Positions 1 through 64,000 of a DNA stretch of 64,000 nt are shown here, one piece after another. Below the pieces are notes generated by a model. That model did no database searches and had not been told where the DNA came from. It worked only from the letters and a program-made list of their open reading frames with translations. The stretch lies in the NCBI GenBank assembly GCA_963710415.1, contig CAVQAH010000024.1, forward strand, positions 150,234 through 214,233, written 5' to 3'. A program made the translations under genes and the position numbers. This stretch comes from an uncultured Acidobacteriota bacterium. GTDB lineage: Bacteria; Acidobacteriota; Vicinamibacteria; Vicinamibacterales; 2-12-FULL-66-21. How positions within the stretch are numbered: position 1 is the first letter of the stretch; each line of letters begins with the position of its first letter.

Positions 1-11
1 GCTTAGGGGCA

Positions 12-818
12 ATGGCCCTCGTCCCGTTCCCTTCGTCGCCCCGGCCCGACGACGACCCTTACGGGGAGTCGAACCGCGAGAGCGAGCTCGATGCCGAAGC
101 GAAGATGTCGTTTCTGGAGCATCTCGACGAGCTCCGGACACGACTGATCCACGCCGTCATTGCTATCGGCGTCGCCTGCGTCATCTCGTTCATTTTCCTG
201 AACCGCATTTTCGAGTTCATCACGTTGCCGATGCGGCAGATGTTGCCGCCTGGCGGAAGCCTCATTCAGACCGAGCCGTCCGAGTTCTTCATGCTCTATC
301 TGAAGGTCGGCGCACTGGTCGGACTGCTCATCGCGACGCCCTTCGTGATGTGGCAACTCTGGCTGTTCATCGCACCGGGTCTGTACGCGCACGAGAAGAA
401 GTTCGCCATTCCCTTCGTCGCGCTCTCGACCTTTTTCTTCGCCGCGGGCGCGGCGTTCTCGCATTTCGTCGCCTTCCCGTGGACCTGGAAGTTCTTCATC
501 GACTTCAAGCCGGACTACGTTCAGTCGATGATCAAGCTGGGGCCGGCGTTTTCGCTTTACGTAAAGATGCTGCTCGGCTTCGCCGTCATCTTCCAGATGC
601 CAACGGTGGTGTTCTTCCTCGCCCGAATGGGGATGGTCACCGCGGGGTTCCTGATCCGCCATTTCAAGTACGCGGTGTTGATCATCTTCATTTTGGGTGC
701 GGTGCTCAGCCCGGGTGGCGATGTGGTCTCGCAGGCCATGATGGCCGGCCCCATGCTCGTGCTCTACGGGCTCAGCATCATCATCGCGTGGATCTTCAGC
801 CGCAAAACTCCGGCGTAA
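12..818 (+). CDS. tatC: Twin-arginine translocase subunit TatC
   Basis: ORF 12..818 (268 aa). Multi-TM protein with a TatC-type N-terminus 'MSFLEHLDELRTRLI'. The internal Met at 105 is an alternative start. Confidence 0.9.
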   Translation: MALVPFPSSPRPDDDPYGESNRESELDAEAKMSFLEHLDELRTRLIHAVIAIGVACVISFIFLNRIFEFITLPMRQMLPPGGSLIQTEPSEFFMLYLKVGALVGLLIATPFVMWQLWLFIAPGLYAHEKKFAIPFVALSTFFFAAGAAFSHFVAFPWTWKFFIDFKPDYVQSMIKLGPAFSLYVKMLLGFAVIFQMPTVVFFLARMGMVTAGFLIRHFKYAVLIIFILGAVLSPGGDVVSQAMMAGPMLVLYGLSIIIAWIFSRKTPA

Positions 819-858
819 GTGTTTTTCCCGCGCGGATTTACTCCCCAAGCTCCTCAGT

Positions 859-887
859 TTGACTGCGAAACAGCAACCCCTTATATT
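859..887 (+). promoter_or_regulatory. Candidate sigma70 promoter of the OmpA-family gene (leaderless geometry)
   Basis: 'TTGACT' (859-864), 17-nt spacer, 'TATATT' (882-887). The predicted +1 lies only 1-3 nt before the ATG at 896. Motif match only. Confidence 0.35.
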
Positions 888-895
888 GATGAGTT

Positions 896-2591
896 ATGTC
901 TAACAAATCTGTAGTTGGGGCGCTCCTCACAGTCGCGTCCTTGAGCCTGAGCCCCTCCGCGTCTGCCCAGACGGGTGGGACTCAGGGCGCGACCCAGCCT
1001 CCCGCTTCAACTGCCACGACCGACACGCGCCCGGCGACTACGACGACGATGGGAGATACCGGTCTCTGGTTCGTCCCAACCGGCGAGATCCTGCCCGCGC
1101 GCAAGTGGTCCTTCAGCGTGTATCGCGTGAACTTCGACTACTCACAGGGCTTTACGGACGTCTCGGATTTTCCGGTGACCTTCGGAGTTGGTCTCGCAGA
1201 CCGTGCCGAGGTGTTCGGGGCATGGTCACTCGTGCGCCGAATCGATCGCGACGTGCGTCCGCTCTTCTTCCCTACAGTCGACAGCGCCAACGGCGGCGTC
1301 GTCAACCAGTATCCGTTCGTCAACACCGGGTGGACGGGAAGCCAACTCGGCGATCTCTGGCTCGGCGGCAAGGTCAACATCACCTCTGAGCACACGCAGA
1401 AGCCGGTGGCTTTCGCGGTCCGCGGGATGCTGAAGCTGCCGACCGCGAGCACCGACGACGGCGTGGGAACTGGCAAAACGGATTTCTCGTTCGATGCGGT
1501 TGTCAGCAAGGAACTCAATCAGCGCGTCGAGTTGTCGGCGTTCGGTGGCTACATCTTTCGAGGAGACCCGGATGAGTTCGACTTGCTCGACGGTTTCCGG
1601 TGGGGTTTTGGTGCCGGATTCCCGACGCGCAAGAATCTTCGTCTGACCGCCGAACTGCACGGCGAGATGTACTCGGGTGACACGGTCGAAGTGCAAGGCG
1701 CGTCGATCCTCCCGTTGGACTCGGTGCAGGAGAATCCCGTGAACGCGTCGATCGGGTTGACGTGGATCAGCGGAAACGGTCTGTTCCTGGGTGCCGGTCT
1801 CAACTGGAACATGAACCTGAGCGCCCGCGAGGACTTCGGTAACTTCGAGAATGAAAGTGGCGACGCTCTGGGCTTCCAGTTCAGGATTGGGTATCACCCC
1901 GGCGTGCGCGTCTACGTTCCGCCGCCACCGCCACCACCGCCACCGCCACCACCCCCGGCGGCACCGCAGAATCGCCCACCGACAGTAGTCGCGCGCTGCG
2001 AGCCCTGCACGGTTGAAGTGGGCAGGACGTCGACGGTCACCGCCGACGCATCGGATCCCGACGGCGACCGGCTGACCTACAAGTGGAGCGCGCCGGTGGG
2101 CACGTTCGCCCGCCCGACGGATCGTCAGACGCCGTGGACGGCGCCGATGCAAGAGGGGCCCGTAGTCGTCACGGTCCAAGTTGACGACGGCAAGGGCGGA
2201 ACCGCCAGCGCGAACGTGACAATTCAGGTCATCCGTCCCGAAGTCAAGGCGTTCACGTTCGAGGACGTGCACTTCGACTTCGATCGGTACTCGCTGCGTC
2301 CGGAAGCGACGCGCGCGCTGGATGAGGCGATCAGAGATCATGCAGGCAAACCCGGACGTCCGGATTCAGATCGAAGGCCACACCTGCAACATCGGCACGG
2401 CGGAGTACAACCTGGCGCTCGGCGAACGGCGCGCCGCCGCCGTCCGCGACTACCTGGCGAGCCGTCGAATCAGTGCGGACCGGATGCAGACCACGAGTTA
2501 CGGCGAGGAGCGTCCGAAGCACGACAACGCGCGAGAGGAAACGCGTCGGCTGAACCGTCGCGCCGCCCTCGTCGTCCGGCTGCAGCGCTAG
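896..2591 (+). CDS. OmpA-family outer-membrane protein (barrel + poly-Pro linker + PKD-like + OmpA_C), one frame break
   Basis: ORF 896..2848 gives a signal peptide ('...SPSASAQ'), a barrel-like N-domain, a 13-Pro linker (about 1918-1957) and a PKD-like 'DPDGDRLTYKWSAP'. The OmpA_C domain begins in this frame ('FEDVHFDFDRYSLRPEA') and continues in ORF 2322..2591 ('NPDVRIQIEGHTCNIGTAEYNLALGERRAAAVRDYL'). That places a frame break near 2335. Confidence 0.8.
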
Positions 2592-2612
2592 CGCTGTCGA
2601 GTTCACGCTTAG

Positions 2613-2650
2613 GGGCCGGCTGCCACTGGTGGCCGGCCTTTTCTGTTTGT
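2613..2650 (+). terminator. Rho-independent terminator after the OmpA-family gene
   Basis: 'GGCCGGCTGCCA-CTGG-TGGCCGGCC' stem-loop followed by 'TTTTCTGTTTGT', about 20 nt after the stop. Confidence 0.7.
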
Positions 2651-2712
2651 CGGGCCGACGCTGTCAGCATGTTTTCGTGCTCGCGGGGGCTGCAGGCGCT
2701 TTTCCGATTTCC

Positions 2713-2803
2713 GTGCTCGCGGGGCCCCACCCCCGCTCGCTTCTCGCTCGGCGGCGCGGCTTCGCCGCGCTGCCCTCCGGCGCCTCGCTCAGGCCGCAGG
2801 CGC
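2713..2803. repeat. ~90-nt GC-rich dispersed intergenic element, copy 1
   Basis: 'GTGCTCGCGGGGCCCCACCCCCGCTCGC...CCGCAGGCGCT' is about 80% identical to 36596..36687. The central hairpin is GCGCGGC-TTC-GCCGCGC. Confidence 0.8.
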
Positions 2804-2804
2804 T

Positions 2805-2839
2805 TTTCCGATTTCCGATTTCCGATTTCCGATTTCCGA
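2805..2839. repeat. Tandem heptamer array TTCCGAT x5
   Basis: Five perfect TTCCGAT units read directly. A partial copy 'TTTCCGATTTCCG' lies at about 2701-2713. The same unit family occurs at 25411-25455 and 59831-59965. Confidence 0.9.
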
Positions 2840-2863
2840 TTACACTGACTTCCACCACTCGGC

Positions 2864-3904
2864 ATGCCTATCAAAGCCTCCGCATCCACCGAAATTCGCG
2901 CGCTGGTCGAGGCACTCTGCGGGTCGGATGAAGTGAAGCGCGAGGCGGCCATCGCCAGGCTGGCGATAATCGGGCCGAGGGCCGTCGATCGTCTGCTCAG
3001 CACGTTTGCCGGCACGCCCGATCGAACGGCCCGCGTCGCCATCCTTCGCGCGCTCGAGTCCACGGCTGATCACCGCGCTTTACCGGCCGCACGGCAAGGC
3101 CTCGACGCGGGTGGCGATGTGGCGATCGCGGCAACCGGCGTGCTGCGGAGCCTGCTCGACTCACAGCATGGCAGCGATGCGTCCGCGGCGCTCGATTCGC
3201 TGGTGGCCGTCGCGCTGAACGAACGCGTCGAGCGGCGCGTCCGCGTCGCCGCGCTCGAGGCGCTTGACCAGATGCCCGCGGATGTGCGCGAGAAGGTCGC
3301 TGGCGCGCTCGGATCCGGCGCGGACGATACGGTCCGCCAGCAGGCACGCGCGACTAAACACGGCAGCTTGTCTGACGAGGCGTTGTGGAAGGACGCGCTC
3401 GACGGCCGCTTGCCAGACGAGCCGGAGCTGCTGCGGAACGCCGTTTCTGCGCGTGCCGCCAAAGCGCCGCTCGGTGCCCTGCAAAAGCTGATCGACGAAA
3501 TTCGCCGCGTCGAGTCCGACGTCCGCGGAAAGGCGCGCGAGGAAGATTGGCGGATCGTACGCGGTGCGATCCACCAGGCGCTCGCGCTGCGCGGCAGCCG
3601 CGTGGCGATGTACGACCTCCGCGAAAGCTTTGCGGAACCTGACAGGCGTTTGCCTGTCTCGTTTCTCTCCGCAGTGCAGGCTGTCGGGGACAGTTCGTGT
3701 CTCGAACCGCTCGCGGCGACGCTGAGCAGTCAAGCGACGCAGAACGACGAACGGTGGCGGCATCAGATCACGACGGCGTTCCGGGCGATCGCCAAACGCG
3801 AGAAGGTCACCCGCCGGCACGCCGTGATGCGTCGTATCAGCGCGCGCTGGCCGCAAACACCCGATCGAGTCTTTCCGAAAGCTGCTCGGCCGTCCAGTTC
3901 CTGA
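2864..3904 (+). CDS. HEAT/armadillo-like repeat protein, function unknown
   Basis: ORF 2864..3904 (346 aa). Repeated helical 'A..AL..LG..A...L' units, for example 'EAAIARLAIIGPRAVDRLL' and 'RVAALEALDQMPADVREKV'. The 3' end overlaps the convergent gene, so the true stop may differ. Confidence 0.55.
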   Translation: MPIKASASTEIRALVEALCGSDEVKREAAIARLAIIGPRAVDRLLSTFAGTPDRTARVAILRALESTADHRALPAARQGLDAGGDVAIAATGVLRSLLDSQHGSDASAALDSLVAVALNERVERRVRVAALEALDQMPADVREKVAGALGSGADDTVRQQARATKHGSLSDEALWKDALDGRLPDEPELLRNAVSARAAKAPLGALQKLIDEIRRVESDVRGKAREEDWRIVRGAIHQALALRGSRVAMYDLRESFAEPDRRLPVSFLSAVQAVGDSSCLEPLAATLSSQATQNDERWRHQITTAFRAIAKREKVTRRHAVMRRISARWPQTPDRVFPKAARPSSS

Positions 3905-4729
3905 CCTCGATTCGACCGGCCCGTGCCGTGTCGAACGACGATCCGATCTCCACCTCGTCGCAACTCAATCCCCAGCGAAATCTGGTGCGGACGGGCTCCG
4001 TGCAGAGTCGAGAAACCGCACCGTAGGGATAGGCGAACTCCTGGATGGTCCTGCCGGTGATGCTCGCGAGAGCCGCCCGGCAGTCTTCCAACTCACTCTC
4101 GATAACCCGAGGGGCCTGATCGGGAAGCGAGAGGTGATTCACCGTGTGCGCTCCGATCGACATCCCCGGGATGCGGGCGAGTTGCGCAACTTCGTCGGAC
4201 ACGAGCGGCCGTCGGCGAACCGGAGGCCCACCCAGACGGCGCAACTCGTCGATCAGCCGCTCGCGAACCTCGAGCGTCGCATGAACCAGCAGCGCATGGA
4301 GGTGGTCGTGAGATGCACGCCGTTGATCCGGAGTTGCCGTGCTCAGACGAAGCGGCTCCGGCCCTGACAGGTTGATGGAAGGCGGAACCGACTCGTTGAG
4401 CAGCAGCACACGCTCGAGCGTGTCCCACCAGTATTCGCCTGGAGTACGGAGCCAACCCGACGTGAGAAAGAAGGTCGCTGGCAGCCCCGCACGTTCGAGC
4501 GCCGGCGCCGCGTGCTCCAGATTGTCGAGATAGCCGTCATCGAACGTCAGCGCGATGGCGCGCGGCGGCAGGTCGCAATCTGGCGTGCGCAACAACTCGT
4601 CGAGCGGAAGTCACCCGGTAGTCGCGCGCGAGCATCTTCACGTGTTCGTCGAAGCGCTGCGCGCGAAAGCGCCAGACCGTGAACATCCTCGTCGTCGGCA
4701 ACGCGGTGGTAAAGCAGGACGGCCCTGCC
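3837..4729 (-). CDS. Polysaccharide deacetylase (NodB homology) domain, frame breaks at its 5' end
   Basis: ORF 3837..4595 contains 'AIALTFDDGYLDNLEHAAPALERAGLPATFFL'. The domain start 'VLLYHRVADDEDVHG' sits in the frame of ORF 4547..6319, and 'FRAQRFDEHVKMLARDYRV' sits in a third frame. That implies two breaks near 4610 and 4690. It may be fused to the upstream methyltransferase protein. Confidence 0.75.
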
Positions 4730-6319
4730 CGGCGAGCGAGCGCCGCCCGACTCGCTTCCCTTGCGCGCCCGAATGCCGACCAGGGCCGGGAAATACGGGT
4801 CGACGATGTCGAACTCTTCCTGCGTCAAATCCGAACAGGCGAGACCTTCCAGGAACGCTACGTTCGACAACACGTTGCCATAGGCCGTGGATTCGACGGC
4901 AGCCGGTCCGAAGGCTTTCTCGAACACTGCGCGGCCACCCGCCGGCGTCATCCGCCACAGATCGCCGTCGACTCCGTACTCGAGACACACGCGGCTCGCG
5001 CATGGCAACGTGGCGAGCAGCACGCCGTCAGGCCTCAACAGCCGCCTGCACTCGCTCAGCACAGCATCGACGTCATCGATGAAATGCAGCGTCTGAGTCA
5101 GGATGATGCAGTCGAAGGAGCCGGTCGGGATATGAGGCGCGCACCGCAAGTCCGCCAAGTGGGTGGCTCGCGGATTGGACTCGTTGAGGTCGACCACAGA
5201 CGATGACTGCACACGCGATCCCCCAAACTTCGTTGTGAAGTCGTTCTCCTGGACCTCGAGCACGGCGCCGCGAATGTCTGAGGAATGTGCTCCGAGAAAC
5301 GCTTCGATGTAATACCGGTCGATCGGAACGCCTCGCTCGTAGCCCCAGTTGCGGCCGATCGGATGGGTGCGGCGGAGATCGCCCCAGTCGATGTGATCCT
5401 GACCATGATGGCGAAGATACGCGCGCACGTGCGCGGCGTCGCCGCGTAGTACATCGAGCCGCTGGAGGTCCACGTCCCGGCATCGAACGAGCTCGCGATG
5501 ATCGGCTCGCAGCGTGCCGAATCCGATCTCACGCCGGATGAGCACCTCGCGCATCGCCGGCTCGAGCGCAGAACGATGCTTTTCGATCAGGCGCGCGAAG
5601 CTGGTCAGGTAGTTCTCTGGCGCCGGCCAGATCCGCGTCCAGGTGAGCGGATCGGAAACGTCGCAAGAGGCAAGAGTGTCAGCGATGCCGACCGCCCGGC
5701 CGACCTCCTGGAGCCGAATGAGCAGATCGCAGACGGTCAGGACACCGCAGCCGGACACCAGGCCACCGACTTTGTCCCACGCACTGCGCCGAATGAACAG
5801 GACAGGCGGAACCGCAGAGGGGTCCTCGAGCAGTCTGACGGGTTGATAGTCAGAACAAGCGCGAGCGCGGCTGTGCTGTCCATCCGGCGTTTCCTCGCGG
5901 ATGGCCGGCGCGACGACGACGATCCGGGATTCGTCTTCGACGCGTGAGAGGCATTGTTCGCTCGCACGGGCATCGAGTCGGTAGCCGGACGGAACGAGCA
6001 GAACCCAGTCCGGATCGCCGGACGAAACGGCTGTATTGACCGCTCGAGACATTTCCGGCGCGCGCGCAACCGTCGTCTGCGCCCGGCGTTCCAGCGATTG
6101 CAGAATTGCCTGGGGAGTGCCGTCCAGCGCCGCTATCGCCACGCCCTCGGCAGGCCAGGATTGCCGGAGCAGGCTGTCGACCGTTCGGACGAGCGCCCGG
6201 ACCCGCGCATCGGCCACCACGATGGCTCGCACCGTTCGATGGTGAGTTCTAGGCGGCATCAAGCGCCGCCGCCGGAGAGTCGCGAATACAGCCAGCGCAA
6301 GGGACCCGTGATTCTCCAA
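4547..6319 (-). CDS. Multidomain glycan-modifying protein: GT-like N-domain + class I SAM methyltransferase
   Basis: ORF 4547..6319 (590 aa). The N-terminus 'AIVVADARVRALVRTVDSLLRQSWP' is GT2-like. The C-terminal half 'VLEVQENDFTTKFGG...FDCIILTQTLHFIDDVDAVLSECRRLLRPDGVLLATLP' is a methyltransferase fold. The last ~60 codons run into the deacetylase domain. Confidence 0.7.
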   Translation of the reverse strand: MENHGSLALAVFATLRRRRLMPPRTHHRTVRAIVVADARVRALVRTVDSLLRQSWPAEGVAIAALDGTPQAILQSLERRAQTTVARAPEMSRAVNTAVSSGDPDWVLLVPSGYRLDARASEQCLSRVEDESRIVVVAPAIREETPDGQHSRARACSDYQPVRLLEDPSAVPPVLFIRRSAWDKVGGLVSGCGVLTVCDLLIRLQEVGRAVGIADTLASCDVSDPLTWTRIWPAPENYLTSFARLIEKHRSALEPAMREVLIRREIGFGTLRADHRELVRCRDVDLQRLDVLRGDAAHVRAYLRHHGQDHIDWGDLRRTHPIGRNWGYERGVPIDRYYIEAFLGAHSSDIRGAVLEVQENDFTTKFGGSRVQSSSVVDLNESNPRATHLADLRCAPHIPTGSFDCIILTQTLHFIDDVDAVLSECRRLLRPDGVLLATLPCASRVCLEYGVDGDLWRMTPAGGRAVFEKAFGPAAVESTAYGNVLSNVAFLEGLACSDLTQEEFDIVDPYFPALVGIRARKGSESGGARSPGRAVLLYHRVADDEDVHGLALSRAALRRTREDARARLPGDFRSTSCCARQIATCRRAPSR

Positions 6320-6558
6320 CTCCAGGACGTTCGCAGGGCCGCGACCTCACGATTGAGCTCACCGACTTGATGAACGAGCCTGTCGCGCTCCTCCCGCGCC
6401 AGCTGTTCGGCCCTTACGCGGCTCTCCCGAACACGCAACGCACGAAGCTCCTCTGCCGCGCGCTCGAGTGCCGGCTCGAGCACATTCAGACGCTCGCGTT
6501 CGAGAGCCGCGATTTCGTCGGCGAGCCCGAGCCGCTCGGCTTCCTTACTGACCATCAC
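6259..6558 (-). CDS. Coiled-coil segment with 'SWSWRITGPLR' motif (probably the C-terminal extension of the upstream GT2)
   Basis: ORF 6259..6558 (99 aa) is heptad-rich 'EIAALERERLNVLEPALERAAEELRALRVRE' and ends in 'TSWSWRITGPLRWL'. It overlaps the stop of ORF 6545..8086 in another frame. Confidence 0.5.
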   Translation of the reverse strand: MMVSKEAERLGLADEIAALERERLNVLEPALERAAEELRALRVRESRVRAEQLAREERDRLVHQVGELNREVAALRTSWSWRITGPLRWLYSRLSGGGA

Positions 6559-8086
6559 GCTCAGCGAGATGATCCCGGTAGGGTTGGGCGTGCTTGTCCA
6601 GGAGCGTCTGCAGGGGCTTCCGGTATGATGACGCCGTGGTCATGCCGCGACTCATGGAAGCGGCGTGACGGCGATAGTAGAAGAGCACCTCGGGAATGAT
6701 CGCGCCCGGATAGCCTGCCTCGACGAGGCGCAACCAGAAATCCCAGTCTTCGCATCCGTGGCGCATGGATTCGTCGTATCCGCCGACGGCCTCGAAGGCT
6801 GCACGCGTGACGAGCGCGGCGCCGTTGATCGTGTTCCGCGCGAGCAACGCCGGCAGATCGCATTGCTCTGGTTTCCACGTCCAGTGCTCGTCGCCGAACG
6901 TCTCGAGCCAGTGAGAGACGAACGCGACGTCCGGCCTGCTCTCGAGCAGCGCATTTCCCTTCTCGAACCAGGTGGCGGCAAGCCGGTCGTCGGCGTCGAG
7001 CGCGCAAAACAGCTCGCCGCGCGCGTGAGCGGCCGCATGGTTGCGCGCAGCGGGAAGGCCGCGGTTCTCCGTCCTCAGGACCTGCGTGCCCGGCGCATCG
7101 ATCAAATCGAGCTTCCGGACGGTCGCGGCATCGGTCGACCCGTCATCAACGATCACGATTTCAAAGTCCTGGAAGGTCTGCTGCCACACGCTCTCGAGCG
7201 CCTCGTCGATCCACTGGCCATCGTTGAAGCATGGCAGGAGCACCGATATCCGAGGCGTGGTCATCGACGTGCGGCCCGCTGCGGCCGTGCCTCGCCAGAG
7301 GAGATCCGTCAGCAGCGCCAGGTAGGCGTCCGCCACGTCGGCAGCCGGACCGGCTTTGACGATGCGGCCACCTTCGAGCAGGAGCGCCCTGCTGCAGAAT
7401 GTGGCAATCGTTCGCGGTTCGTGGCTGACGAGCAGCATCGAATGACCAGCGCGGTGCAGTTCGCGATACCGCGCCTGACACCGTTCCTTGAAACCGGCAT
7501 CGCCCACCGCGAAGATCTCGTCGAGGATCAGCACTTCGCGGACGGCATGGAAGGCGACCGCGTAGGCGAGCCGCGCGGCCATCCCGCTCGAATAATGACG
7601 CAGCTCGAGCTTGGCGAAGCGCTCGAGATCGGCGAACGCCAGGATGTCCGCAGTCGCCGCTCGCAGTTCGCGGAGCGTGAGACCCATGACGGTGCCGAGC
7701 AGCTCGATGTTGTCGATCGCATCGAGCTCGGGATTCCATCCGACCCCGAGCTCGAGGATCGGTGTCACGGCACCGTTGAGCGTGACCGAACCGCGATCCG
7801 GCTGGTAGATCCCCGAGATGATCTTCAGCAGCGTGCTCTTGCCGCCGCCGTTGCGCCCCATCAGGCCGAGACTCTCGCCGCGACGCAGCTCGAGAGATAC
7901 CGAATCGAGCACCGTCAGCCTCTCGGACGGGCGTGGCCGGAACAGATCCAGCACGTGCTCGCGAACGGTGTCTCGCCTGACCGACGGGATGGTGAAGGTC
8001 TTCGAAATCCCGTTGGCTTCAATGACCCGAGGCATCAGAGCGTGCTCCGCGACCCTTGGTGCTTTCAGCCTGGTAGATGGCCGCAC
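6545..8086 (-). CDS. wzt: Wzt/TagH-type ABC transporter ATP-binding domain fused in frame to a GT2 glycosyltransferase
   Basis: ORF 6545..8086 (513 aa). Walker A 'GRNGGGKSTLLKIISG', signature 'YSSGMAARLAYA' and Walker B 'LILDE' are present. 'PRISVLLPCFNDGQWIDEALESVWQQTFQDFEIVIVDDGSTD' (GT2) follows with no stop between. The likely start is 'MPRVIEANG' at about 8035. Confidence 0.8.
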   Translation of the reverse strand: MRPSTRLKAPRVAEHALMPRVIEANGISKTFTIPSVRRDTVREHVLDLFRPRPSERLTVLDSVSLELRRGESLGLMGRNGGGKSTLLKIISGIYQPDRGSVTLNGAVTPILELGVGWNPELDAIDNIELLGTVMGLTLRELRAATADILAFADLERFAKLELRHYSSGMAARLAYAVAFHAVREVLILDEIFAVGDAGFKERCQARYRELHRAGHSMLLVSHEPRTIATFCSRALLLEGGRIVKAGPAADVADAYLALLTDLLWRGTAAAGRTSMTTPRISVLLPCFNDGQWIDEALESVWQQTFQDFEIVIVDDGSTDAATVRKLDLIDAPGTQVLRTENRGLPAARNHAAAHARGELFCALDADDRLAATWFEKGNALLESRPDVAFVSHWLETFGDEHWTWKPEQCDLPALLARNTINGAALVTRAAFEAVGGYDESMRHGCEDWDFWLRLVEAGYPGAIIPEVLFYYRRHAASMSRGMTTASSYRKPLQTLLDKHAQPYRDHLAERDGQ

Positions 8087-8830
8087 CAGCCGCCAGGATG
8101 ACGAGCGTTTCGGCGGTCAACAGGGCGTGCGCCAACAGCGACGGCATCTGCCCATCGACCAGGACGCTCCGCGAGAACAGGATGATCGGCGTCGGCGGCC
8201 AGAGATACAGATAGGCGTGCACACGCTCGGGAAGGATCTGCAGCGGATAGATGATCGGAGCGACGAAGAACCCCGCGTGGCTGATCACCTCCCAGACCTG
8301 ATTCAGATCCCGGTACTGCATGAACAGAACGCTGGCGGCGAGCGAGAATCCGGCCACGATCGCCACGTAGTGGATCAGGTACACCGCGTAGAGCCCGACA
8401 TGCGACAGGCGACTGGGGCGCGCCCGGTCAGCGTCAGAAACGTAATCAGCACCACGGAGAACAGGACGAGCGTGATCACCGCGTTCGACGCAGACGTGAC
8501 GACAACAACCCAGGAAGGGAATCTCGCCTTGTTGAGGAGGAAGCCCTTCGCCCGCAGCGACAGGAGGCCCATCTTCGTGGATTCCTGGAAGAACTCGTAG
8601 AGAAACAGGCCGATGATCAGATCCAGTTTGTACTGACGTTCCCCTGCGAACACGTACGAGAACACGGCCATCAGCACCACGAACATCGCCAGCGGCTTGA
8701 GCAGGGCCCAGACGAACCCTCCCAGCGTGCCGTGGTAGCGGGTTTTGAAGTCGGTGCGGATCAGCGTCCAGACAAGGCCGCTGTACTGTGCGCGACCAGG
8801 GCGCAGACCGGCGGTGGCGGCTGAAATCAT
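8019..8830 (-). CDS. wzm: ABC-2 type polysaccharide export permease (Wzm-like), one frame break
   Basis: ORF 8375..8830 reads 'LVWTLIRTDFKTRYHGTLGGFVWALLKPLAMFVVL...'. It continues in ORF 8019..8867 as 'YLIHYVAIVAGFSLAASVLFMQYRDLNQVWEVISHAGFFVAPIIYPL'. The break is near 8410. Confidence 0.8.
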
Positions 8831-8865
8831 CGCTTGGCCTGATACTATACGGCACCGGCCGCTTC

Positions 8866-10074
8866 ATGTCGTTGCTCAGGATTCTGCACGTCGTCCCCTA
8901 TTTCGAAGACGCCTGGGCTTACGGTGGCATCCCAAGGGTCGCGGCTGCAATGACGCGCGGCCTCGCACGCCGTGGACACCACGTCACCGTTTGCACCACG
9001 GACGCATGCGATGCGGAGACCCGTCTGGATCCATCCGGTGTCGCCGCACGCGCCGGCGACCTGGATGTCCGGGTCTTTCGTAACGTCTCGAATCGACTGG
9101 CCTATCACTGTCAGGCCTTTGCGCCAAGGGGCCTGATCCGTTTTCTGCGTGACACCGCCGGGTCGTTCGACGTGGCACACCTGCACGCGTGCCGCAATCT
9201 TCCAGGTTCGATCGCGGCTCGCGAGCTTCGGCGCGCCGGCGTGCCGTACGTGTTGTCGCCGAACGGTACGGCTCCACTGATCGAGCGTCGTATCCTGCTC
9301 AAACGCCTGTTCGATGCAGCCGGCGGCCGGCATGTGATCGAGGGCGCAAACCGTGTACTTGCGACGAGCGAAGCCGAATTTCGTCAACTCGTGGAAACCG
9401 GCATCCCACGCCATCGCGTGACCGTCGTTCCGAACCCACTCGATCTCGGAGAATTCTCGGATGTTCCCGCTCGCGAGATATTCCGCCGGAAGCATGGCCT
9501 CGGAGACGGTCCGATCGTGCTGTTTCTCGGAAAGCTGACGCCACGGAAAGGTGTCGATGTCCTTCTGCACGCCTTTGGCCTGGCCACCGACACGGCGCGC
9601 GCGGCTGGTGATCGCAGGAAACGCCATGGGCATGGGTGCGACTGCTCGAGAGACTGTCAGCCGGCCTCGTTCTTTCCAGCCGCGTGACGCGCGTGGGGTT
9701 GCTGCGAGGCCGCGAACGCCTCGAGGCGCTGGCGAGCGCTGACGTCGTCGTGTATCCGTCGAGAGATGAGGTGTTCGGCCTCGTACCTCTCGAAGCGCTC
9801 CTTTGTGGCACGCCGGTCATCGTCTCGAACGACTGCGGCTGCGGCGAGGTCATCGGCCGCACCGGCGGCGGACACATCGTCCCCTTTGGCGATCGGCGCA
9901 CGCTCGCGGGAGCCATCGACTCGATTCTTGAGATCGCCGGCCCTCTGGAAGACGCGCGCCGTCTCCGCCGGACGCAAGGCTCGGGAATTGTTCGCCGCCG
10001 AGATCGTCTGCGCGCAGTTAGAGAGCCTGTACACCGACGTCGCGCATGCACGTCGATCGGCGGAGACCGGTCGC
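8866..10074 (+). CDS. GT4 (GT-B) glycosyltransferase domain, several frame breaks; apparently in frame with the next GT2
   Basis: The ATG at 8866 opens 'MSLLRILHVVPYFEDAWAYGGIPRVAAAMTRGLARRGHHV'. Pieces lie in ORFs 8788..9687, 9551..9742, 9636..10115 ('VVVYPSRDEVFGLVPLEALLCGTPVIVSN') and 9766..10317 ('ARELFAAEIVCAQLESLY'). Breaks are near 9590, 9650 and 9960. Confidence 0.7.
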
Positions 10075-11100
10075 ATGACACCGCCAGGCGTCTCCGTAGT
10101 CATTCCGATCCATAACGGGCGGCGCCTGCTGCCGGCCGTCCTCGCCGCAATTCGGGACGAGTGTCAAGCCTATCCATACGAGATTCTGGCGGTCGACGAC
10201 GGAAGCAGCGGACGGATCGCGGCGCTACCTGCGGCATCTGTCGGACGCTGGGGCGCTGCGCGTGATCGAAGGGCCCGGCCGCGGCGTGGCAGCGGCAGTC
10301 AACGCGGGCATACGTGAGGCAGCCTATTCGTTCATTTGTCAGATCGATCAGGACGTGATCGTTCAGCCTGGCTGGCTCGATGCGCTACTGGCCGCATTCG
10401 ATTCCGCGGACGTCGCTGCGGCGCAGGGCCGCTACGTCCTTGCCCCCGATGCAGGGTTGTGGGCGCGAGTGATGGGACGCGACCTCGAGGATCGCTATGC
10501 CGCCATTCAGCCCGGCTTCGTCGATCACGTGTGTACGGGCAACACGGTGTATCGCGCATCGGCGCTGCACGCCGTCGGGTTACTCGATGAACGCTTCGGC
10601 TACGGAGCGGATAACGACGTCAGCTACCGGCTGGTCAGCGCCGGGTACAGGCTCGCCTTCCGGCCCTCCGCCACCAGCGTCCACGTCTGGCGCGACTCCG
10701 GGCGCCGGATATCTACGCCAACAGTTCGGCGTCGGCTACGGACGGCTCGATCTGGTGGCCCGACATCCCCGCCGCGTGACCGGCGACGATGTGTCTGGCG
10801 TCGGGATGATTCTGCACGCGGCCATCATGACGGCGGCGCTGGGGCTGCTCCTGGCAGGGGCGATCGCTCTCGCGACGGGACTGCCGTGGCAACCACTGAT
10901 CGCGGCGTCGGTGGCCGATGATGATCATGCTCGCCGGCGAGCGCGCAATCGCCGGGACGTTGGCATGGTGGCGATGCGGGGACCCCGCCTGCTTCGCCTT
11001 TCCCATCGCGCATCTGCTGCGGGACCTGGCGTGGACGGCCGCCGTCCTCGGATGGACGGCCCGGCGCATTGCCGGCACCGGGCGCACTCCTGGGCACAGC
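10075..11100 (+). CDS. GT2 glycosyltransferase with C-terminal membrane segment, several frame breaks
   Basis: 'MTPPGVSVVIPIHNGRRLLPAVLAAIRDECQAYPYEILAVDDGSS' starts at 10075 and continues in ORF 10262..10921 ('ICQIDQDVIVQPGWLDALL...VCTGNTVYRASAL'). It then runs into ORF 10497..11681 ('YLRQQFGVGYGRLDLVARHP...MILHAAIMTAALGLLLAG'). The 3' boundary is uncertain. Confidence 0.65.
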
Positions 11101-11868
11101 ATGCCTCGACGCCACCCGGGCAGGCGCTTGCGATCGAGCGACTCCGGCTGGCTCGCGACGACGTCGACCCTCGTCGTGATTCCGGCATTCAACGAAAGGG
11201 CGAGCCTGAGCCGGGTCGTACGCGACATCAGGCGCGTGGCGCCCGGCGTCGACGTCCTCGTCGTCAACGACGGGTCCACGGACGAAACGGGGGCGCTGCT
11301 ACCGTACCTCGGAGTCCGCTGGCTGACCATGCCCGAACGGCTTGGCGTCGGCAGCGCGATGCGCGCAGGCGTGCGATACGCGCGCAGCCGCGGCTACAAC
11401 TACGTCATCCGGATCGATGGAGATGGGCAGCATCGGGCGTGCGACGTCGGCCGCCTCATGGCACCCATCCTCATCGGCCGGGCGGATGCGGTGTGCGGCT
11501 CGCGTTACGCAAGGCATCCCAGATGGTCTGGGCGGCACCCCACCAAAGCCATGTTGGGACTCCTGCTCTCTGCGCTTACGCGCCGCCGCATCACGGATCC
11601 CACTTCCGGCCTGTGGGCGTTCGGACCACGGGCGATCAGGCTCTTGAGCCGTCACCACCCGACTGGCTACCCCGAGCCTGAACTGCTGCTCCTGTTGCGA
11701 CGCCACGCCGTCCGTTTCGAGGAAGTCGCCATCCGCATGCGCCCGCGAACGACTGGCCGGACGACACTGACCTGGCGGAGGAAGACAGTCGCGCTCGGCA
11801 GAACGCTTCTGGCCGTGCTGATGGTCCCTCTCCGCAGCGTCGACGTGGAAACGGGACCTGAACGGTGA
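11101..11868 (+). CDS. GT2 glycosyltransferase (GtrB/Dpm1-like polyprenyl-phosphate sugar transferase type)
   Basis: Part of ORF 10918..11868, from the Met at 11101. Contains 'TLVVIPAFNERASLSRVVRDIRRVAPGVDVLVVNDGSTDETG...IRIDGDGQH'. Confidence 0.75.
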   Translation: MPRRHPGRRLRSSDSGWLATTSTLVVIPAFNERASLSRVVRDIRRVAPGVDVLVVNDGSTDETGALLPYLGVRWLTMPERLGVGSAMRAGVRYARSRGYNYVIRIDGDGQHRACDVGRLMAPILIGRADAVCGSRYARHPRWSGRHPTKAMLGLLLSALTRRRITDPTSGLWAFGPRAIRLLSRHHPTGYPEPELLLLLRRHAVRFEEVAIRMRPRTTGRTTLTWRRKTVALGRTLLAVLMVPLRSVDVETGPER

Positions 11869-12300
11869 CCAACGTCATTCAACTCGTCGCCGATCGTCAC
11901 CAGCGTCCTGCTCCTGGGAGTGGTGCTCGAGCTGGTACGCCGGCGAAAGCTCACCGAAGAGTATTCATTCATCTGGCTGACGTGCGCGTTCGCACTCCTC
12001 ATCCTCTCGGTCTGGCGCGACAGCCTCCACCTCGCCGCACGCGTGCTGGGGGTGTATTACCCGCCTGCCCTGCTTCTCCTCGTGCTTATCCTGTTCGTGT
12101 TCGTCGCGTCGCTGTATTTCTCGATCGTCGTATCGCGTCAGCGGCAGCAGATCGAGCGTCTGATGGAAGAGATCGCGCTGCTCGATGCGGAGGTTCGGGA
12201 GTTACGCGATGGGTCCGGCGCCGTACCGCCCGCGCAGGTGATCGCAGGTACCGCGCACGACCGCCGCCAGGCCGCTGACCAGCGGCACCTCAGGCGATAG
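11865..12300 (+). CDS. DUF2304-like small membrane protein (usual partner of GtrB-like GT2), one frame break
   Basis: The GTG at 11865 overlaps the GT2 stop (GTGA). 'VLELVRRRKLTEEYSFIWLTCAFALLILSVW' is in ORF 11920..12300. The N-terminal TM segment is in the frame of ORF 11865..12278, with a break near 11890. Confidence 0.6.
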
Positions 12301-14496
12301 CACCGCGTAGGCCGCATTCATGCCGACAATGAGCGCGCTCCGTGCCGCATGCGCGATGGGCGTTCCGGCGAGGGTCGAGCGCGCCAGCCGCAGGTGGTTT
12401 CTGGTGGCGAAGTACACCCTGTTCGGCGACCGCCGTCCGATCGACCGGCCGCCTTCGTGATAGGCAATCGCGCCAGGCACGAGCAGGACACGAAACCCCG
12501 CGCGGCGCGCGCGCAGGCAGAAGTCGAGATCCTCGAACGAGTAGAAATAGTCTTCGTCCAGTAGACCGATGCGCCGGAAGACCGAGGTGCGGATCCACAT
12601 CACGCATCCGCTGATGGCCGGCACGTCGTGCGCGAGGCCTGGCGCGATCTGGGCGATACGGCCGCCCGCATTCCGGTGACGGAGTCTCGCCGTCCGTTCC
12701 GAAAACGAGAGCCCTGCGGAGGCGACATGATCGGGCTCCTCGCGCGACAGCAGCAGCGCGCCGAGAATGCCGGCATCCGGATGTTCCCGCGCCGCGGCGA
12801 ACAACGCGCCCAGCGCGTCCGGTCTCAAGACCACGTCGCTGTTGACGAGCAACACGGCGTCCGCGCCGCGCTCGAGGGCGTGCCGGATGCCGGCGTTGCA
12901 GCCCCCTGAAAACCCGAGATTGCCAGGAGTTTCGATCAATCCGACATCAGGCAGCCGCGCGCGAACGAACGCAGCAGACGCGTCACGCGATCCGTTGTCG
13001 ACGATCACGATCTCGTCGAGCGCCGCCTCCGACGTCTGAAGCGACCTCGCCGCCAGCCACGTCTGATCCGGTGTCTCGTAGTTCAGGACGATTCCGCACG
13101 TCCGCGGGCTGGGCTCGCTTCTCCGCGGCGCCGCACGGACCTGCGTCACCTTCGACTTCAACGCGAGATCCGAATACAGCTGCCTGAGCGCTTCGGCGTC
13201 CCGCTGAATCGTCATTGGTGCCATCACACCCGCACGGAGCCGCGGCAGAAGATCCGGCTCGCTGACCATCCGACGGATCGCCGCGGTCAGGGATTCGGGG
13301 CTTCCTGGCTCGACCAGCAGACCATCGCAATCGTCCCTGACCATCTCGCGCATGCCGCCAAGATTCGAGGCAATGACCGGCGCGCCACTGGCGAAGGCTT
13401 CGCGGATGATGAACGGCGCGTTTTCGATCCAGACGGAGGGCACGACCATCACGTCGACGGCGGCAAGCGCCTCCGGCATGCGTTCGTGGGGAACGAACCC
13501 TGTGCGGCGGACGAACGGAAGCGCAAGGAGCGGCGCAATCCGCCGGGCGTAACTATCGTCGCCGTGAAACGCCCCGCCCCCGCCCAGCACATCGACGCTG
13601 ACCGAACCGGCGGGCATTCTCGACGCGGCCTCGAGCAGAACATGAGGCGCCTTCGACGGGATCAGGCCGCCAGCGTAGCCGAGGCGAAGGATTGTCGACG
13701 GTTGCCGCCGGAACACCCGGAACGGCTCGAGATCGATCCCCTGGTCGCAGCGTCGCAACCGCTCCGGCCCGATGCCGAATCGCGCGAACATCTCCGCCAT
13801 CGTGGCTGACGGGGCCAGGAACACCTGGACGTGTCGGGCTGCCGCGCGCATGTGCGCAAGCCTCGTCGTCGTCGCCGCGCGCGTGCGCTCGGCTGACGTG
13901 GCCGCATCGAGAGCTGAAGCGCCAAAACTGGCGAGCGTCCGTGCGCCTGGAATCGTCAGCGATCGGGCGAGCCGGCCGGCGCGATAGATCGCAGGGGCCG
14001 ATAACGCGCCAGGTGGCAAACACCGGCCGCAGCCGTCATCGAACGGACCGGCGCAACGCGTGCTGTCCAGGTCGAACAACTGACCCCGATGGCAGATCAT
14101 CCAGAAGTCGTTCAGCGTCATGACGACCGGACATCCGCGCGCGGCGAGCGCCTCCGGCAGGCCGGTCGACAGACAGGTCAGGTGGTGGACGTGCGCCACG
14201 TCCGGCCGGACGGCAGCCACTTCCTGCATGGCCACGCGCAGGAAGTCGGGGTTGAGGTAGCTGCTCGCGAAAGAGTCACACGCCTGAAACGTGTTGTTGA
14301 TGCGGACGACCCGAACTGCACCGGTGGTCTGGTGCTTGACGTCGTACTCGGGCCTGCAGGAATCATCATCCCTGGTCAGCACCACGACCTCGTCTCGCAC
14401 ATCGGAGGCAAGCGCATGCGCGAGGCTCTGGACGTAGACCTCGGTGCCGGCCGACGCGAGCGGCGGATAGCCGTGAACAACTAAGAGAATGCGCAC
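12202..14496 (-). CDS. Bifunctional glycosyltransferase, GT4 (N) + GT2 (C), intact
   Basis: ORF 12202..14496 (764 aa). It starts 'MRILLVVHGYPPLASAGTEVYVQSLAHALA' and contains 'VMVVPSVWIENAPFIIREAFASGAPVIASNLGGM' (GT4). 'CGIVLNYETPDQTWLAARSLQ...IVIVDNGSRDASA...GFSGGCNAGI' (GT2) follows. Confidence 0.85.
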   Translation of the reverse strand: MRILLVVHGYPPLASAGTEVYVQSLAHALASDVRDEVVVLTRDDDSCRPEYDVKHQTTGAVRVVRINNTFQACDSFASSYLNPDFLRVAMQEVAAVRPDVAHVHHLTCLSTGLPEALAARGCPVVMTLNDFWMICHRGQLFDLDSTRCAGPFDDGCGRCLPPGALSAPAIYRAGRLARSLTIPGARTLASFGASALDAATSAERTRAATTTRLAHMRAAARHVQVFLAPSATMAEMFARFGIGPERLRRCDQGIDLEPFRVFRRQPSTILRLGYAGGLIPSKAPHVLLEAASRMPAGSVSVDVLGGGGAFHGDDSYARRIAPLLALPFVRRTGFVPHERMPEALAAVDVMVVPSVWIENAPFIIREAFASGAPVIASNLGGMREMVRDDCDGLLVEPGSPESLTAAIRRMVSEPDLLPRLRAGVMAPMTIQRDAEALRQLYSDLALKSKVTQVRAAPRRSEPSPRTCGIVLNYETPDQTWLAARSLQTSEAALDEIVIVDNGSRDASAAFVRARLPDVGLIETPGNLGFSGGCNAGIRHALERGADAVLLVNSDVVLRPDALGALFAAAREHPDAGILGALLLSREEPDHVASAGLSFSERTARLRHRNAGGRIAQIAPGLAHDVPAISGCVMWIRTSVFRRIGLLDEDYFYSFEDLDFCLRARRAGFRVLLVPGAIAYHEGGRSIGRRSPNRVYFATRNHLRLARSTLAGTPIAHAARSALIVGMNAAYAVLSPEVPLVSGLAAVVRGTCDHLRGRYGAGPIA

Positions 14497-14518
14497 CTGA
14501 ACTCAACCCCCGTCCGTG

Positions 14519-14597
14519 GTCGTCGCTCGTCGCTCGGAAGGCCTGTAACCGTGTAGTTCACCGATCTTCGAGCACGAACTCCGAGCCACGAACTACG
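14519..14597. repeat. Intergenic heptamer/inverted-repeat element
   Basis: 'TCGTCGC TCGTCGC', 'GTAGTTC' (14553-59) paired with 'GAACTAC' (14590-96), and direct 'GAGCACGAACTCC GAGCCACGAACTAC'. Confidence 0.6.
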
Positions 14598-14605
14598 GGC
14601 TTCGA

Positions 14606-15547
14606 TCACACTCGTCCAACCGACAGCAGTTCCCGCCCCTCACGAGCCGAACGGGCCCCGAGATACTGACCCAGAGGAAGCGCAAGGGCCAGCCCGGCAT
14701 TGCGCATCAGCGCGCGCGCCCGCCGGCCACGCGGCTCTGATGCGGCAAGGCGGACGTGCAATGGCAGCGTTCGCGCCACGGCCAGGACGAGAGAGGCGGC
14801 CGTCGGCACTGTGGAGAGCCCGAACAGTTGCTGCAGCTGCTGGTGCACGAGATAGGTGCGATCGAGCTCGTAGCGAACGGATCGATCGTGTGAGTGCCAC
14901 ACGACTGCACCCGGCGCGTACGCCAGTCGATAACCTCCGAGCATCACCTCGACCGCCCAGCGCAGGTCCTCAGCGATGGGCGTCCGCCTGAACGGATGCT
15001 TTCGCCACACGTCCAGACGAACGCACGAGCACACGTTGTCGAACGCACAGAGATGATGCCGCGCCAACGGATCGAGCGCGCCAAGCGCATCGGTCGTCAG
15101 CGGACCGGTGACCCTGGGCGTCTCCTGCGCGGCAACCCATGACGCCAGGTAGTGCGTCGTCACGCGGCTCGCATCGGGCATGGCACGCTGACGGCCGAAG
15201 CTGCCGGCGATGTCGGGCTCAGCGAAAGGTTGTATGAGGTTGCGGAGCCAGTCGCGCGAAGCGGGCACAGCGTCCTGGACCAGAAGAACTGCGGCATCTC
15301 CGGACGCCGCAGCCAGTGCAGCATTGCGCGTTTCGCCGTGATTGAACTCAGCGGCTGACGTTTGCCGCACGATCGCGCCGCGGGCCCGCAACCGCTCGAC
15401 CGTGCCGTCTGTCGACCCGGAATCAACCGCAATCAGTTCCCGCTCGCATGGTGCGTCCTGCGCCTCCACCGCGTCGAGCACACGCTCGAGCATGGCGCCA
15501 CCATTCAACGTCGGAATGACGATGGTCACGCGGCGGATCGCGGTCAT
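14606..15547 (-). CDS. GT2 glycosyltransferase
   Basis: ORF 14606..15547 (313 aa) with 'VTIVIPTLNGGAMLERVLDAVEAQDAPCERELIAVDSGSTDGT'. Confidence 0.8.
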   Translation of the reverse strand: MTAIRRVTIVIPTLNGGAMLERVLDAVEAQDAPCERELIAVDSGSTDGTVERLRARGAIVRQTSAAEFNHGETRNAALAAASGDAAVLLVQDAVPASRDWLRNLIQPFAEPDIAGSFGRQRAMPDASRVTTHYLASWVAAQETPRVTGPLTTDALGALDPLARHHLCAFDNVCSCVRLDVWRKHPFRRTPIAEDLRWAVEVMLGGYRLAYAPGAVVWHSHDRSVRYELDRTYLVHQQLQQLFGLSTVPTAASLVLAVARTLPLHVRLAASEPRGRRARALMRNAGLALALPLGQYLGARSAREGRELLSVGRV

Positions 15548-15620
15548 GGCCAGGCCTCAATGGACAGCCCAGTCACGAGAATTCGCAATGGCAGCCGCTG
15601 TGCCAGAGATCGAAACGGCT

Positions 15621-15789
15621 CTCGCAGAGACCGCAGAGCGCAGAGGAGCGCCGGCAGCCTGCAGACGCTTCGCGCGACCAGCGTCGCCAGGCCTGCGGTC
15701 GGCTCGAGCACGTCGCGCGAGCCTCGGCCTGTCCGGCGACCGCTCTGCGACTCTCTAGCCTGACTCACTGCGATCTCTAGCGTCAGAGC
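15621..15789. repeat. Intergenic inverted heptamer element (CGCAGAG type)
   Basis: The left arm 'CTCGCAGAGACCGCAGAGCGCAGAGG' (15621-46) is complementary to the right arm 'CGCTCTGCGACTCTC...' (15741 onward). It lies in a 266-nt spacer inside a co-directional GT gene run. Confidence 0.55.
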
Positions 15790-15813
15790 CTCATTCGTGA
15801 CACCCATGCTTCA

Positions 15814-17245
15814 TCACTCGCCGGCATTCAGAAAAGGTGAGCCAATTGAACACGTCACCTGTGTCACGGGCGAGCACTGCAGAACCTGGTGGTATCGCAA
15901 CGCCCACTCACTCGCATCGTCGACGATCGACTTGACGGGGGGCGCCGCGGAGACGAGGCGGCCGACCAACTCGCGGTCGTTCAGCAGCCTTCCGAGGACC
16001 GCGGCCAGCGCATCGGCCGAAAACGGGTCATACAGGAGGCCGCTGACGCCATCCTCGACGAGATCCGGGATTCCCCCTATTCTCGATCCAACCACCGCAA
16101 CGCCGTGCTGAAAGGCCTCGTGAATGACGAGCGGTGAGTTCTCGGGCCACAACGACGGCACGACGAGCACATCGAGGTGCGCGTAAATATCCGCAACCCG
16201 GCTGCGATCGAAACGACCCTCGAAGGTCACCGGCAATCCAGCCGCCATCTGCTCGAGACGAGTCGTGTACAACGGGAATGTCGCGACATCGCCAAACAAC
16301 TGAACGGTGAACGCTGGATTCCGGCTGCCGCCTGGCGTGAATGTCAGACGCTGCAGCGCTTCGAGGAGCACGTGCGGACCCTTGTGCCAGACGAGCGTTC
16401 CGACAAATCCGATCCGAAGAGTCGAGGCAGCGGTCCTGGGGCGTGCGGCTGCCGGTTCAAAGCCGTAATCCGATACGACGAGTCGCTCGGGTGGCAACCC
16501 GAGCCGAATGTACTCGTCGGCGAGCGAGCGCGACGGGGCGGCAAACAGGTCGATCGTCTCGAGTACGTTGCGGGCAGACGTCAGGCGCTGGCGGATGTCG
16601 CCAGGCGTAATGGCCGGCCCGGGAATCTGGTCGGCTGCAGCGAGCAACCATGGCGCACGCCGGCGGGCAACGCGCGACGCCGTGGCCACGATTCCGCCGA
16701 GCCCGCTGCGCGTCAGCCGGCGCACGCCCATCTGCGAATAGAACGGCGACTGCGTGAAACAGCGGGCGCACCGATCTGGATCGATGACCGTGCAGACGTG
16801 CGCCTCCGCCGTGTGCACGCGCTGGCCGCCTGACGGACACACCAGTGTGTAGTCGTGCAAGCGTGGCCACCGTACGCGCCCCACGCTCGCGTGCAAGACG
16901 CGGCAAGTCAAAGCTCAGATTCAGGAGGTTGTGACAGTGCAGGATGTCCGGCCTGACGGCGTCCAGCACGTGGGTCAGTTGCGCGTTCACCCGCCGCGAG
17001 CTGTACGACTCGGCCAGCGCGCTGAACTCCCAGTTGTTGACCAGCTCGATGACCGGCAAGCCCTCGAATTCACGCCATCTGAGCGTTCCATGCGGCGTTG
17101 CCGGTTCGTACTCGGCGGCAAGGACAAAGACGTCGTGCTCCGCAGCCTGCGTGCGCGCCAGGGAGGCCGCATACAGCTCCGATCCCGCCTGGTGCCGCGG
17201 GAGGAAGTCGTGCACCGCGTGCAGGATGCGAAGCCGCCGACTCAT
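15814..17245 (-). CDS. GT4 glycosyltransferase, one frame break
   Basis: The N-terminal part is in ORF 16457..17293 from the Met at 17245 ('MSRRLRILHAVHDFLPRHQAGSELYAASLA'). The C-terminal part is in ORF 15814..16911 ('VLVVPSLWPENSPLVIHEAFQHGVAVVGSRIGGIPDLV'). The break is near 16910. Confidence 0.8.
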
Positions 17246-19050
17246 CGCGCCCCGTCGTTGGTTCCCGCCAGCTTCTGATTGCGCTGAACGCACTCGACTA
17301 CACCCGGCGTCGCCGGCGCGATCGCACCCGCCTCACCGCACATTCGTGCCGCCGCGTGATAGTCGTGATACGTCGTTTCGTAAAGACGTGCCAGCTGCAT
17401 CCGCGCGAGCACATTGCGCGGTTCCACGGTGAGGGCATGCAGATAGTAGTCGCGGGCCGCATCCATGTTTCCGGCAACGATGGACAGGGCCCCCAGGTTC
17501 GTGTAGGCGCGCGCGTATCCCGGGTCCAGGTCGACCGTCCTCTTGAACGCGAGTTCCGCTTCCTGCAGGTGCCCCGTCTGCGCGAGACAGATCCCGAGAT
17601 TAGTGAAGGCGTCGCGATTCGTCGGCCTGAGATGGACGACGAGACGGTAATGCGGAATGGCCTCGAGACAGCGGCCCCGCTGGCGCAGAACATCGCCGAG
17701 GGCATATCGCGGCTCCCACATGCCGGGCGACCGTTCAACTGCCTCGGCCCACAGCTGGACGGGACTGGACCACACCTCGATTCCTCGTCAAGGTCAACGT
17801 GGTGAGCAACGCCGCGAGCAGGACCAGCGCCGATGCGTAACTCTCGGGCAGCCCGGCCTTGCCGCGCGACAGCGCTCCAAACAGGAGCATGCCCGGGCCG
17901 TGCGAACGCAATGGCGATACCCGCGGTCGCGAGATAGGCCCGATGTTCAGCCATGCCTTCGCGAAGCGCGACGACGCTGGACGACGGCGCGATGACTGCG
18001 AAGAACCAGAGCAGGCCGAAGGGCACGAGCGGTGCGACGCGGCGGAGCTTCAGCGAGGCCAGTAACGAGCAGGACGATCGCCGCCCAGCGCCGACCACGC
18101 CCGGATAGTCGCTCAACGACGTCACGTAGTGAACCGCGTGCATGATCGACTGGCCGTCGGGCCAGAACAACAGCCCCAGATATCGCCAGATCACGATCGA
18201 CTGCGTGAGGAGAGACAAGAGAGGCGCGGCGCCGGTCGCGGAGACGGGCAAGGGAAAAAACACGTACCGGACGATTGCCGCTGCGCCGATCAGCGCAAAG
18301 GCCGGAACGAAGACATGCAGCAGCTCGCCAGCGCCTGCGTTCTGCCGAGTCCGGAATGATCAGCTGGTCGTAGAGGAACAGCACAAACGGCAGTACGGCG
18401 CCGATCTCCTTCGAAAACAGCGCGAGTACGCCAAACACGATCGTCGCGATGGTCGAACGAATCAGCCGCACCCGTCGTCTCCCGACGTTCGCCGACAGCG
18501 GGGCGACGAGGGCGGCGCGCCCGCACAACAGCGCGCTCAGGAAGAACACGCCGACCAGCAATTCCGAGCGGCCGGACACATACGCAACCGCCTCCGTCAT
18601 CAGCGGGTGCACGCCGAACATCGTCGCGGCCGTGCACGCCGCCCAGGCGTCGAATCGTCCCGGATCGCGCCAATCCAGGCTTCCGCCGCTCACGCGAACA
18701 CGGGTATCCGACAGCGCTCTCAGGATGAAGGCATACAGCAACCCCACAACCATCGCGTGCAGCAGGACGTTGGTCATGTGGAAACCGGGAGCCCAGAACC
18801 CCCAGATGCCGCGGTCGAGCGCATACGAGATGTTGACGACCGGTCTGAACGGGCTGTGGACCAGCACGAACATGACGTTCGACAGATCGGCGAGCGAGGG
18901 GTTGGCGATGACTGTGTCGTAGTCGTCGTAGACGAACGGATTGTTGAAGACGTTGACGTAGGCGATGCCGGACAGGGTGAGCGCCAGCAGGCCACCAATC
19001 AGCCGCCGGCGACGCCCGAGGCGCGCGGCGTCTTTCTTTGGCGGACGCAC
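17242..19050 (-). CDS. TMTC/PMT-like multi-pass membrane protein with C-terminal TPR repeats, at least two frame breaks
   Basis: ORF 17947..19224 has 'YVNVFNNPFVYDDYDTVIANPSLADLSNV...HMTNVLLHAMVVGLLYAFI' (DUF1736/PMT_2-like). It continues in ORF 17298..18263, and the TPR part is in ORF 17242..17775 ('AFTNLGICLAQTGHLQEAELAFKRTVDLDPGYARAYTNLG'). The likely GTG start is near 19050. Confidence 0.65.
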
Positions 19051-19081
19051 GGCGACGCCGCCGGAAGTCGAGGCGGCCGAC

Positions 19082-22087
<3,006 letters not shown>

Positions 22088-22190
22088 GGCGTTTTTCTGA
22101 TCCTGCTATCCTACCATTCGCCCTCGCGCCCATTTCGCGCAGGCCGGGCGGCTGCCTACGCGTCACCGCTGACCACCAACGCGACCCACG

Positions 22191-23310
22191 ATGACCGCCG
22201 ATCACCAACACCCGACAGCGCTTCGACGCATAGAAGCACGTGCCGGAACCTCCACCTACCTCATTGAGATCGGCACGGGCGCACAGTCACGCCTCGCGGC
22301 CGTACTCGAGAGATGCCAGGCTTCCGCAGCGCCGGTTCATCGTATCCAGCCAGACGGTCTGGCGGCTGCATGGAGAGAGCTTCGCCAGCGTGGCGGACGA
22401 CGAGCCCGTGCTTCTGCCCGACGGCGAGCGCCACAAGCAGCTGACGACTGTCAGCCGCATCTATGACGCCTTGATCAGGGCCGGTGCCGACCGGGCAACC
22501 ACCATCCTCGCGGTTGGGGGTGGCGTTGTCGGCGATATCGCGGGCTTTGCAGCAGCGACCTATCTGCGCGGCGTGCCGGTCGTGCACGTGCCGACGACGC
22601 TCCTGGCCCAGGTCGATAGCGCGATCGGCGGAAAAGTCGGTGTCAACCATCCGCTCGGCAAGAACCTGATCGGCGCGTTTCACCAGCCCTCGGCCGTGAT
22701 CGTCGACCCGGCCTTCCTGGCCACGCTGCCTCGCCGCGAATTTCGCGCCGGCTTGTACGAGGTCGTGAAGTACGGAATGATTGCCAGCCGGCCGTTGTTC
22801 GACCGCATCCGGGACCAGCTTGCGCTGCTGTTCGCTCGGAATGACGACGTGCTGACGCCCACCATCGCGGAGTGCTGCCAGATCAAGGCGTCCATCGTCC
22901 AGGCCGACGAACGGGAGTCGGGCCCGCGGCGGGCCCTGAACTTCGGTCACACGATCGCGCACGCGCTCGAGGCGGCCACCAGGTATCGACGCTTCAGGCA
23001 CGGCGAAGCGGTCGCATACGGGATGCTCGCCGCCGCAGAAGTTGCTGTCGCCCGGGGGGTCCTGCCGGCCGACGATCGCCGCGCCCTCGCCGCGCTCATC
23101 GCCCAGATGGGGCCCTTGCCGCCCGTCTCGGATCTCGATCCATCGCAGGTGCTCGAAGCGGTCGCCAGGGACAAGAAGGTCGTCGCAGGCCGGCTGCATT
23201 TCGTCCTGCCGACGGCGATCGGTGCCACCACGACCGCCAACGACGTCAGTATCGAGGAACTGTCACGCGCGCTGGGCGCGGTCCGCCTGTCAGGATTGAA
23301 GACCAGTTAA
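22191..23310 (+). CDS. aroB: 3-dehydroquinate synthase, one frame break near the 5' end
   Basis: ORF 22240..23310 has 'ILAVGGGVVGDIAGFAAATYLRGVPVVHVPTTLLAQVDSAIGGKVGVNHPLGKNLIGAFHQP'. The N-terminus 'TSTYLIEIGTGAQSRL' is in ORF 22191..22466. The break is near 22320. Confidence 0.9.
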
Positions 23311-23355
23311 GGATGATCTACTCGAGGATGATCTACGCGAAGATGACCTACTCGA
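23311..23355. repeat. 15-nt tandem repeat x3
   Basis: 'GGATGATCTACTCGA GGATGATCTACGCGA AGATGACCTACTCGA' fills the 37-nt gap between convergent aroB and the regulator. The last unit contains the regulator's stop codon. Confidence 0.8.
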
Positions 23356-24742
23356 GGCGGTGCTCTTTGACCTTGGAGAGCAGCATCTTGTAGGTGATCT
23401 GCAACAGCTCGGCGGCGCGGCCCTTGTTGTTATCGGCTTCCCGCAGGACCTGCTGGATCTTCAGACGCTCGGCCAGTGACATCGCGCGCCTGCCGACGTC
23501 GGTGAGACTGCCCGACATCTCGAACTCCGCCCACGGATCCGCTTCGGGCTCCGGCTGCGCATGAACGGCGTGGAACGTCAGGTTGAGATGACGCGGCAGA
23601 ATCGTGTCGCCTTCGGCGAGGATGACGGCGCGCTCGATGCTGTTCTGCAGCTCGCGGACGTTCCCCGGCCACCGGTATGACACGAGCTGCTCCACGGCGG
23701 CCGGCGACAGCACGATCGGTTTCTTCTTCATGTCGCGGCAGAAGCGGTCCGTGAAGTAACGAGCGAGGAGCGGGATGTCGCCCGGCCGCTCGCGCAGCGG
23801 CGGCACCGTAATCGGGAACACCGATAGCCTGAAGAACAGGTCCTCGCGAAAGCGCCGCGCGGCCACTTGTGCGCGCAGACCGCGATTGGTTGCGGCGACG
23901 AGCCGGACGTCGACCGTCACGAGCGCGGTGCCCCCGACACGCTCGAAGCGTTTTTCTTCGAGGGCGCGGAGAATTTTCGCCTGCAGCGAGAGGGGCAGAT
24001 CGCCGATCTCGTCGAGGAACAGCGTGCCGTGGTGAGCCATCTCGAACTTGCCAGGCTTCCTGGCCACGGCGCCGGTAAACGCGCCCTTTTCATGTCCGAA
24101 GAGCTCGGTCTCGAGCAGGGTTTCAGGGATGGCCGCGCAGTTGATCGCGACAAACGGCTCGTCTGCGCGCGGGCTCAGCGCGTGCAGCGAGCGCGCGAAC
24201 AACTCCTTACCGGTACCGCTTTCCCCTTCGAGGAGCACCGTCGTGTCGGTCGACGCGGCGCGCTGCAGCGAAGCGAACACCTTGCGCAGCGAGGGATCTT
24301 CGCCGACGAGCAACGGCGCGCCGCGCCGCACCGCGAGCTCTTCCTTCAGCAGGAGGTTTTCCGTCTGTATGCGGCGCTGCTCCAGGGCGCGAGCGACCAG
24401 CAGCAACAGATGGTCGGGATCGACAGGCTTCGCCAGAAAGTCGAGCGCGCCTTCCCTCATGGCGGCGACCGCATCCTCGATGCTGCCGTACGCCGTCATG
24501 ACGATCACCGGGATCTCCGAATCGAGTTCCTTGGTCGCGCGGAGGACGCCGAAGCCGTCACCTGCCGGGAGCCGCAGATCCGAAAGGACGAGCGCTGGCT
24601 GGTTGTGCTGAAGAAGTTGGACGGCTTCTTCCTGATCGCGCGCCTCGAGGACACCATGACCCTGGCGCTCCAGCGCGTGCCGAAGCATCGCGCGCAGCGA
24701 GTCCTTGTCCTCGACGATCAGGATTTGGGCGGGCGCAGCCAA
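23348..24742 (-). CDS. Sigma54-dependent response regulator (NtrC family: REC + AAA+ + Fis-type HTH)
   Basis: ORF 23348..24742 (464 aa), intact. Contains '[19 protein letters not shown]...DLRLPAGDG', '[53 protein letters not shown]' and a C-terminal HTH '[23 protein letters not shown]'. Confidence 0.9.
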
Positions 24743-24756
24743 ACTCGAAGTGCGGG

Positions 24757-25341
24757 TCAGCGGAGCCAGCCTGGCGGCACGCCGGCCTTGCGGGCTTCTT
24801 CTTCGATGTCTTCGATCTGCTTCTTGTTCTGGGCGATCTCAGCCGTGACGCGCTCCATCTCCATCAGCGCCTTCTGACGGTCTTCGCCGATCTTGGCGCG
24901 CTGATACGGATCGTCGCGGTTCACGAAATCCGCAGACAGCGCGTTGATACGACTCTGAAGCGCCTCGTGGAACGCCTCGTTCCGTCGCAGCGCCTCGCGC
25001 GCCTGCACGATTCGCTGCTTCCACCAGGTCTCGTCCTTCTCCGGCTCGCCAGCGGGCTTCTGCCCCTCAGCTGGTTTCTGCTCTGTCGCCGCCCCAGCTG
25101 GCGCGGCCGCCGGCGGCGGTGGCGCCGGTTGCTGAGCAGAGGGCGGCAGATCCTTGTTCGTCAGAACTTTCGGTGTGCCGGTGGTCGTCTTTCGCCGCTC
25201 CTGTTCCTTGCGGGCAATTTCCGCAAGTGTCGGATTCTGCGCGTAGACAGGACTCACCCAGCCGAGCGCTCCCACGAAGACCAGGAGGACGCCGGCAAGC
25301 CTGACCTGGGAACGACGGCCGACGAGATTCGGTATCAGCAT
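24757..25341 (-). CDS. Secreted/periplasmic coiled-coil protein, function unknown
   Basis: ORF 24757..25428, likely starting at the Met at 25341 ('MLIPNLVGRRSQVRLAGVLLVFVGALGWVSPVYAQ' signal-like). A Pro/Ala-rich linker is followed by a coiled coil 'AREALRRNEAFHEALQSRINALSADF'. Confidence 0.5.
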   Translation of the reverse strand: MLIPNLVGRRSQVRLAGVLLVFVGALGWVSPVYAQNPTLAEIARKEQERRKTTTGTPKVLTNKDLPPSAQQPAPPPPAAAPAGAATEQKPAEGQKPAGEPEKDETWWKQRIVQAREALRRNEAFHEALQSRINALSADFVNRDDPYQRAKIGEDRQKALMEMERVTAEIAQNKKQIEDIEEEARKAGVPPGWLR

Positions 25342-25410
25342 GAGACGCAACCCTTTATAATTGTATCGGATACAGCCGGCTGAGCCAATAGGAATTAATG
25401 AGCAGAATTG

Positions 25411-25455
25411 CCCGATTCCGCTTTCCAATTCCCGCCATCCGATTTCCGCTTTCCC
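25411..25455. repeat. Degenerate heptamer array (TCCGATT/TCCGCTT type)
   Basis: 'GCCCGAT TCCGCTT TCCAATT CCCGCCA TCCGATT TCCGCTT TCCC'. Same unit family as 2805-2839 and 59831-59965. Confidence 0.75.
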
Positions 25456-25461
25456 ATGAGT

Positions 25462-26107
25462 TCACGGGACTGCACGCCGCGTCAGGACCTGCAGCCATCC
25501 GCCGGCGGCCCGGCCGACGGACGCCTCGAATGCGCGGCGGGCACCACCGCCGCCGTAGGCCTCGGCGTGGAGCAACACCCGCCCGTTGGTGTCTCGCGAG
25601 GGGTTCCCATCGCCATCCCACCCATCGTCCGCTATCCAGACGACGAGGTAGGCTGGCTGCGCGATCGAGCCGGCTGGCAGGATGTCACCGAGACTCGCGT
25701 GGGCGTAGAGCCGCCATTGCGGGCTGTCAGCGCCGAAAGAATGTGACCCGTACGTCGCGTCGCTGTCGCGCTGGCGCTGCAGGGTGAGCTGACCGAGATC
25801 GATACGCCGGCCGTCAGGCGCGACGAACTGCATCTGGCCGTCCGAGAATGATCCGGCGGTCGCGGGTGGCGGCAGCAGCGCAACGCTCCAGTCGGGCAAG
25901 CAGGTCGAGATCGAGCAGCGCACGTTCGAGTGCGGCGTCTGCGGCGTTCGACGTCTCCTCCCCGTGACGGAATGCCGCACTAATCAGCGTCTCGGTCGTG
26001 CTGACATACACGAGAGAAGCCGCGATCGCCGACAGCAACAGCGTCGTGAGAATCGCGATCAGCAAAGCCGCTCCCCTTTCGCTCGACGGTGCGGACGACT
26101 TGACCAC
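25462..26107 (-). CDS. pilX: PilX-like minor pilin, set A, one frame break
   Basis: ORF 25814..26107 has 'ERGAALLIAILTTLLLSAIAASLVYVSTTETLISAAF' (PilX_N-like). It continues in ORF 25462..25980 as 'SPQWRLYAHASLGDILP...AYLVVWIADDGWDGDGNPSRDTNGRVLLHAEAYG', paralogous to 32126..32891. The break is near 25870. Confidence 0.6.
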
Positions 26108-26110
26108 GGA

Positions 26111-27194
26111 TCACCTCGCCGTGCTCAGGTTGCGCGGCGCCACATCGAATGTCACCTCGAAGTCCTTCACCGCGTTCTCGATGGTGGACGCCGATCCGCG
26201 GTTCATGAAGTCTCCGCCGGATGCGCGCAGCTGGTCCGAGCCCGATTGGACGCGGACCGTCACTCGGACTCGACGGATCCTCAGCAGGTCCGCATCGAAC
26301 CGACCCGCTTCCGATTCCGCAAAACGGCCCATCCATCATCTGCTGCGTCGTCAGCGGCACGAGCGTCAGGCCAGGCAACGGTTGCAGGAGCGGAACCGGC
26401 GGAGAGCCTGCAGCATACGCGCAGTTTCCGGCTCCATCGATCGGAGCGGCCACGCTCGCCGGGTTCGGATCCGCATAGTAGGTGAACTGCAGCGCCACCA
26501 CGTTATCGACGAGCGGAACATCACTTTGATATCCGTCGTAGAGCATCAGCCGGTTGGTTGACGTGTCGTGATAGTAGACGTGGTGCACGACGGGCACGAC
26601 GACGCTCGACTCTGACGAGTAGAGTCGCGTGAACGGAGGGTTCGGCGCGCCATGTGCGAGGCCACCCGCGAGATCGGTGACGCTGAACAGCTCGTAGCCG
26701 CTGGCCGGCTCCTTGACGTCGACGATGGCCGCGCGTGAGCCTGGAACGAAGCCACAGATACCGGCGCCGGGGCACCCAGCGGCGGTCTTGACGGTGAGAA
26801 CCTCGTCGGGCGACGCCATATCGCTGGCGAGCGTCGCGCTCCATCCTTCATCAGGTACATGCGTGATGCTGATGCGATTGACGAAAGCGGTGCCTTCGGG
26901 GTCCGCGGCGCGCGCGCCGGTCCGCGCGGGAACAATCGGCGGCAGGTAATTGGCGAGCGTTCGGCCGGCCAGGCCATGGAGCGGCCCGGCGCCGGCGTTC
27001 ATCAGATCGCGCTGCATCATCGAGACAGCTACCCTGAGGCGTTGGTGTACGTCAGCCGCTTCGGGCTGCGATGCGGCCAATCGCTGAGACCGCGCGGCAA
27101 AGTGGAAGAGCATCGCCGCAGCGGTTGTGAAGACGGCAGCCGCCACCAACAGCTCGATCAGCGAGAAGCCGCGCGAGCAAGTCGAGTGGTGCAC
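26111..27194 (-). CDS. pilW: PilW-like minor pilin, set A, one frame break
   Basis: The GTG at 27194 opens the prepilin N-terminus 'RGFSLIELLVAAAVFTTAAAMLF' in ORF 25980..27410. The C-terminus 'DADLLRIRRVRVTVRVQ...KDFEVTFDVAPRNLSTAR' is in ORF 26111..26332. The break is near 26330. Confidence 0.65.
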
Positions 27195-27196
27195 GG

Positions 27197-27784
27197 CTAT
27201 TGGTCCTTCCGCGTCCTGAGTCCGACGAGGAGCGTGTCCTGACCACTGCGTACGCTCCACGGCCTGCTGCCTCGGCGAGCCTCTGCCGCGACCGTCGTGA
27301 CACGCACTGACAGAATCAGCGTGCGAGCGGGTGACACCGGCAGCGGCTGCACCGCCCAGCGCCGAATGAATATCGCGTCCCGTGGCGGTGTGGCACCGTT
27401 GCCGAGCCAACGGCCCTGGTCGTCGAGATAGTCGACAAATGGCGGAATGTTTGCGGACAACGTCCCCGCTGGCGAAGGCATCAGCCCCGTGCCGCTATCG
27501 TCAGGAGGATCGACACTCAGATTCGCCGTCGAATCGGACCTTGGCTGCGGGGTTGCCGATGATGCATCGTAGGCCCACGTCAGGGATCGAAGCTGCTCGA
27601 GTTTTGCGGCCGCGAGAATCGTGGAGGATGTCTGCTCGCGCGCAGCGGCAGCCGCCCGCATCGACATGGCAAAGAGCTGGGCGACCCCTATCGACACGGT
27701 CACCATCAGGCCGAGGGCAACGACAACCTCGATGAGCGTGAAGCCCGCGCAGCTTCTGAGGACCGTCCCATGTCTCCCCGCCAT
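27197..27784 (-). CDS. pilV: PilV-like minor pilin, set A
   Basis: ORF 27197..27784 (195 aa) with 'SCAGFTLIEVVVALGLMVTVSIGVAQLF'. It shares long motifs with 33993..34595, for example 'KLEQLRSLTWAYD' against 'KMEQIRSLTWGFD', and 'FVDYLD.QG.W.G.G.TPP..A.(F/Y)IRRW'. Confidence 0.7.
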   Translation of the reverse strand: MAGRHGTVLRSCAGFTLIEVVVALGLMVTVSIGVAQLFAMSMRAAAAAREQTSSTILAAAKLEQLRSLTWAYDASSATPQPRSDSTANLSVDPPDDSGTGLMPSPAGTLSANIPPFVDYLDDQGRWLGNGATPPRDAIFIRRWAVQPLPVSPARTLILSVRVTTVAAEARRGSRPWSVRSGQDTLLVGLRTRKDQ

Positions 27785-27797
27785 GACGGTCCGTGGT

Positions 27798-27812
27798 GCA
27801 ATGCGAACGCCA
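27798..27812 (-). promoter_or_regulatory. Candidate sigma54 (-24/-12) promoter abutting the pilV (set A) start codon
   Basis: The minus strand reads 'TGGCGTtcgcaTTGCaccacggaccgtcATG'. GG-N10-GC spacing is correct, and the ATG lies 13 nt after the -12 C. Confidence 0.45.
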
Positions 27813-27933
27813 GCCGGCGCGGAAGAGCCGACTGTCGTTTTCTCTCGGGAATCGAAGGAGGGTGGCGAGGGACTCCCGCGTCCCGCGCAACATCAGCACT
27901 TCCGTGATTGCAGCGGGTGCGGCAGAAACTGAA

Positions 27934-28851
27934 TCAGAGCGTCTGTGGATTTCCGGGGTTCGTCGGTGCCGGCGCGCCGGTCAGCTGGCCGATCCGCGCC
28001 TTGATCTTCTCTGCGTCTCCGGCCGCAGGCGCCAGGCGCAGATACTCTTCGTACGCCGCCACCGCATCGGTCGTGCGCTGCAGACGTTCGTAGCTCAGTG
28101 CAAGCGCGAAATGAAACGAGGCATCCGACGGCGACAGCGCGATCGCCTTCTTGTACTCCTCGACTGCCGCCAGGTCGTCGCCTTTCTTGTGCAGCGTCAG
28201 GGCCAGGTTGAACGTCGTTGCGTAGTCGCTTGGAAACAGCTGCTGAGCCTGACGGTAAGAGGCGATCGATTCGTCCCACTTGCCGAGCACTGACAGCGCC
28301 CGTGCGAGATTGAAGCGGTACGCCCAGCGATCTGGAATCAAGCGTAATCGCTTTTTGGAAGTGCGGCACCGCTTCCGCTGGCTTACCAAGCCGGACGAGG
28401 ATCTGCCCGAGGTTGCTGTGCGACTCGGCGTCATCAGGGTTCTTGGCAATCGCCGCCTTGTACTGCTCGAGAGCTGACTGGTAGTCGCCTGTGGCATACG
28501 CGGTCGCTCCGGCGCCCGACGGGTCGAGAAACGGCGTGGGCGCCGGTTCCGCCGGCTTGGCGGCTGCCGCCGCCGGGGCCGGTTCGGGCTTTGGCTGGCG
28601 GCGCGCCGCGAACGGATCGACGGGCTTGGTCGTGAAACCGCGGCCGGCTTGTCGCCTTTCAGGAGCCACAGACCTCCGATGCCCAGGACGAACGCGGCCC
28701 CAAGCGCCGCACTCCATTTGGCGAGCTGCTGGCTGTGGCGAGCGCTGACTGCAGGATCGGGACGGAAACGCGCGCGACAGCGCGGGCAGCGGTCGTGCGC
28801 CGCGTTCACCTTGGCGCCGCAGGACGGACAGAGAACGGCCTCACTCATCAT
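27934..28851 (-). CDS. Zinc-ribbon / TM / TPR-repeat protein, two frame breaks
   Basis: ORF 27934..28851 has N-terminal 'CPSCGAKVNAAHDRCPRCRA', a TM segment, and C-terminal TPR repeats ('YATTFNLALTLHKKGDDLAAVEEYKKAIALSPSDASFHFALALSY'). The middle TPR repeats ('YQSALEQYKAAIAKNPDDAESHSNLGQILVRLGKPAEAVPHFQKAI') are in ORF 27893..28717. Breaks are near 28650 and 28330. Confidence 0.6.
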   Translation of the reverse strand: MMSEAVLCPSCGAKVNAAHDRCPRCRARFRPDPAVSARHSQQLAKWSAALGAAFVLGIGGLWLLKGDKPAAVSRPSPSIRSRRAASQSPNRPRRRQPPSRRNRRPRRFSTRRAPERPRMPQATTSQLSSSTRRRLPRTLMTPSRTATSGRSSSGLVSQRKRCRTSKKRLRLIPDRWAYRFNLARALSVLGKWDESIASYRQAQQLFPSDYATTFNLALTLHKKGDDLAAVEEYKKAIALSPSDASFHFALALSYERLQRTTDAVAAYEEYLRLAPAAGDAEKIKARIGQLTGAPAPTNPGNPQTL

Positions 28852-31800
28852 CGGATTTCCCGCCAGGACAGGATGCGGACGCCGACCTGGCCGATACCGT
28901 TGTTGAAGTCCTCGGGATCGCCGAATGCTTCGACCGCGGCCCCGGTCTCACCGGCGGTACCCAGATACAAGTGCTGATCGACGATGAACGGTGCGGTCGC
29001 CCGCCCGGCCATCGCACGGACGATCGGGCTCTCGTTGTTCTCGAGCTTGCCGCTGTTGTTCGTGTCGTAGGCGGCGCCGCCGCTGTAGGTCAGCGCGTAG
29101 AGTCTCGAGGTGAAGTCCGCGCACGGCGTGCCGGCGACTTCAACGGTCGTCGTGTAGAACACGATGTCACCGGCGACCGATGGAGAGGTCGAAGGCCGCT
29201 CGCCATTTGCCAGGCCGCCGGAGAGGGTCACCGTGCCGAGATCGCGAGTGAACTTCGTCGTCGCGCCGGCGCCTGGCGAGTTGTCCTTGAGACCGAACAA
29301 CTGGAACGTTCCGAGGCCTCCTGGCGCCGTGGCTGCCAGCAGATCGCTGCCCGTCGCGAAGAACATGTACACATCTGCGCTGCCAACGAACAGCAAGGCC
29401 GATGAGGCATAGATGGGTGCCCCTGCGTCGACCATCTCCGAGACCGTGATCGCGCCCGCCGATGTGAAGTTGAACCGCCAGTACTTGCCGTCGATATCAC
29501 CGAGATACGCCTTGGTGACGACGGGGCTTCCCGCCTCACCTGCCGCGGTGGGGTCCGCCTGCAAGGCATTCTTGCGGCCGTTTCCGCCGATGTCGCCAAC
29601 CGAATAGCAGCCCGTGCCGGCGCACGACCCGCCGCCGCTGTTCCCAATCAACTCGCCGGTGTCCGCATTGATCAGGTACATCGACATGCCCGCTTTCGGC
29701 GCGGAGGCCCCGCGATTGGGAATCGACGCCTCGATATCCGGGAAATAGCCCGATCCAACGATCACCGCATTCAGCGAGCGATCCGGGGTCAGCGGACCAA
29801 CCGCCGGGTCCGACCACGTCAGGCCGACCGTCTTCTCGACGTGGTTCGCCGTCGCCTTGAGATCACCAAAGACCTTGAACCTGCCTCCGGGCGTCCCGTC
29901 GGCGACGGTGAACGTCGCGGTGTAGGTCGGGTCGAAGCTCGAGTAGTTCGGGAACGCCCACTTGAACTGGATGCTCTCGCCAGGCGAGTCGAACAGCGAC
30001 AGCATCGTGTTCACCGCGGTTTGTCCATCAGCCGTGGGATCGAGCCCCATGCCGGCTTCGGTGACGTCGAAGGCCTGATAGAACGTTCCGCCCTGGCCCT
30101 GCCCGATGATGAGCATGCTGCGCCAGCTGCCACTCAACTTGACTTCAGCGATCTTCGGCGAGCTGTCCACGAAGTAGTCGAACTGCTCGACCGGCTGGCC
30201 ATCGAGAAGTGTCCGAAGCTTCGGCAGCAGGTTGTACGGAATGAACGCCCATACCTCGAAGCCAGTCCGCGCGTCAACGGCGTGGATCATTCCGTCGTTG
30301 GCACCGAAGAAGATCATGCTGCGACGGTCCTTGTGGCTGCCAGCAAACGTACCGGTCGCGTCAGAACGCCCGTAGTCGTCGTCCGGCGGAGGATCGAGCG
30401 ATGGCGCGTCCATCAACGCCGGCGTGGACCCGATTACCGCTCCAAGCGCTTGCGCGCGGACGAACGTGATCAGAGTCGCCGCGTTCGACACCCCGCCAAG
30501 GTGAGGCGCGAGCGTGGCGGCGTTGCTGGTCGTGAATGCCACCATGGAACCGCCGCCAGATCCATTCGGGATGTAGGTGTAGATGTTGCGCGTGGCTCGG
30601 ATCCGATGGCGTTCTGGCTAGACCTGCCAGCGAAGGCCGTCCATCGATGTCGGGCCAGAGGCGCGTGCCGTCGTTGACGAATTTCCATCCGGCCGGTTTC
30701 GTCGCGTCGATTTCCGGCCGGTAGACGCGGAACGCTCGGAGTCGGCCATCGAACCCCGGAAGCCTGAAACCCGCACTGATCATCACGTTGCTGCGCTGCG
30801 GCAGCGGCTGACCACCTGGGATGGCCGTGATGTCGGTGTTCGGCAGCGGGCTGCCGGCCGAATTGACACCGTCCTTCAGGTTGACGGTGCCGATGATCGG
30901 GCTGACCGGGACGAAGTCGCTCGAATTGCCGGTATCGAAATCCGCCTGGCGCGCAAATCCGGCCTGGACGGCGTAGTTGATGGCAGCGGTGACGTCATTG
31001 GCGGTGACCGCCTTTGTGTACCTGCCGCCACTGTTGGTCGCGACCGAACGGAGCTCCAACTCGTCGGCAGCCGCCGGCCTCACAGCCACGACGTGGATGG
31101 GAACTCGTTTGGTCACGCCGCTGGCGGTGACGGTCAGAAACGTCGTCGCGGTGGTGACCGGATCGTTGCTCGCGTTGTACGCCGCGTCGCCGTCGTCTTT
31201 GCCGCTCGTGATCAGGACGACGACCGTGTTGCGGCATGAACGGTTGGCCGCGCTGTCGGCGGTCATCGCCGCGATGGCGGCAGCCTTCGCATCCAGCAAG
31301 GCGTAGTTGATTGGGCGGTCCTCGTAGCCGACGCCGCCGCGGCCCGCAGGCACCAGGCCAAGGTCGTCGCCAATCGGCCGGTTCAGTCGGTCCAGCACCG
31401 TCGTCGCCGAGGCATTCGCCGGCGTGACCATCACGGTCCCGGCCGGCGCTGCGGCCTGGGCATAACTCGCGGCGGCAACACTCGGCGCATAGATCCCGTA
31501 ACGGCCGAGGCCACCGGCGTTGCACGGATTGGTATCACCGTAGAGCAGCTGGGCCAGGCTGTTGACAGATACCGGACGATCGCAATTCGGCGACACGCGC
31601 CACGCCGGGGTCGACTGGCGCAGCCTGAGCAAACCCCATCTGAACATGCTCCCCGCGTTCTCCGTGACCGCGGCGGCCAGCCCGCTTTTGGCGATCGAGT
31701 AGCGCGTCTCGTCGAGGAACGCCAGATCGGCCGGCGCATTCGACGTCAGTGGCACCGCTGGATCCCAGACGGCCGCCGAGGGCGTAATCAAATCAGCGGA

Positions 31801-32126
31801 GTACCCAGCCGGCAGCGCCACGTGGGTCAGGTTCCGGTAGACGCGACGATAGGTCTTGACGGTGGCCGGCGTTGATCCCCGGGAAGGCCCCCATCACCGC
31901 GGGATCCGCGGTCGTCGAGTAGAACGCAGGATCGTAGAAGTTGCCGTTCCCGTCCTCGAGCATGCGTACGCGACGTGTCCACGACGACAATGACGGTCGG
32001 AGGGACGCGCTTGAGAAAAAGGAGCGGGTCGAGCTGCGCCCACACGGTCGCCGAACCGGCCAGCACGAGCGTCGCTGCCAGTATCGCGGCCGTCGCGCGA
32101 CGAGCGGACGAAGAAGTCATCAACAT
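28848..32126 (-). CDS. pilY1: PilY1-like pilus tip protein (N-terminal vWA-like + C-terminal beta-propeller), at least three frame breaks
   Basis: ORF 31827..32126 has a signal peptide plus 'VIVVVDTS'. ORF 30361..31821 carries the vWA-like region 'NTVVVLITSGKDDGDAAY'. ORF 28848..30545 has the hallmark PilY1 propeller motif 'MIFFGANDGMIHAVDARTGFEVWAFIPYNLLPKL'. Breaks are near 31960, 31825 and 30550. Confidence 0.75.
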
Positions 32127-32891
32127 TACTGCACCGTCAGTCCACCAGTGGTGGTGTTCATCCGCATGTTCGTCAGCGTTTTGCCGGGAGTCTGCACGGC
32201 GGCCTTGCGAGCGCGCTGGTTCAGCTCTTCCTGACCGCGCTGCGCGATCTGGCCGCGCTCGATTTCCGTGCTCGATGTTCGGGCCACGGTCACTTCGACG
32301 ATCTTGCGGGTACCGCCAGGCCCGTACGCTTCCGCATGAACGGTCAGTGTGCCGTTCACGTCGGCTTGTGGGTTGCCGTCATCCTCCGCAGGATCGTCCG
32401 CAATCCAAGCCACGAGATACATCGGGCTGTCGACGGCGGCCGTGTCCGGCAACACCTGCATGAGCGGCCCCCACGCGAAGAGCCGCCACTGCGGGTTGTT
32501 TGCCCCCCACATGTTCAACGTGTCGGTTTCTGACTGCAGCTGGCCGGTCGCGGTGTTCGTGCCGCAGCAGAGCGTCGTCACGCCACCGCCCACAAGCTGC
32601 TTCTGTCCGGTCATGGCCGCCGTCGACGAACGACGACTGCGTCGCGCCGGTCAGGATGTCGTTCCACCGCGGCACCATCAGGAGGTCCTGCACCACCCGC
32701 TCGACCGCGGCATCGGCGGCGTACAGCGCCTCCTGGGCGTTGCTGTAGTTGTTCGAGATCTTGGTTTCCGTCGTGGTCACCATGATCATGGCGGCGCTGA
32801 GCGCGCTCAGGAGCATCATCGCCATGAGCGCGATGATGAGCGCCGTGCCCTCTTCTGCGCCGAGCCGTTGCCGAATTCTCGTCATGTCCAC
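32126..32891 (-). CDS. pilX: PilX-like minor pilin, set B, one frame break
   Basis: ORF 32379..32891 has 'EEGTALIIALMAMMLLSALSAAMIMVTTTETKISNNY'. ORF 32126..32614 has 'NPQWRLFAWGPLMQVLP...MYLVAWIADDPAEDDGNPQADVNGTLTVHAEAYG'. The break is near 32600. Confidence 0.6.
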
Positions 32892-32901
32892 AGCAGCATC
32901 C

Positions 32902-33996
32902 TCAGCGAGCCAGGTTCAGGTTTCGAGGCGTGACCTCGAAGCTCACGGTGTAGTCGGGCACCGAGCGCTCCGCGCCGGCTTGAACGGCCGGGATTTGCCC
33001 AGAGCGTCTGATCGGTGCCCCGCAACGCGGCACTGGCAACCTGGATGCGCAGGGTCACGCGCACTTTGCGCACGCGAAGCAGGTCCGGGTCGAACTGGTT
33101 CGACCCGCCGCCGCAGAAGGGGCCGTCGGTCAACATCGCCGGGGTCAGTGCAGCCAGCGACCCGTCGACTGTCGGCAGGACGCCAGGACCGATGTAGTTG
33201 CCCGAGGCGTCGTAGAGGCAGTTCGCCTCGCCCGCCGCCGGCTTTGGCTTCAAGTGGCGGATTCGGATCGCCGAAATAGCTCAATTGCAGATCGACGACG
33301 TTGTCGACGAGTGGCCGTTCGGCGCTGCCGCCGTCGTATTGCATCAGCTGATTGGTCGTCCGATTCAGGTAGATCGTGCTGCTGACCGCCTGCGTGACGG
33401 AGGCATTTTTTTGATACTCGTGGCTGAGAGTCCTGACCTCGATGCTGAAGGTGAGCCGCGCGTCCTGCACTTGGGTGATCTCGAACGTGTCGAAGTGGCC
33501 ACTCGAGTCGAAGATGATCACGACCATCCCCTCCTCGAAGCCGCACAGCTCATCCCCATGGGGACAATTCGGCTGGTCGTTCACCTTCAGCTCGGCCGAG
33601 AGCGCAGGCATCGGATGGCTGAGCGTCGTCTGCGAATAGGTATTCGGAATGTAGGTCAGCGTGATCGCGTCAGGCCGAAAGACGGTTGGGGGATCCGGAT
33701 TGACGCGCCCAATCCGTCGCGGAAGAACCGGCGCGAAAAAGTTGATGAGCGAACCAGTGACCGGGCCCTTGATACGTGCCGGCACCGGCCATGACCAGCT
33801 CCTTGAACAAGGTGTCGGTCCCCACGCGCATCCGCTGCTGCAGGTCCGAGACCTCGGGCGTCGCCTGGGACATGCCTTGGGCCGGGTTCATGAGCCCGAA
33901 GATCGCACCCGTCACGACGAGCATGACGGCCGACGCCACCAACAGCTCGATCAGTGAGTAGCCGGCCTCCGGCTGACGATGCGCACGGGTCGTCAT
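32902..33996 (-). CDS. pilW: PilW-like minor pilin, set B, at least three frame breaks
   Basis: ORF 33670..33996 has 'EAGYSLIELLVASAVMLVVTGAIFG'. The middle is in ORF 32943..33785. 'DGPFCGGGSNQFDPDLLRVRKVRVTLRIQ' is in ORF 32882..33253. The true C-terminus 'VPDYTVSFEVTPRNLNLAR*' is in a further frame, with its stop at about 32902. Confidence 0.6.
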
Positions 33997-34595
33997 TGTG
34001 CCTTCCTCGTCTTCATCGTGATGAGCAGCGCGTCACCAGCCATTCGCGTGCGTGTCCAGGCCGTCGCGACACGCGTGTTCTCGTTGGCCACCGGCGTGAC
34101 CAGCACCTGGATGACGAGCGAGTTGTTGGGATTGGTGGGCAGGGGCAGAATCGACCAGCGCCTGATGTAGACCGCGCTGGCTGGCGGCGTGGTGCCCGTC
34201 CCGACCCATGCCCCCTGCGCATCGAGGTAGTCCACGAATCCCGACGTGTTCTGCTCGAGCGAATTGTCCGGCGACGGGTTCAGCCCGGACCCGTTCGCCT
34301 GCGGCGGATACACCGCCAGGTTCGACGTCGTATCGCTGACCGGCAGACCGAGACCGTCGGGGTCGAATCCCCACGTCAGCGATCGGATCTGCTCCATCTT
34401 CTGTTCCGCCAGCGTCGTCGCCGACGTCCGGCCCTTGGCAGTCACATTCGCGCGGGTCGACATCGCGAAGAGCTGCGCGACGCCCAGCGACACGACCGAC
34501 AGCAGCCCGATGGCGATGACCACCTCGATCAGGCTGAAGCCATCGCCGTTCCCGGCCGCGCGACTACTGAGCGAGGACGACTTTGCCTGCACCAT
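33993..34595 (-). CDS. pilV: PilV-like minor pilin, set B
   Basis: ORF 33993..34595 (200 aa), intact. Contains 'GDGFSLIEVVIAIGLLSVVSLGVAQLFAMS'. Confidence 0.7.
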   Translation of the reverse strand: MVQAKSSSLSSRAAGNGDGFSLIEVVIAIGLLSVVSLGVAQLFAMSTRANVTAKGRTSATTLAEQKMEQIRSLTWGFDPDGLGLPVSDTTSNLAVYPPQANGSGLNPSPDNSLEQNTSGFVDYLDAQGAWVGTGTTPPASAVYIRRWSILPLPTNPNNSLVIQVLVTPVANENTRVATAWTRTRMAGDALLITMKTRKAQ

Positions 34596-35119
34596 TGACC
34601 GTCACCGTTTTCGACTTGCCCCTTGCGGGTGACCGTGATCGTCACGGTCGTGGCGATGTTCTGAGCTACGTTGGATACAACCTGCGCCGCGGTGCCGTCC
34701 GGCCGGAACTCGAGCACTTCACTGGTCACCGTGGTACCGTCCGACACGATACGCACCGGGCCGTCGAAATTCGGCCGCGTCATGATGTCCTGGTCCGGCG
34801 CGGGGAACGGGTAGTTGGAAGGCACGCACCGGTTGGTGGCCTGATCCGTCGCGTTGCCCAGCACTTCGACGGTCCGGAAGTAACCGGTCGCCGGGCAGTT
34901 GATCCGGACACGCAGCAGGCGGTTGACCGTGACCGCCTTGAGGCGCGCGCTCTGAAGCTCACGCTCGACCTCGCGCGCCGCCGCGGCCAGCTTGCTGCTT
35001 TCCCCGAGGTCACTGAGGATCGGCAGCGCGAAGGCCATCATGGTGGCCGCCACGGCGATGACCATCACCAGTTCCGTCAGGGAGTACCCGCGCTCGGATC
35101 GACTTGCAGAAAACGTCAC
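34565..35119 (-). CDS. FimT/GspH-like minor pilin, one frame break near the 3' end
   Basis: ORF 34529..35119 has 'SERGYSLTELVMVIAVAATMMAFALPIL...AAREVERELQSARLKAV'. A better C-terminus 'KTVTVNGAGKVVLAQ*' lies in another frame, with a break near 34615 and the stop at about 34565. Confidence 0.65.
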
Positions 35120-35131
35120 GCACCCTGTTGA

Positions 35132-35146
35132 GCAATGCCGCTGCCA
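35132..35146 (-). promoter_or_regulatory. Candidate sigma54 promoter abutting the fimT-like start codon
   Basis: The minus strand reads 'TGGCAGcggcaTTGCtcaacagggtgcGTG'. It shares 'TTGCTCAAC' with the pilA promoter, and the GTG start lies 12 nt after the -12 C. Confidence 0.5.
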
Positions 35147-35272
35147 CTGCCGGGCTCCCAGTTGGCACGATGACCCTAAATTACTGTCCGGATTTCTCTT
35201 ATCTGGCGGGGTTCAGAAACGGATCACACTACTGTCTGGTAGGCCCTGTGCCGTTCTGCGACGCGCGGTTAC

Positions 35273-35300
35273 AAATGGGAAATGGGTTGGCGGAAATGGG
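35273..35300. repeat. Heptamer array AAATGGG (3 of 4 units)
   Basis: 'AAATGGG AAATGGG TTGGCGG AAATGGG', about 130-170 nt upstream of the candidate sigma54 promoter. Confidence 0.7.
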
Positions 35301-35329
35301 CGAAGACGTGAAGTTGTCCGAAGGGACGA

Positions 35330-36589
35330 TCACCCCGGGAGAGGGAGCGTCACGGTCAGCCTGGCCCCGCCACCCTCGGCATTGGCGGCCGCCACGCGTC
35401 CGTTGTGCGTCACGATGATCTTCTGGACGAGCGCGAGGCCGAGTCCCGTGCCGCGCGCTTTCGTGGTGAAGAAAGGCCTGAACATGCGTGCCTGCATGGC
35501 CTCCTGGATTCCCGCGCCGTTGTCGGTCACTGTCACGCGGAGCACCGGATGGCCAGGCTCGCGGCTGCCTTCGATGACGATTCTTGGCGTCACATTCGCT
35601 TCGAGGCACGCCTCCAGGGCGTTGCGACAGAGGTTGCTGAAGGCCTGCCGCAGCAGCACCTCGTCACCATCGACGTGGCCAAACTCGCCGAGAATGTCGA
35701 TTGTCCCTCCCCTGGATCTGACGTCGCCGCGCACGTCGTCGGCGGCACGCTCGACCACTGCCGACATGTCCACGGGGGTCAGCACCAACTCGGTGGGCTT
35801 GGCGAAGTTCAGGAAGTTGGTGACCACCTGACCGAGCGCCTCGGTCTCGTCGCGGATGCCGACCACGCACGCTCTGAAATCGTCGGGCAGACGATCGAGA
35901 TCCAGCAGCCGGCTATAGCCATGAATCGTCGCCAGACCATTGCGGAATTCGTGCGCGATGCCGGCGGTCAGCTCACCGAGCCGCGCCAGGCTGTCTTTCA
36001 GCCGCAATTGCTCCTCGAGCTCGACGACGTCGCTCAGGTCCGTGAACAGGCAGATGGCGCCGTGCGCCGCATCGTCGCCGGCGATGGGCGAGACGGTGAC
36101 GCCGAGGTGTGACGTCGTACCGTTGGCTTTCTTCATCTGCACCGCGCGGCGTACGATGGCGCGGCGGCTCGTCAGACATTCGTCCAGGACGTCGGCCAAC
36201 GCGCTGCTGTCCGTCAACATTTCACGAAAATGTCCGAGCGGCGCGTCCGTGGGCAGATGCAGTATCGATCGGCCGGCGGGGTTCAACGTGCGCACGGCGC
36301 CCTCGGCGCCGACCACCAGCAGGCCTGACGTCATGCTCGCGATGATTTCGCTGCTCAGGCGTTCTGATGCCTCGGCGCGCGCCGCCATCGCACGCTCCTC
36401 GATCCGGAGCTTGCGCACGGCTTCCTCCATGGCTGATGCCATGAAGGCCGTTTCCGCACCTTCGACACGACCTGATTGCGTAGCGGCGCGGGCGGCGGTA
36501 AAGAACTTCGCTGCCGCGAAGGCGAGCAACCCCACCAGCGCCGCGACGACGGCCGTCAAACCGAGGAAGAGGTAGGCTGACTGAGTCAT
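35330..36589 (-). CDS. Membrane sensor histidine kinase (TM + PAS-like + HisKA + HATPase_c, NtrB/AtoS-like)
   Basis: ORF 35330..36589 (419 aa), intact. The H-box is 'LGELTAGIAHEFRNGLATIHGYSRLL'. 'VTDNGAGI' and 'GTGLGLALVQKIIVTHNG' are present. Confidence 0.85.
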   Translation of the reverse strand: MTQSAYLFLGLTAVVAALVGLLAFAAAKFFTAARAATQSGRVEGAETAFMASAMEEAVRKLRIEERAMAARAEASERLSSEIIASMTSGLLVVGAEGAVRTLNPAGRSILHLPTDAPLGHFREMLTDSSALADVLDECLTSRRAIVRRAVQMKKANGTTSHLGVTVSPIAGDDAAHGAICLFTDLSDVVELEEQLRLKDSLARLGELTAGIAHEFRNGLATIHGYSRLLDLDRLPDDFRACVVGIRDETEALGQVVTNFLNFAKPTELVLTPVDMSAVVERAADDVRGDVRSRGGTIDILGEFGHVDGDEVLLRQAFSNLCRNALEACLEANVTPRIVIEGSREPGHPVLRVTVTDNGAGIQEAMQARMFRPFFTTKARGTGLGLALVQKIIVTHNGRVAAANAEGGGARLTVTLPLPG

Positions 36590-36595
36590 CTATTG

Positions 36596-36687
36596 GTGCT
36601 CGCGGGGCCCCAGCCCCGCTCGCTCTCGCTCGGCGGCCGGCCTGCGGCCGGCTTCACTCCGTCGCCTCGCTCGGAGCCGCAGGCGCT
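36596..36687. repeat. ~90-nt GC-rich dispersed intergenic element, copy 2
   Basis: Aligns to 2713..2803. The central hairpin here is GCCGGCC-TGC-GGCCGGC, a different sequence with the same structure. It is followed by 'CGAGCAC', the inverse of its 5' 'GTGCTCG'. Confidence 0.8.
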
Positions 36688-36723
36688 TGCTGGCTGCACG
36701 AGCACGATCATGCGACTCATCAA

Positions 36724-37500
36724 TCAGATCCTATAGAGCCCCACATACCACGCGACGATCTGATCGCCGAACAACGACGCGATGAGGGCGCCCAGCGCGA
36801 GGAAGGTACCGTAGGGGAGCGCGTATTTCAAACCGCCCTTCCTGATCGCCAGAACCAGCAGGCCGATCAGCGCGCCTGCGATCGACGAGAACACCAGCGT
36901 GACGATGGCCAGCTTCCAGCCGAGGAAGGCGCCAATCATCGCCAACATCTTCACGTCGCCGCCGCCCATGCCTTCCTGGCCGGAAAAGCGGTAGTACACC
37001 TCGCCGATGGCCCAGAGACTGCCGCCGCCAATCAAGGCTCCGAGTGCGGCCGCGATGATCCCGGGCGGCAGCAACAAGCTGAAGGCCAATCCGATGGCGA
37101 TCCCGGGGAGCGTGATGGCATTCGGCAGCAGATGATGCTCCAGGTCGATGGCGAAGAGCACGATCAGCATGCAGGCAAAGAACAGCCGCGGGACAAGCAG
37201 GATGTCCGGCCCGATGATCAGATAGTGCGCCAGGAATACGACCATCGTCACGACCTCGATGATCGGATACCGGATCGAGATTGGCGCGCGGCACGAGCGG
37301 CATCGGCCGCGCAGGAGCAGGTAGCTGATCACCGGAATGTTGTCGTACCAGCGCAGGGCGTAGCCGCACCCGGGGCACCGGGAACCGGGGCTGACGACCG
37401 ACTTGTGTTCTGGTAAGCGGTGGATGCAGACGTTGAGGAAACTGCCGACAGCGAGACCGAACAGGGCCAGCACTGTCACCACGAAAGTGTCGGACATCAT
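36724..37500 (-). CDS. pilD: Prepilin peptidase / N-methyltransferase (A24 family)
   Basis: ORF 36724..37500 (258 aa), intact. Contains 'FLNVCIHRLPEHKSVVSPGSRCPGCGYALRWYDNIPVISYLLLRGRCRSCRAPISIRYPIIE' and 'GGGDVKMLAMIGAFLG'. Confidence 0.9.
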   Translation of the reverse strand: MMSDTFVVTVLALFGLAVGSFLNVCIHRLPEHKSVVSPGSRCPGCGYALRWYDNIPVISYLLLRGRCRSCRAPISIRYPIIEVVTMVVFLAHYLIIGPDILLVPRLFFACMLIVLFAIDLEHHLLPNAITLPGIAIGLAFSLLLPPGIIAAALGALIGGGSLWAIGEVYYRFSGQEGMGGGDVKMLAMIGAFLGWKLAIVTLVFSSIAGALIGLLVLAIRKGGLKYALPYGTFLALGALIASLFGDQIVAWYVGLYRI

Positions 37501-38396
37501 GAAGGAGGACGGACCGGATTCTCAGGCATCGGTTGCAGCTCTGACGACGCCGACACGCTGACCTTCCCCGTCGTCGGGTCGATCACGTAGGGCGTGCGGG
37601 TGGAATCCACGGGAACTCCTGGCAGCGCGCGCTGCGAGATCAACCAGCGCCACGAGTACTGCCCGCCCGCCGGCGGTGGGTTGTTCCGCGCGACCCGCTC
37701 CAGCTCGTCGATCACGTCGAGCGCGTCGAGTTGCTGAAGACGGCGAGTGGCGAGCCGGCGCAGCCAGTCCTGATCCGACGCAAGAATCTGACGCCACACC
37801 AGTCGCGCCGACGCGCGATCACCACCGGCGTTGAGCATCACCGCCGCAATCGGCTCCAGCCAGTTGGGCGCACCCGGCTGATCTGCCGCGCGCTGGAACC
37901 ACGTCGCGGCGGCCTTGTAGTCCTTCAAGTGCCAGTAATGCACGAAGGCGACGTCATGGTAGTACTGCCACTTGGTCGGCTGGGCCTTCAGGCCCTTTTG
38001 CAGAAGCGCTTGGGCCTGGTCGGGACGTCCTGGTCCGCCGGGAACCGGCTCGCTGAGAAAGATGGCGCCGAACCGGTAGGCAATCGTGAAGTACGGATCG
38101 AGCGTGGTCGCCAGATCGAGCAGCGGATAGAGCAGATCGTAGTTGCGCGGTCGTGTCTTGATGAGCCGCTCGCCGCCGTAGACCTGAAGCGCTCGGATCC
38201 AGTACACGTCGGACGCCAGCGCATCGAACTCCATCGCCATCCGATCCATGGCCGCGCCGGACTGCACATAAAGGACGCGGCTGGTATCGGCTATCTGACG
38301 AGGGAACTGCCGGTCGCGGAAGACCTGAACGGCGACCGCGGCGGCAAAGACGACGACGGCGGCCACGGCCACGATTGGGTTGCCGGGCCGGCTCAC
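37497..38396 (-). CDS. Membrane-anchored TPR-like protein of unknown function (positional analog of Myxococcus PilG)
   Basis: This is the 3' part of ORF 37497..38789. The likely GTG start overlaps the upstream stop (GTGA). An N-terminal TM segment 'PIVAVAAVVVFAAAVAV' is followed by helical repeats. Confidence 0.5.
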   Translation of the reverse strand: MSRPGNPIVAVAAVVVFAAAVAVQVFRDRQFPRQIADTSRVLYVQSGAAMDRMAMEFDALASDVYWIRALQVYGGERLIKTRPRNYDLLYPLLDLATTLDPYFTIAYRFGAIFLSEPVPGGPGRPDQAQALLQKGLKAQPTKWQYYHDVAFVHYWHLKDYKAAATWFQRAADQPGAPNWLEPIAAVMLNAGGDRASARLVWRQILASDQDWLRRLATRRLQQLDALDVIDELERVARNNPPPAGGQYSWRWLISQRALPGVPVDSTRTPYVIDPTTGKVSVSASSELQPMPENPVRPPS

Positions 38397-39199
38397 TTGA
38401 AATCCCTTCTCGAGAAGATGAACATCGCCAGGAGGAGCACGGCGGTCACGTAGAGCACGCCGTACACCGCCGTCGATGCGAGATACGCGGGAGCCACCGG
38501 CAGGCCATGGACGACCTCGGTCTTGACGTCGAAGGCCGAGAGATCGGGCAGCAAATAGTAGATGCCGCGGGCCAGCCAGATCGCGGGCTTCGATTCGACA
38601 ATCCGATCGAAGTTCTTCAAATCGGTGTTGAAGTGGCCGGCGATGTAGATGCCGAAGGTCAGGGCCGCGGAGAGCAAAGGCGTTGAGAAGGTGGAGAAGA
38701 ACACCGCGACCGCGGTGACGATCGCCAGCTGCATGAAGATCAGGAAGATGGCCTTGAGCAGCGCGGGATCGATGCCCGGTGCGTCCCAACCGGCTTTGAA
38801 CTCGGCCGACTCGGTCACCGTCATGTAGGTCAGCACCAGGTAGAGCGCCGCGGTCATCACGGCGACGTTGACGGCCAGCGTGAGCACGAGGCCGAAGTAC
38901 TTGCCGATGACGAACTGCGTGCGGCTGATGGGCTTCGCGAGGATGGCGTAGATGCTCCGCCGCTCCACCTCTTTCGACACCAGACCGATGCCGATGAAAA
39001 TCGCGATGAACAATCCGAACACGGACGTCGCGGCAAGCCCGAGATCCTTGATGATCTTGACGTCCTGCCCCGCCGTCAGCTGGCCCAGCAGGTAGCTGGA
39101 CGAGATCAGGAGCACCGCGAAGAGCACGAGGTTGTAGGGCACGCGATCGCGGACCGACTCCCGGAACACGTTGATCGCGATCCCGCTAATGGTCCGCAC
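38393..39199 (-). CDS. ABC-2 family transporter permease
   Basis: ORF 38393..39391 has 'VFRESVRDRVPYNLVLFAVLLISSSYLLGQ...VSKEVERRSIYAILAKPISRTQFVIGKYFG'. The likely GTG start is near 39199, overlapping the end of the ATPase gene. Confidence 0.75.
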   Translation of the reverse strand: MRTISGIAINVFRESVRDRVPYNLVLFAVLLISSSYLLGQLTAGQDVKIIKDLGLAATSVFGLFIAIFIGIGLVSKEVERRSIYAILAKPISRTQFVIGKYFGLVLTLAVNVAVMTAALYLVLTYMTVTESAEFKAGWDAPGIDPALLKAIFLIFMQLAIVTAVAVFFSTFSTPLLSAALTFGIYIAGHFNTDLKNFDRIVESKPAIWLARGIYYLLPDLSAFDVKTEVVHGLPVAPAYLASTAVYGVLYVTAVLLLAMFIFSRRDFK

Positions 39200-40169
39200 G
39201 GACGGTCTCTCCTGACTGCGGGGCGCGCGCCCCGGCCCCCATCTCCTGGACCCGGCGGACGAAGAAGTCCTCGAGCGTGTCACGAACGGGATTGATCGAC
39301 ACAAGGCGTGCGCCGGTCGCGACGAGATCCGCCAGCAGCCTTTCCGGCGGGTAGGCAGCGGGCACTTCGAGCGCGTACCGGCCCGGCGCAATCTCCGTCG
39401 AGCGACGGGTGACCGCGCTGATCCGCGCGTGCACGTCCGCCTTCAACCCATCGACGACAATCTCCCAGCCGCGAATGTCGAACGCGAGGATCTCCGTCAG
39501 ACGCCCGGCTGCTGCCAACCGCCCGCCCGCCACGACGGCGACACGGCTGCACAGCGCTTCGGCATCGGACAGGATGTGCGAGCTGAAGAACACCGTACGA
39601 CCCTGATCGCGAAGCTCGAGGATCAACGTACGAATGTCCCGCCGGCCGAGAGGATCCAGGCCCGACATCGGCTCGTCGAGAAAAATCACCTCGGGATCGT
39701 TGATGAGGGCCTGCGCCACGCCGACGCGCTGCACCATGCCTTTTGAGAACTTGCGCAGCTGCAACCGGCGCTCCGCCCCGATGCCGACGCGATCCAGCAG
39801 CGCCGATACCCGCGTTTTCTGATCGGCACGACTGAAGCCAAAGAGTTGCGCGAAGTAGGTGAGCAGCTCCTCCGCCGTGAGGTAGTCGTAAAAGTAGGGA
39901 TTCTCCGGCAGGTAACCGATGCGCTTGCGGACCGAAACGTCGCCAACAGGCTTGCCGAGAATGTCGGCACGGCCGGCGCTGGGAAAAATCAGCTGCATCA
40001 GCAGCTTCAGCGTCGTCGTCTTCCCGGCGCCGTTGGGGCCAAGGAAACCGAACACTTCCCCCGGTTCAACCTGAAGAGACAGGCGATCCAGCGCACGGTA
40101 CGGCCGCTTCCGCCAGAAACCGACCGCGTAGTCCTTTGTCAGCTCCTCGATCTGAATCGCTGGAGGCAT
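39186..40169 (-). CDS. ABC transporter ATP-binding protein
   Basis: ORF 39186..40367, from the Met at 40169. Contains 'MPPAIQIEELTKDY...FGFLGPNGAGKTTTLKLLM', 'FSKGMVQRVGVAQAL' and 'VIFLDEPMSGLDP'. Confidence 0.85.
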   Translation of the reverse strand: MPPAIQIEELTKDYAVGFWRKRPYRALDRLSLQVEPGEVFGFLGPNGAGKTTTLKLLMQLIFPSAGRADILGKPVGDVSVRKRIGYLPENPYFYDYLTAEELLTYFAQLFGFSRADQKTRVSALLDRVGIGAERRLQLRKFSKGMVQRVGVAQALINDPEVIFLDEPMSGLDPLGRRDIRTLILELRDQGRTVFFSSHILSDAEALCSRVAVVAGGRLAAAGRLTEILAFDIRGWEIVVDGLKADVHARISAVTRRSTEIAPGRYALEVPAAYPPERLLADLVATGARLVSINPVRDTLEDFFVRRVQEMGAGARAPQSGETVRADH

Positions 40170-40173
40170 GCAG

Positions 40174-41377
40174 TTACTTGGCTCTCTTGAGCTCCAGATC
40201 GATGATGGCGTCAAGGTATTGCGGCTGCACCGCCTGCGGCAGCTTGCGTCCGGCGATGAAGAAGGTCGGCGTTGAGTGGACGTCGAGCAGCTTGCCCAGG
40301 CCTGCGTCCGTCTTGACCTCTTCGAGCGCGCGCGCATATTGCGCATCGAAATCCTGGATTCCGGCAACGTCGTGCGCCGCCTGCTTGACCTGCTCGGGCG
40401 TGAGCGCCGGCGGACCGAAGTTGGCGAAGATCCAGTCTTCCATCTTCTTCGACGTCCCTTTCGCTCTGGCCATCACCACCGCTGCGGCCGCCTCGCACGA
40501 CGCGTAATGGTTGCCCCCGGGAACGTTGACGTTGCACTCGGGCTCCAGCGGGTAATGCTTGACGACGTAACGGACCTGCCCGGCAGCCTCGTACTTGCTC
40601 AGCACGCCCTTGTACAAATCGTGGGTGATCTTGCAAGCGGGGCACTGATAGTCGTTGAACTTCACCACCAGCACCTTGGCCCCGTTGTCGGGGATCGGCA
40701 CGTCGACCTTGGGCTGCATGTCCCACCACTCGGCAAGCTTCGCCCGCTCGGCATCGGTGACAGGCGGGAGCTGGACCTCCTGGGTCTGCGCAGCCGGCTT
40801 GCGCGAGACCCTCGCGAGGGAACGCGGCGACAACGCCGACGGCCGCCGCCGCGAAGAGCACGGCCGTCAGCAACGCCACCGGCGTGGCAACCATCGTCCG
40901 CACATCGCGGAGCGCACGAGAAGGCAGCTTGGTCATGGGTAACGCAGTCGCTCCACCGGAGATCACGAAAATCGCGACCACCGATACGTAGGTGATCGCA
41001 CACAGAACGCAGAAGACTTTCAGAACGAAGTACGAGGCCCAACCGAGATACAGCACGAACGCAAGCGCCACCGTCGAGAGCGCGAAGATGTACGCAGGGG
41101 CGCTGTCGTGGGCCGCTGACGACGGACGGCGTGTCATCGCGCTCATGACGAGCACGAACGCGAAGTACAGGAGTCCGAGCGGCGCGACTGGAACCCCCAG
41201 AAAGCTACCGTACGGGCTCAGATACGCTTCCGTACAGCTCACTGTCGAACTGACGTCGCAGAAGCTCGTGTACGCGGGATCGGTGAGCAGGCGATAGTGG
41301 ACGTAGGTTGACGTCGCCGCAGCCCCGAGACCCAGGGCCGAGAACGCCAACAACAGCCGGCGCATCGAGGGTTTCAT
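40174..41377 (-). CDS. VKOR (vitamin K epoxide reductase-like) fused to a DsbA-like thioredoxin domain, one frame break
   Basis: ORF 40211..41377 carries the N-terminal multi-TM VKOR with 'SFCDVSSTVSCTEAYLSPYG' and 'FCVLCAITY'. ORF 40174..40833 carries DsbA-like 'VLVVKFNDYQCPACKITH...LDVHSTPTFFIAGRKL'. The break is near 40810. Confidence 0.8.
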
Positions 41378-41489
41378 GTTGTTGATGTGGAATCACGCAG
41401 AGTCCGGCTTCAGCCGGACATCTACTTTGTACCGCGTATCCGTCTGACCGTCAAGGTGTTAGGGGCGTCGCCGCCCGGTTCGAGCGGCG

Positions 41490-42026
41490 TTACCGGGCGG
41501 TCGGCAGCTTCAGCTCGCGCCCGTTCGAAGGGGCGCCCTTCTCGGGCATCTTCCCGGTGAACGTCTCCATGCCCTCGAAGATCACACGGTCGACGTTCGA
41601 GCCGAAATACCGAATCCCGGTCGACCCCGGGTTGGTGGGGTCGGCAGTCACCTGATAACCGGAAGCGGGCTTGTTGCCGGTGCACGCCTTCACGTCGGTC
41701 TCGACCTCGGTGCCGGCCATCTGCACGAAGTACCCATTCTTCCGCACTTGCTCGGCGTAGGTCAGGTCGGGACTCAGGAAAGCCGTGCCAGACCCGGGCA
41801 CCGGTGTTCCCAGCTCCACCAACGTCGGCGCGAAATTCTGCCGACCGCACGTCTGCATGTAAGCGAACTGTGCCTGGTTGATCGCCTCGAGCGCGGCAAT
41901 GGCGGATGCCTCGGCGCCCAATATCCGCGCGTTTCGATACGACGCGACCGAGATCGACAGCAGGACCGCGATGACCGCCATCACGATCAACAGCTCGACC
42001 AGCGTGAAACCGCGAATACCTCGCAC
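41490..42026 (-). CDS. Type IV pilin paralog 1
   Basis: ORF 41490..42026 (178 aa) with 'IRGFTLVELLIVMAVIAVLLSISVASYRNARILGAEASAIAALEAINQAQFAY'. Two Cys residues are present. Confidence 0.8.
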   Translation of the reverse strand: MRGIRGFTLVELLIVMAVIAVLLSISVASYRNARILGAEASAIAALEAINQAQFAYMQTCGRQNFAPTLVELGTPVPGSGTAFLSPDLTYAEQVRKNGYFVQMAGTEVETDVKACTGNKPASGYQVTADPTNPGSTGIRYFGSNVDRVIFEGMETFTGKMPEKGAPSNGRELKLPTAR

Positions 42027-42039
42027 GAATCCAGCTTAC

Positions 42040-42217
42040 ACGTGTTTACTGCGGACGTGTGCAGTGCCACGTGCTGCCGTGGTCCGTGGTCGCGTGCGTC
42101 CGTGTCTGCCGTGCGATCTGCAGCACGCGCGAACATAACCGTGACAGCAGTATCGATGCGAGACACGTAGCACGTGACGAAGCAGCACGGACTACGGAGG
42201 ACGTCCGCACGTGCACG
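42040..42217. repeat. ACGTGC-type heptamer array forming a long imperfect inverted repeat
   Basis: The arms are 'CTGCGGACGTGTGCAGTGCCACGTGCTGCCGTGGTCCGTGG...' and '...CACGGACTACGGAGGACGTCCGCACGTGCACG'. Same unit family as 61801-61967 and 63955-64000. Confidence 0.7.
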
Positions 42218-42764
42218 TTACTGCAGCACGGTCCCTCCGCCTGACGGATCCATCTCCCCCTCGGTTGGCGGAGATGCCGTCCGGCCTGAAGAACAGCACG
42301 TACTTGTTCGTCGTGGCGAACGCCCTGTGGCCGGACCGCCCAATCGACAGCGGAGCGGCGGTCAGGTAATAGCCCATGCGCGTCTGCGATCCGTGGCAGT
42401 CGAATGGCCCGAGCACGGCGCTGCCGGCGTCGAGCGTGATTGTGTAGCCGCTCTTCGTCGACGGGTCCACCGCGAGGTCGGGCGAGATGAATCCGACGGA
42501 TCCGCCGGGGCATGCGGTGGCGAGCACCGACAACTGCACCGCGTATCCTCCGGTCGTGGCCGACGCCGCAAACGCGGCTTCGGCGCTGTTCACCGCGCGC
42601 AGCGTTCCGATGGCGGAGGACTCGTTGCCCGCCATGCGTGCCCGCAGCAGCATCGGCAGCGCCATGGCCGAGACGATTCCGATGATCGCCACCGCTGCCA
42701 GAAGTTCTATCAGTGAAAATCCGCGCGCGCCGTTCGAACGCGCTCGCGCAGCACGCCCCGCCAT
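42192..42764 (-). CDS. Type IV pilin paralog 2 (3' end probably mis-framed; likely true stop near 42218)
   Basis: ORF 42192..42764 has 'ARGFSLIELLAAVAIIGIVSAMALPMLLRARMAGNESSAIGTLRAVNSAEAAF'. An alternative frame ends '...SGGGTVLQ*', parallel to '...ETGGTPLQ*' in the pilA alternative frame. Confidence 0.8.
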   Translation of the reverse strand: MAGRAARARSNGARGFSLIELLAAVAIIGIVSAMALPMLLRARMAGNESSAIGTLRAVNSAEAAFAASATTGGYAVQLSVLATACPGGSVGFISPDLAVDPSTKSGYTITLDAGSAVLGPFDCHGSQTRMGYYLTAAPLSIGRSGHRAFATTNKYVLFFRPDGISANRGGDGSVRRRDRAAVTCTCGRPP

Positions 42765-42857
42765 ACATTCCTCCGTTCAGGGCGGCCTTCGGTCGGGTCT
42801 CGTCCCCAGGCGAACCTTCCGCCTTGTCGAGGCCCCCGGCGTGAGCTGTCGAAGGCC

Positions 42858-42895
42858 AAAAAAAAAGGATGCCCGTGCAGCCGGGCATCCTTTTT
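42858..42895 (-). terminator. Strong intrinsic terminator after pilA
   Basis: The minus strand reads 'AAAAAGGATGCCCG-gctgca-CGGGCATCC-TTTTTTTTT'. It has a 9-bp perfect stem, a 6-nt loop and a 9-T tract. Confidence 0.85.
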
Positions 42896-42901
42896 CGGGT
42901 C

Positions 42902-43438
42902 TTACGAGGTGCTTACTGGAGCGGCGTGCCGCCGGTCTCCGGCAGGAGCGCCACCGGTCGCGTCCGCCACGAAGTAGAGCGTGCCGTGCGCTGCAGTCGA
43001 GAACCCGCGAACGCCCGTGTTGCCGACGCCCACCGGAACTGCCGTCGCGTAGTAACCCGTGCGGCTCACCGTCGTGCCGCTGCAATCCGTCGTCACGTCC
43101 GCAGGCGTTCCAACCGTGCTGTCCGCCAGCGCGATCGTGTAGCCGCTCTTGATGGACGGGTCGGCCGCGAGGTCAGGCGAAATGAACCCCTGCGACGAGC
43201 CCGGGCAGGGCGTTGACAGCACCGCCAGCAGAATCGCATATCCGCCGCCACCCGCCGACGCTGAATACGCCGCTTCCGCGCTGTTGACCGCGCGAAGCGA
43301 ACCGATAGCCGACGACTCGTTGCCCGACATGCGGGCGCGCAGCAGACCCGGAACGGCGATCGCCGCGATGATGCCGATGATCGCCACGACGATCAGCAGC
43401 TCAATAAGCGTGAAACCCTTCTGGTTACGAACCTTCAT
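42902..43438 (-). CDS. pilA: Major type IV pilin (own sigma54 promoter and terminator)
   Basis: ORF 42902..43438 (178 aa) with 'QKGFTLIELLIVVAIIGIIAAIAVPGLLRARMSGNESSAIGSLRAVNSAEAAY'. Two Cys residues are present. An alternative-frame C-terminus '...ETGGTPLQ*' would put the stop at about 42913. Confidence 0.85.
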   Translation of the reverse strand: MKVRNQKGFTLIELLIVVAIIGIIAAIAVPGLLRARMSGNESSAIGSLRAVNSAEAAYSASAGGGGYAILLAVLSTPCPGSSQGFISPDLAADPSIKSGYTIALADSTVGTPADVTTDCSGTTVSRTGYYATAVPVGVGNTGVRGFSTAAHGTLYFVADATGGAPAGDRRHAAPVSTS

Positions 43439-43529
43439 GACACTCTCCCTCGAAAAATTCAGTTGGCCGCTTGAGCGTTATGTCGGACTCGACTTGGCCT
43501 AAGCCCAGCGGCCGACGAGCTTCCGTTGA

Positions 43530-43544
43530 GCAACGGAAGTGCCA
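43530..43544 (-). promoter_or_regulatory. Sigma54 (-24/-12) promoter of pilA
   Basis: The minus strand reads 'TGGCACttccgTTGCt', a perfect consensus, about 95 nt upstream of the pilA ATG. pilR (a sigma54 activator) is adjacent. Confidence 0.8.
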
Positions 43545-43652
43545 CCCTCTTCCTTCAGACGGGTGTATCGGCTAAACGGCCTTATCTCAAGAGGTTATCT
43601 AGGATGGCGTCTTACGGGGCGGAGCATCCAGACCTGCCAATTTTCGGTCTCC

Positions 43653-43667
43653 TGACAAATTCTGTCA
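43653..43667. promoter_or_regulatory. Palindrome TGACA-N5-TGTCA (candidate enhancer/PilR site) upstream of pilA
   Basis: 'cTGACAaattcTGTCAa' lies about 115 nt upstream of the -24 element in a locally AT-richer region. A near-identical site occurs at 51257..51271. Confidence 0.5.
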
Positions 43668-43835
43668 ACCCGGAGCTGGCAGGAATTGTCGATACACCCC
43701 TATGCATATATTACCCGTAAGTTGTACTAGCGTAAGCCGTAGCCCGACGCTGTGGCCGTAACTCGTCAGCTCGGCTAGCTCGAATCCAGCCGCGACCTTG
43801 CCGATTCACCGCGACGCCCGACCTGAAGGTCGGGC

Positions 43836-45267
43836 TTACTTCAGATTGTATTTCTTCATGTAATACCGGAACGATCGGAAGCTCATGCCGAGCAGTTCGG
43901 CGGCCTTGACCTTGACACCGCCGGCGCGCCGTAGGGCTTCGGCGATGTACTCCCGCTCGATGTGCTGGACGTGCTGTTCGAGGTCGATCCCGCCTTCGGG
44001 GAAGCCGTCCCCTGGCTGGACGTTCACCGGGCAGTTGGATGCGGCGCTGTTTCGCGGACCTGCTCGGGCAGGCTGTCCGCGAGGATCGTCGGCGTGCGCT
44101 CGAGCGCCACCGCCCGTTCGATGGCGTTTTCGAGCTCGCGGATATTCCCCGGCCACGGGTAGGCCTTCAGGCAGGCCAGCGCGTCGCCCGAGATGCCGGT
44201 AATCCCCTTCCCCATCTGCTCGGCGAAGCGGGTCACGAAGTGCTCGGCCAGGAACGGGATGTCTTCGACCCGCTCGCGCAGGGCTGGCAAGACGAATGGG
44301 GATGACGTTGATCCGGTAGAAGAGGTCCTCGCGGAACTCGCCCGCGGCCACCATCTTCGACAAATCCCGGTTGGTGGCGGCAATGACCCGGATGTCCGCT
44401 TCGACCTCCTCGGTCCCGCCGAGCCGCCTGAAGCGCCGCTCCTGCAGCACACGCAGACAGCTTGACCTGGACGAGCGGGCTCATCTCGCCGATCTCGTCG
44501 AGGAAGATCGTGCCCTTGTCGGCGACTTCGATCAGTCCCTTCTTGTTGGTGTCCGCGCCCGTGAACGCGCCGCGCATATGTCCGAACAGTTCCGAGTCGA
44601 GCAGGGTCTCGGACAGTGCCCCGCAGTTGACCGCCACGAACGGCTTGTCTTTTCGGAGCGAGTGGAAGTGGATGGCCCGCGCGACGAGCTCCTTGCCGGT
44701 GCCCGACTCGCCGGTGATCAGCACCGTGCTGCTGGTCGGCGCAATCGTCTCGATCAGCTGGAAGACCGCGAGCATCGGCTCGCTGCGCCCGATGATGTTC
44801 GAGAACTGGTGCGCGGTCTGCAGCGCGCGCTTCAGGAGCACGTTCTCCCGCTGCAGGTGGCGGCGCTCCATTTCCTTTCGCACCCGCAGCCGGACTTCGT
44901 TGGCGGCGCCAGGCGACTTGTGCACGTAATCGGCCGCGCCGAGGCGCAGCGCTTCGACCGCGGTGTCCGTCGACGCGAACGCCGTCATCACGATGCTGAT
45001 GATCTCCGGGTCGATCTTCTTGGCCTCCCTGAGGACGTCCACGCCGCTCATCTGCGGCATCCGGATATCGGTGATCAGGATGTCGACGCGTTCGCGCTTG
45101 AGCAGGTCGATCGCGACCGCCCCATTCTCGGCAAGCAGCACTTCATAGCCATCGCGGCGCAGCACGATCGTCAGCAGCTCCCGCATCGACCGCTCGTCGT
45201 CGACGACGAGCACGCGGGGAGGAGTCTCCGACGCCGAACGATTCGGTGTTCGCACCTCGGTGGCCAT
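43836..45267 (-). CDS. pilR: Sigma54-dependent response regulator PilR, three frame breaks
   Basis: ORF 44233..45267 carries REC plus '[53 protein letters not shown]'. It continues in ORFs 43836..44450 and 44024..44452 ('[14 protein letters not shown]'). The C-terminal HTH is '[25 protein letters not shown]'. Breaks are near 44455, 44290 and 44030. Confidence 0.85.
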
Positions 45268-45270
45268 AGA

Positions 45271-46949
45271 TCAGTTCGTCAGCGCCGCGTGGGATTCGGC
45301 CGGTTGCGAGGCGAGCGGAAGCTTCACGGTCACGCTCGTGCCCTGATTCGGTTGCGACGTGACCTGAAGCTCGCCGCCGTAGTCGCTGACAATCCGGTGG
45401 ACGATCGAAAGTCCGAGCCCGGTTCCGCGTGAGAACCCGCCGCGAAATGGCTGCAGGATGCCCTCGAGCTGATCGGACGGGATGCCGACGCCCTCGTCGC
45501 GCGACCACGATCATCGCCTCGCCGGGCGCGTCCCCGTCGCGGTCTACTGCCGTGACGGCCAGTGTGAGCCGGCCGCCGCCGGGCATCGCGCGAAGCCCGT
45601 TGGTCGCGAGGTTCCACACAATCTGCCTCATTTGCCCTTCGTCGGCCGTGCACCAGACCGGCTCGTCGGGCACCTCCAGCTTCATGTCGTGCGTCTCGTG
45701 CAGCTCGGGGCTGTTCTGCAGCAGCGTTGCCGTGTCCGTCACCGCCTTGCGCAGGTCGAGCCTCGCGGCAGACTGACGCTGCGGCCGCGCATAGGCCAGG
45801 AAGCTCTTGATCGTCTCGTTCAGCCGCTCGGACTCGCGCATGACGATGTCCATCAGCTGTGCCTGTTCGTCGGTCAGCGGCAGTTCCTGGCGCAGGATCT
45901 GAATCGAACCGGACATCGACGCCAGCGGGTTTCGAATCTCGTGTGCGATCCCGGCCGCCATCTCGCCCACCGCGGCGAGGCGCTGCTGAATCCGTGCCTC
46001 GCGCTCGTGTTTCCGCGCGTCGGTGACGTCCTGGAACGTGATCACGAACCCGCTCTCGCCGCGGGGCGTGATCAGAATCGCGGTGCTGATGCCGAGCTCG
46101 ATCTGCCGGCCGTCCGCCTGCCGGTAGTCGGTACTCGACGCGAGGTAACGGCGGCCGCTGCTCCCTCGGCCCGAACAAGGCCGAACACCCGGGCGGCAGC
46201 TGGAGAATTTCGAACGCGCCGCGGCCGACGGCGTAGCGCGCCGGAATGCCGGTGATCGTCTCAGCGGCACGGTTGAACGTGAGCACGCGGCCGGCGAGAT
46301 CGGTGGTCAACAGCCCGCTCGCGAGACTGTTGATGGCGTATTCGCTGAACGCTTGCAGGTCGGCAATCTGGTTGGACGCCTCCTCGAGCTCCTGCCCGGC
46401 GCGGCGCAGACCTTCGGCCAGGTATCCGCTCAGGGAAGCGACGGCAATGAAGCCGAAGACGTTCAAGCCGACCGTATAGAGCGCCACGCGCTCGGGCGGC
46501 AGGATCTCGGCGCCGGTGACGACCGACATCGGCGGCGGTCCCGCGTATTGCGCCCATACGAGCCCGCTGTAGATCAGCGAGCTCAACACGCCGATCATCA
46601 GCCCGCCGCGCAGCGACTGGATAGTACTCGCGGCGATGATCGGCAGCATGTACAGCGTCGAGAAGGAGCTCACGACACCGCCGGTCATGTGCACGACGGC
46701 CGACACGATCAGGACGTCGCAGGCGAGCTGGACGTCGACGATCCAGCGATGCTGTTCGGCCTGCTTCAGCAGCAGCGAATACACCGCCGTCAGCGTGTAG
46801 GTCAGGCCGATGAGGAAAAAGAACGGATCGACCGGCAGCGCGCCCGGCGAATGGATTTGGATCACAATCGCCGAGCCGAGCAGGACCGTTACGGCTGCCG
46901 CGCGGCAGCCAATCAGCCAGAGAAGTCTTCGACGAAGCTCGACCGCCAC
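45271..46949 (-). CDS. pilS: Sensor histidine kinase PilS (multi-TM + PAS + HisKA + HATPase), two frame breaks
   Basis: ORF 45330..46949 carries the TM region and the start of the PAS domain. ORF 45143..46270 has the H-box 'AAGIAHEIRNPLASMSGSIQIL'. The last ~75 codons ('RDEGVGIPSDQLEGILQPFRGGFSRGTGLGLSIVHRIV...ALTN*') are in a third frame, with the stop at about 45271. Breaks are near 46150 and 45500. Confidence 0.85.
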
Positions 46950-46950
46950 G

Positions 46951-48165
46951 TCACCCTGTCAACTTGTTGATCAGGTCGAAGATCGGCATATACATCGCGA
47001 TGACGATGCCGCCGACCACAACTCCCAGGAACGCGATCATGATCGGCTCGAGCAGCGTCAGCATGCCGGCCACGGCGGAGTCCACTTCCTCTTCATAGAA
47101 ATCGGCAATCTTCGACAGCATCGCGTCGAGCGCGCCGGTCGTTTCGCCGACGTTGATCATTTGGACGACCATCGACGGAAAGACGTTGGTTTCTTTGAGG
47201 GGACCCGAAATGGTCTCGCCGCGCTCGATGCCGGAGCGAGTCAGCAGTATGGCATCCTCGATGATGGCGTTGCCGGACGTCCGGGCCGTGATGTCCAGCC
47301 CGTCCAGGATGGGAACGCCCGAGGCCAGCAGGGTCGACAACGTGCGGCAGAATCGGGCCACAGAGACCTTGCGGATGATGTTGCCGAGGACAGGGGTCTT
47401 GAGCATGATCCGGTCGATCATGTGCCGCCCGCCATCGGTCGCGTAGTAGCGGTTCACCATGTAACCGGCGGCGCCGACGATGATGAGCATCAGCCAGCCC
47501 CAGGCGACGACGATGTCGCTGGCGGCCATGACGATGCGGGTGGGGAGCGGCAGCTGGGCACCAAGACCTTGGAACAGGGAGGCGAAGGTCGGGATGACCT
47601 TCCACAGGATGGCGCCGACGACCAGCGTCGCAATGACGATGACGGCGACCGGGTAGATCATCGCCGACTTCACGTCACCCTTCAGCTTGACGTTCTTCTC
47701 GATGTAGGTCGCCAGCCGCTTCAGGATCGTGTCCAGGATACCGCCGGCCTCACCTGCCGCGATCATGTTCGAGTAGAGCGCGTCGAACGTCTTCGGATGG
47801 CGCTTCATGCTGTCGGCGAGTGCCGCGCCCGCCTCGACGTCTTCCCGGACCTTGAGGATGACCGCCGAGAAATGCTTGTTCGGCTCCTGCTTGCCGAGGA
47901 TGTCCAGACACTGGACGAGCGGCAGGCCGGCGTCGATCATGACCGAGAACTGTCGCGTGAAGATCGCCAGGTTCTTGGCAGGGACGGATTTGCCCTTGGG
48001 CGGTTTGGCCTTTGCCTCCGCCCTGGCTTTCGACGGATCGATCTTCGTGACGACGATCTGCTCGCGCCTGAGCAGTGCCATCGCGCCGTCCATCGTGTCC
48101 GCGACACGCTCGCCGGTGACCGATTGCCCCGTCCGTGTCCGCCCCGAGAAGGCAAAAGTAGGCAT
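46951..48165 (-). CDS. pilC: Type IV pilus platform protein PilC
   Basis: ORF 46951..48165 (404 aa), intact. Contains 'LAIFTRQFSVMIDAGLPLVQCLDIL' and a repeated GspF domain. Confidence 0.9.
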   Translation of the reverse strand: MPTFAFSGRTRTGQSVTGERVADTMDGAMALLRREQIVVTKIDPSKARAEAKAKPPKGKSVPAKNLAIFTRQFSVMIDAGLPLVQCLDILGKQEPNKHFSAVILKVREDVEAGAALADSMKRHPKTFDALYSNMIAAGEAGGILDTILKRLATYIEKNVKLKGDVKSAMIYPVAVIVIATLVVGAILWKVIPTFASLFQGLGAQLPLPTRIVMAASDIVVAWGWLMLIIVGAAGYMVNRYYATDGGRHMIDRIMLKTPVLGNIIRKVSVARFCRTLSTLLASGVPILDGLDITARTSGNAIIEDAILLTRSGIERGETISGPLKETNVFPSMVVQMINVGETTGALDAMLSKIADFYEEEVDSAVAGMLTLLEPIMIAFLGVVVGGIVIAMYMPIFDLINKLTG

Positions 48166-48196
48166 AAGTAGACTCTCGCTTTAGCAGCGCAGACGC

Positions 48197-49315
48197 CTAA
48201 CGGCGCGGCTGCGCTCCGACCCGATTCATCCCTGCTCCGGCAACCACTCCCGTGCCCCGTTCGATCATCTGCTGGAGTTCGTCTTTGATCGACGACGCCC
48301 CGAGCGCGGCATCCAGCGTGATGAACCGCCGTTGATACAGCGTCGCCAGATTCTGGTTCATCGTCTGCATCCCCAGCTTTTCCTGCCCCGCCTGCATCGT
48401 CGAATAGATCTGATGGACTTTGTCGTCGCGAATCAGGTTACGGATGGCGGCAGTGGGGATCATGATCTCGAGCGCGACGACACGCCCCTGTCCATCGGCC
48501 CTCGGCAGCAGCGTCTGACACACGATGCCTTCGAGCACCAGCGACAGCTGCGTTCTGATCTGGCCCTGCTGGTGTGAGGGGAAGACGTCGATGATTCGGT
48601 TGATCGTCTGCGCCGCGGAGTTGGTGTGCAGCGTCGCGAACGTGAGGTGCCCCGTTTCGGCGATGCGCAGCGCGTTCTCGATCGTCTCGAGATCGCGCAA
48701 CTCGCCGATGAGGACGATGTCCGGGTCCTCGCGCAGCGCCGAGCGCAGCGCGGACGCAAACCCGTGGGTGTCGGCGTGTACTTCTCTCTGGTTGACGATG
48801 CACCCCTTGTGCGGGTGGATGTACTCGATCGGATCCTCGATGGTGAGGATGTGCTCGCGGCGCTCCGTATTGATCTTGTCGATCATGGCGGCGAGCGTCG
48901 TCGACTTGCCGCTGCCGGTCGGGCCGGTGATCAGCACCAGGCCGCGCGGTCGATCGGCCAGCGAGCCGATGACTTCGGGAAGACCGAGCTCGTGAAAGCT
49001 CTTGATCTGTTCTGGAATGACTCGATAGACGGCCGCCACCGCCCCGCGCTGGTTGAAGACGTTGCAGCGGAAGCGGGCGATGCCCCGGATGCCGAAGGAA
49101 AAGTCCAGTTCGAGCGTCTCCTCGAAACGCTTCTTCTGGGCATCGGTGAGGACGCTGTAGGCCAGCGTCTTCGTCTCGGCTGGACCGAGTGGCGGCAGGT
49201 CGAGCAACTGCAGCTTACCGTGCAGCCGGATCTGGGGCGGCGTCTGCGTCGTCAGGTGCAGGTCGGAGCCGCCGAATTCGACCAGTGTTTTCAGGAGTTC
49301 GGGTAGCGTTGCCAT
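48197..49315 (-). CDS. pilT: Type IV pilus retraction ATPase PilT
   Basis: ORF 48197..49363, from the Met at 49315. Contains 'GLVLITGPTGSGKSTTLAAMID', 'ILTIEDPIEY', 'DPDIVLIGELRDLETI' and 'AETGHLTFATLHTNSA'. Confidence 0.9.
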   Translation of the reverse strand: MATLPELLKTLVEFGGSDLHLTTQTPPQIRLHGKLQLLDLPPLGPAETKTLAYSVLTDAQKKRFEETLELDFSFGIRGIARFRCNVFNQRGAVAAVYRVIPEQIKSFHELGLPEVIGSLADRPRGLVLITGPTGSGKSTTLAAMIDKINTERREHILTIEDPIEYIHPHKGCIVNQREVHADTHGFASALRSALREDPDIVLIGELRDLETIENALRIAETGHLTFATLHTNSAAQTINRIIDVFPSHQQGQIRTQLSLVLEGIVCQTLLPRADGQGRVVALEIMIPTAAIRNLIRDDKVHQIYSTMQAGQEKLGMQTMNQNLATLYQRRFITLDAALGASSIKDELQQMIERGTGVVAGAGMNRVGAQPRR

Positions 49316-49319
49316 AGCG

Positions 49320-51128
<1,809 letters not shown>

Positions 51129-51256
51129 CGTTGTCTCTTGATGCGAATGTGCGCGGCGCAGACGCCGACGCCGTTCCATCTGAACGCACGTCGACGTACG
51201 TGTTCCGACGGCGAGGGGCGTCTTGCTGCTTGGGGAGGTCAATAGTTTGGGGGTGC

Positions 51257-51271
51257 TGACAAATATTGTCA
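51257..51271. promoter_or_regulatory. Palindrome TGACA-N5-TGTCA upstream of pilB
   Basis: 'cTGACAaatatTGTCAa' lies about 130 nt upstream of the pilB ATG. Same motif and flanks as 43653..43667. Confidence 0.45.
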
Positions 51272-51368
51272 AGGGCTGAGCTAATGGAATCGGGAGGGGT
51301 GATGGATTGATTGCAGAATCGTAAAGAACCATGTCGGGTGGAAGTTGGCAGTTGGGATTTGACAAGGA

Positions 51369-52352
51369 TCAGAAGATGACCCGCGCCCCGATCCCCCACC
51401 CTCGATCGCCAGCTTCCGAGCCCAGCGTGGCCTGCCCGTCGACGAGCAAGGAACCGAACACCGCAAAGCTGCCGCCCACGCTGATGACCGGTCGCGCGCC
51501 TGCGGACTGGTCGCTCACGGTGTTGAAGCGAAACCCTGATCGGACATACGCGCGAGGAAAGATTCGGGCTTCGGCGCCGACGGCGATGTTTCGTTCGTCG
51601 CCGACGGTCCCAGGCACGCGATCGAGATCGAAGTCCGCCGCCGCCACAAGGACACCTTGCGCCAGCGTCACGGCGACTCCCGCTCGAAACTGCCGCTTCA
51701 ATTCGATGTTCCCGCCCGGCCCCTCGAACTCGTTTTCGACGACGTTGCGCACCGTGAGCCCAGCGCGAAGGTGGCCGCTCGTGGCGATCACGCCGATGTC
51801 CGCATCGAACTTGTTCGAGGCGGACCCAATCAGGTCGTTGGCCTCGTCCAGCAGATCGTCACGATCGCCGGCCGGAGCGAGACCGGTCGCGGCGATGCCG
51901 CGCACGAGTTTGAGTGTCGCGCCGACCGCGATGTGATCGGTCAGCGACTGGACCAGTGTCCCCCCGGTGTGGTGGGTAATGAGCGTCTGAAGCTGGACGA
52001 CGTCGTCGTTGCCGGGCACTTCGCTCAGCGTGGTCATTCGCAGCCGGTAGTACGAGGCGCCAAGAGCCGGCAGCGCAAAGGCGATCGCGGACCCCGACCG
52101 CGATCCGGCCCGAACGGGGTCATCCGGCTCCGCCTTCGCGGTGCTGTAATCGAGCAACAGGCTGAAATAGGCCCCCATTGCAAGCCCAGCAGGGTTCCAG
52201 TATGTTGCCGAGGCGTCGTCGGCGACGGCCACGAACGCGCCCCCCATGCCCTGGGCTCGGGTACCGAGGACCTCGAAGTTCTGAGCAGTCACGGGACTCG
52301 GAAGCGCCAAAACCGACGCTAGTAGAACCCCGACCCACGCCATCCGTCTCAT
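51369..52352 (-). CDS. Outer-membrane beta-barrel protein (PorV/FadL-like N-terminal motif), function unknown
   Basis: ORF 51369..52385 has a signal peptide 'VGVLLASVLALPSPVTAQ'. 'GTRAQGMGGAFVAVADDASATYWNPAGLA' follows. The pattern of alternating strands ends in 'GIGARVIF'. Confidence 0.6.
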   Translation of the reverse strand: MRRMAWVGVLLASVLALPSPVTAQNFEVLGTRAQGMGGAFVAVADDASATYWNPAGLAMGAYFSLLLDYSTAKAEPDDPVRAGSRSGSAIAFALPALGASYYRLRMTTLSEVPGNDDVVQLQTLITHHTGGTLVQSLTDHIAVGATLKLVRGIAATGLAPAGDRDDLLDEANDLIGSASNKFDADIGVIATSGHLRAGLTVRNVVENEFEGPGGNIELKRQFRAGVAVTLAQGVLVAAADFDLDRVPGTVGDERNIAVGAEARIFPRAYVRSGFRFNTVSDQSAGARPVISVGGSFAVFGSLLVDGQATLGSEAGDRGWGIGARVIF

Positions 52353-52560
52353 GGACAGTGAGCTTAGCGTACAGGCCGAGCACATCCCTGTTCGGAATCC
52401 GCCCCGGCATCCGTCCCTAAACCATAGGCAACGCAGGGACTTCTCCGGCCCAGGAAACGAAACTTCCGGAGTCGATCAGTCGTATTATTCCGGTACAATT
52501 GGCCAGAATTGTTCGGGCGCCTATGCGCTCACCACAGGTCAGACTCACTCCACGATTACC

Positions 52561-53302
52561 ATGACTGACACCTCCAACCCGTCCGGGGCGACCTCTGTGC
52601 CAGCGCAGGGGCTGCTGTCACGATTCATCGGCATCATTACGTCCCCCAAGGCGACGTTCCAGGCCGTCGTGGCGCACCCGCGATGGTTCGGGATATTCGC
52701 GCTGACGACGCTGATCGTCGCGTGCTGTACCGTCGCTGCCCATGTTCACGGAGTCCGGACGGCAGGCGGCCCTCGATCAGCAGGTGCATCAGATGGAATC
52801 GTTCGGCATGAAGATCGACGAAGCGGCGTACGCGCGCATGGAACAGGGAATGGCCATCGCCCCGTACACGACGTTCGCCGGCGTCGTGATCGTGACGCCG
52901 ATCTTCGTCCTGATCGTCAGTGGGATTCTGTTCGTCGTGTTCAACGCGATCATGGGTGGTACGTCGACGTTCAAGCAGTTGTTCAGCGTGATCGTCCACG
53001 CCGGCGTGATTTCGGCGCTGGCGCAGCTGTTCACGGCGCCGTTGAACTACATGTCGGGCAGCATGTCCGGCAAGACGAACCTGGCTGTTCTCTTGCCCAT
53101 GATCGACGAGAACTCGTTCCTTGGATCGTTGCTGGGCACGATCGATCTGTTCATGGTGTGGTACGTCATCGTGCTGGCCATCGGCCTGGCGGTGCTCTAC
53201 AAGCGGCGGACGCAAAGAATTGCGATCGGCCTGTTTGCGGTCTACGCCGTCATCGGGGTGTGCATCGCCTTGTTCAAGAGCAGCTTCGGAGGAAGTAATT
53301 GA
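52561..53302 (+). CDS. Yip1-domain membrane protein, one frame break
   Basis: The ATG at 52561 opens 'MTDTSNPSG...LLSRFIGIITSPKATFQAVVAHPRW' in ORF 52351..53298. The remainder is in ORF 52742..53302 ('FAGVVIVTPIFVLIVSGILFVVFNAIMGG'). The break is near 52745. Confidence 0.7.
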
Positions 53303-54645
53303 GTCGGAACAAGAAGATCCTGATCGGCGTCGGCGTCGTCGTCCTCCTTGCGCGCGATCGTCTTCGCGAACCTCAAGTTCAAGCGGACCGAAGGTGTGAC
53401 CGTCAACACCGAAACGATCAAGAAGCAGAACCTCGAGGCGCTGGTCTCGGCCTCGGGCAAGATCCAGCCGACCCGGTCGGTCAACATCAGCGCCGATACC
53501 ATGGGCCGAGTGACCAACCTGGCGGTCAACGAAGGCGATCGGGTCAAGCGCGATCAGTTCCTGCTGCAGATCGATCCGCGCAACCTGCGAACGGCGGTGC
53601 AGCGGACCGAAGCCTCGCTGGCGGCGGCGACGATCGCAGATGGAACAACTGCGCCTCTCGCTCGAAAGCGCACAGGTCGCGGTCAAGCAGGCGGAAGAGA
53701 ACTTGAAGCGCCAGCAGGATCTCTGGAAGGGCGGCCTGACGACGCGCGAGTTGCTCGAGCGGACCGAGCACGATCTGAAGATCCGGCAGGCGGACCTGCG
53801 GTCGCAGGAACAGCAGGTCAAGACACAAGAGCTGCGGATGCAGCAGGAGAGCGCGACGGCGGAAAGCGCGCGCTTCGACCTGAGCAAGGTCCGCATCGAA
53901 TCGCCCATCGACGGCATCGTCACCCGGCGCAACATCGAGGAAGGCGAAACCGTCGTCATCGGCACGATGAACAACGCCGGCACGGTGTTGCTTACCATCG
54001 CCGACATGTCAGTGATTCAGGCCGAAGTCGACGTGGACGAGACCGATATTCCGAGCATTCAGATCGGCCAGCGGGCGAAGATCGCGATCGATGCGTTGCC
54101 GGGGAAAACATTCACCGGCAAGGTCACCGAGATCGGCAACAGCCCGATTCAGGCAGCCGGCCAGTCGACGGCACAGAGCACGCAGGCCACGAACTTCAAA
54201 GTCGTCGTCACGCTGGATTCAGAGATCGCGGAGGTGCGGCCCGGCTTCACGTGCACCGCGGAAATCACGACCGCCGTCCGCGAAAACGTTGTCGCCGTGC
54301 CGATCCAGGCGCTCGCCGTGCGCGAACTCATCTCACGACGAGAAGGGGCAGATCGTCCGTCCCAAGAAGGAGGATCGCCCGCGGCGTCCCGGCATCACGA
54401 GCGCGTCTGCCGAGGAACTACCGAAAGGACAGACGCGAAAGGAAGAGGAAGGCGTTTTCGTCGCCCGCGACACGACCGTCGAGTTCGTTCCGGTGAAGAC
54501 CGGGATCGCCGGCGACAAGTACTTTGAAGTGCTCGCCGGGTTGAAGGAAGGCGACAAGGTCGTTGTCGGGCCCTTCAACTCCGTGCGCAATCTCGCCGAC
54601 GGCGACTGCAATCAAGGTGGCGGCGGCCACACCGACACGGCGGCC

Positions 54646-54649
<4 letters not shown>
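53299..54649 (+). CDS. Efflux periplasmic adaptor (HlyD/MacA-like), about four frame breaks
   Basis: Pieces lie in ORFs 53299.., 53348.. ('VSASGKIQPTRSVNISADTMGRVTNLAVNEGDRVKRDQFLLQIDP'), 53640.. (coiled-coil hairpin, 'IESPIDGIVTRRNIEEGETV') and 54091.. ('VEFVPVKTGIAGDKYFEVLAGLKEGDKVVV'). The likely C-terminus 'DAIKVAAATPTRRP*' overlaps the next ATG (ATGA). Confidence 0.75.
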
Positions 54650-55873
<1,224 letters not shown>

Positions 55874-55946
55874 GCACCGGGCCGCCGACACAACGCCGCC
55901 GCGTAGCGGCTCGCTTCGGGCGGGCCTTTTCGCCGAGATCCTGACC

Positions 55947-57179
55947 ATGGCGTTCGATACGTTGCGCGCCAACAAGCTGCGCTCCGCGCTGACGATTCTC
56001 GGCGTGGTGATCGGCGTGACGTCGATCGTCGCGATGACCTCCCTCATCCGCGGTTTCGGGGATCAGATGTACCAGCTGATCCGGCAGATGGGCTCCGACA
56101 CGGTTTACCTGCAGAAGTTCGGCATGGGCAGCTTTGCGAGCGGACGCAGTTTTCTCGACGTACTGAAGCGCCCCAACCTGTCCGAGGAGGACGCCAAAGC
56201 GATCGTGAAGGGGGCGCCGTCGGTGTCGATGGTGGGGCTGCAGCTTGGTGGCGGCCCGGGATCCCAACCCCAGCGCATGACCTATGGCAACCAGTCCACC
56301 AAGCAAATGATGGTCATGGGCGCGAGCGCGAACTTCGCCGATACGAACTATATCGCTCTGGAGAACGGCCGGTTCTTCAGCGACTACGAGGTCTCGCATC
56401 GTCGGGCCGTCGTCGTGCTCGGCTATGCGCCGGCCTCGACGCTGTTTCCCAATCTCGATCCGATCGGCAAGCGCGTCCGGATCGGCTCGACGGAGTTCAC
56501 CGTCGTCGGCACCTTGGGCAAGCGGCCGAGCCCGCTCGGCAATCCCGACGAGTTCGCGGTCATTCCCCTGACGACTTACGAGAAGCTTTTCCGGTCGCCG
56601 GTGATTCGCGGCATCCTGACACGGTTCCTGACGATCACGGTCGTACCCCGAGCGGGCGTGCCGAGCGACCAGGTCATTCGCGAGATCGAGGATGTGATGC
56701 GCAGCCGCCATCGGCTGCGGCTCGACGAAGAAAACGACTTCGACATGTTGACGTCCGACGCGGTGATGAAGATCGTCGATCAGCTCACCCAGGCCGTCGC
56801 GCTGGCGCTCGTCGTGATCTCGTCCATCGCGTTGCTGGTCGGCGGCATCGGCGTCATGGCGATCATGACCATTTCCGTGACCGAGCGTACGCGCGAGATC
56901 GGCATCCGCAAGGCGATTGGCGCGCGCCGCCGTGAAATCCTGGTCCAGTTTCTCCTCGAGGCAGTCTTCCTGACGTCGGTGGGGGGGCTGCTCGGCATCC
57001 TGCTCGGGAGCGGAATCGGCCTCGTCGTCAACCAGCTCGCCAACTTCCCCGTGTCGTTGCCGTTGTGGTCGTTCGCGCTGGGCTTCGCGTTCTCGGCGAC
57101 GGTCGGCATTTTCTTCGGCATGTATCCCGCGGTCCGCGCCTCCCGGCTCGACCCGATCGAGGCGCTGCGGTACGAATAG
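55947..57179 (+). CDS. MacB/FtsX-type ABC permease (no ATPase domain), intact
   Basis: ORF 55947..57179 (410 aa) with 'MAFDTLRANKLRSALTILGVVIGVTSIVAMTSL' and 'VTERTREIGIRKAIGARRREI'. Confidence 0.85.
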   Translation: MAFDTLRANKLRSALTILGVVIGVTSIVAMTSLIRGFGDQMYQLIRQMGSDTVYLQKFGMGSFASGRSFLDVLKRPNLSEEDAKAIVKGAPSVSMVGLQLGGGPGSQPQRMTYGNQSTKQMMVMGASANFADTNYIALENGRFFSDYEVSHRRAVVVLGYAPASTLFPNLDPIGKRVRIGSTEFTVVGTLGKRPSPLGNPDEFAVIPLTTYEKLFRSPVIRGILTRFLTITVVPRAGVPSDQVIREIEDVMRSRHRLRLDEENDFDMLTSDAVMKIVDQLTQAVALALVVISSIALLVGGIGVMAIMTISVTERTREIGIRKAIGARRREILVQFLLEAVFLTSVGGLLGILLGSGIGLVVNQLANFPVSLPLWSFALGFAFSATVGIFFGMYPAVRASRLDPIEALRYE

Positions 57180-57184
57180 AGCGG

Positions 57185-57233
57185 CCAGCTGCCAGCTACC
57201 AGCTGCCAGCTGCCAGCTACCAGCTACCAGCTA
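57185..57233. repeat. Heptamer array CCAGCT(G/A) x7 (left flank of four-helix-bundle gene)
   Basis: 'CCAGCTG CCAGCTA CCAGCTG CCAGCTG CCAGCTA CCAGCTA CCAGCTA' read directly. Confidence 0.9.
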
Positions 57234-57302
57234 CATGTTGAGTTCCCTCCTACCTGAGCATCAAGATTGCAGGCTGCGGCGCGTCTCATTCAGGAGGACG
57301 CG

Positions 57303-57658
57303 ATGAAAGACTACCGCAAGCTCGTGGTGTGGCAGAAAGCGCACATGCTCACGCTGCAGACGTACGAACTTTCTCCGCACTTACAGAAACCCGAAGCGTG
57401 GCCTCTGCGCGATCAGCTGTTGCGAGCAGCGATCTCGATTCCCTCCAACATCGCTGAAGGCGCCGGCCGCGGCACCGATCCAGACTTTCGTAGATTTCTA
57501 TGGCATTCCTTGGGTTCGTCGAACGAACTTGAGTATGATCTCCTTCTTGCCCGAGACCTCCGGTTCCTGCAGGGTGACATTGCATTGCCGGCTCACCGGC
57601 GCAGCTGGAGGAGGTCCGGCGGATGCTCACGGGCCTCGTACAGTCGTTGAACTCGTGA
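57303..57658 (+). CDS. Four-helix-bundle protein (23S rRNA intervening-sequence protein / Avd-like family, PF05635-type), one frame break
   Basis: ORF 57267..57650, from the Met at 57303. It reads 'MKDYRKLVVWQKAHMLTLQTYELS...LRDQLLRAAISIPSNIAEGAGRGTDPDFRRFLWHSLGSSNELEYDLLLARDL'. A family-typical C-terminus 'AQLEEVRRMLTGLVQSLNS*' is in another frame, with a break near 57590. Confidence 0.75.
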
Positions 57659-57673
57659 TAACGCCGAGTCGCC

Positions 57674-57722
57674 GGCAGCTGGCCGCTGGCAGCTGGCGAC
57701 TGGCAGCTGGATGCTGGCAGCT
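57674..57722. repeat. Heptamer array GGCAGCT-type x7 (right flank, inverted relative to the left flank)
   Basis: 'GGCAGCT GGCCGCT GGCAGCT GGCGACT GGCAGCT GGATGCT GGCAGCT'. It contains 'GGCAGCTGG', the reverse complement of 'CCAGCTGCC' in the left array. Confidence 0.9.
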
Positions 57723-57740
57723 GACGCGGAGGTTGCCCTT

Positions 57741-59828
57741 ATGAAGGTCTATGACGCTCAAACATTGAGAAATGTGGCGCTCGTCGGTCATTCGGGCGCC
57801 GGCAAGACGCAGCTCCTTTCGGCGCTGCTCTTCGACGCCGGCGCTGTCAACCGTCTGGGTCGGGTCGACGATGGCTCGAGCGTGACCGACTACGACGAAG
57901 AAGAAATCGCCCGCAAACACACCCTCTCGTCCAGCCTCGCCTACGCTGAATGGAACAAGAACAAGATCAATTTCATCGACACGCCGGGAATGGCGAACTT
58001 CCTGAGCGAAGCGCGCGCGACGCTGCGCGTGGTGGATACCGCTCTGGTCGTCGTCGACGCCGTGTCCGGCGTTCAGGTATCGACCGAAAAGGTGTGGGCT
58101 ATTGCCGATGAGCTCGAGGTGCCCCGGCTCGTCGTGCTCAACCGCGTGGATCGCGAGCGCGCCAGCCTCGATCGGTCTCTGGATTCACTGCGCACGGTGT
58201 TCGGTCGCGCCGTCGTGCCGATTCAGCTGCCCATCGGTGAAGAGAAGTCGTTCCGTGGAGTCGTCGATCTCGTGGCCATGAAGGCCTATACATTCGCCAC
58301 CGACGGCAGCGGCAAGCCGACCGAAGGAGCGATTCCCGCCGAGCTCGAGTCGCGCCGCCAAGACCGCCCGTGAGGCGCTCATCGAAATGGTCGCGGAAGC
58401 CGACGATTCGCTCATGGAGAAGTTTTTCGAGGCCGGCACGCTCACGCAGGACGAGCTGGTCGGCGGGCTCAAGCGCGGGCTTCAGCGCCGCGCGGGTTTT
58501 CCCCCTCGTCTGCACGTCAGGCATCACGAATGTCGGCATCCAGCCGCTGCTCGACGCCATCGTCACCTACGTGCCTTCACCGGCCGAACGGCCGTTCAAG
58601 GTGGACGATGCGACGATCGCGAGCACGGACAATGGGTCGAGCGCAGCGTTCGTCTGGAAGACGGTGGCTGACCCCTTCGCCGGCCGCATCACGATGTTCC
58701 GCGTCGTCTCGGGAACGATCAAGGCCGACTCGACGCTGCACAACGTGACCAGGGACGTCAGCGAGCGCCTTGGCCATGTCGTGCTGCTCCAGGGCAAGAC
58801 GCAGAGCAACGTCCCCGAGATCAAGGCGGGCGATGTCGGCGCGGTCGCCAAGCTGAAGGAAACGCAGACGAGCGACTTGCTGGCTGACAAGGGCGTCAAA
58901 TTCAAGATCTCGCCGATCAAGTTCCCCGAACCGGTCATTTCGTACGCGATCGAGCCGAAGAGCCGGGCCGACGAGGAAAAGATCAGCACGTCTTTGCACC
59001 GGTCTGCAGGAAGAGGATCCGAGCATCAGCTACAACCGCGACGCGCAGACGAAGGAACTGCTGCTGGCCGGTCAGGGGCAGTCGCACATCGAAGTCACCG
59101 TCGCCAAGCTGAAGCGGCGCTTCGGGGTCGAAGTGAACCTGAAGCTTCCGCGCATTCCCTACCGCGAAACGATCACCGCGGCAACCGAAGCGCACGGGCG
59201 TCACAAGAAGCAGACCGGCGGCCACGGGCAGTTCGGCGACTGCAAGGTGAAGTTCGAGCCGCTGCCGCGCGGCGCCGACTTCGAGTTCGTGGACGACATC
59301 TTCGGCGGGTCGATCCCGCGTCAGTACATACCTGCCGTCGAGAAAGGTCTGCAGGACGCGCGACTGCGCGGTTTCCTCGCCGGCTTCCCGATGGTGGATT
59401 TCCGCGCGACGGTGTTCGACGGCTCGTTCCACCCGGTCGATTCGAACGAGCTTTCGTTCAAGATGGCCGCGTCCCTGGCGTTCAAGGACGGCATGTCCCG
59501 CGCGCGCCCGACGCTGCTCGAACCGGTGATGGACGTCGAGGTGTACGCGCCGAGCGATTTCGCGGGTGATTTGATGGGCGACCTGAACAGCCGCCGCGGA
59601 CGCATCGGAGGAATGGATACGCGCGGCGTTTCGACGATCATCCGCGCGAAGGTGCCGATGTCCGAGATGCTGACCTACGAACAGCACCTCACGTCAGCCA
59701 CTGGCGGCCGCGGCTCGTATCACATGGAGTTTTCGCACTACGAAGAGGTGCCGTCACACCTGCACAGCAAGATCATCGCAGCGTCGAAGGCTGAGCGTGG
59801 AGGACACGAGGCGGCTGAGGAGTCCTGA
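57741..59828 (+). CDS. Elongation factor G family GTPase (EF-G paralog type), three frame breaks
   Basis: The Met at 57741 opens '[31 protein letters not shown]...[12 protein letters not shown]...VLNRVDRE' in ORF 57711..58373. The middle is in ORFs 58387.. and 58370... Domains IV-V are in ORF 59133..59828 ('[17 protein letters not shown]...[15 protein letters not shown]'). Breaks are near 58350, 58480 and 59000. Confidence 0.85.
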
Positions 59829-59830
59829 GA

Positions 59831-59965
59831 ATCGGAAATCGGACATCGGAAATCGGAAATCGGAAATCGGACATCGGACATCGGACATGGAATCCGATTG
59901 TTCGACACTGAGTCGCCCGATTGTCGACTATCCGATGTCCGATGTCCGATGTCCGATTTCCGATT
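59831..59965. repeat. Large heptamer palindrome (ATCGGAA/ATCGGAC x8 opposite TCCGATG/TCCGATT x5)
   Basis: The left arm is 'ATCGGAA ATCGGAC ATCGGAA ATCGGAA ATCGGAA ATCGGAC ATCGGAC ATCGGAC'. A ~44-nt centre separates it from the right arm 'TCCGATG TCCGATG TCCGATG TCCGATT TCCGATT'. It lies between the convergent EF-G gene and rplQ. Confidence 0.9.
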
Positions 59966-60593
59966 AAGAGCCGCCGGCTTTACGTGGCGATGACGTCTTG
60001 GCGCCTTTGCCGCGGGTATCGGCACGGCCACCCTTGACGCGCTCCCGGTCCGGCTTGGCTTTGCGGGTCGTTTCCTCGCCAGTCTCGCCTTCCGCGTCGG
60101 CTTTCTTGCCGCGCAGCCGTTCCGCAGCGGCGCGCAGGCGTCCGCCCACACCCTTGGCCTTCGGCTTCGCTGCCGCCTCGGACTTCTCGGTCTCGGCGTT
60201 GGGATTGAACTCGCTGCCGACGAGCTCGATCTGTGCGACTTCCGCGCTGTCGCCGCGGCGGTAACCAATCCGCAGAATACGGGTGTAGCCGCCAGGCCGC
60301 CCCTCGAAGCGGGGCGCGAGCGTGTCGAAGAGCTTCGCCACGACGTCGCGGTCCTGCAGGTCGCGAAGCACGAGCCGCCGCGCGTGCAGTGTCTTGCCGT
60401 TCTCGCCGCCGCCGGCAATGCCACGTTTGGCGATGGTGATGATCCGCTCCACGAACGGACGCAGCTCTTTTGCGCGCGGAACCGTCGTTTCGAGGTGCTC
60501 GTATCGGAGCAGCTCCTGCGCCTGGTTCCGGAGCATCGCGATACGATGATTCGTCACGCGCCCGAGCTTACGATGGCCTACTCTGTGTCTCAT
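59964..60593 (-). CDS. rplQ: 50S ribosomal protein L17 with ~85-aa Lys/Ala/Glu-rich C-terminal extension
   Basis: ORF 59964..60593 (209 aa). It reads 'MRHRVGHRKLGRVTNHRIAMLRNQAQELLRYEHLETTVPRAKELRPFVERIIT'. Confidence 0.95.
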   Translation of the reverse strand: MRHRVGHRKLGRVTNHRIAMLRNQAQELLRYEHLETTVPRAKELRPFVERIITIAKRGIAGGGENGKTLHARRLVLRDLQDRDVVAKLFDTLAPRFEGRPGGYTRILRIGYRRGDSAEVAQIELVGSEFNPNAETEKSEAAAKPKAKGVGGRLRAAAERLRGKKADAEGETGEETTRKAKPDRERVKGGRADTRGKGAKTSSPRKAGGS

Positions 60594-60614
60594 TGCCGTG
60601 ATCCTTGTTGCTTG

Positions 60615-60699
60615 CCGGGGACTCGCGCTCGGATCCGTCGTCGGGTGGCTCGGCGCGACGGACTTCGAGCACCGAGTCCCGAGCCCCGAGTCCCGGCAC
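60615..60699. repeat. Inverted heptamer element (CCGAGTC type) in the rpoA-rplQ spacer
   Basis: 'CCGGGGACTCGCGCTCGG' (60615-32) is complementary to 'CCGAGTC CCGAGCC CCGAGTC CCGG' (60672-95). Confidence 0.7.
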
Positions 60700-60707
60700 G
60701 ATCTAGT

Positions 60708-61754
60708 CTACTCCTGAGACTGCGCTGCCGGCTGATCGAGCCGCATGCCGAGGCTCAGACCCATGCCCGTCAGGATTTCCTTGATCTCGTTCAGCGACTT
60801 TCTGCCGAAGTTCTTGGTCTTCAGCATCTCGCCTTCGCTCTTCTGCACGAGCTCGCGGATGGTCCTGATGTTCGCGTTCTTCAGGCAGTTGTACGACCGC
60901 ACCGACAGCTCGAGCTCCTCGACGCTCTTGTCGAGATTCTCGTTGAGCGCCGCGCGCGGCGTATCGGACGACGCGTCCTGCTGCATGTCGCCGGACTCTT
61001 CGAGGTTGATGAAGATGTTCAGGTGGTCGCGAATCAGCTTGGCCGAGAGCGACATCGCATCGCGCGGCGTCACCGATCCGTTCGTCCACACGTCCACCGT
61101 CAGCTTGTCGTAGTCGGTGGCCTGACCGATACGCGCCGCCTCGACCAGGTAGTTCACCTTCTTGATCGGGGAGTGCACGGAGTCGATCGGGATCCAGCCG
61201 ATGCCGAGATCCTCGTCGAAGTTCTTGTCCGCCGCCACGTAGCCACGGCCGCGCTTCACGCGCATCTCCATGTGCAGCTTGCCGCCCTCGGCCACGGTCG
61301 CGATGTGCGCTTCGGGCTCGAGGATTTCGACGTCGGCGTCGGTCTCGATGTCGCGAGCCTTGACCGGGCCCGCCTTGTCCACGCGCAGATACAGCGTCTT
61401 GGTCATGTCGACGTGCATCTTGAGCGGAATCTGCTTGAGGTTGAGGATGATATCCGTCGCGTCCTCGACGACCCCGGGGATCGGAGAGAACTCGTGCAGG
61501 ACGCTGTCGATCTTCACCGCGGTGACGGCAGCGCCGTCAATCGAGGAGAGGAGCACGCGCCGCAGCGCGTTGCCGATCGTCGTCCCGAACCCGCGCTCGA
61601 AGGGCTGCGCGTAGAACCGTCCGAACCTGTCCGTGAGCGTCTCGCGCTCGAACTCGAGCCGCTTCGGCCGCTGAAAACCTTTCCAGAGCATTCTGTCCGT
61701 TCCTTTCGCGTTCATGCGCCCGACTTCCGGACGCCGCCAGACCTTCGGGTTCAC
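60708..61754 (-). CDS. rpoA: DNA-directed RNA polymerase subunit alpha
   Basis: ORF 60708..61754. The probable start is the Met at 61691 ('[15 protein letters not shown]') or at 61715. Contains '[16 protein letters not shown]' and the C-terminal domain '[23 protein letters not shown]'. Confidence 0.95.
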
Positions 61755-61800
61755 TCCCCGCCTCCCGCCGCAGGTCTGGGATGGCTGCGGGCGAGGAGCT

Positions 61801-61967
61801 AGCTACTGACGTGCTTACGTGCGACGCTGCTGCACGTGCTACGTGCCACTCCATGCCGATTGTGACGTGCTTACATGCGACATGCGCACGTGCCGTGACA
61901 CGGCAATGGCACGTGACAGGCAGCACGTGCGCACCGTGAGCACGTCCGCACGTAAGCACGTGACACT
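61801..61967. repeat. ACGTGC-type heptamer array in the rpsD-rpoA spacer
   Basis: About 165 nt of units such as 'GACGTGC TTACGTG ... GCACGTG CTACGTG CCAC ... GGCACGT GACAGGC AGCACGT GCGCACC GTGAGCA CGTCCGC ACGTAAG CACGTGA'. The region is self-complementary because it is ACGT/CACGTG-rich. Confidence 0.75.
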
Positions 61968-62597
61968 TCACTTGCTATACAACTCCACAATCAGCTGTTC
62001 CTGCACGGGCAGGTTGATCTGCTCGCGTGTGGGCAACGACTGAATCCGTCCGGTCATGTTGCCGGCGTCGAACTGCAGCCAGTCCGGGATGCCGCGTCCT
62101 TTGACCTCTTCGATCGCGTGCTGGATCGCCGTGTTCTGGGCGCTCGTGCCGCGGACCGTGATCACGTCACCTGCCTTCACCGAGTAGGAGGGCACGTCGA
62201 CCTTGCGCCCGTTGACCAGGAAGTGCCCGTGGCGAACGAGCTGGCGCGCCTGCGGACGCGAGGTGGACAGGCCGAGGCGGTAGATGACGTTGTCGAGCCG
62301 TCGCTCGAGCAGCTGCAGCAGCGTCTCGCCGGTGATCCCGCGGGTGCGGTCGGCCATCTCGAAGTAGCGCCGGAACTGGTTCTCCAGCACGCCATAGATG
62401 CGCTTGACCTTCTGCTTCTCGCGGAGCTGCAGCCCGTAGCCCACGAGCTTCGCCTTGCGCAGCTTGCCATGCTGCCCCGGCGGCAGGTTGCGCTTCTCGA
62501 TGGCGCACTTCTCCGTGTAGCAGCGCTCTCCCTTCAGAAAGAGCTTCATCCCTTCGCGCCGGCAGAGCCGGCAGACCGCTCCGATGTAACGTGCCAT
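61968..62597 (-). CDS. rpsD: 30S ribosomal protein S4
   Basis: ORF 61968..62597 (209 aa) with '[36 protein letters not shown]'. Confidence 0.95.
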
Positions 62598-62618
62598 TCT
62601 TTTGTCCTTCTGTCCACT

Positions 62619-62696
62619 GCAAGCTCCAGCTCTCAGCTTCAGCCCCTCGACGTCACTGCGCTCACCGCCCGACCTGAAGCTGGCAGCTGGAGCTGC
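62619..62696. repeat. ~23-bp-stem hairpin of CAGCT-type heptamers in the rpsK-rpsD spacer
   Basis: 'GCAAGCTCCAGCTCTCAGCTTCAG' and 'CTGAAGCTGGCAGCTGGAGCTGC' pair at about 21 of 24 positions, with a 31-nt loop. Confidence 0.8.
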
Positions 62697-63151
62697 TACA
62701 CTCGCCGACGCTTCGGTGGCCGGCAGCCGTTGTGCGGAATCGGCGTGACGTCGCGGATCGACTTCACGTCGATCCCGATCGTCTGCAGGGCGCGAATCGC
62801 CGACTCGCGTCCGGCGCCCGGGCCCTTGACGCGCACTTCGACACTACGCATGCCGAATGCCTTGGCCGCATTACCAGCCGCGATCGCCGCCTGCGTCGCC
62901 GCGAACGGCGTCCCCTTGCGCGATCCCTTGAACCCGATACCGCCGGCGCTCGACCATGCCACCACCGCCCCCTCGGGATCGGTGATCGTCACGATCGTGT
63001 TGTTGAAGGAAGCCTGGATATGCGCGAACCCGTGGTGCACGATGCGCTTCTCGCCACGCTTCTTGAACGTCTTCTTTTTCGTCGGGCGTCCGGCCGGTTT
63101 TTTTCCGCCTTCAGCCGGTGCTGTCGGATCTACGGGGTCATTTTTTGCCAT
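62696..63151 (-). CDS. rpsK: 30S ribosomal protein S11 (about 20-aa N-terminal extension)
   Basis: ORF 62696..63151 (151 aa) with '[42 protein letters not shown]...[16 protein letters not shown]'. Confidence 0.95.
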
Positions 63152-63155
63152 GTGT

Positions 63156-63531
63156 CTACACCGTCTTCTTCTTCGCGATCGCGCCCTTGCGCGGACCCTT
63201 CCGCGTACGCGCGTTGGTGCGCGTCCGCTGTCCGCGCACCGGGAGGTTCCGCCGGTGGCGCATCCCGCGCCAGCTGCCGATTTCCATCAGCCGCTTGATG
63301 TTCATCGAGATCTCCTTGCGGAGATCGCCCTCGACGCGGCCCTGTTCCTCGATCACGCGGCTGATCTTGCGGACGTCGTCTTCAGAGAGGTCCTTGACGC
63401 GGATGTCCCCGCTCACAGCCTGCCTCGCCGAGGATGTCGTTCGACCGTTTCCGTCCGATCCCGTAGATGTAGGTCAGGCCGACCTCGATCCGCTTCGTCC
63501 GTGGAAGATCCACACCAGCTATACGTGCCAT
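63156..63531 (-). CDS. rpsM: 30S ribosomal protein S13, one frame break
   Basis: ORF 63156..63416 has '...[42 protein letters not shown]'. The N-terminus '[34 protein letters not shown]', from the ATG at 63531, is in another frame. The break is near 63420. Confidence 0.9.
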
Positions 63532-63540
63532 ATCTTTGAT

Positions 63541-63613
63541 CCTTGTAGTCGTGAGTCGACTAGTCGTCAGTCAGTCGACTGACTGTCGACTGCCGACTGC
63601 CGACTCCCGACTG
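63541..63613. repeat. Inverted heptamer element (GACTGNC type) in the rpmJ-rpsM spacer
   Basis: The left arm is 'GTAGTCG TGAGTCG ACTAGTC GTCAGTC AGTC'. The right arm is 'GACTGTC GACTGCC GACTGCC GACTCCC GACTGTC'. Confidence 0.8.
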
Positions 63614-63727
63614 TCATCCCTGTCTCTGCTTGTGCTTCTGATTCGGGCAGATCACCCGCACCACGCCGCGGCGGCGGACGATCTTGCACTTGTCACAAAT
63701 TCGTTTGACCGATGCTCTGACCTTCAT
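63614..63727 (-). CDS. rpmJ: 50S ribosomal protein L36
   Basis: Not in the ORF track because it is too short. My own minus-strand translation gives '[37 protein letters not shown]' (37 aa). Confidence 0.9.
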
Positions 63728-63745
63728 GACGCGCTTGTGCCTTCC

Positions 63746-63946
63746 TTACGAAATCTTCTCGACGATCCGGCCGCGCGTGAGATCCCGCGGCGACAGCTCG
63801 ATGCGAACGCGATCTCCGACCAGCACCCGGATGAAGTTCTTGCCGGGCCCACTCGGTGCGTGCGCGGTCACCTGCCGCTGCTTGTCGATCCCCACCTTGT
63901 AGAGACCGTGCGGCAACTGCGCCAGCACCGTTCCTTCAACCACCAC
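63746..63946 (-). CDS. infA: Translation initiation factor IF-1
   Basis: ORF 63746..63946 (66 aa, GTG start) with 'VEGTVLAQLPHGLYKV...KNFIRVLVGDRVRIELSPRDLTRGRIV'. Confidence 0.9.
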   Translation of the reverse strand: MVVEGTVLAQLPHGLYKVGIDKQRQVTAHAPSGPGKNFIRVLVGDRVRIELSPRDLTRGRIVEKIS

Positions 63947-63954
63947 CCTCGCTC

Positions 63955-64000
63955 AACTACGCGCTGCCGCACGTCGCACGTGGCACGTCGGCACGTCGCA
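63955..64000. repeat. GCACGTC-type heptamer array upstream of infA (runs off the window)
   Basis: 'GCACGTC GCACGTG GCACGTC GGCACGTC GCA' read directly. Confidence 0.7.

Follow-up and report, generated by a model that had tools for sequence, protein, structure and literature searches.

A sigma-54 pilA promoter with a putative PilR enhancer, and a matching site in the pilB promoter, at a type IV pilus locus of a soil acidobacterium

The DNA analysed here, a stretch of 64 kb referred to below as the window, belongs to a soil bacterium of the order Vicinamibacterales (Acidobacteriota) and contains a type IV pilus locus in which pilB, pilT, pilC, pilS, pilR and pilA follow one another consecutively, all on the minus strand (Table 1). 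The pilB gene is contained in a single frame and its product is 91% identical to that of the closest relative; from gene spacing alone, pilB-pilT-pilC-pilS-pilR would form one operon. Two more pilin genes, which lack sigma-54 promoters of their own, follow pilA. An open reading frame at 42046-42888 was discarded as a gene, as it has no Pfam match and the actual genes in that interval are the two further pilins.

The pilR gene lies directly upstream of the pilA control region, and its product contains a GAFTGA motif at residue 233 as well as a Walker A motif. Beside the pilus genes, PilR is paired with a kinase of the PilS type, whose membrane domain has six helices, and this is the arrangement that characterizes a PilS-PilR pilin regulon. 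As assembled, the pilR frame is broken three times relative to its intact relatives, by frameshifts near 44457, 44295 and 44040, and the pilS frame is broken twice, with the HisKA and ATPase parts, intact in the relatives, lying in other frames. These five frameshifts are probably an assembly error, since the frames of other window genes show the same kind of break when compared with short-read assemblies; the notion that pilS and pilR are specifically decayed pseudogenes was set aside. No RpoN-box protein is encoded within the 64-kb window. Two GAFTGA-type activators are encoded there, which would imply that the genome has sigma-54.

Table 1. Genes and predicted regulatory features of the pil locus (positions in the window; centres are given relative to the predicted transcription start of the gene concerned)
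Feature	Positions	Strand	Remarks
pilA, major type IV pilin, 178 aa	42902-43438	-	Pfam N_methyl match; gene served by the predicted sigma-54 promoter
Sigma-54 (-24/-12) pilA promoter, predicted, TGGCACTTCCGTTGC	43530-43544	-	sole exact consensus match in the window
IHF-like bend site, candidate, TCTCAAGAGGTTA	43585-43597	+	one mismatch to WATCAANNNNTTR; between enhancer and promoter, centre ~-73
Proximal weaker site (site 3), putative, GACCGaaaatTGGCA on the pilA strand	43635-43649		centre ~-124; 18 nt downstream of site 2
Main PilR-type enhancer site (site 2), putative, TGACAaattcTGTCA	43653-43667		centre ~-142
Distal weaker site (site 1), putative, CGACAattccTGCCA on the pilA strand	43677-43691		centre ~-166; third-best matrix match
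pilR, sigma-54 enhancer-binding response regulator	43836-45267	-	Pfam Response_reg (REC), Sigma54_activat (AAA+), HTH_8 (Fis-type HTH)
pilS, sensor kinase, six-helix PilS-type membrane domain	45316-46949	-	Pfam 6TM_PilS and PAS
pilB, pilus extension ATPase, first gene of the presumptive operon ending pilS-pilR	49320-51128	-	Pfam T2SSE and MshEN
Sigma-70-type promoter of pilB-pilT-pilC-pilS-pilR, predicted	51244-51272	-	-35 TTGACA 51267-51272, 17-nt spacer, weak -10 CAAACT 51244-51249
Second PilR-type site, putative operator in the pilB promoter, TGACAaatatTGTCA	51257-51271		centre ~-28

A first-pass annotation had proposed a consensus sigma-54 promoter for pilA, and the element is indeed present: TGGCACttccgTTGC at 43530-43544 reads on the minus strand, as its reverse complement, TGGCACTTCCGTTGC followed by T, and the minus-strand string TGGCACTTCCGTTGCT (43529-43544) has its GG and GC dinucleotides 10 nt apart and fits TGGCAC-N5-TTGCW. 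The exact string TGGCAC-N5-TTGC is found once in the 64-kb window, while matches with one mismatch are about as common as background (5 found versus 4.25 expected). The element is located 106 nt upstream of the pilA ATG and points toward the gene; from the position of its -12 GC, transcription of pilA is predicted to start near 43518, which would leave a leader of about 80 nt. In most related loci TGGCAY-N5-TTGC precedes the first pilin gene by 50-190 nt, its conserved position being about 100-120 nt from that gene, and a sigma-54 promoter is also found upstream of pilA in the Geobacter and Myxococcus relatives; the assignment of the predicted promoter at 43530-43544 to pilA is supported.

Upstream of this promoter lies the palindrome TGACA-N5-TGTCA, for which the first-pass annotation had recorded a near-identical copy ahead of pilB; both are found, at 43653-43667 and 51257-51271, and they are the sole two occurrences in the 64 kb, where 0.03 would be expected. 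None of 100 shuffles of the window yielded two matches, and the extended form cTGACAaatNNTGTCAa matches the same two sites alone, even with two mismatches tolerated. A weight matrix, trained on related genomes with the window excluded, scored the two palindromes at 29.0 and 26.0 bits, compared with a best score of 16.7 bits among 20 shuffled windows. The third-best matrix site is at 43676-43692 (12.1 bits), and no site of the window other than the two palindromes exceeds the range of the shuffles. The surroundings of the pilA copy had been described as AT-richer, in agreement with a GC content of about 0.53-0.55 there versus about 0.65-0.70 in the flanks.

The conservation of these elements was followed in the pil-locus neighbourhoods, of about 20 kb each and 1.52 Mb together, of 80 related genomes. 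In most of the 80, the palindrome precedes the pilA sigma-54 promoter by about 123 nt, as the middle one of three tandem sites. When the interval 85-160 nt upstream of the -24 element was searched, a palindrome with at most one mismatch was present for 67 of the 90 pilin genes having a sigma-54-like promoter, with a palindrome-to-(-24) spacing of 98-135 nt in most of those 67. A spacing of about 119-126 nt is shared by 39 related promoters, with flanking sites at -23 and +18; the sites keep both their position and their register. The related loci contain 72 perfect palindromes versus about 0.6 expected (an estimate from base composition), almost all of them situated either at the pilB promoter or ahead of pilin promoters; one-mismatch palindromes elsewhere in these loci occur at about the chance rate.

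The flanking sites were delineated by an anchored alignment of the relatives. Site 1 precedes site 2 by 24 nt (by 23 nt in the majority of relatives) and has the consensus [C/T]GACA-N5-TGNCA, while site 3 corresponds to a conserved gCC.aAaAttGgCa block. Both are weak, and each taken alone scores within the chance range of the matrix. The CCTGCC/GGCAGG inverted repeat claimed earlier is present and is reinterpreted here as the outer half-sites of the two weaker flanking PilR-type sites, CCTGCC falling in putative site 3 and GGCAGG in putative site 1. The whole has the layout of an enhancer (UAS), in which tandem inverted-repeat sites lie about 80-200 nt upstream of a sigma-54 promoter at conserved spacing, next to an adjacent activator of the cognate type that has a GAFTGA AAA+ domain and a C-terminal HTH, its frame being broken three times as assembled. 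Between the putative enhancer and the promoter, an IHF-like site is suggestive only; matches with at most one mismatch are found in 17 of 62 related pilA promoters versus about 3 from shuffles, all of them centred between -49 and -85.

Two further inverted repeats that had been pointed out in this region are present in the window, namely CTTCCGTTG/CAACGGAAG at 43520-43528 and 43531-43539, and the outer repeat GGGTGTATCG/CGATACACCC at 43561-43570 and 43690-43699. Neither was retained as a functional element. The former, at the -12 element, would form a hairpin of 9 bp in the window only; of 67 promoters, 2 reach 6 bp at this position. It is not an RNA hairpin because its right arm alone would be transcribed. 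The latter is absent from all 38 relatives compared, in which the longest comparable repeat measures 4-7 nt, i.e., the level of shuffled sequence. No known RNA family was found in the pilA leader or intergenic region, and folding of the aligned leaders with RNAalifold gave an invariant 5-bp stem and three weak pairs with almost no covariation. A sub-threshold CRISPR-DR9 match on the hairpin that follows pilR is spurious.

The copy near pilB is set in a different context. It had been placed about 130 nt upstream of the gene; it does lie upstream, but begins 143 nt from the start codon at 51126-51128. Among 68 related loci, the palindrome at pilB is perfect in 38 and has one mismatch in 9 (47/68 together), its distance to the ATG ranging from 38 to 205 nt and amounting to 38-43 nt in seven loci. 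The left half of the palindrome is shared with the -35 hexamer of a predicted sigma-70-type promoter, and the palindrome reaches 9 nt into the spacer. Of 46 relatives, 42 retain TTGACA, and 20 have a -10-like hexamer (TACACT, TACAAT or TATACT) at a spacing of 16 nt, compared with 0-6 at other spacings. A consensus scan of the pilB region of the window itself called no promoter, the -10 sequence CAAACT being too weak.

It is probable, judging from this placement, that the palindrome at pilB is an operator through which pilBTCSR would be repressed or autoregulated. The first-pass annotation had suggested that pilB may be co-regulated with pilA. The link itself stands, as the shared site connecting pilA and pilB is conserved among the related loci, but co-activation does not follow from it, since here the site overlies the -35 box and part of the spacer of a predicted promoter of the sigma-70 type; the two genes are probably oppositely regulated, or the pilB operon is autoregulated.

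The motif extends beyond the Vicinamibacterales. In Geobacter sulfurreducens, G. hydrogenophilus, Geobacter sp. FeAm09 and Oryzomonas, TGAC[A/G]-N5-[T/C]GTCA precedes the pilA sigma-54 promoter by 97-110 nt, whereas Myxococcus, Corallococcus and Archangium have two or three such sites, in steps of 21-22 nt, 68-111 nt upstream; Archangium keeps these pilA sites although its pilR is not adjacent. The pilA site of G. sulfurreducens is TGACGAAAATCGTCA, and those of the Myxococcus strain compared are CGACAGTTATCGTCA and TGCCGAATTTTGTCA. The pilin of this strain is 97% identical to an M. xanthus PilA sequence. A recognition helix of the form [S/T]FR[S/Q]FRY is common to the PilR proteins of the Vicinamibacterales, Geobacter and Myxococcus groups, while the other enhancer-binding proteins encoded at the same loci have different recognition helices. 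TGACA-N5-TGTCA and PilR-type proteins co-occur across three phyla. By published experiment, pilA requires both PilR and sigma-54 in G. sulfurreducens and in M. xanthus.

The palindrome at 43653-43667 had been read as a PilR enhancer, and this reading, well supported by comparison, is very probably correct: the motif is conserved at a fixed spacing of about 120-126 nt from the pilA -24 element in the relatives and recurs in Geobacter and Myxococcus, where pilA is PilR-dependent, and the PilR proteins share their recognition helix. The binding site of P. aeruginosa PilR as quoted in the literature, TGT-N11-ACA or a NifA-like TGT-N11-AGA with GTCT, differs literally from TGACA-N5-TGTCA. Text searches of the literature on PilR binding sites returned second-hand consensus strings only, and nothing relevant that links PilR with TGACA. 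The repeats described for P. aeruginosa PilR by Jin, Ishimoto and Lory in 1994 reportedly contain the core (C/G)TGTC, identical with the half-site found here.

Several known systems resemble the present one in part. G. sulfurreducens has the same gene order, pilB-pilT-pilC-pilS-pilR-pilA, and a sigma-54 pilA promoter with TGACG-N5-CGTCA about 100 nt upstream, for which sister species have a perfect TGACA-N5-TGTCA; its PilR helix, TFRSFRY, is the same as here. It differs in phylum, in having one strong and one weak downstream site instead of three, and in its pilB promoter (TTGACA-17-TACGAT), which is without the palindrome. M. xanthus also shares the pil gene order, its PilR helix reads SFRSFRY, and it carries CGACA-N5-CGTCA and TGCCG-N5-TGTCA, two sites spaced by 22 nt that precede TGGCAT-N5-GTGC by about 90-110 nt and are more degenerate than those described here. 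An additional, internal pilR promoter under NmpR control has been described in M. xanthus. In Corallococcus (Myxococcota), as in Geobacter, the pilB regions examined contain no such site, and the link through the pilB promoter is absent there. P. aeruginosa is comparable in that an enhancer-binding response regulator binds short repeats ahead of a sigma-54 pilin promoter, yet its quoted site forms no 5-N5-5 palindrome; its pilR is presumably not adjacent to pilA.

Parallels for the proposed use of the sites come from the wider family of enhancer-binding proteins. Enteric NtrC binds inverted repeats around an AT-rich spacer; it activates the sigma-54 promoter glnAp2 from upstream and represses the overlapped sigma-70 promoters glnAp1 and glnLp, including the promoter of its own operon. 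One enhancer-binding protein would likewise use the same kind of site in two ways here, where the repressive part is proposed from site position, although NtrC serves another regulon, its site is TGCACC-N5-GGTGCA, and the present sites belong to two transcription units about 7.6 kb apart. NorR of E. coli needs three sites for its active oligomer, and three sites are present here as well, on which PilR may form a hexamer. The experimentally defined site of NmpR, an NtrC-family protein of M. xanthus, is GCGCA-N5-TGCGC, with the same 5-N5-5 layout, and such sites occur in tandem upstream of sigma-54 promoters. Unlike the present case, both NmpR and NorR have different half-site sequences and different regulons.

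On these grounds, we propose that pilA has a sigma-54 promoter with a three-site PilR enhancer, and that the pilB promoter contains a repressive PilR operator, a reading to which we assign a probability of roughly 75%. The region 43530-43700 would be the control region of the major pilin gene, with three enhancer sites of the form [T/C]GACA-N5-TG[T/N]CA at about -166, -142 and -124 and an AT-rich, IHF-like stretch between enhancer and promoter. Phosphorylated PilR, encoded next door, would occupy the three sites as dimers, which may assemble into an AAA+ ring; the ring would then loop to the sigma-54 holoenzyme and use ATP for promoter opening. At pilB, PilR bound to 51257-51271 would cover the -35 hexamer and half of the spacer, most likely blocking RNA polymerase, and negative feedback on pilS-pilR and the assembly genes may be exerted while pilA is on. 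Direct repression by PilR has a precedent in Lysobacter, where the protein represses lchD.

Two alternatives concern the identity of the palindrome. It could be the site of another factor that controls pilA and pilB, with PilR binding elsewhere or to the weaker flanking repeats only; the quoted P. aeruginosa strings, which differ from the palindrome, and its position inside a sigma-70 promoter, which is typical of a classical repressor, are in line with such a factor. We nevertheless regard this as improbable, since in three phyla the motif accompanies sigma-54 pilA promoters at the distance of an enhancer, each time alongside a PilR having the same helix, since its tandem copies follow at steps of 21-24 nt, as expected for an oligomer of an enhancer-binding protein, and since its 5-N5-5 geometry is of the NtrC-family type; an unsystematic look at the regions covered turned up no other gene that follows the motif through all three phyla. 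Alternatively, both palindromes could essentially be sigma-70-type promoters (a TTGACA -35 with a -10 located 16-17 nt downstream), whereby pilA would gain a second, upstream promoter and the palindrome would be a by-product. The consensus scan does call TTGACA-17-GAAAAT at the putative pilA enhancer (43668 to 43640, 10/12 matches), putative site 3 can also be read as a -10-like GAAAAT, with similar hexamers at 17-nt spacing in 18 of 62 related pilA regions, and the pilB copy clearly lies within a promoter-like context. However, just 23 of 62 pilA promoters have the T needed to complete TTGACA in the upstream site, and the downstream conserved block runs through TGGCA/TGTCA, which fits a half-site over a -10 hexamer; moreover, a promoter alone leaves the TGTCA placed exactly 5 nt after TGACA unexplained at both loci and in other phyla. 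The two readings are compatible at pilB; as a general explanation, this alternative is an unlikely one.

Others concern the action of PilR at pilB. The first-pass annotation had noted a weak sigma-54 match, TGGAACggcgtCGGC at 51164-51178, through which PilR could co-activate pilB with pilA; its GG and GC are correctly spaced, and the 93 nt that separate it from the palindrome upstream would suit an enhancer. It nonetheless departs from the consensus by three mismatches and lacks conservation: among about 47 relatives, a single one has a match with two mismatches or fewer between the palindrome and pilB, and that at another position. The features that are conserved beside the palindrome are the -35 and -10 hexamers, and there is no space for an enhancer and sigma-54 arrangement in several genomes because the palindrome stands so close to the ATG. 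The sigma-54 promoter at pilB was rejected for these reasons, and co-activation through it is highly improbable. It is conceivable, albeit with a minor probability, that PilR binds the pilB site but activates or fine-tunes the sigma-70 promoter, or that the site is a high-affinity sink that titrates PilR. The sign of regulation is unreadable from sequence, the pilB site is the best consensus match of the window (29 bits), and the weak -10 of the window could mean that an activator is needed. By contrast, a dimer centred near -28 would cover the -35 and spacer, where occlusion classically takes place. Enhancer-binding proteins whose GAFTGA loop is intact are generally known to activate the sigma-54 holoenzyme and not sigma-70, and the GAFTGA of this PilR is intact. 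The known parallels, NtrC at glnAp1 and PilR of Lysobacter at lchD, are repressive as well.

Taking activation at pilA together with repression at pilB as the preferred reading, we tentatively suggest, with somewhat less than even confidence, that PilR of the Vicinamibacterales works in a dual mode, in which it would activate the pilin gene from three tandem sites and, through one high-affinity site at pilB, repress its own operon together with the genes for the pilus motor and platform. This loop would be lineage-specific, while TGACA-N5-TGTCA may be an ancient PilR box of Acidobacteriota, Desulfobacterota and Myxococcota. Control of the major pilin by sigma-54 and PilR is textbook knowledge in Pseudomonas, Myxococcus and Geobacter, and is extended here to an uncultured order of soil acidobacteria. 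The comparison yields a concrete candidate for the PilR recognition sequence, tandem TGACA-N5-TGTCA, apparently common to three phyla, which would aid regulon prediction in uncharacterised genomes and help to reconcile the inconsistent descriptions of the site in the literature. The conserved copy in the pilB promoter suggests that pilin supply is tied by feedback to the genes for pilus assembly and regulation.

TGACA-N5-TGTCA, the palindrome found upstream of both pilA and pilB (Table), occurs exactly twice in the 64 kb of the window against 0.03 expected, and none of 100 shuffles yielded two matches; a longer form, cTGACAaatNNTGTCAa, returns the same two positions, even at two mismatches. 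TGGCAC-N5-TTGC has a single exact match in the window, at the sigma-54 promoter of pilA, and five matches at one mismatch, which is chance level (4.25 expected). These exact matches and shuffles confirm the sigma-54 consensus and the shared palindrome described in the first-pass annotation, whose listed inverted repeats were also all found in the window. The outer 10-nt repeat (GGGTGTATCG/CGATACACCC) is confined to the window, relatives having 4-7 nt, the shuffle level; nor do relatives conserve the 9-bp repeat that surrounds the -12 element.

Features of the pil locus and its control regions (window positions)
Feature	Position	Strand	Description
pilB	49320-51128	minus	extension ATPase; Pfam
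pilT	48197-49363	minus	Pfam
pilC	46951-48165	minus	Pfam
pilS	about 45316-46949	minus	six-helix PilS membrane domain; Pfam
pilR	43836-45267	minus	receiver, sigma-54 AAA+ domain, Fis-type HTH; Pfam
pilA	42902-43438	minus	major pilin; Pfam
Pilin gene	42192-42764		
Pilin gene	41490-42026		
Prepilin peptidase	36724-37500		
pilB palindrome	51257-71		TGACA-N5-TGTCA
Site 1	43677-91		[C/T]GACA-N5-TGNCA; starts 23 nt upstream of main site (39-promoter consensus)
Site 2 (main)	43653-67		TGACA-N5-TGTCA; reference position
Site 3	43635-49		weak left half, AAAAT spacer, TGGCA/TGTCA; starts 18 nt downstream of main site
IHF-like match	43585-97		between enhancer sites and pilA promoter
Sigma-54 promoter	43530-43544	minus	TGGCACTTCCGTTGC, then T

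The window PilR contains the GAFTGA and Walker A motifs. As assembled, pilR carries three frameshifts (near 44457, 44295 and 44040) and pilS two (near 46128 and 45495) compared with intact relatives; the frames of pilB, pilT, pilC and pilA are intact. An extra T in pilR (AAGCTG[T]CTGCGT) lies outside any homopolymer. True inactivation of pilSR is less likely than an error-prone assembly, since a VKOR-like gene (about 40815) and several genes on the plus strand from 52.5 to 55.9 kb show similar breaks, which speaks against decay specific to pilSR. At 23348-24742 and 35330-36589, the window additionally encodes another sigma-54 enhancer-binding response regulator, with an intact frame, and a histidine kinase of PAS type. 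Among the three tandem pilin genes, the second and third are 57% and 39% identical to pilA, and in the window the first (pilA) alone is preceded by a sigma-54 promoter and enhancer; several relatives (L017, L032, L039, L046, L066, L073) have a palindrome and sigma-54 pair at a second pilin gene as well.

A PilC scan with one genome per species was used to collect related loci. It yielded 80, at 71-87% identity, and with few exceptions they carry the labels Vicinamibacterales, Vicinamibacteria or Acidobacteriota, which assigns the window to that group. Four loci of Vicinamibacterales type (L037, L043, L078, L079; PilC identity, 72-74%) are publicly named Bifidobacteriaceae, Bifidobacterium sp., Bifidobacterium breve and Acidimicrobiia, probably through wrong binning or labelling of metagenome-assembled genomes.

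Across these loci, TGGCAY-N5-TTGC is almost always present ~100-120 nt before the ATG of the first pilin gene after pilR. When 85-160 nt upstream of the -24 element were searched, the palindrome (at most one mismatch) was found at 67 of the 90 pilin genes with a sigma-54-like promoter, with a spacing to the -24 element of mostly 98-135 nt (123 nt in the window). Palindrome-anchored alignment of the 39 promoters with 119-126 nt spacing revealed three tandem sites, centred at about -166, -142 and -124 relative to a predicted transcription start near 43518, ~12 nt past the -12 GC. The CCTGCC/GGCAGG repeat noted in the first pass is accounted for by two half-sites, the outer one of site 3 and that of site 1. 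In a window scan using a weight matrix built without window sequence, the two palindromes rank first and second (29.0 and 26.0 bits), followed by site 1 at 12.1 bits, the shuffled-window maximum being 16.7 bits. Between the sites and the promoter, 17/62 promoters contain an IHF-like sequence, differing from WATCAANNNNTTR at no more than one position, versus ~3 expected, which is no more than suggestive.

The predicted pilA 5' leader (43462-43517, minus strand) starts with a strongly conserved block (CGTCGGCCGCTGG...CCAG..CCGAC), ~45 nt after which GCGGCC is complementary to GGCCGC near the leader 5' end. An Rfam search of this leader gave no match, and RNAalifold recovered only an invariant GUCGG/CCGAC stem with nearly no covariation; the block may form a hairpin that stabilises the 5' end, or may act as a site at the protein or DNA level. 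At 43816-43835, immediately past the stop codon of pilR, GCCCGACCT-tc-AGGTCGGGC makes a perfect hairpin of 9 bp that has no T-run and is possibly a terminator keeping the pilR transcript apart from the enhancer of pilA. A weak Rfam hit to CRISPR-DR9 on this hairpin is spurious (18.5 bits, the threshold being 45).

We looked for the same motif in bacteria whose pilA is known to require PilR; according to published work, both PilR and sigma-54 are needed for pilA in G. sulfurreducens and M. xanthus. The pil gene order of G. sulfurreducens is identical to that of the window, and its pilA sigma-54 promoter is preceded, at a distance of 100 nt, by TGACGAAAATCGTCA. A perfect TGACA-N5-TGTCA stands 97-110 nt upstream in G. 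hydrogenophilus, Geobacter sp. FeAm09 and Oryzomonas japonica, each copy being followed after ~22 nt by a weaker site. Corallococcus and a strain of Myxococcus with a pilin 97% identical to what we take to be M. xanthus PilA contain CGACA-N5-CGTCA and TGCCG-N5-TGTCA, 22 nt apart, about 90-110 nt upstream of TGGCAT-N5-GTGC. Archangium shows three sites in 21-nt steps, though pilR does not adjoin pilA. The compared Geobacter- and Myxococcus-group PilR proteins have LG[ML][ST]FRSFRY near the C-terminal end in common, and the same end occurs in 64 Vicinamibacterales loci, the others having SFRQFRY (TFRQFRY in two, SPRQFRY in one). Furthermore, the NtrC-like NmpR has been reported to bind tandem GCGCA-N5-TGCGC, the geometry seen in TGACA-N5-TGTCA.

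Other enhancer-binding proteins of the same loci, such as the second one in the window and Myxococcus PilR2 (ISHRALLYKI), have different recognition helices. A protein other than PilR might bind the palindrome, and the Pseudomonas PilR consensus as quoted in papers (TGT-N11-ACA, or TGT-N11-AGA with GTCT elements) differs from it as a string. A simple promoter scan also marks TTGACA-17-GAAAAT at the pilA enhancer, and a sigma-70 promoter may lie upstream of pilA in the sub-clade of the window; yet only 23 of 62 pilA promoters have the T needed to complete TTGACA, the conserved block continues through TGGCA/TGTCA, and such a promoter leaves the motif unexplained. The proposal that the palindrome upstream of pilA serves as a PilR (or other) enhancer is supported for PilR by the motif at Geobacter and Myxococcus pilA and by the common recognition helix, and judged from sequence comparison its probability is roughly 85%.

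Of 68 loci examined upstream of pilB, 38 carry an exact palindrome and nine a copy with one mismatch, the usual form being cTTGACAAAAA[G/A]TGTCAa. The alignment places TACACT, TACAAT or TATACT 5-6 nt past it, then a conserved tCTCCCCCAGC; TTGACA is kept in 42/46 loci, and a -10-like hexamer occurs at 16-nt spacing in 20/46, versus 0-6 at any other spacing. The window's own -10 is weak (CAAACT), and a consensus promoter scan found no promoter in its pilB region. The distance from palindrome to ATG (38 to 205 nt) fits a promoter with a variable leader, and the 38-43 nt gap in seven loci rules out that it works as an enhancer for a sigma-54 promoter further downstream. The weak match proposed for the window in the first pass, TGGAAC-N5-CGGC, departs from the consensus at three positions and is not conserved. 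The palindrome thus extends over the -35 box and into the spacer of a predicted sigma-70-type promoter, with its centre near -28, which is where an operator would sit. The suggested pilA-pilB link holds for the shared site, and co-activation of pilB is not supported.

Since pilS and pilR come after pilB-pilT-pilC with little or no spacing, bound PilR would most simply repress its own operon together with the assembly genes, a sign of effect that we favour slightly over others. Such repression would resemble that by NtrC at glnAp1. A similar case has been reported for Lysobacter PilR at lchD.

The tCTCCCCCAGC motif (CCTCCCCAAGC at 51228-51238 of the window, minus strand) lies ~8-10 nt past the -10 hexamer, at or just after the predicted pilB start, in most related loci, and is missing from the clade with very short leaders. 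Loci of that 38-43 nt leader clade (L039, L042, L046, L051, L053, L059) have, ~20 nt before the putative pilB operator, another palindrome of related sequence (TGACGTTTTAGGTCA or similar), perhaps a tandem operator that faces the same side of the helix.

The pilA region is a well-conserved example of a known regulatory design, here in a phylum without prior study of such control. The examined pilB upstream regions of Geobacter and Corallococcus have no such palindrome; the added site in the pilB promoter thus looks, from these comparisons, specific to Vicinamibacterales, a lineage-specific extra to that design.

Follow-up and report, generated by a model that had tools for sequence, protein, structure and literature searches.

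Two convergent genes, EF-G on the forward strand and rplQ (encoding ribosomal protein L17) on the reverse strand, lie near one end of the window, i.e., the whole 64-kb stretch of DNA that was analysed. The spacer between them (59829-59963) was 135 nt long and was filled end to end by a hairpin of inverted heptamer arrays, which is the target element of this analysis. The last two bases of the rplQ stop codon (TAA, 59964-59966) were shared with the outermost unit of the right arm. Upstream of EF-G lay a four-helix-bundle/23S_rRNA_IVP gene (hereafter the IVP gene), enclosed by a second pair of heptamer arrays. In the source assembly the EF-G gene was split into three frames and the C-terminus of the IVP gene was frameshifted, single-base indels being present in both, including three insertions in EF-G. 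An exact look-up of the window's L17 protein in the contig index found no identical entry. The features are collected in Table 1.

Table 1. Genes, arrays and hairpins of the window, with the evidence for each (TRF, Tandem Repeats Finder)
Feature	Position	Strand	Evidence and remarks
Solo array TTTCCGA (same unit as target), 5.3 copies, 100% matches	2805-2841		TRF, pattern search
Hairpin between two glycosyltransferase genes	14521-14597		Lag-7 identity 0.45, inverted repeat, Pfam of neighbours
IVP cassette, left array AGCTRCC, ~7 units	57180-57234		TRF; directly after stop of MacB-like permease gene
Four-helix-bundle/23S_rRNA_IVP gene	57303-57650	+	Pfam PF05635, E 2.1e-27, profile 1-87 of 106
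IVP cassette, right array, GGCAGCT-type	57668-57723		TRF, inverted repeat; ends just ahead of EF-G start region
EF-G gene	57711-59828	+	Pfam EFG_IV/EFG_C, ORF list; tblastn with intact EF-G of L001
EF-G stop codon TGA	59826-59828	+	ORF list
Target, left arm: 8 tandem (A/C)ATCGGA units	59830-59885		TRF and sequence
Target, centre, 45 nt	59886-59930		Sequence, folds, negative terminator scan
Target, right arm: 5 tandem TCCGAT(G/T) units	59931-59965		TRF and inverted repeat
rplQ (ribosomal protein L17)	59964-60593	-	Pfam Ribosomal_L17, E 1.8e-34
rpoA-rplQ spacer hairpin, GACTCGG/CCGAGTC	60613-60698		TRF 60666-60699, inverted repeat, fold -56.6 kcal/mol
rpsD-rpoA spacer, nested inverted ACGTGCN-type units	61809-61965		TRF, inverted repeats
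rpsK-rpsD spacer hairpin, CAGCTNN/AGCTGNN type	62622-62694		Inverted repeat 21 nt at 90%, lag-7 identity 0.38
Element beside rpsM/rpmJ, GTCGACT/GACTGCC-type, palindromic centre	63547-63612		TRF 63581-63613, inverted repeats

Structure and folding of the target element

The original prediction described eight heptamer units, a centre of about 44 nt and five inverted units, together filling the gap between two converging stop codons; inspection of the sequence and Tandem Repeats Finder confirmed this arrangement, with a centre of 45 nt. The left array (59830-59885) had a period of 7, 8.0 copies and 93% matches to the unit AATCGGA, while the right array (59931-59964) had the same period, 4.9 copies and 96% matches to TCCGATG; both therefore consist of head-to-tail 7-nt units in more than the three to four copies by which heptameric repeats are recognised. 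Each unit contained one variable base. This read A A C A A A C C across left units 1-8 and G G G T T across the right arm, which forms the reverse complement of either left units 4-8 or units 5-9. The variant order of the inner units on the left, A A C C C, was mirrored in the right arm, whereas the four outer left units had no partner there. The ninth left unit (CATGGA, 59886-59891) was degenerate and one base short, which could be a sequencing error, given that genes close by contain single-base indels in this assembly.

The best inverted repeat, between 59851-59885 and 59931-59965, had arms of 35 nt that were 97% complementary and separated by 45 nt. In looser registers the pairing extended to 44 nt at 86% complementarity, such that the stem measured 35-44 bp and its interior 36-48 nt across registers. 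The centre contained a small inner hairpin and stretches resembling decayed units (TCCGATT, GTTCGAC, CCCGATT, GTCGACT); neither the sequence nor a terminator scan revealed an A-run/GC-stem/T-run terminator core within it. The motif ATCGGAMATCGGA, allowing up to one mismatch, occurred 16 times in the 64-kb window against an expectation of 0.30. Sites of the AATCGGA unit in the window were 2805-2841, 25438-25450 (with one mismatch) and the target element itself, which was the longest and most regular heptamer element present. Open reading frames at 59797-59967 (forward) and 59738-60424 (reverse) cross the arrays because AATCGGA is free of stop codons in all six frames; they bore no sign of real coding and were rejected, as was a reading of the element as a CRISPR-like array.

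The expectation that a very stable hairpin could form on both strands was borne out by RNA folding. The forward strand folded at -79.8 kcal/mol, compared with -50.2 +/- 3.8 for shuffled sequences (z = -7.8), and the reverse strand at -85.1 kcal/mol (z = -8.6); in neither case did any of 200 shuffles fold as well. As DNA, the element folded at -51.9 kcal/mol (z = -8.9). The absence of a T-tract after the hairpin, also described originally, held for both strands, and a terminator consensus scan of 59829-59963 returned zero sites. Intrinsic terminators have a stem of about 5-15 bp, a loop of 3-8 nt and a U-tract, with a 5' A-tract also if bidirectional; the target element had the much longer stem and interior given above and neither tract. 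It is unlikely to be a transcription stop signal of the classical kind. Its 35-bp stem at 97% complementarity did resemble the near-perfect double-stranded RNA of at least about 20 bp on which RNase III acts, assuming that transcription crosses the element. Rfam covariance models applied to the whole window at the gathering score gave zero matches, including to the L17 downstream element and the Acidobacteria motifs, and for 57000-64000 with E values up to 1 the only match was a chance one to a microRNA model.

Heptamer palindromes in the window and in related genomes

The target element belonged to a class. Tandem arrays of period 7 numbered seven in the window, against 0-2 for each other period between 4 and 12, and roughly six of ten heptamer elements fell within the 7 kb, of 64, that make up the ribosomal-protein region. 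Here, most spacers of the rpsM-rpsK-rpsD-rpoA-rplQ cluster were hairpins built from inverted heptamer arrays, with a separate unit for each spacer; they lay directly 3' of a stop codon and ahead of the next ribosome-binding region, and no U-tracts were found at these hairpins between co-directional genes. The unit of the rpoA-rplQ spacer was also present in three related contigs (L023, L145 and L146). The hairpin at 14521-14597 lay outside the ribosomal cluster, and the solo array at 2805-2841 was situated 24 nt upstream of a HEAT-repeat gene and had no inverted partner.

Relatives were collected by scanning species-representative genomes for L17. This yielded 19 loci, the best match being 92% identical; nearly all were metagenome-assembled genomes (MAGs) labelled Acidobacteriota, Vicinamibacterales or Vicinamibacteria, the other labels being two Bifidobacteriaceae and one Prosthecobacter. 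Further relative contigs were added through exact-protein look-ups. The lineage set comprised the window plus 23 related Vicinamibacterales loci (L001-L023), i.e., 323 kb centred on one genomic region. Across this set there were 63 arrays of period 7 (2478 nt) and no more than seven of any other period from 4 to 15. Almost all of the 63 were outside coding sequence. They represented 33 distinct canonical units, 23 of which contained AGCT, and these units were largely locus-specific.

Spacers were defined with a crude gene caller based on GC3, which miscalled some genes, and the following counts of spacers are approximate. Identity at lag 7 reached 0.40 or more in 48 of 129 spacers, while other lags gave about 0.25. 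These 48 spacers folded more strongly per nucleotide (p = 4e-5) and almost all of them folded as hairpins with inverted heptamer arrays on both sides; explicit inverted array pairs were identified in 22 of the 48, compared with none of 58 control spacers of low periodicity. When the two strands of co-directional heptamer spacers were compared for G-U pairs and fold energy, the sense strand was the more stable in 23 of 36 cases (p = 0.02), with a mean difference of -3.4 kcal/mol; the corresponding shift in control spacers was of similar size (-3.05), and this weak bias was not taken as evidence for selection on RNA. The class was seen in independent assemblies, including short-read JGI contigs (L020, L021, L145, L146) as well as long-read MAGs.

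Sister hairpins shared period and architecture, not sequence, and thereby departed from REP/BIME elements, which form a conserved palindromic family in many copies. Nor were there the terminal inverted repeats, target-site duplications and identical copies of a MITE. Centres and flanks were not shared between copies, and at the orthologous locus units changed in place. A four-unit AATCGGA array was found on at least 120 metagenome contigs that differed widely in GC content, and neither L17 nor EF-G occurred on these contigs among the matches listed. The same scan revealed that many housekeeping genes of another lineage contain identical four-unit AATCGGA arrays in frame.

Turnover and arm matching at orthologous positions

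The gap between rplQ and EF-G carried inverted heptamer arms in other genomes also, built from different units: TTCCAGN/GCTGGAA in L003 and L004, TGCTGAA/TTCAGCA in L006, CCAAACK/TTTGGMG in L010, AAAAGGN/CCTTTTN in L011, CTCAGGN/CCTGAGC in L012, an ATGGGCN palindrome in L020 and CCAACTC/GAGTTGG in L145 and L146. Heptamer arrays were absent from the gap in L007, L013, L015 and L016. In L003, L004, L006 and L010 the arrays flanked a canonical bidirectional terminator (A-run, GC stem, T-run), outside which they lay; therefore, the arrays are an addition to the terminator and not the terminator itself. Ordinary T-run terminators were observed in these four loci and in L016 and L023.

Turnover of the arrays was fast. 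Coding flanks were approximately 93-97% identical between the window, L001 and L020, yet the spacers could not be aligned, consisting of AATCGGA arrays in the window, decayed TCGGACA-like units in L001 and the ATGGGCN palindrome in L020. Conversely, L021, with an L17 protein 91% identical, had the same unit as the target, starting in the same stop codon. On the rplQ side it contained at least 7.5 units (order A A A C A C A), a lower bound given that this short-read contig ends inside the array, against five in the window. The rpsD-rpoA ACGTGCN arrays had very different lengths in the window, L001, L022 and L023, beside an invariant leader, and L145 and L146, which encode an identical L17 protein, differed by substitutions in both arms of the palindrome. 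The unequal arms of the target had originally been attributed to slippage, and a comparison of copy number between strains had been proposed; copy number does vary between related genomes, and these three comparisons support gain and loss of units in that manner. The sequence comparisons also support rapid replacement of the unit itself, beyond expansion and contraction. It was considered whether rearrangement had split the palindrome where EF-G and rplQ lie apart, as the EF-G side of L144 keeps two AATCGGA-like units; the L17 side (L022, L023) was a plain hairpin, and the idea is suggestive only.

Arm matching was most striking around the IVP gene. The two arrays of this cassette (57180-57723) paired over 55 nt at 80%, or 47 nt at 85%, at a distance of 433-444 nt. 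The gene occurred in the same position in nine relatives, and arrays bracketed it in all sampled genomes carrying it. Although the arms were about 450 nt apart, they co-varied: AGCTRCC was matched by GGYAGCT in the window, TCAGCTN by AGCTGAG in L010, CCAGTTN by AACTGGA in L012 and CCCGCTT by AGCGGGA in L005. This co-variation is the best hint in the analysis that pairing itself might matter. The cassette is like the intervening sequences of rRNA in having a long stem that encloses an IVP-family ORF; the stems of the latter are cut by RNase III. Unlike them, the cassette is situated between protein-coding genes and has a stem made of heptamer arrays, while the target element, unlike the cassette, encloses no gene.

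Origin and possible function

The reading towards which we lean is that the target element is a single member of a class, spread through the soil-bacterium lineage Vicinamibacterales (Acidobacteriota), of palindromic heptanucleotide microsatellites that fill gene gaps and would serve at the RNA level as a barrier or processing stem at 3' ends, and not as an intrinsic terminator. We have high confidence in an origin through slippage and arm matching. Replication slippage would gain and lose 7-nt units, while the arms would be kept as mirror images by copying between them, either through template switching within the hairpin or through gene conversion of inverted repeats; alternatively, the arms could be matched by selection for pairing. 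The array would expand until both stop codons were reached, and its extension to both is as expected if coding sequence alone limits growth.

Our confidence in the role at the RNA level is moderate. A transcript crossing the target, from EF-G on the forward strand or from rplQ on the reverse, would fold into a near-perfect stem of 35-44 bp. RNA stems of that length and regularity both impede 3' exonucleases and offer RNase III a substrate. The likeliest role of the stem would be to block 3'-to-5' exonucleases or to act as a double-strand-specific (RNase III-type) processing site, and it would thereby set the 3' boundary of both convergent mRNAs, as REP hairpins do in E. coli operons. REP/BIME elements are the system that we think the target works like; they too are imperfect palindromes in operon spacers and between convergent genes, and are thought to stabilise upstream mRNA or to affect termination or supercoiling (PMC3733652). 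Unlike REPs, the elements described here consist of tandem units and have no sequence in common from one locus to another. The case for selection on arm matching at the RNA level is weakened by the lack of a clear strand signature in the fold comparison and by those relatives with a terminator at the centre, where terminated transcripts would carry one arm and pairing would be limited to read-through RNA; such single-arm RNAs fit a purely DNA-level process. Slippage and stem formation also leave the period of seven unexplained.

It is possible, if in our judgement doubtful, that there is no function at all and that the element is a neutral or selfish by-product of DNA metabolism, i.e., a hypermutable palindromic microsatellite tolerated in any non-coding space. 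In many bacteria no other long simple repeats are as over-represented as heptamers, and polymerase slippage has been put forward as the cause (Mrazek 2007, cited in both PMC4679880 and PMC4692102). Complete replacement of sequence between close relatives is consistent with neutrality, as are the filling of the gap up to both stop codons, the decayed copy in L001, the four genomes lacking arrays at the orthologous gap, the solo arrays without an inverted partner and the fold comparison, in which a strand-specific RNA signature was not clear. Against this, the hairpin architecture recurs at orthologous spacers of many genomes despite sequence replacement, and the elements are strongly clustered in the ribosomal-protein region of the window. 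The co-variation of the IVP-gene arms would also be harder to achieve by local template switching alone.

It had been proposed that the hairpin is a dedicated bidirectional terminator or insulator, stopping RNA polymerase from both genes without a U-tract, and we consider this unlikely. The element resembles bidirectional intrinsic terminators in its position, exactly between two converging stop codons, and in a very strong hairpin usable on both strands, but it differs from them in lacking a flanking A-run and T-run and in its long stem and wide interior. Moreover, hairpins of the same class, also without a U-tract, fill the spacers between the co-directional rpsM, rpsK, rpsD, rpoA and rplQ genes, where efficient termination would deprive essential genes of transcription. 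If the ribosomal genes are co-transcribed, which is assumed from other bacteria, their spacer hairpins could not be efficient terminators, although the conserved leader before rpoA could mean that these genes have separate promoters. The proposal is not supported by the placement of such hairpins between co-directional genes or by the location of the arrays outside a canonical terminator in four relatives, and the lineage has ordinary T-run terminators at its disposal. Hairpins lacking a U-tract were reportedly poor at termination in an in vitro study of mycobacterial RNA polymerase. Nevertheless, the target lacks the terminator core of those four relatives and something must end both transcripts; the hairpin may contribute to this.

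A more elaborate and less probable proposal than termination treats the heptamer palindromes as maintained RNA punctuation, in which locus-specific stems, written or kept matched by a dedicated process, would mark cistron boundaries in operons of high expression and back up terminators by rendering read-through RNA double-stranded. The product of the enclosed IVP/bAvd-like gene is a possible partner in trans, and a related insertional process might explain the in-frame four-unit AATCGGA arrays. It is more improbable still that the 7-nt repeat is a periodic platform for protein binding, as single-stranded RNA or as DNA. Conservation of period without conservation of sequence would suit such a platform. 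A cold-shock-domain protein, for example, engages about one domain per 7 nt of RNA (binding of CspB to heptamer repeats is discussed in PMC4679880), and on DNA three units span two helical turns; where a terminator lies at the centre, both convergent mRNAs would carry a single-stranded 3' UTR array of the same sense. However, sequence-specific recognition is unlikely with 33 different units, and complementarity of the arms would be unnecessary.

There is very little to commend a mobile REP/BIME- or MITE-like element copied into the gap. The AATCGGA unit does recur at three sites in the window and on the metagenome contigs noted above, but it is the 7-nt unit alone that is shared, without centre or flanks, and the units differ from spacer to spacer. 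REPs form a family with a conserved sequence of 20-40 nt that a RAYT transposase disseminates. Beyond the arrays, neither terminal inverted repeats nor duplicated target sites were seen, and units at the orthologous gap decayed and changed gradually in place. That the element is an artefact of assembling a repeat-rich long-read metagenome bin, as single-base indels in EF-G and the IVP gene might suggest, can practically be dismissed, since the independent short-read contig L021 has the AATCGGA unit at the same junction and the same architecture was recovered from many independent assemblies by different methods.

Intergenic heptamer arrays have precedents, and we know of no established function for those of Xanthomonas, Nostoc/Calothrix or Beggiatoaceae. 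Like the STRR heptanucleotide repeats of the cyanobacteria Calothrix and Nostoc (including GGGGAYT in Nostoc), said to have been described by Mazel et al. in 1990, the arrays reported here are intergenic tandem heptamers of several sequences. However, few paired inverted repeats are reported from Nostoc, and the cyanobacterial units are a small fixed set dispersed genome-wide, not locus-specific. A further likeness in architecture is to the GGGAATC repeats of Xanthomonas, likewise 7-nt units arranged in tandem between genes of a high-GC genome, with 70-75 inverted array pairs in convergent orientation per genome (Rehm et al. 2015, PMC4692102). Those pairs could form stem-loops or cruciforms and most of the repeats are transcribed; close species differ in the length and sequence of the repeats but usually agree in whether these are single or in inverted pairs (PMC4692102). 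Xanthomonas, by contrast, relies on what is essentially a single G-rich unit throughout the genome, investigated as a former of G-quadruplexes, whereas most of the 33 units found here are incapable of forming quadruplexes; and it is in the present lineage, from another phylum, that whole ribosomal-gene spacers are filled and that terminators and a gene are wrapped by arrays. The TAACTGA repeats of marine Beggiatoaceae also form intergenic heptamer arrays, in 2-6 copies, and a post-transcriptional role has been proposed for them (MacGregor 2015, PMC4679880); they differ in that one unit is used throughout, as direct repeats immediately 5' of start codons, with only one inverted case reported.

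An intergenic position and an excess of period 7, typical of these systems, characterised both the window and the lineage set. One or a few units dispersed genome-wide did not, though AATCGGA recurs at 2805-2841. What is distinct is the combination of locus-specific units, a nearly saturated ribosomal cluster, arrays placed around terminators and around a gene, and a mirror-image order of variants in the two arms. A literature search turned up no report of repeats of this kind from Acidobacteria or Vicinamibacter, nor of a link with IVP genes. An excess of heptamers in bacteria has been known since 1990-2007, and this lineage is in effect a natural experiment on the period of seven and its function: at the same spacers, the sequence has been replaced repeatedly, while period, arm matching and position persist. 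That contrast makes it testable whether arms are matched by selection on RNA or by copying of DNA, and whether the stems terminate, process or stabilise transcripts. There are practical consequences also. The arrays break short-read assemblies, with contigs ending inside them, and they can mislead gene callers because some units are free of stop codons in every frame.

Heptamer arrays around the IVP gene

In at least 10 genomes, the neighbours of a four-helix-bundle gene (23S_rRNA_IVP or bAvd-like; here, the IVP gene) were a MacB-like permease gene on one side and EF-G on the other, and in every such genome the IVP gene was enclosed by inverted heptamer arrays. The two arms were about 430–500 nt apart, yet between genomes the unit was switched jointly in both. 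The cassette of the window and its relatives had a layout similar to that of an rRNA intervening sequence. Many homologues were found on short contigs of only 500–1500 bp, as if the assemblies had been broken at the arrays.

In the window, EF-G and the IVP gene were both affected by changes of frame. Comparison of EF-G (57711–59828) with its intact, 97–99% identical counterpart in the related locus L001 identified three single-base insertions (58350, 58477 and 59004), through which the frame passed from 0 to 1, to 2 and back to 0; the IVP gene (57303–57650) had lost its conserved C-terminus through a frame change. These changes were interpreted either as assembly indels of a long-read bin or as true pseudogenes.

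Features compared within the window and in other contigs (L001–L023 and L144, related loci, mostly Vicinamibacterales; L024–L143, metagenome contigs listed by a scan for a four-unit AATCGGA array)
Feature	Position in window	Other contigs	Remarks
Solo (TTTCCGA)5 array, with upstream direct repeat	2688–2841		Unit of the EF-G/rplQ palindrome; 24 nt 5' of a HEAT-repeat gene
Degenerate copy of the palindrome's unit	25412–25454
IVP cassette (arrays and gene)	57180–57723	L003–L006, L008–L010, L012 (about 8900–9650); L144 (5886–6468)
rpoA leader	about 61692–61803, - strand	L001, L022, L023 and others	5' of rpoA
Two AATCGGA-like units after EF-G stop		L144 (8553–8580)	TAG TA AATCGGA AATCGAC
Abutting arrays of different heptamers		L027, L045, L051, L055, L063, L124, L129, L140	Among matches listed
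In-frame aaaTCGGAAATCGGAAATCGGAAATCGGAaat block (examples)		L033/L037/L143, L034/L042, L026/L108/L121, L032/L070, L136, L089

AATCGGA units away from the palindrome

The left junction of the solo array recurred as a direct repeat, gcaggcgcttttccgatttccg, approximately 100 nt before the array. In L144, a relative in which EF-G does not adjoin rplQ, the EF-G stop codon was followed by AATCGGA-like units, while the rplQ side of the same genome (L022) had a plain hairpin; a rearrangement breakpoint may lie inside the palindrome in this genome.

Among the metagenome matches listed, contigs with heptamer arrays ranged in GC from 0.37 to 0.72, and such arrays are therefore present in many taxa. Where arrays of different heptamers abutted, as in (CATTGGA)n(CATCGGA)n or (ATGCGGA)n(AATCGGA)4(AATTTGA)n, their arrangement gives the impression of a unit variant that arose and later propagated along the array.

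A block of exactly four AATCGGA units, aaaTCGGAAATCGGAAATCGGAAATCGGAaat, was carried without change by 84 of the matches listed, and in 74 of these it lay in frame within long ORFs. Among these matches, GC was mostly about 0.55–0.60 and the position of the block was the same in orthologous genes of different samples. The unit contains no stop codon in any of its six frames, and the block was read as SEIGNRKSEI or IGNRKSEIGN. Judged by sequence motifs only, the genes concerned look like RimO, UvrA, TrpD, RecJ, MetRS and GlnRS. The block itself looks like a dispersed in-frame insertion.

The rpoA leader

Directly adjoining the hypervariable ACGTGCN arrays was a leader sequence (TAGCTCCYCGCCCGCAGCCATCCCAGACCTGCGGCGGGAGGCGGGGAGTGAACCCGAAGGTCTGGCG...), which was invariant in close relatives, still recognisable in more distant ones, and contained a hairpin. 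It had no match in Rfam; one possible identity is a ribosomal-protein or rpoA leader that has so far gone unrecognised. For rpoA itself, the annotated GTG start (61754) is probably placed too far upstream.

Follow-up and report, generated by a model that had tools for sequence, protein, structure and literature searches.

Why are the spacers between essential cistrons of a ribosomal protein operon occupied by inverted arrays of heptamers? The question is raised by a stretch of 64,000 nt (hereafter the window) from the metagenome-assembled genome (MAG) of a soil acidobacterium of the Vicinamibacterales, in which the genes rpmJ-rpsM-rpsK-rpsD-rpoA-rplQ follow one another on the minus strand, in the order given by the initial annotation. 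The lengths reported there hold for the rpmJ/rpsM (82 nt), rpsK/rpsD (98 nt) and rpoA/rplQ (114 nt) spacers and for the short rpsM/rpsK (4 nt) and infA/rpmJ (18 nt) junctions. By contrast, the rpsD/rpoA spacer measures 276 nt from the conserved rpoA start (MLWKGF, ATG at 61691), the former value of 213 nt having been counted from an upstream GTG, and its last ~110 nt form a conserved structured leader devoid of any array. The arrays themselves are real, but less tidy than first stated.

Indeed, when each spacer was compared with 1000 dinucleotide-preserving shuffles, the expected period of 7 was strong in rpmJ/rpsM (lag-7 z 5.6, p <=0.001), in rpoA/rplQ (z 4.2, p <=0.001) and upstream of infA (z 2.6, p 0.006), but marginal in rpsK/rpsD (z 2.4, p 0.017), where the units are 6-7 nt long and lag 6 also reaches z 2.0. 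The rpsD/rpoA spacer has no clean period of 7: the whole spacer gives z 1.7 (p 0.045) at lag 7, its array part by itself is not significant (lag-7 z 0.7), lag 8 reaches z 2.2, and the ACGTGC motif recurs at a spacing of 7-9 nt. The arrays are predicted to fold as long RNA hairpins, with minimum free energies (MFE) better than those of shuffles for three of the four operon spacers and not clearly so for rpoA/rplQ.

Following the transcript (all features on the minus strand), the CGCACGT-type array upstream of infA (63968-64000; TRF period 7, 4.6 copies) is cut off by the window end, and the orthologous map/infA spacer of the related locus L001 contains two arrays. The rpmJ/rpsM hairpin (63547-63612; CAGTCGG / CGACTG units; TRF 63581-63613, period 7; palindrome I11) runs from 1 nt past the rpmJ stop to 15 nt short of the rpsM ATG, with an MFE of -39.8 kcal/mol (z -6.5 vs shuffles). 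In rpsK/rpsD (62622-62694; inverted repeat I9, 21 nt, 90% complementary), the CAGCTNN units are degenerate and the MFE is -43.6 kcal/mol (z -2.8 to -3.2); the L001 ortholog has clean CAGCTAC/CAGCTGC heptamers. The rpsD/rpoA hairpin (61806-61966; inverted repeats I10, I14 and I15; TRF periods 8 and 17) is long and imperfect (MFE z -3.8 to -4.6), and its orthologs carry GACGTGC(G) x9 in L001 and another unit, GTGCAGA, in L002. The rpoA/rplQ hairpin (60614-60697; TRF 60672-60695, period 7) pairs a 5' mRNA arm of GGGACTC x4 with a degenerate 3' arm, which explains an MFE z of merely -1.5 to -2.0; both arms are intact in the orthologs (z -7.8 in L001, -4.5 in L002). Finally, a large TCGGAAA/TCGGACA hairpin downstream of rplQ (59832-59963; TRF period 7, 8.0 + 4.9 copies; inverted repeats I1-I8, up to 44 nt) takes up the entire space that separates rplQ from the convergent EF-G-like gene (MFE -81.7 kcal/mol, z -10.1; lag-7 z 9.9). 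This best hairpin of the window lies just beyond the region covered by the initial annotation and was missed there.

That such hairpins are intrinsic terminators, or attenuators tuning read-through between cistrons, would suit their strength, their high G+C content and their position directly past stop codons, and a terminator is expected where the 59832-59963 hairpin separates convergent genes. We nevertheless regard this as very improbable: the three sites returned by a terminator scan all lie away from the hairpins and do not outnumber those in shuffles, and the canonical T-run terminator at 2613-2646 indicates that the organism uses ordinary terminators. A sense-strand U-tract is absent after every hairpin, which makes the attenuator role initially put forward unlikely.

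A scan of the whole window returned seven lag-7 arrays, whereas lags 3-13 gave 0-2 and Markov simulations gave none. About ten arrays are present in total, belonging to roughly four unit families that each recur at 2-3 loci, so that the statement that the unit differs from spacer to spacer was only partly right. These are the TCGGAAA (59830, 2805 and 25412), CAGCTNN (57180/57670 and 62620), ACGTGC (61806, 63968 and 42050) and GACTNNN (63547 and 60614) families. Outside the operon, a direct, non-inverted TTTCCGA array with a duplicated 21-nt lead-in (2693-2841, plus strand; TRF 2805-2841, period 7, 5.3 copies, 100% matches; lag-7 z 5.1) sits upstream of a gene starting at 2864. A short degenerate array of the TCCGATT/TTCCGCT family (25412-25454, no strand assigned; TRF period 7, 5.6 copies, 62% matches) reaches lag-7 z 2.9 (p 0.005), and a weak degenerate cluster of ACGTG-type motifs read by eye (42050-42180, no strand assigned; TRF 42077-42104, period 7) reaches z 1.8 (p 0.054).

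The same organisation extends to related genomes. Across 83 Acidobacteriota loci, we counted 147 arrays at lag 7 and at most 16 at any other lag from 4 to 12, and in the pooled spacers the match fraction stands out at lags 7, 14 and 21 (0.356, 0.32 and 0.293, vs ~0.25 elsewhere). Periods of 8 and 9 are also seen among arrays. Placement is strongly intergenic (105 arrays within 50.6 kb of spacer, 9 within 242 kb of coding sequence), and an inverted partner lies no more than 700 nt away for 107 of 159 arrays, which comprise 85 canonical units. Medians over 96 array-bearing spacers of related loci are ~30 pairs per hairpin domain, 3 nt from the stop codon to its beginning and 13 nt from its end to the next start codon. 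Of 68 pairs, 62 have arms whose unit variants come in mirrored order (p 6e-11 vs unit-permuted arms); this mirroring could stem from palindrome formation instead of selection for pairing. With similar arrays elsewhere in the window, in two Acidobacteriota classes and in other phyla, and with units common to several loci of one genome, the description of these palindromes as locus-specific fails.

The apparent frameshifts in the rpsM, EF-G-like, OmpA-like and PF05635 genes of the window could suggest that the arrays were created by errors in sequencing or assembling a long-read MAG. The probability of this is next to nil: the same junction arrays occur in independent JGI, SPAdes NODE and MEGAHIT k141 contigs from other studies, and arrays are also found in the finished genomes of cultured Nostoc and Azospirillum, which refutes an artefact save for exact copy numbers.

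By analogy with characterised systems, we consider it somewhat probable that the spacers carry STRR-like heptamer hairpins whose double-stranded stems, in the operon mRNA, are targets of RNase III cleavage or obstacles to decay; judging from the heptamer stems that have been studied experimentally, these two roles have the best support. In each hairpin, tandem copies of a ~7-nt unit precede an array of their reverse complement. At the DNA level, slipped-strand events would lengthen and shorten arrays whose palindromic form is kept and which are tolerated solely between genes, and exchange or spread among the spacers of one genome would account for few unit families particular to each genome. 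At the RNA level, each array of the alpha-operon transcript would give a double-stranded stem of ~25-35 bp, starting directly past the upstream stop codon and ending shortly ahead of the downstream ribosome-binding site. Stems this long, as in other organisms, would be RNase III substrates and exonuclease barriers, and their most likely effect would be to divide the polycistronic mRNA into independently stable fragments, thereby uncoupling adjacent cistrons. In Haemophilus influenzae, the (ATCTTTC)n repeat of hmw1A forms a 5'-UTR hairpin that is cleaved by RNase III, and changes in repeat number require the hairpin, transcription and RNase III (PMC12721329). The 23S intervening sequence of Coxiella contains an S23p ORF and a variable-number tandem GACAGAT, and RNase III cuts its stem at the first repeat (PMC4990558), while STRR hairpins between cyanobacterial hupS and hupL are proposed transcript stabilisers (PMC2670836).

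Arrays turn over far faster than coding DNA, and they spread within genomes, whose loci have units in common (minimum distance 1.65 within loci vs 2.9 between loci); L015 has TTCAAAG at three separate loci. Between the window and L001, coding DNA is 98-99% identical and spacers 81-94%; in L004, the spacers are unalignable with those of the window, yet rpoA is 96.7% identical at the DNA level. Other relatives have corresponding junctions of 0-4 nt, from which we conclude that the hairpins are dispensable, and the initially suggested role in setting cistron stoichiometry sits badly with their absence from close relatives. This hypervariability, with presence differing among close relatives, would also suit a neutral by-product of replication slippage preferring 7 nt in DNA free of coding constraint, without function at the RNA level, the hairpin form arising because palindromes promote template switching. 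Polymerase slippage has been invoked for the over-representation of heptamer repeats in many bacterial genomes (Mrazek 2007, as relayed by PMC4692102 and PMC4679880), and some arrays are direct only (window 2693-2841; L006, L007, L008 and L010). Moreover, the sense strand has a small folding advantage over the antisense (-1.95 kcal/mol on average, 45 vs 32), but spacers without arrays show an equal bias, hence no clear sign of RNA-level selection. We hold a purely neutral origin to be possible, if rather improbable, since mirrored unit variants require pairing selection or a palindrome-specific process, the stems consistently spare the ribosome-binding site, the same junctions carry hairpins with unrelated units in two Acidobacteriota classes, and heptamer turnover in H. 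influenzae itself needs an RNA hairpin and RNase III.

The hairpin design of the ribosomal spacers also surrounds PF05635 genes and rRNA intervening sequences in many bacteria. In the window (plus strand), a hairpin at 57180-57723 encloses a four-helix-bundle gene in its loop: a 5' arm of CCAGCTG/CCAGCTA x7 (57180-57234; TRF period 7, 7.1 copies, 93% matches; lag-7 z 8.0), a PF05635 / TIGR02436 gene ('23S rRNA intervening sequence protein', S23p; 57303-57650; Pfam E 2e-27) and a 3' arm, reverse-complementary to the 5' arm, of GGCAGCT x7 (57670-57723; TRF period 7, 7.1 copies; lag-7 z 5.8). The gene has an AGGAGG ribosome-binding site and a C-terminus frameshifted in this assembly; its L005 ortholog matches TIGR02436 (E 1e-29), and, among solved structures, 2GSC (Xanthomonas XCC0516) is the closest. 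This layout recurs at the orthologous loci L005 and L101 with a CCAGCTN unit, and all three PF05635 genes of the Acidobacteriota data sit within heptamer hairpins. Among metagenomic PF05635 genes, 51 of 70 are bracketed by an inverted repeat (direct-repeat control, 5 of 70), and a lag-7 array flanks 47 of 72 on one side or both (0-12 for other lags). Array density is 10-fold higher near these genes, which mostly reflects the contrast between intergenic and coding DNA. Where both neighbours are co-oriented, the PF05635 gene has their orientation in 24 loci and the reverse one in 4. A Nostoc punctiforme plasmid PF05635 gene and the Azospirillum 23S intervening sequence (stems CAGAGGA / CCGTCCT) likewise lie in heptamer-type hairpins. 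The link between heptamer arrays and PF05635 seems unreported, as no published association of this family with STRR was found in the literature.

Such loci evoke a mobile element, the arrays being MITE/REPIN-like non-autonomous copies or gene-less remnants of a PF05635 cassette inserting just past stop codons, with the PF05635 protein as cognate factor, as the RAYT transposase is for REPINs; the RAYT gene is itself repeat-flanked. The orthologous permease/EF-G spacer is empty in L004, holds a gene-less hairpin with the genome's own unit in L015, and holds hairpin and gene in the window, L005 and L101. Arrays flanking PF05635 genes have units in common with others of their genome, and L163 has two cassettes with one unit. 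Inverted arrays also bracket PF05635 genes across phyla, nearly all plasmid hits to the protein are from STRR-rich cyanobacteria (20 of 23 records), and Xanthomonas XCC0516 adjoins a GGGAATC repeat. However, neither a transposase nor a target-site duplication nor a fixed terminal sequence was seen, and the arrays form a continuum in length and unit. The PF05635 protein is a small helical bundle for which no catalytic activity is known, PilZ-like and LuxR-like small genes are bracketed too, and arrays are common throughout the intergenic DNA of these contigs; mobility of this kind is unlikely. Under the RNase III processing or decay-barrier reading, stems enclosing PF05635 genes in operon spacers or 23S intervening sequences would release the insert at the RNA level and leave the host transcript unharmed, and the empty ribosomal-spacer hairpins would represent the gene-less form of this architecture.

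Heptamer-repeat hairpins as such are an already-known, STRR-like kind of element. The classic STRR1-3 units, as we take them to be, are absent from the window, and units of Terriglobia and metagenomes, GTGGTCA for example, are presumably one mismatch from STRR2. An STRR insert is said to extend a helix of RNase P RNA. Vioque (1997) places STRR heptamers inside the RNase P RNA gene. Like the present arrays, the STRR (short tandemly repeated repetitive) sequences of heterocystous cyanobacteria are tandem 7-nt units of few families per genome, scattered intergenically and forming hairpins between cistrons (PMC2670836); the present ones belong to Acidobacteriota and have many more units. The hmw1A repeat is similarly a heptamer array in a transcribed untranslated region with a long, RNase III-processed hairpin, but it is a single phase-variable virulence locus in a 5' UTR, neither dispersed nor intercistronic, and its right arm is a G-rich segment instead of a reverse-complement array (PMC12721329). 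The 23S intervening sequences (Coxiella, PMC4990558; Leptospira and others) share with window 57180-57723 an inverted-repeat stem and a PF05635 ORF in the loop; the window elements differ in unit and lie in mRNA spacers instead of rRNA helices, and the ribosomal-operon hairpins lack an ORF.

REP/BIME/REPIN sequences (PMC3116915, PMC3733652) are also genome-specific, short, palindromic intergenic repeats in many dispersed copies, thought to affect mRNA stability. The present hairpins, however, lack a conserved GTAG/CGTC head as well as a unit of fixed size (20-40 bp); their stems are variable-number tandem heptamers, and the flanked gene encodes a four-helix bundle, not a Y1 transposase. Comparable as well are the intergenic heptamer arrays GGGAATC of Xanthomonas, GGGGAYT of Nostoc (PMC4692102) and TAACTGA of Beggiatoaceae, cyanobacteria and Bacteroidetes (PMC4679880), which vary strongly in length and sequence among close relatives and are at times inverted. 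Those of Xanthomonas (groES/groEL) and Nostoc (pecE/pecF), together with the hupS/hupL STRR, lie in operon spacers and provide the precedents of which the initial annotation was unaware. The genomes with GGGAATC, GGGGAYT or TAACTGA arrays are described as having one dominant unit in mostly direct arrays, read as G-quadruplexes or translational signals, whereas many units and a predominant hairpin form characterise the present arrays. Units with an AACTGA core occur in Terriglobia loci and adjoin a PF05635 gene in L106.

The periodic, palindromic arrays of this stretch, which are confined to spacers, turn over fast, share their units within a genome and also bracket genes of the PF05635 family (TIGR02436, S23p or '23S rRNA intervening sequence protein'), are most likely heptamer repeat hairpins akin to the short tandemly repeated repetitive sequences (STRR) of heterocystous cyanobacteria. 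Between 59.9 and 64.0 kb, infA, rpmJ, rpsM, rpsK, rpsD, rpoA and rplQ all lie on the minus strand. The spacer lengths of the initial annotation were correct except for rpsD/rpoA, where 213 nt had been counted from an upstream GTG and where the spacer measures 276 nt from the conserved rpoA start (MLWKGF, ATG at 61691). The RpoA sequence points to a Vicinamibacterales (Acidobacteriota) MAG, whose nearest species representative is that of comparison locus L004 (99% protein identity), and the S4 protein is identical in three metagenome contigs (L001-L003).

Periodicity was scored at lag 7 against 1000 dinucleotide-preserving shuffles per spacer. Period 7 exceeded chance for rpmJ/rpsM (z 5.6), rpoA/rplQ (z 4.2) and upstream of infA (z 2.6), and a z of 9.9 was obtained downstream of rplQ. 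The signal was marginal for rpsK/rpsD (z 2.4, p 0.017), whose units have 6-7 nt, and the array part of rpsD/rpoA taken alone is no clean heptamer array (lag-7 z 0.7, lag-8 z 2.2, motif spacing of 7-9 nt). The inverted heptamers initially described in four spacers are therefore a real phenomenon, but two of the four fit that description only loosely. Tandem Repeats Finder located period-7 arrays in the operon region at 63581-63613, 60672-60695, 63968-64000, 59830-59892 and 59931-59964, with three more away from the operon at 57185-57234, 57674-57723 and 2805-2841. When lags 3 to 13 were scanned over the entire window, 7 arrays appeared at lag 7 versus 0-2 at each of the others; Markov simulations gave none. 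Tandem heptamers are present on either side of rplQ (in rpoA/rplQ and downstream of the gene), in rpmJ/rpsM, upstream of infA, at 57180/57670 and at 2805. They are dispersed in the manner of STRR-type repeats, with about ten sites in 64 kb, and fall into some four unit families (TCGGAAA, CAGCTNN, ACGTGC and GACTNNN), each found at 2-3 places, instead of the distinct unit for each spacer that had been proposed. CRISPR was ruled out on sight by the lack of unique spacers between the repeats. A census of the window's intergenic regions by GC3-based gene calling was discarded, because the calls were partly wrong and extended over only 68% of the sequence. Apparent frameshifts split rpsM (63156-63531), an EF-G-like gene (57711-59828), an OmpA-like gene (896-2590) and the C-terminus of the PF05635 gene (~57590); they are probably indel errors of long-read assembly, so that exact repeat copy numbers in the window have to be read with caution.

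An ungapped 14-nt inverted-repeat score had no power against dinucleotide shuffles, because shuffled repeats remain self-complementary, and we therefore judged hairpins by RNAfold z-scores against shuffles. Folding bore out the hairpins of rpmJ/rpsM (z -6.5), rpsK/rpsD (about -3) and rpsD/rpoA (about -4) but was weak for rpoA/rplQ (only -1.5 to -2.0); the hairpin downstream of rplQ, which the initial annotation did not list, reached -10. The predicted stems have ~25-35 pairs, compared with the ~20 bp or more that characterise RNase III-processed heptamer hairpins of the hmw1A and 23S intervening-sequence types, and are built of the repeats, their transcription being assumed from their place inside the operon. 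A role of these hairpins as intrinsic terminators is unlikely, because on the sense strand no U-tract follows any of them; a terminator and promoter scan likewise found no site at any hairpin. At 2613-2646 (+), after the OmpA-like gene, stands a canonical intrinsic terminator with a G+C-rich stem followed by TTTTCTGTTT; the organism thus employs ordinary terminators, which the heptamer hairpins do not resemble. A scan of 56500-64000 with Rfam covariance models at E<=1 returned two chance microRNA matches only (E 0.24 and 0.41), and no relevant match to a known ribosomal-protein leader or other Rfam family. Comparison of sense and antisense folding energies revealed a small sense bias, which was the same in array-free spacers, so that it is uninformative about selection on the RNA.

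The arrays were then placed among 83 loci that surround rpoA in genomes of Vicinamibacterales-like or Terriglobia-like type. These loci yielded 147 arrays of period 7, whereas none of the other periods between 4 and 12 exceeded 16, and the autocorrelation pooled over their spacers is highest at lags 7, 14 and 21. In 76 loci, 105 arrays fell in 50.6 kb of spacer versus 9 in 242 kb of coding sequence. An inverted partner lay within 700 nt for 107 of 159 arrays, which represent 85 distinct canonical units. Across 96 array-bearing spacers, the hairpin, of ~30 pairs, starts at a median of 3 nt past the stop codon and ends at a median of 13 nt ahead of the next start. The order of unit variants is mirrored between the arms in 62 of 68 hairpins (p 6e-11 versus unit-permuted arms), which excludes independent drift of the two arms. 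Within a genome, separate spacers have a unit in common, such as TTCAAAG at three loci in the relative L015 and CAGCTNN almost everywhere in the relative L005. The arrays are neither an assembly artefact nor a local peculiarity: the same junctions bear arrays in independent short-read assemblies. In further relatives the same junction has 0-4 nt or is built of another unit. Between the window and L001 coding DNA is 98-99% identical and spacers only 81-94%, with unequal copy numbers, and the spacers of L004 cannot be aligned with those of the window at 97% rpoA DNA identity.

The classical STRR type, made of STRR1-3 units in a heterocystous cyanobacterium, does not apply to a Vicinamibacterales MAG, and none of the four window unit families is among what we take to be the canonical STRR1-3 units. 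Other known systems differ as well. Intervening sequences of 23S rRNA are set in helix 25 or 45 and form an inverted-repeat stem around a PF05635 ORF, whereas the window elements all lie between protein-coding genes, only the element at 57180-57723 has this organisation, and the ribosomal-operon hairpins contain no ORF. REP, BIME and REPIN elements are imperfect palindromes of 20-40 bp with a GTAG or CGTC head and, in the REPIN type, flank a RAYT (Y1 transposase) gene, whereas the window stems lack a shared head sequence and consist of heptamer arrays that vary in length, and the gene found between such arrays is of the PF05635 family. Heptamer repeats are described, in the passages that cite Mrazek 2007 (PMC4692102, PMC4679880), as over-represented in many bacterial genomes. 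G-rich heptamers of Xanthomonas and Nostoc vary among close relatives and are at times inverted (PMC4692102), and STRR hairpins between cyanobacterial hupS and hupL are thought to stabilise transcripts (PMC2670836). RNase III cleaves the 5'-UTR hairpin that a heptamer repeat of Haemophilus influenzae hmw1A folds into, and changes in repeat number require the hairpin, transcription and RNase III (PMC12721329). Our literature search found no paper on such heptamer repeats in Acidobacteria.

In the operon mRNA, the arrays would most likely form stems of ~25-35 bp that are cut by RNase III or block exonucleases, and would so divide the transcript into separately stable cistrons; their turnover would be driven by slippage, possibly coupled to the RNA hairpin as in Haemophilus. 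This RNA-level reading is weakened because ordinary spacers show a sense-strand folding bias just as large, because the hairpins are dispensable in close relatives and because some arrays are direct only. The arrays may also be of purely neutral origin, or may derive from a mobile element, and either origin is compatible with an RNA-level effect. As STRR-like hairpins, they are a pervasive and fast-evolving part of operon spacers in Acidobacteriota, a phylum dominant in soil and poorly studied, and the alpha-operon spacers offer concrete sites for testing RNase III-dependent mRNA segmentation.

At 57180-57723, inverted arrays of CCAGCTG (x7) and CAGCTGG (x7) enclose a small gene that has a good ribosome-binding site and encodes a four-helix-bundle protein of the PF05635/TIGR02436 (S23p) family, whose closest solved structure is Xanthomonas XCC0516. 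The two remaining PF05635 genes of the Acidobacteriota loci are framed in the same way by inverted arrays, and one hairpin-framed gene, of an Edaphobacter, is placed within the rpoA/rplQ spacer itself. Across genomes, the orthologous permease/EF-G spacer occurs with no array (L004 and others), with an empty hairpin made of the genome's own unit (L015), with a related hairpin of 9-nt units (L014, CACGAAGGN), and with a hairpin containing the PF05635 gene (the window, L005 and L101); in the relative L019 it holds a tandem repeat of ~48 nt that contains a palindrome and is present three times. Seven is the commonest period and not a rule. We extended the comparison to 80 diverse metagenomic PF05635 loci (median pairwise identity 46%, G+C 0.33 to 0.67). 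A lag-7 array lay within 200 nt of the gene in 47 of 72 loci versus 0-12 for other lags, the 12 being lag-8 arrays. A 10-fold difference in array density near and far from PF05635 was rejected as a test of association, because it mostly reflects the difference of intergenic from coding sequence, and bracketing inverted repeats were retained as the valid one: they enclose the gene in 51 of 70 loci, and the direct-repeat control gave 5 of 70. Among loci whose two neighbouring genes share a strand, the PF05635 gene has the same orientation in 24 and the opposite one in 4. Plasmid tblastn matches were almost all in STRR-rich cyanobacteria; in Nostoc punctiforme the gene is flanked by AGTCAGG (x8) and GACTCCT, the Azospirillum match is a true 23S rRNA intervening sequence with a stem made of heptamers, and the hairpin of a Gemmatirosa plasmid (L169) consists of 8-mers (GGGCAGGA/CTCCTGCC). 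In Xanthomonas campestris, the start of XCC0516 is spanned by a GGGAATC repeat according to a published table of repeats. PF05635 genes in the loop of inverted heptamer arrays are present in Acidobacteriota, cyanobacteria, Alphaproteobacteria and many unassigned metagenomic contigs. The literature search found no paper stating a general link between heptamers and PF05635, the Coxiella study alone describing one intervening sequence with an S23p ORF, variable-number heptamers and a stem cleaved by RNase III (PMC4990558).

The finding by itself would be of moderate interest, and the association across phyla with PF05635 genes and with intervening sequences of rRNA adds to it. The pattern of PF05635 in the loop joins the excess of heptamer repeats, the 23S rRNA intervening sequences and a large protein family of unknown function, and renders a shared mechanism testable. 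A single system across phyla that unites inverted heptamer arrays with PF05635 (S23p/Avd-like four-helix-bundle) genes is, taking all parts together, rather improbable in our view. In such a system, the hairpin would be an RNA-level 'insulator' stem allowing a small gene to be carried inside highly expressed host transcripts, at sites such as operon spacers and 23S rRNA, from which RNase III would release it. Gene-less spacer hairpins, cyanobacterial STRRs, the Xanthomonas GGGAATC repeats and TAACTGA-type repeats would be spread or maintained by it, with the PF05635 protein as cognate factor, as RAYT is for REPINs. If true, this would account for the heptamer-repeat excess long noted among bacterial genomes, and a very large orphan protein family would gain a function.

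Several further features of the arrays were recorded. At the PF05635 flanks (L084-L163), the 5' arm is rich in G+T (0.63; 29 arrays versus 8) and the 3' arm in C+A (G+T 0.37; 31 versus 11), a polarity that is mute on transcription direction because a perfect palindrome is identical on both strands; in operon spacers, a weaker keto-rich 5' arm was seen in Terriglobia-like loci only (L025-L083). Telomerase-like addition or avoidance of Rho-loading sites as its cause would be pure speculation. Units of the type NAGTGRN (CAGTGGT, TAGTGGT, with ACCACTG on the opposite arm) occur in contigs of widely differing G+C (L118, L135, L141, L108, L162 and others) and in the Terriglobia rpoA/rplQ spacers L047-L056; TTTAGGG-like units are present as well, and so are units with an AACTGA core, the TAACTGA known from Beggiatoaceae and cyanobacteria. 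These recurrent units hint at sequence preferences common to several phyla. Other small genes, PilZ-like or LuxR-type HTH, are bracketed by inverted heptamer arrays in the loci L159 (123-579), L087 (130-600) and L134 (353-941), and in L134 an array apparently lies within a UDP-GlcNAc 2-epimerase-like ORF (...PHPSPLTSHVSPLTSHL...).

Finally, a conserved pseudoknot-like leader was detected at 61738-61798 (-), in the interval that separates the ACGTGC arrays from the start of rpoA. Its helix 1 is formed by CTCCTCGC/GCGGGGAG and a crossing helix by CAGACCTGC/GAAGGTCTG, with a conserved GGGAGG between the helices and a possible third helix, CCGCAG/CTGCGG, as a rival for the same CTGC. Paired cells make up 96.3% across 16 Vicinamibacterales-like loci, and 10 of 17 pairs carry compensatory changes; slid controls do not exceed 40%. 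With no Rfam match in the scanned 56500-64000 interval, the element is a candidate new cis-regulatory RNA. In several Terriglobia-like loci, a recurrent conserved stretch, GTCCGGGAAGAAGGGTGAAGCCAAACCTGTAAACCGGTCATCTAAAGGAGAA, in the 3' tail of the spacer upstream of one operon gene may be another leader element.
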